Shown piece by piece: positions 1 through 64,000 of a stretch of 64,000 bases of DNA. The notes under the pieces are model-generated. The model had not been told where the DNA came from. It ran no database searches and saw only the letters and a program-made list of their open reading frames with translations. The first letter of the stretch is position 1; each line of letters begins with the position of its first letter. The stretch spans positions 10,416,001 to 10,480,000 of the forward strand of contig NC_043014.1 in NCBI RefSeq assembly GCF_006345805.1, written 5' to 3'. The DNA is from Octopus sinensis. Its lineage: Eukaryota. Made by a program: the position numbers and the translations under genes.

Positions 1-28272: not shown

Positions 28273-28314
<42 letters not shown>

Positions 28315-28547
28315 TATATATATATAATATATATGATAGATAGATAGATATATGTGTGTATGTATCGCATATATATATGTATATATGTCTAGATATATGA
28401 ATGTACAAGAAAAAATGGTAAAGACAGACATTTAGATAAATAGATAGATCGACAGATAGATAGATAGAAAGATAGATACATACATACATACATACATACA
28501 TACATACATACATACATACATAGGTAGGTAGGTAGGAAGGTAAATAC

Positions 28548-28640
<93 letters not shown>

Positions 28641-29319
28641 TTGATTATATGACCGTATAAATCCATAATTATAAATTATATGTTTATATGGAAAATGGAT
28701 TATTTTATGCGACGTTTGTTTCCAAATTGAACATTATATTTTGATTGTGCCCCATTAAGTTCGAACTAAAATTAATAAATATGTCATAGATTTATTTAGA
28801 GCAAGATAGGTACAACGAAAACACAATATCCACATATGTAAAGCAAAGGGAGGAATGAGAGGTGATGAAAGAGAAGCAGAGGAGAACAGGATGCGGGGGC
28901 GAGAACGATATGTGAAGAAAGGGGGAGAAAAATAAACAAAGTAGGGGGGGAATAAAAACAGACAAAAGGTAAAAACCAAACGAATAGAATGATCAAAGGA
29001 ACTTTTAGTAGAAAAATAAAATTGGCAGTAGATTTAAATTACGCAGAAAAATGTATGTATTTACGGAAAGATGAGGAAAGTGATGGAGTGTATTTAAAGT
29101 TCATACACAAATAAAATATTATGGAAAAGGTAATTGAGCTTATCTTATATTTTTCCATGTATTTTTTTATGATTTGTATTTTTAATTTGGATAATACTCT
29201 CAAATACGTCACTTGTTTTCTACAGCTCTATTCATTAATTCTTATTTCTGAAACAGTTATTTGATTAATATTTATCTGTACGTGATATTTCTTTTCTTAC
29301 TGAGAATTGTGTTATTATG

Positions 29320-29871
29320 GAGTGAGAGAGCAGCGCATGCTATCAAAGTGACCCTGGGGTACAAATATACGAATCTTAGTATACCTATCATGACTACCCT
29401 TCTGATAAGGGAACAACAGGCACATGCATCACGATCACATGTGTGCGACATGGTGATCTGATATCAAGATAAACAGTGCATAACATTGCAGGTGGGCCCC
29501 TATTAGAATTTTCGTCCGGTCGCGAAGCCCATCCTGCACAAAAGATCCTTTAATAAGGGTTATTTGAGGATGTTGAACGAAACACCCATGTTTCCAGAGG
29601 TGAATTATTCAAATGCCAAAGGCTTCCTTTCAACACACGGCTATGATGATCCCCCTCCACTTCTGCCCGTGATCAGAGATGCATATATCGTCAGCCAGCA
29701 ACAGAAATGCGCAACTGGTGAAGGTCAAACGACTGGCAAGCAAATTTTTTGTATTAAGCAGAGTATTTGCTGGAGCCCATCTTTTATACGAGGACAAAAC
29801 ACGTACATGATAACACTTCCAATCAGTTATGATCAGAAGCCACGAGAACCAGCGCTTTGCATTGCTCCAGA
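29320..29871 (-). mobile_element. 560-bp ORF-less (AAT)n-associated retroposon, diverged copy with a different 5' head
   Basis: Colinear with 48196-48750 on the opposite strand and adjacent to a long (ATT)n tract. Confidence 0.85.
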
Positions 29872-29955
<84 letters not shown>

Positions 29956-30004
29956 TATTATTATTGTTATTATTATTATTATTATTGTTATTATATTATT
30001 ATTA

Positions 30005-30042
<38 letters not shown>

Positions 30043-30061
30043 GTTATTAATATTATTATTA

Positions 30062-30126
<65 letters not shown>

Positions 30127-30129
<3 letters not shown>

Positions 30130-30467
30130 TAGTTTTATTTTTATATCGTGCTTTCACTTCACTACCGAGCGCAGCTCTGTCTACCTTGGGTATGTGTTGT
30201 GATTTTTTGTGATGCTCTGATAGTTATTGTATGGAAAGTGTTCTGCGTAGGATGTGTGCAGTGCCTAGTAGTGCAATTCCCTGTATGTTATATGTTTGTA
30301 AGTCCTGGTGTTTTTGTTATGTATTTGTCTGAATATTTTTTATCATGCCTAATGCACCTACTATGATAGGGATTGTTTCTGTTTTTAGATTCCACATTCT
30401 GGTTACCTCTATTTCCAGGTCTTTGCATTTTGAAAGTTTCTCCATTTCTTTTAGAGACACGTTGTCA
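30127..30467 (-). mobile_element. Dong-like family C 3' fragment (RLE C-terminus and 3'UTR)
   Basis: DNVSLKEMEKLSKCKDLEIEVTRMWNLKTETIPIIVGALG...PGLTNIYNIQGIALLGTAHILRRTLSIQ*, then an (AAT)n tail. Confidence 0.85.
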
Positions 30468-30506
30468 AGACGAAGAGCGCGATTCGATTGTAAGATATAT
30501 TATTAG

Positions 30507-30545
30507 TTGAACGATATTTCAACAGTATGTCTTTGTCAAGTTCAA
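30507..30545 (-). ncRNA. Minimal hammerhead-variant motif downstream of a Penelope ORF
   Basis: Minus strand TTGAAC-TTGACAA-AGACATACTGTT-GAAA-TATC-GTTCAA has a closing 6-bp stem but a non-canonical core. It sits about 210 nt 3' of the GIY-YIG stop, where pLTR hammerheads are expected. Confidence 0.4.
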
Positions 30546-31283
30546 AATAAGAAGTGACAAAATTTCAAAATTACAGAAAATGAAACGCAAAGTATGAACA
30601 AAAGCAACCAACGTCCATACGTTGATGGAATGACATTATCAGATTTTAAGTTACAATTTTATAACAGGCGAAAAGAAAAAGACAGACAAAAAAAAAACAG
30701 AAAAAAGAAGACGACAGAAAAAAAAGAAAGAAAAAAGAGAGAGAAGAATATTTATTTAAACAGCTTTGTATGAATTTGATGATATCTTATTCATTACTCC
30801 AGGGCGTGATGTCAATAACCTGCAAACATATTTCTCCTCATACATTCTGAGAAGTGAAAGTGAAGCAGATTCAGAATATCTTCTGAGAATATACAGTTTC
30901 AAGTCTTCTTCAAAGTTGCAACCTCTTGAAACGAAATGTTCAGCAAATTCTGTCGAACTACTGTTATTGTGCCTGACGTCGAATCTATGCCCATTAAACC
31001 TTTTGTTTGGTTGTTCCGTTGTGCAACCAACAAAAATTGTGTTTTGTGCATTCTGCAGCATACACCAAATGGGAATCTTTACATGTTCCACCTTCTGCAT
31101 AAATCGTAACAATTCTGTTATGATTTCTGATGGAATTCACTTCACTCATGTTGTTGCACAATGAACAGGGCTTACCTGTCTTGCGACTGTTCTTTAAGGT
31201 ACACCGTACAGATACTCCAATATTCGTTTTCTTGGAGTTAGATATAGAGGACAATAATCCTCTTATATTCTTACTCCTTCTAA

Positions 31284-31514
31284 GGCGGTGAGCTGGCAGA
31301 AACGTTAGCACGCCGGGCGAAATACTTAGCGGTATTTCGTCTGCCGTTACGTTCAGAGTTCAAATTCCGCCGAGGTCGACTTTGCCTTTCATCCTTTCGG
31401 GGTCGATAAATTAAGTACCAGTTACGCACTGGGGTCGATGTGATCGACTTAATCCGTATGTCTGTCCTTGTTTGTCCCCTCTGTTTTTAGCCCCTTGTGG
31501 GTAGTAAAGAAATA
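31284..31514 (+). mobile_element. SINE family 1 with 20-bp TSD inside the Penelope element
   Basis: TSD tatattcttactccttctaa at 31264-31283 and 31515-31534. Confidence 0.9.
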
Positions 31515-32904
31515 TATATTCTTACTCCTTCTAAAGGCTACAATAGGCGGCTGAGGAAATATCTGTTTGAAGCGAGGATATTTTTTGGCCACATGCTGGT
31601 AACTTTCATACAACGTTTTTGAAATGCCAGCGAAATGTCGGTGCCAGCTAATCACTAAAGGAATTCTGTCATCTATTGTATTGTGTTTCCTAAAATTATG
31701 CGTGTAGGTTTGACTATCTTTGCTAATCTTAGCTATTTCATTTCTAGGGGATTACTGGAAACATGCAAATGCTTTTGTATGTCATTATGGCAAACGCGGT
31801 TACAGTGAATCACGATTAAAGGAAATAGCAAATGAAATAGCTAAGATTAGCAAAAGTAGTCAAACCTACACGCATAATTTTAGCAAACAATACAATAGAT
31901 GACAGAATTCCTTTAGTGATTAGCTAGCACCGACATTTCGCTAGCATTTCAAAAGTATTGCATGAAAGTTACCAGCATGTGGCGAAAAAATATCCTCGCT
32001 TCAAACAGATATTTCCTCAGCCGCCGATTGTATCCCAGGTTTTACACAAAGACGAAACATATACATAACAATGATTACAATGTATTACAAAGAAGGCAGC
32101 GAGCTGCCGCAAACGTTAGCACGCCGGGCGAAATACTTAGCGGTATTTCGTCTGCCGTTACGTTCAGAGTTCAAATTCCGCCGAGGTCGACTTTGCCTTT
32201 CATCCTTTCGGGGTCGATAAATTAAGTACCAGTTACGCACTGGGGTCGATGTGATCGACTTAATCCGTATGTCTGTCCTTGTTTGTCCCCTCTGTTTTTA
32301 GCCCCTTGTGGGTAGTAAAGAAATATATATTCTTACTCCTTCTAAAGGCTACAATAGGCGGCTGAGGAAATATCTGTTTGAAGCGAGGATATTTTTTGGC
32401 CACATGCTGGTAACTTTCATACAACGTTTTTGAAATGCCAGCGAAATGTCGGTGCCAGCTAATCACTAAAGGAATTCTGTCATCTATGTATTGTGTTTCC
32501 TAAAATTATGCGTGTAGGTTTGACTATCTTGCTAATCTTAGCTATTTCATTTCTAGGGGATTACTGGAAACATGCAAATGCTTTTGTATGTCATTATGGC
32601 AAACGCGGTTACAGTGAATCACGATTAAAGGAAATAGCAAATGAAATAGCTAAGATTAGCAAAGGTAGTCAAACCTACACGCATAATTTTAGCAAACAAT
32701 ACAATAGATGACAGAATTCCTTTAGTGATTAGCTAGCACCGACATTTCGCTAGCATTTCAAAAGTATTGCATGAAAGTTACCAGCATGTGGCGAAAAAAT
32801 ATCCTCGCTTCAAACAGATATTTCCTCAGCCGCCGATTGTATCCCAGGTTTTACACAAAGACGAAACATATACATAACAATGATTACAATGTATTACAAA
32901 GAAA
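31284..32904. repeat. 811-bp tandem duplication bounded by SINEs
   Basis: 31284-32094 is repeated at 32095-32904 with very few differences. Confidence 0.9.
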
Positions 32905-33505
32905 GGCAGCGAGCTGCCGCAAACGTTAGCACGCCGGACGAAATGCGTAGCCGTATTTCGTCTGCCGCTACGTTCTATGTTCAAATTCCGCCGAGGTCGA
33001 CTTTGCCTTTCATCCTTTTGGGGTCGATTAAGTAAGTACCAGTTGCGCACTGGGATCGATGTAATCGACTTAATCCCTTTGTCTGTCCTTGTTTGTCCCC
33101 TCCGTGTTTAACCCCTTGTGGGTGGTAAAGAAATAGGTATTTTGCCCGTCGCTATGTTCTGAGTTCAATTTCCGCCGAGGTCGTCTTTGCCTTTCATCCT
33201 TTCGGGGTCGATAAATTAAGTACCAGTTGTGCACTGGGGTCGATGTAATCGACTTGATCCCTTTGTCTGTCCTTGTTTGTCCCCTCCGTGTTTAACCCCT
33301 TGTGGGTAGTAAAGAAATAGGTATTTCGTCTGCCCCTACGTTCTGAGTTCAAATTCCGCCGAGGTCGACTTTGCCTTTCATCCTTTCGGGGTCGATTAAT
33401 TAAGTACCAGTTATGCACTGGGATCGATGTAATCGACTTAATCCCTTTGTCTGCCTTGTTTGTCCCCTCTGTGTTTAGCCCCTTGTGGGTAATAAAGAAA
33501 CAAAT
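32905..33505 (+). mobile_element. SINE family 1 trimer (one head plus head-less repeats)
   Basis: Units restart at ggtattt after aaagaaata. TSD acaatgtattacaa at about 32887 and 33507. Confidence 0.9.
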
Positions 33506-34266
33506 AACAATGTATTACAATGTCAACCAGCCGTCACCAAGCAATTTCTTACCGATAGGGGCCAGCCATGGCTGTGTGTTTAAGGAGCTTGTTCTGCAAC
33601 TGCGTCGTTCCGGTTTCAGTCCCACTCGATGGCATTGTTCCTCAGTAAGTAACTTCTACAAAAAGCGGAAGAAATTTTAATCAAAACAGGGAACAATTTA
33701 GTTCATACAGACACCCTCTTAATTCGTTCATTCAGATAACTGGATTTTGAAATATTTCCCTCTATTAAACTTTTAGCCTCAGAGATTATAGTAAATTCTC
33801 CATTTTAAAAATTTGTTGTCCCTTTAGTATATTGGACTTGCAACAAGCCGAATATACATACAAGTTTGGTAGACAAAACTTTAATATACATATACATGTT
33901 TCATTCTATATATAAACATATAAACCGAAACCATTTACAAAATGGTATTTGCTGAATATTTTGATATAATTAACTTCATGGTCGAATTAGATTTTGCGTC
34001 ACTTCATGTTTGAGTTGTTTTACCATCATGAGAATTTTGTCAAGAACTGAAACATAATTCAATCAGTTTAATAGGATGCGGGTAAACATGAATTCACCAG
34101 ACACTTGGTCATTCGATTCTCGCTTCCGACATACCGCATTGCCGTTTTTCTGTGCGCGCGCATATACATTCACAGATTTAAGTTTAATGCGTTTACATAT
34201 GTGTGTGTATGTATTTGTTGTGTTCATGTGCCTGTACATATATATATTATATATATATATATATAT

Positions 34267-34300
<34 letters not shown>

Positions 34301-34329
34301 GATAGATAGATATATAGATAAATAGATAA

Positions 34330-34391
<62 letters not shown>

Positions 34392-35199
34392 GTGTGTATT
34401 TTCCCTTGTTAAAAATTAACACGCAAATAATATACAAATAGTTACCAGAGTAGCAAAAAGTCACACAAGTAAAAAGGTTCTGACTCCTTATATTTAAAGA
34501 ATGGAACTTCGGGTTTACGTGAAATATTTTGTATAATACATATATAAATAAATAAATGGAATTAAACGCAGGTATTATTCAAATTCTTTTACTTCCGACA
34601 CATGTTTCGAAAGAGAGAGAGAGAGAGATAGGTATATTTGAAAAAATAAAAAGAACTTCACTGGTAGTTCTAATCAGTTTAATTTATTATTTTCTAATTT
34701 TTGAGGTAAAATAAATTTTAGCTCATATATCTAGTGAGTTCTTTGTTAACTTGGGGTGGGAAGGTTTTTTTCTAAAAATTCCTTGTTAACTTTTCTGGAA
34801 AACTTTCTCGCATTCGTTGTCAAACAGGTCTGAAGATTTGTGGTTTTATTATTCTCTATATGGGATTTGGGCATGTTTGGCGTGGGGCTGCGGTTTGTTA
34901 AACAGTGTAGGAGTGAGCGTAGTGAATGGACAACACATGATACTTGAATGGGGGTGGGAGGTGGAGGTGGGAGTTGTTGGGGGTGTTAAGGGAATGTTTC
35001 GTGAAGCCATTTGAATAGTCAGAAATCTAATTACCACATGTTTTTTCAAATTCTTTCTTTCAGTAATTTTCTATGTTGTAGGTGTGTGTTTGGGGTGGTG
35101 GTGTTAATGAGGTGTAAGATACAGGTCTTTTGATTAAAATTTTTGTTGATAGAAGTATTTTTTTTATATACATTCTTTGGATTGGGAGGGTTGGTGAAG

Positions 35200-35500
35200 G
35201 AGATCATCAAAGTCAATGCAAACATGAATTGCAAAACGTAAAACTTAATTTACTGTGCAACTGTGTAAAGAGTACTGTATCGGTGAAACCGGAACTAAAC
35301 TACATGACAGAGTTCGTGTACACAAACAACAAATTAAAGGCCCCTCTATCAGAAACACCACTGGCAGTGGCCACTTCGCATCATGCGGAAAGGTGAAATT
35401 CACAATCTTCTTTCAGTTACTGTGGGACAACGATCATTTCCGGAAATATAAAGAATTCTTCATCCGGAGGTACAAACCATTACTGAACACACACAAAAAA
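35200..35500 (+). mobile_element. Penelope-like GIY-YIG endonuclease fragment (second family)
   Basis: NMNCKT*NLIY..C.LCKEYCIGETGTKLHDRVRVHKQQI....SGHFASC matches the (V/L)IY...YIG...R..H layout of PLE endonucleases. Confidence 0.8.
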
Positions 35501-35611
35501 ATTATGATGATGGCTGGAAGTATTACATAAAAATTAAGTACCATGAAACAATCGTGTGTGTGTGCGTATGTGTATATTGTGTATGTAATAATAATAATAA
35601 TAATAATAATA

Positions 35612-35675
<64 letters not shown>

Positions 35676-35684
35676 AATAATAAT

Positions 35685-35900
35685 GGCTTGAAATTTTGGC
35701 TGGAGGCCAAGTTCATAGGATGGGGCTGGTCGATTTCATTAGCCCAAGTGTTCAGTTGGTAATCATTTTATCAACCTGAAACGTTGAACAGCAAAATCGC
35801 CCCAGGTGTAATTTGAATTCAGAATTTAAAGACGGATGAAATTGCTGCTAAGCGATTTGTGCGGCGTGCTAAGGATTCTGTTCCTCGTCCGTTTCACTGG
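35685..35900 (-). mobile_element. SINE family 1, diverged
   Basis: Reverse complement of the head and core. Confidence 0.65.
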
Positions 35901-36029
35901 TACTTAATTCACCCACCATGAAAGGAGAAAAGATTAAGTCCACCTCGACGGAACAGGAAGAGGGCGAATTGTCTCTCAGTATTTTGCCCTGCAGCCTAGC
36001 GATTATGCGAGCATGCGACCTTAATAATA

Positions 36030-36220
36030 GTAGTGGCTGTGTGGTAAGTAGCTTGCTGACCAGCCACATGATTCATGGGCCAGTCCCACTGCGTGGCACC
36101 TTGGGCGAGTTCTTTCTTCTATAGCCTCGGGCCGACCAAAGCCTTGTAAGTTGATCTGGTAGACGAAAACCGAAAAAAAATCCCGTCGTATATATGTATA
36201 TGTATATATATTTTGTGTAT

Positions 36221-36264
<44 letters not shown>

Positions 36265-36495
36265 GTGTGTGTCTTTGTGTGTCTTTGTTTGTATCTCCCA
36301 ACATCGCTTGACAACCGATGCTGATGTGTTTACGTCCCCGTAACTTAGCCCTTCAGCGAAAGAGAAAGATAGAATAAGTACTAGGCTTACAAAGAATCAG
36401 TCCTAGGGTCGTTTTTGCTCGACTAAAGTCGGTGCTCCAGCATGGCCGCAGTCAAATGACTGAAACAACAAGTAAAAGAGAAAACAAGTAAAAGA
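36030..36495 (+). mobile_element. SINE family 2
   Basis: gtggctgtgtggtaagtagcttgct head through gactgaaacaa tail. Confidence 0.85.
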
Positions 36496-36522
36496 ATAAT
36501 AATAATGTTAATAATAATAATG

Positions 36523-36580
<58 letters not shown>

Positions 36581-36599
36581 TAATAATAATAATAATAAT

Positions 36600-36815
36600 A
36601 ATCCTTTTTCATATAGGCATCAGGCCTGATATTGTGGGAGAGAGGCATAGACGATTACATCGACACCAGAGTTCCACTGTTATTCAATGTATCGACCCCG
36701 GAGGATAGAAGATAAAGTCGACCTCGGCGGAATTTGATCTCAGTACGGAGCGACGGGCGAAACACCGCTAAGCATTTCGACCAGTGTGTTAACGATTCTG
36801 CCAGCTCGCAGCCTT
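36600..36815 (-). mobile_element. SINE family 1
   Basis: Reverse complement of the head and core (aaagtcgacctcggcggaatttga). Confidence 0.75.
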
Positions 36816-36838
36816 TTTTTTTTTTTAATTTATGTATT

Positions 36839-36990
36839 AGACATTCACTAGTACAACACCAAAGAAAAAAAACAAATATATGGCACACTTGGCATAGCAA
36901 CAACGTGAACTTCCAACCTGTTGTCTCTTGCGGTCTCTGGGTGAGACTTGGAGCCAACTTGTACAGACATAAAGCAAAAGTCAAACATAG
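36839..36990 (+). mobile_element. Dong-like family B 3'UTR with (AAT)n tail
   Basis: Same sequence as 47761-47909 and the reverse complement of 61017-61150. Confidence 0.8.
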
Positions 36991-37006
36991 AATAATAATA
37001 ATAATC

Positions 37007-37041
<35 letters not shown>

Positions 37042-37224
37042 CAGGACTTACAAACACATATAACATACAGAAAATTGCACTACTAGGCACTGCACACATC
37101 CTACGCAGAACACTTTCCATACAATAACCATCAGAGCATCACAAAAATTCACAGCACATACCCAAGGCACACAGAGCTGCGCTCGGTAGTGAAGTGAAAG
37201 CACGCTATAAAAATAAAACTACTG
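37042..37224 (+). mobile_element. Dong-like family C 3' end between (AAT)n tracts
   Basis: GLTNTYNIQKIALLGTAHILRRTLSIQ* plus the 3'UTR shared with 30127-30467. Confidence 0.85.
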
Positions 37225-37238
37225 AATAATAATAATAA

Positions 37239-37269
<31 letters not shown>

Positions 37270-37319
37270 AAGAAGAAGAAGAAGAAGAAGAAGAAGAAGA
37301 AGAAGAGAAGAAGAAGAAG

Positions 37320-37351
<32 letters not shown>

Positions 37352-37360
37352 TAATATAAC

Positions 37361-37396
<36 letters not shown>

Positions 37397-37916
37397 TCAT
37401 CTCTCATTGGTTTATGAGCACTTAGATCAGAATCAAACGACAATGTACAAATTATTCTTCGTAAATTATGATAGATTTGAGCATTTGAATGGAAATTCGT
37501 TATTCACTCTTGTATTCCGGCTTGAAAGAATACCCCACCTTCAGAAAATGGCCAAACTTTTGCCTATAATATGCTTTTAGAATCATTTGCTGTTTTAAAT
37601 TCATACGTGAAGCCCATGAGATGTTAGTTGTGTTAACCTAAATGTGCTGAGCTAGTCAATTGTACTTTTATCGACTTATCTAATCTTAACTATTACCTGC
37701 ACGTTTTTTTTTTCGGGGGATATATAGGGGCGAAGATTTGCTTTTCTCAATTGGCTTTCCCAGTATCTATTTTTTTTTTTCAAACGTCATGAAAATGAAG
37801 AAAATCATTTTTCGCCATTCCTCATGAGAAAAACGCGACTTTCTTTTAATATTCCATATGTATTTGTTTTCTCTCTCGGGAATATAAATCACTGCCACAA
37901 ATTTTATCATTGTTCC

Positions 37917-37968
<52 letters not shown>

Positions 37969-37974
37969 ATTATT

Positions 37975-38040
<66 letters not shown>

Positions 38041-38657
38041 TTTGATGTCGTTGTTGTTGTTGTTGTTGTCGTCGTTATAACATTTCAGAAGCGTTTGCTT
38101 TCATCTTCGAAATTCGTCCATTTTTTTTTCTAAGAATTTCTGTCGCGTTTTGATTTTTCTTTTACTCTTTCCCCAATTTCCTTTCACCATTCCTCGTCTC
38201 CGATCGCTTTTCTTTGTAGGCATAAAATTCTATTTGATTTGTAGCTCTTATTCTCCTAATAATGATGTATAATGAACACATTTAGTAATTATGCGTATCT
38301 GAAAACATAACATATATATATACATATATTTACATACATATATATATATATTCATATATGCGTATATATATATATATATGCACATATATACATTTACATA
38401 TATATATATACATACATATATACCTATATGTAAATGTATAAAAATATAAGTGTATGAATATATGTATATACATATATATACTTATGTATATATACGTATA
38501 TAAGTATACATATATATATATTTATACATAAACATATATATACATATATGAATATATATATGTATATATATATATATATGCGTATGTATGCATATGTATA
38601 TATATATATGTATATATATGTTATATTCATATATATATATATTCATACATACATTAT

Positions 38658-38690
<33 letters not shown>

Positions 38691-39073
38691 GTGTGTGTAT
38701 GTAAATATATGTCGGTACTTTTTTATACTTTTTGAAGTTTTTTCTATGTGTCTTCGTTCGGTTCATTTATCTTCTTTGTATACAACCGTTCCTTGTATTT
38801 TTCGTTGTATTTTTCTAGGCCTTGTCTATCACTTGCTTCACCTGTTCTTCCTATACATATTACCGATTTTTATGTCTCCTACTAACCTCGTTTCAATTGC
38901 TTATTTATATTTGCTTTCACAATTTATCGGCCAACGAACCTATTTATCTACCTATTTCTATTTATCGATCTATCTATCTATTTATCTCTATCGCTACCTA
39001 TCATTTTGCACAAACATAAACATACATATATACATATGTGTGTGTGTGTGTGTATGTATATATAAGCTGTATA

Positions 39074-39135
<62 letters not shown>

Positions 39136-39164
39136 TATATGTATATATACACACAAACATATAC

Positions 39165-39520
39165 AGTCTTCTACTAAAGCCTCGGGACGACCAAAGATTT
39201 GTGAGTGGATTTGGTATGCGGAAACCGAAAGAATCCCGTTGTAGATATATATATATGTATATATGTGTATGTGTGTGTTTGTGAGTGTGTGTGTGTGTAT
39301 GTGTGTGCGTGTGCATGTATGTTTGTGTCTGTGTTTGTCCCGCATCATCGCTTGACAACTAAGTTTGGTGTGTTTACGTCCCTGTAACTTAGCGGTTCGG
39401 CAAAACAACGATATAATAAGTTCTAGGCTTACAAAGAATAAGTACTTGGGTCGATTTCTTTTACTAAAGGCAGTGTTCCATCATGCTGCAGTCAAATTTC
39501 TGAAACAAATAAAAGAATAT
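39165..39520 (+). mobile_element. SINE family 2, 5'-truncated
   Basis: Body and tail match the family. Confidence 0.75.
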
Positions 39521-39539
39521 ATATATAGATTATATATAT

Positions 39540-39626
<87 letters not shown>

Positions 39627-39639
39627 ATTCTTTTCTAAT

Positions 39640-39835
39640 CTATGTTCGAAATTTGTGGGGAGGTGGCCAGTCGATTAAATTGCCCCAGTACGCAACTGAT
39701 AGTCAATTTATCGACCCCGAAATGAAGAAATGCAAAGTCGACCTCAATGGAATTTGAACTCAGAACTTTAAGACAGGCGAAATACCGTTAAGTATTTCGC
39801 CCGGCGTTCTAACGTCTCTGCCAGCAAACTGCCTT
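39640..39835 (-). mobile_element. SINE family 1
   Basis: Reverse complement of the head and core. Confidence 0.75.
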
Positions 39836-39931
39836 GTGTGTGTGTGTGTGTGTAGTACAGATATATATATATATATATATACCATTCAATAATAATGATA
39901 ACAATACTACTACTACTACTACTACTACTAC

Positions 39932-39969
<38 letters not shown>

Positions 39970-40015
39970 TAATAATAATAATAAAATTAATAATGATAAT
40001 AATAATAATAATAAT

Positions 40016-40600
40016 CCACGGACATGACAGTGTTAGGGCCTGTATACACTGGAAGTTACGCTAACACTATTGAATGACAGAAAAGAGATGGTATAGGCAC
40101 ACACAGGAAAAATCTCAAGAAAAGAAAAAGCACCCATACTCTGGGATATGCTTATACATACAGATAGAGAAATGAAGGCAAATAGACTGGATAAAGACAT
40201 CAGAGATCACTAAGAAGAAAGTACTTTCTAATTGTCGTATCAATACCAAGAGATGGCTATGTATTTCTAAAAGAAATAGAGAAACTTTCAATAATACAAA
40301 GATCTAGAAATGGACGTAATCCGAATGTTGACCCCTAAAACAGAACCAATCCCTATAATAATAGATGCATTAAGCATGATTAGAAAACATTCAGTCAAAT
40401 ACATAACCAATACACCATGACTTACTAATATATATATAACATACAGAAAACAGCACTGCTATGCACCGTGCACGTCCTACATAAAATAATTTCATCATAA
40501 TGAAAATAAGAGCATCACAACAAACCACAGCACATACCCAAGGCACACTGAGCTGCCATCTGTAGTGCAGTGAAAACACGTGATAAAAATAAGATTACTG
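40016..40600 (+). mobile_element. Dong-like family C, older 3' fragment (RHD to end) between (AAT)n tracts
   Basis: HGHDSVRACIHWKL, ILWDM.IHTDREMKANRLD and YKDLEMDV motifs, plus the family-C 3'UTR. Confidence 0.8.
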
Positions 40601-40699
40601 AATAATAATAATAACGAGAGCAACATTAACTACAGATAATTAAATCAAACAATAAAGCATCGTATCTATAATTCGTTTATTCTTTTATTCTTTTATACT

Positions 40700-41075
40700 T
40701 TTACTTGTTTTGGTGATTTCACTGCGGCCTTTCTAGAGCACCGCATTTAGTCGAACAAATCGATCCCAGGACTTATCCTTTGTAAGCCTAGTACTTATTA
40801 TATCGGTATCTTTTGCAGAACCGCTAAGTTACGGGGACGTAAGCACACCAACATCGATTGTCAAGCGATCGTGGGGGACAAACACAGACACACAAATACA
40901 TACATACAAACACGCGCACATACGACGGGCTTCTTTCAGTTTCCGTCTACCAAATCCACTCATAAGTCTTTGGTCGGCCCGCGGCTATAGTAGAAGACAC
41001 ATGCCCAAGTTGCCACGCAGTGGACCGAACCTGGAACCGTGTGGTTGTCAATGAAACCTCTTATCACACAACCAT
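40700..41075 (-). mobile_element. SINE family 2
   Basis: Reverse complement of the family body. Confidence 0.8.
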
Positions 41076-41399
41076 TCAGTTTTTTTTTTGAGCAGATAAA
41101 GCATAGATGTTTTGGATGCAAAAATGGAAAACAAAATCTCAGCAAAAGAGAGCCGCAAGAAAAACAGATCCTATTAGTTTGTTAAACAGACGATCAAAAC
41201 AGGAAAATACATTTCCGGAAATATAAAAGGAAAGAACGTAAGAACGTTTAGCGGTTTTCTGAATAATATTCGCAATATCCTACATATGTATGCTTCATAT
41301 CAGTCAAGGATTGCAAGCGTCCATTGCTACCATTTATCCGATAAACATATAACTAGGTTATGAAAAAATTGAAAAATGTTATATATGTTATATATGATA

Positions 41400-41569
41400 G
41401 GCGCAGGAGTGGCTCTGTGGTAAGTAGCTTGCTAACCAACCACATGGTTCCGGGTTCAGTCCCACTGCGTGGCATCTTGGGCAAGTGTCTTCTGCTATAG
41501 GCCCCGGGCCGACCAATGCCTTGTGAGTGGATTTGGTAGACGGAAACTGAAAGAAGCCTGTCGTATATA

Positions 41570-41609
<40 letters not shown>

Positions 41610-41815
41610 TTTGTGTGTCTGTGTTTGTTCCCCTAACATTGCTTGACAACCGATGCTGGTGTGTTTACGTCCGCGTCACCTAGCGGTTCGGCAAAAGAGA
41701 CCGATAGAATAAGTACTGGGCTTACAAGGAATAAGTCCTGGGGTCGATTTGTTCGACTAAAGGCGGTGCTCCAGCATGGCCGCAGTCGAATGACTGAAAC
41801 AAGTAAAAAAGAAAA
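41400..41815 (+). mobile_element. SINE family 2, full length (tRNA head, internal microsatellite)
   Basis: A box tggctctgtgg, B box ggttcagtccc, cttgggcaagtgtct core, (TA)n, tail ending gaaacaagtaaaa. Confidence 0.9.
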
Positions 41816-41913
41816 AAAAATGTCCAGTTGTTTTTGTCTATGTGAAGTATCACTTGTCTGTGTTCTGTGTGGTGTCGAAGGTATATGATTATTATCTCAG
41901 GTTTGGTTTCGTG

Positions 41914-42010
41914 GTCGACCTCGGCGAAATTTGAACTCAGAACGTAACAGCAGACTAAATACGGCTACACATTTCGTCCGGCGTGCTAACGTTTCTGCCA
42001 GCTCAACGCC
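41914..42010 (-). mobile_element. SINE family 1 head
   Basis: Reverse complement of ggcg..gagctggcagaaacgttagcacgccgg...gagttcaaatt. Confidence 0.8.
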
Positions 42011-42014
42011 ACGT

Positions 42015-42245
42015 AATACAACATCGGCAGATAATAGAGCAAGGAAGAGGGAGTGGACCAGCGAAGAAAACAGGGTAGTGATACAGTGTTACTTAGAAAG
42101 GGAACCTAAAAGAAAGGGCTATAGAAAACGAATGTTAACACTTTGGATAGAGAAGGGTATATTTAAAGTAACTTAGCAGAGATTACTTGATCAAGGAACT
42201 GCTATTAGAAGAAAGGGGACGACAGATTGGAAGTAGAAGAGATCT
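42015..42245 (+). mobile_element. N-terminal fragment of another Dong/R4-like ORF
   Basis: RKREWTSEENRVVIQCY....KGYRKRMLTLW...FKVT*QRLLDQ..AI is the same WT.EE...V..Y motif as KWT.EEYKEVIYAYY at 44.0 kb. Confidence 0.7.
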
Positions 42246-42343
42246 AATGCTGCTTGTGGTAGTCCGATGTTAGAATACTTTTCTTTTCTAACAGCCTAAT
42301 CTGTTGAGTGTATATGAATTCAAATAATAATAATGATAATAAC

Positions 42344-42400
<57 letters not shown>

Positions 42401-42469
42401 GGGGAAAAATAACTCTCAAAGACTGGAACATCTACAATACCTCGTGAGTATTTGAAATTCTCTTCAAAG

Positions 42470-43375
42470 TGGGTTAAGAAATTTACAAATTTACATATCT
42501 GCAGCTTTCAAACATACATCCGATCGGCCTTAAAAACTTTAATACCCACAACTGCCTCTGTAAGCACCCTATTTTTTCTTCTCTCTAAAAATATCACGCT
42601 TTTCTTTTTGTGGACTTGCAAAACCCTAAAACTTTCTATGAAAATCTGACTTTTCTTTGCTTCCTCCCAGAATATTCAAATATAAATGTAAACATATACT
42701 CTTTATTGCAAAACACACCTGTTCCTCTAACTGGACATACAAACATCTCTAGATGGGTCAACTTCAACCTCCACAATATTACCTTGCACGAAATATACAA
42801 ACACTTTTTATTGCAATAACACAAACGCACATGGAAAAAATAATGATGCTAAGATTCTCTCTGGTCGAACACAGCTTCTCTATTCACAAATAATACAGAA
42901 CAGCCCTTCAAAATAAGTTAAGAAAATTTACAAATTTACATACCTACAGTTTTCAATCATACATTCGACCAGCTTTAAAAACTTTGATACCCACAATTGC
43001 CTCTGTAAACATCCTTTTTTTTTTCTTCTCTCTAAAAACATCACGCTTTTCTTCTTTTTTTCTTTTTGTGGACTTACAAACTTTCTATGAAAATCTGACT
43101 TTTCTTTTTTCCTCCCTGAATATTCAAATATAAATGTAAACATATACTTTTTATTGTAAAAACACACCTGTTCTTCTAACTGGACATACAACATCTCTAG
43201 AAACGTCAACTTCAACCTCCACAATATTACCTTACAGGAAATATACAAACACTTTTTATTGCAATAACACAAACGCACGTGGAAAAAAAAAAAAAAAAAA
43301 TGATGATGCTACGATTCTCTCTGGTCGAACACACCCTTCTCTATTCACAAACAATACAGAAACCGCCCTTCCTTA
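42470..43375. repeat. Diverged tandem duplication of a ~450-bp unit
   Basis: 42470-42910 and 42917-43375 are colinear with scattered substitutions. The paired minus ORFs both start MRLCYCNKKCLYISCKVILWRLKLT. Confidence 0.85.
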
Positions 43376-43680
43376 ATTTTTCTTAAGCCTAATAGTAGTA
43401 AACATCTGAACTTTTTTTGACTGATAGGACCGCACCTAAGAAAAAAAAAAAAAAAAAAAAAAAAAAGACAGTCAGCCAGCCAACAAGACAGACAGACACT
43501 ACTGTGATGGTGATAATGATAAAAAACAAAAATAACAATATAAGATACTGCTGTGACTACACATAAAACAATATCATTGATGATGATGGTGGTGATGGTG
43601 ATGGTGATGACGATAATGATGATGGTAATGGTGGTGATAATGATGATAGTGATGGTAATGGTAATGATAATAACAATAAT

Positions 43681-46600
43681 AAGCCGACTACGGCTGCTAT
43701 AATGGTACGATTATAATTGTAACGGCAATGATGGCCGTCTCCCCACGAGCCAATCAAAGCTAAAAAAATGATAACATTATCGTAGCACCAAAATGTTTTT
43801 GGAAACTAAAAGGAAAACTAAATCAGTATACCAAATCGCTTGTCCTATGGTTAATCGGAAGCGCGTCCCCCAGGGAAGAGCCAGCCTGGGATCGAAAAGT
43901 CATCAACTGGCACAAACTCTTCTCCGAATACGGACATGGATGGTCACTTGAACGGGAAATCCCCCAACTCGAGCCCTCCAAGTTCACCACCACAACCACC
44001 ACAGAAAGAAAAAATGTAAGCGGAACAAATGGACCGAGAAGAGTATAAAGAAGTAATATACGCTTATTACTATGCATTAGGTAGGCCATCTCAAGAGAGA
44101 CACACCGCAAACTCTTACAGTATATGGAGAACACGGAATCAAGACAGTAGGCCCTATTTGGACGAGAACAAATTAGCAAATGTGGAGGGGATATCTTTAG
44201 AAATAACAGACTCACAGACAGTGAAATAAGCGCGATCAAGCACGCAACGGAAAATGACATAAATATAAGACACAAAGGAAATGAAGAATCAGATGAACAG
44301 TATAGCCCGCCACGAGGCTTAATTGAAAGACTGCCATCTGACCAAAGTACGCAAAGGCCTGAAGATACAGAAATTCTATTGTACCTGTTAAAGATAGCCA
44401 GGAAAACGAAAAAACAACAGTAACTGAAGATCTCGCATTTGCTGAAGACACAGAGAGTCTATAGCAGAAATGAGGCAGAAAATCCTGAATACGCTTGAAG
44501 TTGTAAGACATACAAGTATGAATGATAGAGAACCGCTTCATAAACTCTCAAATACAAACCAAAATAAAAAACAAATCCAATTGGCAACTATGTAACAAAT
44601 GAATAATACGAGAATTAAAACCTGATTTTACTGAGTTAAATGAAATATTTACGCTTCTGCTAGGGCAATTGAAACCAGCTGTATGCCCCGAAAAAACAAA
44701 GAAAACAAAACCTGGGAAGAAATCAAACCTGGAGAAGTAAAATTGAAAAAGAGATTGAATTTATGAGAGGGGAAATATCAATATTAAATGAACTAATATG
44801 TGGAAATGATGTAAGATCCAGAACAGGAAGAAAGATGAAGAAAATTTGGATCCTCACCAAGAGAGGAACTGATATCAATAAAAGAAACGCTGAAACAAAA
44901 GTCCAAGCAAAAGCCCAAAGAATACGAAGATTTGAGAAGAGAAACAAGTTTTACAAGCAAAATAAGCTGTTCACATCCAATGCCAAAAAATTCTACAGAG
45001 AAATAGGGAAGGAGAAAGTAACCGTTAAAGACCCCCCTCCCATGGAAGAAGTTCAAAACTTTTGGAAAAGGATTTGGAGTGACAAGAAGACGTACAACAT
45101 AAATGCAGACTGGATTATACAAACTGAAGGATCCTACCAAATTTACAACAAGCATGGGAAGACATCACAATAGCAGACCTAAAAAGGCACTCACGAAGGC
45201 CCATAATTGGAATCCCCCGGTAAAGATAGGGTGCCGAATTTCTGGCCCGCATCGCTCCCGTGCGCACACAGTAAGCTAGTTCAGCTGCTCAATGGAATTA
45301 TGAGAGACCCAAAGAAAACACCTGAATGGTTAGCAAGTGGCATTACTTACCTACTCCCAAAGAATAACGAAACCAACCTTCCAAAAAACTATCGGCCTAC
45401 AACCTGTCTATCCACCACGTATAAAATCCTAACATCTATCCTGGCGGAGAAAACATATGCATTCATTGAGAAGAACGATATTTTCCCCATTGAACAAAAA
45501 GGGTGCCGCCGAGGCTCTTACGGATGCAAAGATCAACTGCTAATCAATCGTATGATCCTTGAGAACTGTCACAACAAGCGCAGAAATCTCAGCACCGCAT
45601 GGATTGACTATAAAAAGGCCTTCGACAGTATACCGCATCCATGGATCTTGAGATCGCTGGACATCTTCAAAATTTCCCCTGTGATTTCAAACTTCCTGAA
45701 GCACAATATGTCGTTGTGGAATACGAATCTCCAATTATACCACTCTAATGGAGTACTTGCCTCAGAAAATATAAACATCAACTGTGGCATTTTTCAAGGT
45801 GACTCACTTTCACCTTTAATATTCTGCATAGCCCTAATACCCCTTACAAGTGAATTAAACAGAACAGGGTATGGGTATAAAATTGCCAATAAAAAATAAG
45901 CCATCTATTTTATATGGATGACTTAAAACTTTATGGTAAAGACAATAATGAACTTGAAGGCCTATTGCGCACCGTGAAATCATTCAGCGATGACATCGGG
46001 ATGGAGTTTGGACTTGAGAAGTGTGCCAAGGCCACTTTCCAGAAAGGGAAAGTGAAGACCACAAATTCAGTCGTGTTAGATGTTGACACAGTCATAGAGA
46101 GCTTGAGCAAGAACAAACATACAAATATTTAGGGATAAATGAAGGCTCTGGTATTCAGCATGCAAGCATGAAAGAGAAAATCAGGAAGGAATGTTATAGG
46201 AGAGTTCGTGCAGTCCTGAAATCTGAACTAAATGCACGTAACAAGGTGTTAGCTATAAATTCCCTAGCAGTTCCAGTTGTTACTTATAGCTACAATGTGT
46301 TGAACTGGAATATGAGTGAAGTAAAGAATATAGATAGAAAAATACGCAAGCTGCTGAGTTGTAATAGATGCACCACCCAAAGGCAGACGTAGATCGCCTT
46401 TACCTTCCCAGAGCCCAAGGAGGTCGAGGCCTGATCCAATTTGAACTAGCTTACAAAACAACCACAATTGGACTGGCCAAATATCTCGAAATATCGAATG
46501 ACTGGATGCTAAAGCTCGTGGAAAATCACGAGAGACGAAAGAAGCTTCATTCTATCATCAAGGAAAGCAAAAAATTTGCTATTGATCTCGTGCAGGATAC

Positions 46601-47636
46601 CCAAACTGAACAACCCGAGGAAGTACGGCAACTATTGTTGCAAAGAAGGTGAAAATGATGGCAATGAAAAAGCGCACGAGCAATTGGCTGATAGGTGGGA
46701 GGAGAAACCTCTGCACGGCAAATATGTGACCCGCAGCAAACAAGCTGATGTTGACCAGAAGCAAACCCATCAGTGGCTGCGGAGCTCAGGGCTAAAAGCA
46801 GAGAGCGAAGGTTTCATCCTGGCTGCTCAAGACCAAGCCTATCAACCCGGAACTACCAGGCCAATGTGATGAAAATGGAGCAGACCCAAAATGCCGATTC
46901 TGCAACGACATGATTGAAACAGTGGACCACCTAATCTCTGGATGTAAAGTCTTAGCACCAGTGGAGTATAAATTAAGACATGACAGAGTTGGCCAATATC
47001 TCCACTGGCTAATAAGTCGGCATTACAATATCAAAACTGCCGACAAGTGGTATAATCACCACCCTGAGGCTGTAACTGAAGGAGAAAATGTAACCATTCT
47101 GTGGGACTTTCCAGTACATACAGACCGAACCATCAAGGCCAATAAACCAGATATTGTTGTGAAAGACCAAAACAATAAAGTTTGCTTATTGATCGACATA
47201 AGCATCCCCTGTGATCATAATATCTCAGCGAAAGAGTTTGACAAGCTCAGAAAATATAAAGACCTACTCATTGAAATTGAGAAAATGTGGCATCTCAAGG
47301 CGGTTACAATACCAGTGATCGTAGGAGCACTAGGAATGATCAAGAAGGGAACCGAAAATTATATGAGAATTATCCCTGGCTTACCATCCCTGCAAGAAGT
47401 GCAAAAGATTGTCTTAACTGGTACATCACACGTATTGAGAAGAGCATTGTCGATGTGAGAACTGTTGCTGCTCATGCATTTTAATTTAACTTTAAATAAA
47501 AAAAATTTAAAAAATGAACGAACTACTGAGTTTGGTTTAATGGCCTACCAATATACACTATGAGTTTCTTTGCCCTAGGAGTCGGGAAGACACTCGGCAA
47601 GAAATGGAAGAAAATTTGAAAGAAGAAAAAAAAAGT
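43681..47636 (+). mobile_element. Near-full-length R4/Dong-clade non-LTR retrotransposon (family A; RT, CCHC knuckle, RLE), frameshifted
   Basis: RT motifs NYRPTTCLSTTYK, EQKGC, WIDYKKAFDS.PH, GIFQGDSLSP and FYMDDLKLY. Then CRFC....ETVDHLISGC, RHD, KPDIVV and E..K..KY. Flanked by (AAT)/(GAT) tracts with a long (AAT)n 3' tail. The 5' boundary is approximate. Confidence 0.92.
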
Positions 47637-47642
47637 AATAAC

Positions 47643-47703
<61 letters not shown>

Positions 47704-47709
<6 letters not shown>

Positions 47710-47908
47710 TCTATGTAATCTCAAGTTTGAAAACAAACATAATTTTCATTTTTTTTTTTTAGACATTCACTAGTACAACACTAAATACAAAACCAAATAT
47801 ATGGCACACTAGGCATAACAACATCACGAACTTCCAACCTGTTGTCTCTTGAGGTCTCTGGGCGAGACTTGGAGCCAACTTGTACAAATATAGCAAAAGT
47901 CAAACATA

Positions 47909-47909
<1 letters not shown>
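47704..47909 (+). mobile_element. Dong-like family B 3' end
   Basis: Last codons (ILSM*) plus the 3'UTR shared with 61017-61285, in (AAT)n. Confidence 0.85.
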
Positions 47910-47953
<44 letters not shown>

Positions 47954-48162
47954 TAATAATAATGATGATGATGATGATGATGATGATGATGTGATATAAT
48001 AATAATAATAATAATAATATAATATAATAATAATAATAACAATACAATAACAATAACAATAACAATAATAATAACAATAATAATAATAAATATGATAATA
48101 ATAATAATAATAATAATATAATAATAATAATAAATAATAATAATAATAATAATAATAATATA

Positions 48163-48195
<33 letters not shown>

Positions 48196-48197
<2 letters not shown>

Positions 48198-48750
48198 GCC
48201 CTGATGCAGTACCAGGCAGTGGCTCTCATGGCTTCTGATCTTAACTGATTGGAAGTGTTATCATGTACATTGTTTTGTCTTGGTATAAAAGATGGGCTAC
48301 AGCAAATATTCTGCTCAATACCACAGATTTGCTTGTCAGTTGTTTGACTTTAACCAGTTGAGCATATCCCTTAGTGGCTGACGATATGTGCATCTCTGAT
48401 CACGAGCAGAAGTAGTGGGGGAGCATCATAGCCATGTGTTGAGAGGGATTCTTTGGGGTTTGAATAATTCACCTCTGGAAACATGGGTGGTTCTTTCAAT
48501 TTCATTAAACAACCCTTATTCAGGGACCTTTTGAGCGGGATGGGTTACTCAACCTGAGGAAAATTCTAACTGGCCCCACCTGCAAGGTCATGTGCTGTTT
48601 ATCTTGGTATGAGATTACCATGTCGCGCACATATGGTTGTGATGCATGTGCCTGGTATACCCTTATCAGACGGGTAGTCATGATGGGTATATTCGGCTTC
48701 GTATATTTTACCCCAGTGTCACTTTGATGGCATGCACTGCTCTCTCACTC
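48196..48750 (+). mobile_element. 560-bp ORF-less (AAT)n-associated retroposon, full copy
   Basis: ATGCCCTGATGCAGTACCAGG...GCACTGCTCTCTCACTC with (AAT)n on both sides. Copies at 29.3, 61.4 and 62.7 kb. Confidence 0.88.
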
Positions 48751-48790
<40 letters not shown>

Positions 48791-49032
48791 GTAATAATAA
48801 TAATAATTACCGTTATACAACGCCTGAAATCTAGTGGGAAGGAGATAGTCGAGTTTAAACTGATATTTATGACATCGACTCTAAAAGGATGATATGTCCA
48901 GTCAACCTCGGCGAAATTTGAACGTGAAGATGCATAAAAATACTTCAAACCATTATTTCCGGTGTGGTAACGATTTTTCAACGGCTCTGTATTAATAACA
49001 GAATCAACCATAATTATTATTATTATTATTAA

Positions 49033-49083
<51 letters not shown>

Positions 49084-49795
49084 GATGGTAATGATGATGA
49101 TGATGATGATGATGATAATGATGATGACGATCGTGATGAGGATGACGGGGAGGTGGATATTTTGTGAATGCTTAAGGGAAGCAATTATTTGAAATGAGAC
49201 TTTCGATCACGTCAACCTAAGGAATTGGCAATCTATATTGTCTTCGTCAAAGACGCCGCTTCGCGCCTGTGACAGAGTCAATGCGTTAACACCCTCATGC
49301 GTTCATATACGGGTTTTATGCTGAAATAAATTGTTATGGCCGTGTTTCGTTGATGATGAAATATAGAAATATATATTTGTATTGAAATAAATAATATTTG
49401 CTCAAAGCACATATCTTTCTTCAGAATGGTCTCAAAGGAAACTTGATAGAAATAGAATCAGACAATAATACAGTGGTCTTTGAAGCACTTCTATGCTAGC
49501 AAAATTCTGCTACAAGACCCCAAGCTCACGAATTCGCTGCTTTTAAATGATTTAGAATTCACAGCTTTTAATTCACACCTCATAAATTCACAACTTTTAA
49601 ATTATTTAGACTAACAGTACAAGATCCCCCTTTAACGGTACGCGAGAATGCTATATGGTTGACCCTTAAAATGCCAATTGTACCCATTTAAAATACAGTT
49701 TACTGTAACAATATCAAAGGCAGCGCTTTGCTCAAGGACACATTATGACGCTTAATCTGAAAATCGAACCACCAGCCTGATGACTGTGAGTGCAA

Positions 49796-50579
49796 TACCT
49801 ATTTCTTTACTACCGACAAGGGGCTAAACACAGAGTGGGCAAGCAAGGACAGACAAAGGTATTAAGTCGATTATATTGAACCCAGTGCGTAACTGGTACT
49901 TAATTTATCGACCTCGAAAGGATGAAAGGCAAAGTCGACCTCGGTGGAATTTGAACTCATAACGTAACGGCAGACGAAATACCTATTTCTTTACTGCCCA
50001 CAAGAGGCTAAACACAGAGGAGACAAACAAGGACTGGCATACAGATTAAGTTGATTACATCGACACCAGTGCGTAACTGGTACTCATTTAATCGAGCCCG
50101 AAAGGATTAGAGGCAAAGTCGACCTCGGCAGAATTTGAACTCAGAACGTAACGGCAGACGAAATACCTAGTTCTTTACTACCCACAAGGGTACACAGAGA
50201 GGACAAACAAGGACCGACACACAGATTAAGTCGATTATATCGACCTCAGTGCATAACTGGTACTTATTTAATCGACCTCGAAAGGATGAAAGGCAAAGCC
50301 GACCTCGGCGGAATTTGAACTCAGAACGTAGCGGCAGACGAAATACCTATTTCTTTACTACCCACAAGGTGTTAAACACAGAGGGGACAAACAAGGACAG
50401 ACACACAGATTAAGTCGATTACATCGACCCTAGTGCGTTACTGGTACTTATTTAATCGACCCCGAAAAGATGAAAGGCAAAGTCAACCTCGGCGGAATTT
50501 GAACTCAGAACGTAGCGGCAGGCGAAATACCACAAAGCATTTATCCCGGCGTGCTAACGTTTCTGCCAGCTCGCCGCCT
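49796..50579 (-). mobile_element. SINE family 1 tetramer (one head plus three head-less repeats)
   Basis: Four ~185-bp units with the head at 50579. The array abuts another tRNA-SINE remnant at about 49720-49795. Confidence 0.9.
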
Positions 50580-50950
50580 TCTGTGAGTCCAATACCTTAT
50601 CCTTTAGAACACGCGTCTGTATTTTATTCTAGAATGTGTTTTGTTCGATACGAAGAGAGAAAAATGGATCATAACCATGATCGAATTTAACGTAGAAAAG
50701 TGAAGCAGGAGAGGAAAATATTTATACATCAGAATATTTATTGAAAATTTCAGAAAATAGTGAAAGAATAACTGAATTACTGTCGTATTGTATTGGAGAA
50801 TTAAACAAAAAGTTGAGCATGTTGTTTTTATTATATTGGGAATTTAGAGAGAATAACCAAACAAGAATGGGTCGCACAAACCAGACGATTGACAATTATT
50901 ATTCAGACTTGCTACTAAATTATTATTCCACGATATATTATAGTAAAATA

Positions 50951-51646
50951 CTAGCAGTATCACCCGGCGTTGCTCGGGTTTGTAAGGGAAATAACTATAG
51001 AAGCATTTTTAGAGAGTTATAGCAAAAAAATAGAAAAAAAATGCATTAAAAATGGAAAAAAAATTATGGTAATTTTTTTTAAATCGTAGACTCATCGTAG
51101 ACATTTTTAGAGAGTCACTTCCCTTATATAATAGCGAAAAAATGCATTAAAATGGAAAAAAATGATGGTAAGTTTTTTTAAAAATCGTTGACTCATCGTA
51201 GACATTTTTAGAGAGTTACTTCCCTTATATAATAGCGAAAAAATGCATTAAAATGGAAAAAATGATGGTAAGTTTTTTTAAAAATCGTTGACTCATCGTA
51301 GACATTTTTAGAGAGTTACTTCCCTTATATAATAGCGAAAAAATGCATTGAAATGGAAAAAAATTATGGTAATTTTTTTTTAAATCGTAGACTCATCGTA
51401 GACATTTTTAAAGAGCTACTTCCCTTATATAATACCGAAAAAATTGCATTAAAATGGAAAAAATGATGGTAATTTTTTTTTTAATCGTAGACTCATCGTA
51501 GACGCGCGCTAATACCCAGAAGGGCTCGATATGAATCACGACTATAAGATACCCGGTTTTGGTTAAACTGCACCGCAAAATGTGGGAGTAGTTAGGAATC
51601 TAAATCGTAGGAGACAGACAGACAACATCTCTTTTATATATAAAGA
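50951..51646 (-). mobile_element. Non-autonomous Helitron with five internal ~103-bp repeats
   Basis: a|TCTTTATATA...CCCGAGCAACGCCGGG..CTAG|t on the minus strand. The internal unit aatgcattaaaatggaaaaa...gactcatcgtagac occurs five times. Confidence 0.9.
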
Positions 51647-51907
51647 TATCTAGGAATCACACATAATGATTGTGCATCAACGTACATACTTCTTCACTGG
51701 GGTATTGTAAGCCAGTAATCACAAATCAATGAAAAATTCAAAATATCGATATATGCTTTCACTGTAAAAACATTATTCATATTATTCCAATGATGTTAAT
51801 CTACATATTATACCAGTTGAATAATAACTACAGTATATAACATAATGATAACGGGAGCCGCAACAACAGCAGTGATTATAATAAATTATTATTATTATTA
51901 TTATTAT

Positions 51908-51993
<86 letters not shown>

Positions 51994-52083
51994 AAACTAA
52001 GTACTACAATTAGTGTATATTGTAAACTCCACGTGAATATGTGTGTATGTGTTTGCATGTGTGGGTATGTGTGCTTATGTGTG

Positions 52084-52145
<62 letters not shown>

Positions 52146-52282
52146 TACATATACATGTCTATCTATCTATCTATATATATATAATATATATATATAATAT
52201 ATATATATATATATTATATATATATACACATATATACATATACATGTCTATCTATCTATCTATCTATATATATATATATATA

Positions 52283-52322
<40 letters not shown>

Positions 52323-52324
<2 letters not shown>

Positions 52325-52630
52325 AGGCGCAATGGCCTAGTGGTTAGGGTAGCGGACTCGCGGTCGTAGGATCGCGGTTTCGATTCCCAGACCGGGCGTT
52401 GTGAGTGTTTATTGAGCGAAAACACCTAAAGCTCCACGAGGCTCCGGCAGGGGGGGGGGCGATCCCTGTGTACTCTTTCGCCACAACTTTCTCTCACTCT
52501 TTCTTCTGTTGGCCTGCTCGCATACCCAGCGGGGTGGCATCATTTGAAGGCTAAAACAATGCGAAGCGCATTGTGACCAGCGATGTGTAACAACATCTGA
52601 TGGCCTGGTCGGTCACGGTGATCACGGTGA
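52323..52630 (+). mobile_element. SINE family 3 (tRNA head) with (TCACGGTGA)2 tail
   Basis: A box tggcctagtgg, B box gtttcgattccc. Inserted between (TG)n and (TA)n. Confidence 0.85.
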
Positions 52631-52693
52631 TATATATATATAATTTTCACACTATATATAATCATTTATATGCAAATGTATATATATATATAT

Positions 52694-52725
<32 letters not shown>

Positions 52726-53495
52726 AATGCTATATATACGTGCATGCAAACATGTATATATGTACATATATACATATATTAATGTGTGTGAGTGTGTATG
52801 TATGTATGTGTGTGTGTGTGTGCGTATGTATGGGTAAAATAAGAACACAATTGAGTTGAAAATTCACAACAGCCTTTCAATGACATTATATTGACGAATT
52901 CTTATATTACATCATGACAAAAATCCGCCATATTCGGTTGATTTTAAATAAACACATCGACTGGTAACGTAAAAAAAAGTTGAGTTGATCAGCACACGAA
53001 GCTACATAGTGAAACAAGTGAAGTTACCAGTAGTATCATAGAAAATACAAAAGCTGTTTGCAAAACTCATAAGTGTAAAGTGGAAGATACTTTCGAATTT
53101 TTCAAATCGCTGTCTTAATTACTTTATGGTGTCTTGGCTGGATAATTAATGAAGGCAGCATTATACTAAAAGAAGAAAAAGTTAGGAAAAGTAAAAGAAA
53201 TAGGAAAGATCTATTCAATAGAGTAATATAGAAAGACATCAGATAACAGGTCCGGTTGTCGCCATTTATCCTACACTAGAACAAACATAATGTGCCCAAT
53301 GTAACATTCATCAAATGCTTGATTGTGCTTCGTCAGGCAATTATTTTGAACGATGTCTTCGTTAGATAAGACTGTGATTGTACTCCATTGTGCCCCCTTA
53401 ATTTGAAGATAAAACTAAACCCATAAAGTAAACTACTTGAGTATGCATTGCATGGGTATGCATTTTCTTTTTATCACCATACTTATCTTGTTCCG

Positions 53496-53760
53496 AGGAG
53501 GCGCGTGACTTAGTGGTTAGGATGTCAGCATCATGATCGTAAGATTGTGGTTTCGATTCCTGGACCGGGCGACGCGTAATGTTCTTGAGCAAACCACTTC
53601 ATTTCACGTTGCTCCAGTCCACTCAGCTGGCAAAAATGAGTAACGCTGCGATGGAATGGCGTCCCGTCCAGCTGGGGAACACGTACGCCATAGAAACCGG
53701 GAAATTGGGCCCATGAGCCTGGCTAGGCTTTAAAAACAGGGCGCATTTATTATTTATTAT
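53496..53760 (+). mobile_element. SINE family 4 (tRNA head, CORE/V-like body)
   Basis: tgacttagtgg A box, gtttcgattcc B box, cttgagcaa...ttgctccagtccactcagctg body, (TTTA)n tail. Confidence 0.75.
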
Positions 53761-53929
53761 CTTACTCTATTGTACTAAGGATTCGCAGATAAACTGGTGA
53801 AGTAGTTTCCAGATACAACCAGGGAGGTGCCAAATGTCTTACAATAACAGGCAAGGGTTACTTTATATCCCTTCCGAGTAGTTAGTCAGTCTTTATCACT
53901 TTATCACTTCATTATTTCTAAACCCTTAA

Positions 53930-54150
53930 GGCGGCGAGCTGGCAAAATAGTTAGCAAGCTGGACAAAATGCTTAGCGTTATTTCGCCCGTCGCTACGTTC
54001 TCAGTTCAAATTTCGCCGAGGTCGACTTTGCCTTTCGTCCTTTCGGTGTCAATGAAATAAGTACCAGTGAAATACTGGGGGTCGATGCGATCGACTAGTC
54101 CCCTCCCCTCCCCCAAATTTCTGGCCTTGTACCTATTGTAGAAATGATTA
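53930..54150 (+). mobile_element. SINE family 1 (short-tail subtype)
   Basis: Head and core as at 15266. Confidence 0.8.

Positions 54151-64000: not shown

What the first reader, a model, noticed from the sequence alone, without database searches (positions are those of the whole stretch)
48196..48750. ORF-less, structured ~560-bp retroposon found only next to (AAT)n microsatellites
Seen in the sequence: four near-full copies (29320, 48196, 61352, 62701) and one 5'-truncated 3' tip (18813). All end at CTCACTC. Four are followed by a long same-strand (AAT)n tract; the 29320 copy has only a short 3' remnant but a long tract at its 5' side. Three copies start at the same ATGCCC. There is no conserved ORF, no TIRs and no recognisable B box, unlike the tRNA SINEs here. 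It has several local stems: CTTCTGATC/GATTGGAAG, ACAGCAAAT/ATTTGCTTGT and GTACCC..TATCA-GAC/GTC-ATGAT-GGGTA. Established: Dong/R4 RLE elements target TAA repeats, and R2/R4 have non-autonomous SIDEs. Inference: this is a non-tRNA, site-specific SINE/SIDE mobilised by a Dong-type protein, with a fixed 5' end possibly set by RNA processing. Its 3' end matches none of the three Dong 3' ends in this window, so the partner is unidentified.
Basis: partly seen in the sequence, partly recalled or inferred. Interest (0 to 1): 0.72.

Follow-up and report, generated by a model that had tools for sequence, protein, structure and literature searches.

The report
Non-coding hitchhiker of AAT-seeking retrotransposons
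This is a 556-base non-coding jumping element, with an estimated tens of thousands of copies in what is likely an octopus genome, that sits mostly inside AAT repeats and likely borrows the enzyme of neighbouring 'Dong' retrotransposons through a look-alike RNA hairpin, although how its RNA is made is still unknown.

Summary
The element is real: a discrete 556-nt family, about 46,000 copies (17 in 1.0 Mb sampled). It is strongly but not exclusively tied to (AAT)n: 7,160 of 9,778 exact 3' ends are followed by AATAATAAT. Copies broken at the 5' end abut AAT (21 of 34), copies broken at the 3' end do not (1 of 15), which fits target-primed insertion on the + strand. No copy examined extends into an ORF as a LINE tail would. 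No autonomous element shares either end by sequence, but a model built only from the 3'-UTR hairpin common to the genome's Dong-type families places its best hit on the element's own 3' hairpin (8-16 bits, weak). The 5' end is one fixed base, often tandemly duplicated, and rarely carries the extra G seen on Dong-C (3 of 110 against 4-5 of 14). No known ribozyme, tRNA head or clear Pol III box was found; three T4 runs argue against Pol III. It fails the SIDE tests. Verdict: a new variant of LINE-dependent non-autonomous retroposon; partner family and RNA source open; Repbase/Dfam not checkable.

The parts
48196..48750 (+). Full-length copy of the 556-nt non-coding retroposon (2.0% from the consensus of 90 copies)
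48198..48297 (+). Predicted 5' domain I (long hairpin closed by GCCC/GGGC, element 3-102); z -1.8 alone, so weak
   Evidence: predicted only
48309..48411 (+). Predicted domain II (element 114-216); part of the 103-272 piece that a separate MITE family carries
48412..48750 (+). Predicted branched 3' domain (element 217-556), folding z -5.5 against 100 shuffles (0 of 100 as low)
   Evidence: predicted only
48653..48692 (+). 3' hairpin with NGGUA loop resembling the hairpin shared by Dong 3' UTRs; best hit of model R2 in the element (7.8 bits, E 0.17 in this copy; 13 bits, E 0.005 in L215)
48273..48276 (+). First of three T4 runs on the sense strand (consensus 78, 334, 512; kept in 89, 74 and 88 of 93 copies)
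47910..48195 (+). Upstream AAT-rich tract, the tail of a Dong-C 3' piece; ends in TAA at the junction
48751..48807 (+). Downstream (AAT)n tract
47703..47909 (+). 3' piece of Dong-type family C, itself inserted in the AAT tail of the Dong-A copy; carries the shared hairpin at 47840-47887
43683..47635 (+). Frameshifted Dong-type family A element (RT and restriction-like endonuclease region), co-oriented; hairpin at 47565-47612; its true 5' end may lie further upstream
61352..61951 (-). Second copy, with a tandem duplication of its first 51 nt (61901-61951)
62701..63265 (+). Third copy; (AAG)n upstream, (AAT)n downstream
29320..29851 (-). Old copy (85% identical), in the AAT tail of a Dong-B 3' piece; not a separate subfamily (best other matches 86%, all ordinary young copies)
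18813..18851 (-). 5'-truncated 39-nt 3' tip with AAT on both sides

Best explanation
The element is a 556-nt non-coding repeat family that sits mostly inside (AAT)n tracts and is likely copied in trans by the reverse transcriptase/endonuclease of Dong (R4-type) LINEs, which it likely recruits with a 3' hairpin shaped like theirs rather than with a shared sequence. Steps: (1) shown: a discrete unit with one 3' end (CTCACTC before AAT), 5'-broken copies lying against AAT, co-orientation with Dong tails; (2) inferred: a Dong protein nicks an (AAT)n tract, very often the tail of an older Dong or of another copy, and primes reverse transcription at the element's 3' end; (3) inferred, weakly supported: recognition uses the hairpin at element 459-506; (4) inferred from junctions: the RNA starts at one base (A1), the enzyme often jumps back to an internal site after reaching it, and the RNA is probably uncapped; (5) untested, my guess at about 45%: the RNA is trimmed or cut out of longer Pol II transcripts that run through upstream Dong tails or host introns, the folded 5' domain setting the end.
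For: Targeting: 7,160 of 9,778 exact 3' 17-mers are followed by AATAATAAT; 9 of 18 5'-truncated copies in the 3'-anchored set have an AAT tract at the broken end against 0.5% background. Polarity: AAT at the broken end in 21 of 34 5'-truncated and 1 of 15 3'-truncated copies, p 4e-4; the + strand folds better than shuffles (z -3.7, 0 of 60) and the - strand does not (z +0.8). Company: 41 of 128 full-length copies have a Dong 3' UTR within 500 nt upstream on the same strand, 0 on the other. Enzyme supply: Dong-C has open frames of 1,100-1,300 aa, 7 of 10 fetched long-frame copies run to the normal stop; Pfam RVT_1 and closest solved structures are R2 proteins. Dong elements target TAA repeats (PMC3812793, passage read) and Dong-R4 is recently active in an octopus (PMC13282606, parts 1-2 of 3 read). 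Hairpin: 25 Dong 3'-UTR segments from about 13 families share a two-stem hairpin (74% cells paired, 12 of 14 pairs with double changes, slid controls 32-44%); the model built from them alone hits element 459-506 in 13 of the 24 loci (14 copies, 9.8-16.1 bits) and it is the top hit within the element; random DNA gives about 13 hits of 9.6 bits or more per 200 kb of both strands, about 0.01 expected in the last 130 nt. Fixed 5' end: 18 of 132 full copies carry a 5' duplication whose inner unit restarts at A1 or T2 with 0-3 extra bases in all but one; 17 exact [..233][1..] joints at about 13 loci sit on different subfamilies, so they recur independently. Dong-C shows the same kind of 5' duplication once (L258). 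One chimera joins Dong-B RT sequence to element 84 at a 5-nt microhomology (L012).
Against: No sampled Dong family shares either end by BLASTN, so no dedicated partner is identified. The hairpin score is low (7.8 bits, E 0.17 in the window copy), below held-out Dong hairpins (mostly 19-40 bits), and I noticed the motif by eye before building the model. Subfamily variants do not significantly favour the predicted structure once transitions are controlled (11 of 189 against 3 of 140, p 0.17); only one linked pair (252/318) was seen, and it may be shared ancestry. Several 5'-truncated copies lie in unique DNA. No target-site duplication or empty site could be read. The Dong label of the partner families rests on domains, target and literature, not on a tree with references. 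The extra-G contrast rests on 13-14 Dong-C junctions and on my reading of where its template starts. Nothing here shows the RNA.
Confidence: 0.7

Rival explanations
1. It is an old internally deleted derivative (SIDE or bipartite element) of a Dong lineage that is extinct or that I did not sample; its ends are that lineage's 5' and 3' UTRs, and it carries that lineage's internal promoter.
For: The 3' hairpin resembles Dong families D, H and I; at least 15 families exist and a new one still turned up in the last sample; 5' ends are known for only three families (A, B, C). R2 SIDEs arise this way (PMC3414825, abstract and Discussion read).
Against: No BLASTN match to 161 Dong 3' regions or to the three 5' ends; a profile of Dong C-terminal peptides scores the element no better than shuffles, frameshift allowed (best -2.5 bits against -3.9 to 3.6 in 40 shuffles); the Dong-C 5' end is heterogeneous and G-rich, unlike the element's.
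Confidence: 0.17
2. It is an atypical Pol III SINE, read from a degenerate internal or an upstream promoter, and moved by Dong.
For: A single uncapped-looking start at an A fits Pol III; an older allele has a B-box-like GTTCAACAT near 299; my box scan is insensitive. EhSINE1, also without a small-RNA head, has only partial boxes (PMC2996970, passages read).
Against: Three T4 runs are kept in 74-89 of 93 copies, the first at 78, while the consensus of the genome's tRNA SINE (258 hits) has none in 240 nt; no A box near the start, no tRNA, 5S, 7SL or snRNA match. That T4 stops Pol III in molluscs is assumed from other animals (recalled).
Confidence: 0.15
3. It is moved by another AAT/ATT-seeking element in this genome: a Tx1-type LINE (then the - strand would be the RNA) or a Penelope-like element with a hammerhead.
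For: A hammerhead-bearing family starts beside AAT/AAC tracts in these loci; earlier notes report an ATT-seeking Tx1 opposite to Dong (e1-9939279, not checked by me). PLEs favour microsatellites (PMC8557442, passages read).
Against: Truncation polarity, 5' duplications, folding asymmetry and co-orientation with Dong all point to the + strand; no hammerhead core with a usable stem III, no Rfam hit; the hammerhead family mostly has the tract on one side only; the PLE targets named in that paper are (TA)n, (CA)n and (C)n.
Confidence: 0.05
4. It is a solo LTR (it can be read TG...CA and has TATAAAAG at 89) or simply the 3' UTR of a LINE.
For: TG/CA termini and a TATA-like word are in the sequence; one copy follows RT sequence (L012).
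Against: In 40 loci anchored on the 5' end and 37 anchored on the 3' end no common internal region, primer site or upstream ORF appears; neighbours are AAT tracts; graded 5' truncation is not LTR-like; the L012 join is mid-RT at a microhomology and the 19 other RT loci fetched continue as normal Dong.
Confidence: 0.03

Closest known systems
Dong elements of the R4 clade (Bombyx Dong, DongAg, DongBg; 'Dong-R4' of octopus annotations; PMC3812793 passage, PMC13282606 parts 1-2)
   Same: TAA/AAT target, same strand and same 3' phase (element then AAT), similar 3' hairpin, 5' truncations
   Different: No ORF, no sequence shared at either end, single-base 5' end without extra G
R2 SIDEs and R2/R1 hybrid SIDEs of Drosophila (PMC3414825, abstract and Discussion)
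   Same: Short, non-autonomous, site-specific, served by a site-specific LINE, possibly released from a longer transcript
   Different: SIDEs have an HDV-like ribozyme head and a 3' end homologous to the partner; neither was found here; they are rare, this is about 0.7% of sampled DNA
EhSINE1 of Entamoeba histolytica (PMC2996970, passages)
   Same: A SINE-like element without an identified small-RNA precursor and with only partial Pol III boxes, dependent on a LINE (that EhLINE is R4-clade and EhSINE1 about 550 nt is recalled, not read)
   Different: EhSINE1 shares about 70 bp of 3' sequence with EhLINE1 and is not repeat-targeted
tRNA-derived octopus SINEs OK/OR1/OR2 (Ohshima and Okada 1994; seen only as cited in PMC4758252)
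   Same: Abundant short retroposons of the same genomes
   Different: No tRNA head, T4 runs inside, microsatellite targeting

Membership tests
SINE in the strict sense (tRNA/7SL/5S/snRNA head, Pol III) | Head homologous to a small RNA | tested here: not met
   No Rfam hit at gathering score in the window, none inside five copies at E up to 10 apart from two chance-level bacterial rows; ARAGORN none
SINE in the strict sense (tRNA/7SL/5S/snRNA head, Pol III) | Internal A and B boxes, no internal T4 | tested here: inconclusive
   No A box near the start, no exact B box, three kept T4 runs; but the scan also missed the control SINE's B box
SINE in the strict sense (tRNA/7SL/5S/snRNA head, Pol III) | Pol III transcription | not testable with these tools
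   No raw RNA reads were listed
LINE-dependent non-autonomous retroposon (broad sense) | No coding capacity, dispersed, high copy | tested here: met
LINE-dependent non-autonomous retroposon (broad sense) | Fixed 3' end with variable 5' truncation (TPRT polarity) | tested here: met
   21 of 34 against 1 of 15
LINE-dependent non-autonomous retroposon (broad sense) | 3' end shared with a partner LINE | tested here: inconclusive
   No sequence match; weak structure match
LINE-dependent non-autonomous retroposon (broad sense) | Target-site duplication or defined empty site | tested here: inconclusive
   Repeat flanks hide it; laying four runs on L216 listed no joint across the whole element (only 15 of about 800 joints were shown)
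SIDE (R2-type) | HDV-like ribozyme at the 5' end | tested here: not met
   0 hits of my descriptor (no positive control run) and no Rfam hit
SIDE (R2-type) | Ends homologous to an autonomous element | tested here: not met
   None among sampled 3' regions and three 5' ends; census incomplete
Solo LTR / TRIM | Paired copies around a shared internal region, PBS and PPT | tested here: not met
PLE-derived retrozyme | Hammerhead ribozyme | tested here: not met
MITE / DNA transposon | Terminal inverted repeats | tested here: not met
   The two ends do not pair in the predicted fold and are not complementary in the sequence
An existing Repbase or Dfam entry | Sequence match to a curated family | not testable with these tools
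   No repeat library is held; the octopus library on Zenodo cited in PMC13282606 could not be seen

The most novel reading that the evidence does not exclude
A kind of SINE-like element that has neither a small-RNA head nor LINE-derived ends: its RNA is released, uncapped and at one exact base, from longer transcripts by its own folded 5' domain (an undescribed self-cleaving or exonuclease-blocking RNA), and it parasitises a whole clade of Dong LINEs by copying the shape of their shared 3' hairpin, landing in their AAT tails and so renewing its own supply of read-through transcription.
Probability: 0.2. Interest if true: 0.8.

Novelty: new variant of a known kind. Interest (0 to 1): 0.5.

Why it matters
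If right, it gives a natural, 46,000-copy test of what a Dong/R4 protein recognises: the hairpin shared by about 13 families, with covariation, is a concrete candidate for the recognition signal of a clade whose RNA requirements I found no paper on, and RLE retrotransposons are of current interest as site-specific gene-insertion tools (own knowledge). It would also be a microsatellite-targeted non-autonomous retroposon that reached about 0.7% of sampled DNA without a recognisable Pol III head, which makes the source of its RNA and of its exact 5' end a directly testable question. If the RNA turns out to be an ordinary capped or Pol III transcript, the finding is a well-defined but modest addition to octopus repeat annotation.

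Tried and rejected
Decayed Dong ORF end inside the element: looked plausible by eye near 350-410, scored no better than shuffles. Separate old subfamily: searching with the 29320 copy returned ordinary young copies. First hairpin model R1 had a misplaced structure line and was not used; R2 replaced it. Covariation within the family: not significant. Local 100-nt windows: no z below -2.0, so the first 120 nt are not unusually stable. Hammerhead reading of CUGAUGCAG...AAAAG at the 5' end: both core halves deviate and no stem III. Propagating 5'-extended subfamily: rejected, the joints are independent. Expression: no RNA holder listed. Empty-site test on L216 with four runs: uninformative, its flanks are repeats too. 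Searches for the partner through the L012 RT piece and an N-terminal peptide found Dong-B and Dong-C, neither sharing an end. Ten full-text searches listed no description of this element; the octopus genome paper PMC4795812 is not held, no supplements were opened, and Repbase/Dfam were out of reach, so prior description is not excluded. Earlier-findings look-ups by sequence and by words gave nothing.

Full report
Observation. The window lies in G000, 2.72 Gb; its repeats suggest an octopus (my inference from recalled SINE types). The family is large. Exact motif counts: 9,778 for a 3' 17-mer, 7,160 of them followed by AATAATAAT, and 8,600 for a 5' 18-mer, 3,822 of them behind TAATAA(A/T)T; reversed controls gave 0. 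In 100 evenly placed 10-kb stretches BLASTN gave 23 hits; after dropping 4 hits that belong to a MITE, 1 edge fragment and merging one split copy, 17 copies remain, about 46,000 genome-wide (95% range 27,000-74,000). Contigs of five public runs under five organism codes carry it at high copy, with allele frequencies that differ between runs.

Anatomy. The consensus of 90 full copies is 556 nt, copies lie 0.4-21% from it (a set biased to young copies). It has no open frame, no Rfam or tRNA match. The + strand folds better than shuffles (z -3.7) and the - strand does not (z +0.8); the signal sits in 217-556 (z -5.5), with z -1.8 and -2.1 for the two 5' domains and +0.2 to -2.0 for four Dong ORF controls. 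The copies do not confirm the fold: shared variants are not significantly more structure-compatible than expected for transitions (p 0.17).

It is a unit, not a LINE tail. In 40 loci anchored on the 5' motif most copies are full length and none runs into a shared downstream sequence. Of 37 loci anchored on the 3' motif, 19 are full length and 18 truncated, and none leads into an upstream ORF. One copy elsewhere (L012) is joined to mid-RT sequence of Dong-B at a 5-nt microhomology; 19 other copies of that RT stretch continue normally. This is a chimera, by template switch or by insertion.

Targeting and polarity. AAT at the 5' side of 5'-truncated copies shows that the tract was there first: 9 of 18 in the 3'-anchored set against 0.5% of random positions. 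Over all loci, counting one tandem array once and leaving out the MITE loci, copies under 85% identity and copies at locus edges, AAT lies at the broken end of 21 of 34 5'-truncated and 1 of 15 3'-truncated copies. A Dong 3' UTR lies within 500 nt upstream on the same strand for 41 of 128 full copies and on the other strand for none; another copy's 3' end for 18. Exceptions exist: GAT, AAG and unique flanks.

The likely partner. TBLASTN with C-terminal peptides found 18 clusters of AAT-tailed 3' UTRs (one is a deleted form of another, several are singletons) and one more later. Dong-C has long open frames whose product matches RVT_1 and solved R2 proteins. I call these Dong/R4 from domain content, TAA target (PMC3812793, passage) and octopus annotation (PMC13282606, parts 1-2; PMC8967140 and PMC9115989, passages); no tree was built. 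None shares an end with the element by BLASTN, and a decayed-ORF reading failed. Their UTRs do share a two-stem hairpin 55-125 nt before the tail: 74% of cells paired, 12 of 14 pairs with double changes, slid controls 32-44% (I set the structure by hand from these sequences, which favours it over slid versions). A covariance model from these 25 segments alone found 7 Dong hairpins in the window at 19-36 bits (two of them training rows or near copies) and one element copy at 11.8 bits; in 24 loci it hit element 459-506 in 14 copies at 9.8-16.1 bits; inside single copies it is the top hit, E 0.17 and 0.005. Random DNA gave 13 other hits of 9.6-11.2 bits in 100 kb, both strands. So the match is on the right strand and place and unlikely by chance (about 0.01 or less), but weak and found after looking.

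The 5' end. Among 110 copies with an intact start, the commonest junction is TAA then ATGCCC; 3 have a G just before A1 or T2. Full-length Dong-C starts are mixed and 4-5 of 13-14 carry an extra G (p 4e-4 to 3e-3), which I read as cap copying (inference from known LINE behaviour). 18 of 132 full copies (19 listed, one false) have a 5' duplication, and the inner unit restarts at A1 or T2 with at most three added bases in all but L003. One joint, position 233 to A1, occurs 17 times at about 13 loci on different subfamilies, so the cDNA repeatedly ended exactly at A1. This argues against an RNA that carries a long upstream AAT stretch, the way some R2 elements get uniform junctions (PMC3774820, abstract). 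What sets the end is open. No HDV-like fold (descriptor without positive control), no hammerhead and no Rfam ribozyme was found. Three T4 runs kept in 74-89 of 93 copies, absent from the tRNA SINE consensus, argue against Pol III, but the box scan is insensitive. I therefore favour trimming or cutting from longer transcripts (about 45%), over Pol III (30%) and a capped Pol II start (25%); these figures are judgement.

Comparison and verdict. It works like a SINE or SIDE served by a site-specific RLE LINE, but fails the defining tests of R2-type SIDEs (PMC3414825, abstract and Discussion) and shows no small-RNA head. EhSINE1 is the nearest headless case but shares about 70 bp with its LINE (PMC2996970, passages). 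Helenus/Ajax TRIMs (PMC10886601, passages) and retrozymes (bioRxiv 10.64898/2026.07.22.740005, passages; PMC8557442, passages) do not fit; PMC4758252 (passages) names only OR2 and Ceph-SINEs for cephalopods. Ten searches listed no description, but curated repeat libraries and supplements were not seen and may hold this family. I score it a new variant of a known kind, interest 0.5.

Noticed in passing
L281-L300 (e.g. L289:1310-1810); random hits L303, L314: A separate MITE-like family of about 500 bp with roughly 100-bp inverted ends, copies about 80% alike, carries element positions 103-272 (96.5% consensus to consensus, with CpG-type changes that suggest capture from an inserted copy); 307 exact matches of one 22-mer.
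   Followed up: partly
L242-L280; L056, L207: Dong-C has a 5' UTR of about 0.9 kb with a splice-donor-like GTAAGT and a branch/acceptor-like stretch; Dong-B also has GTAAGT near its start; Dong-A and -C share a (GAT/GGT)-rich UTR segment. An intron in a LINE 5' UTR that is kept in copies would be odd.
   Followed up: no
window 47565-47612, 47840-47887, 61041-61088, 36919-36965, 37153-37201, 30150-30198, 21390-21437: At least 15 AAT-tailed Dong-type families coexist and share a covarying two-stem 3'-UTR hairpin.
   Followed up: yes
L227 (reverse strand 2107-3524): Tandem array of at least 10 units, each element 454-556 plus an AAT tract: a satellite born from a truncated copy.
   Followed up: no
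Read laying on L003:1490-2070: A joint from element 138 back to the start is seen in all four runs, and in run X20 the first 150 nt are several times deeper than the 3' half: possibly a tandem repeat of the 5' part in that organism.
   Followed up: no
L173:1694-1850, L200, L084, L165, L020: A short family with a canonical-looking hammerhead (CUGAUGA...GAAA) starts at a fixed point beside AAT/AAC tracts; likely Penelope-like ends.
   Followed up: partly
L348, L349: In two [..233][1..556] joints the upstream piece shares private changes with the downstream copy, which suggests that ordinary diverged copies, not only a master, can serve as templates, or that the duplication arose after insertion.
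   Followed up: no
window 23314-25000 (-): Fragments of another LINE type with RT motifs, not examined.
   Followed up: no
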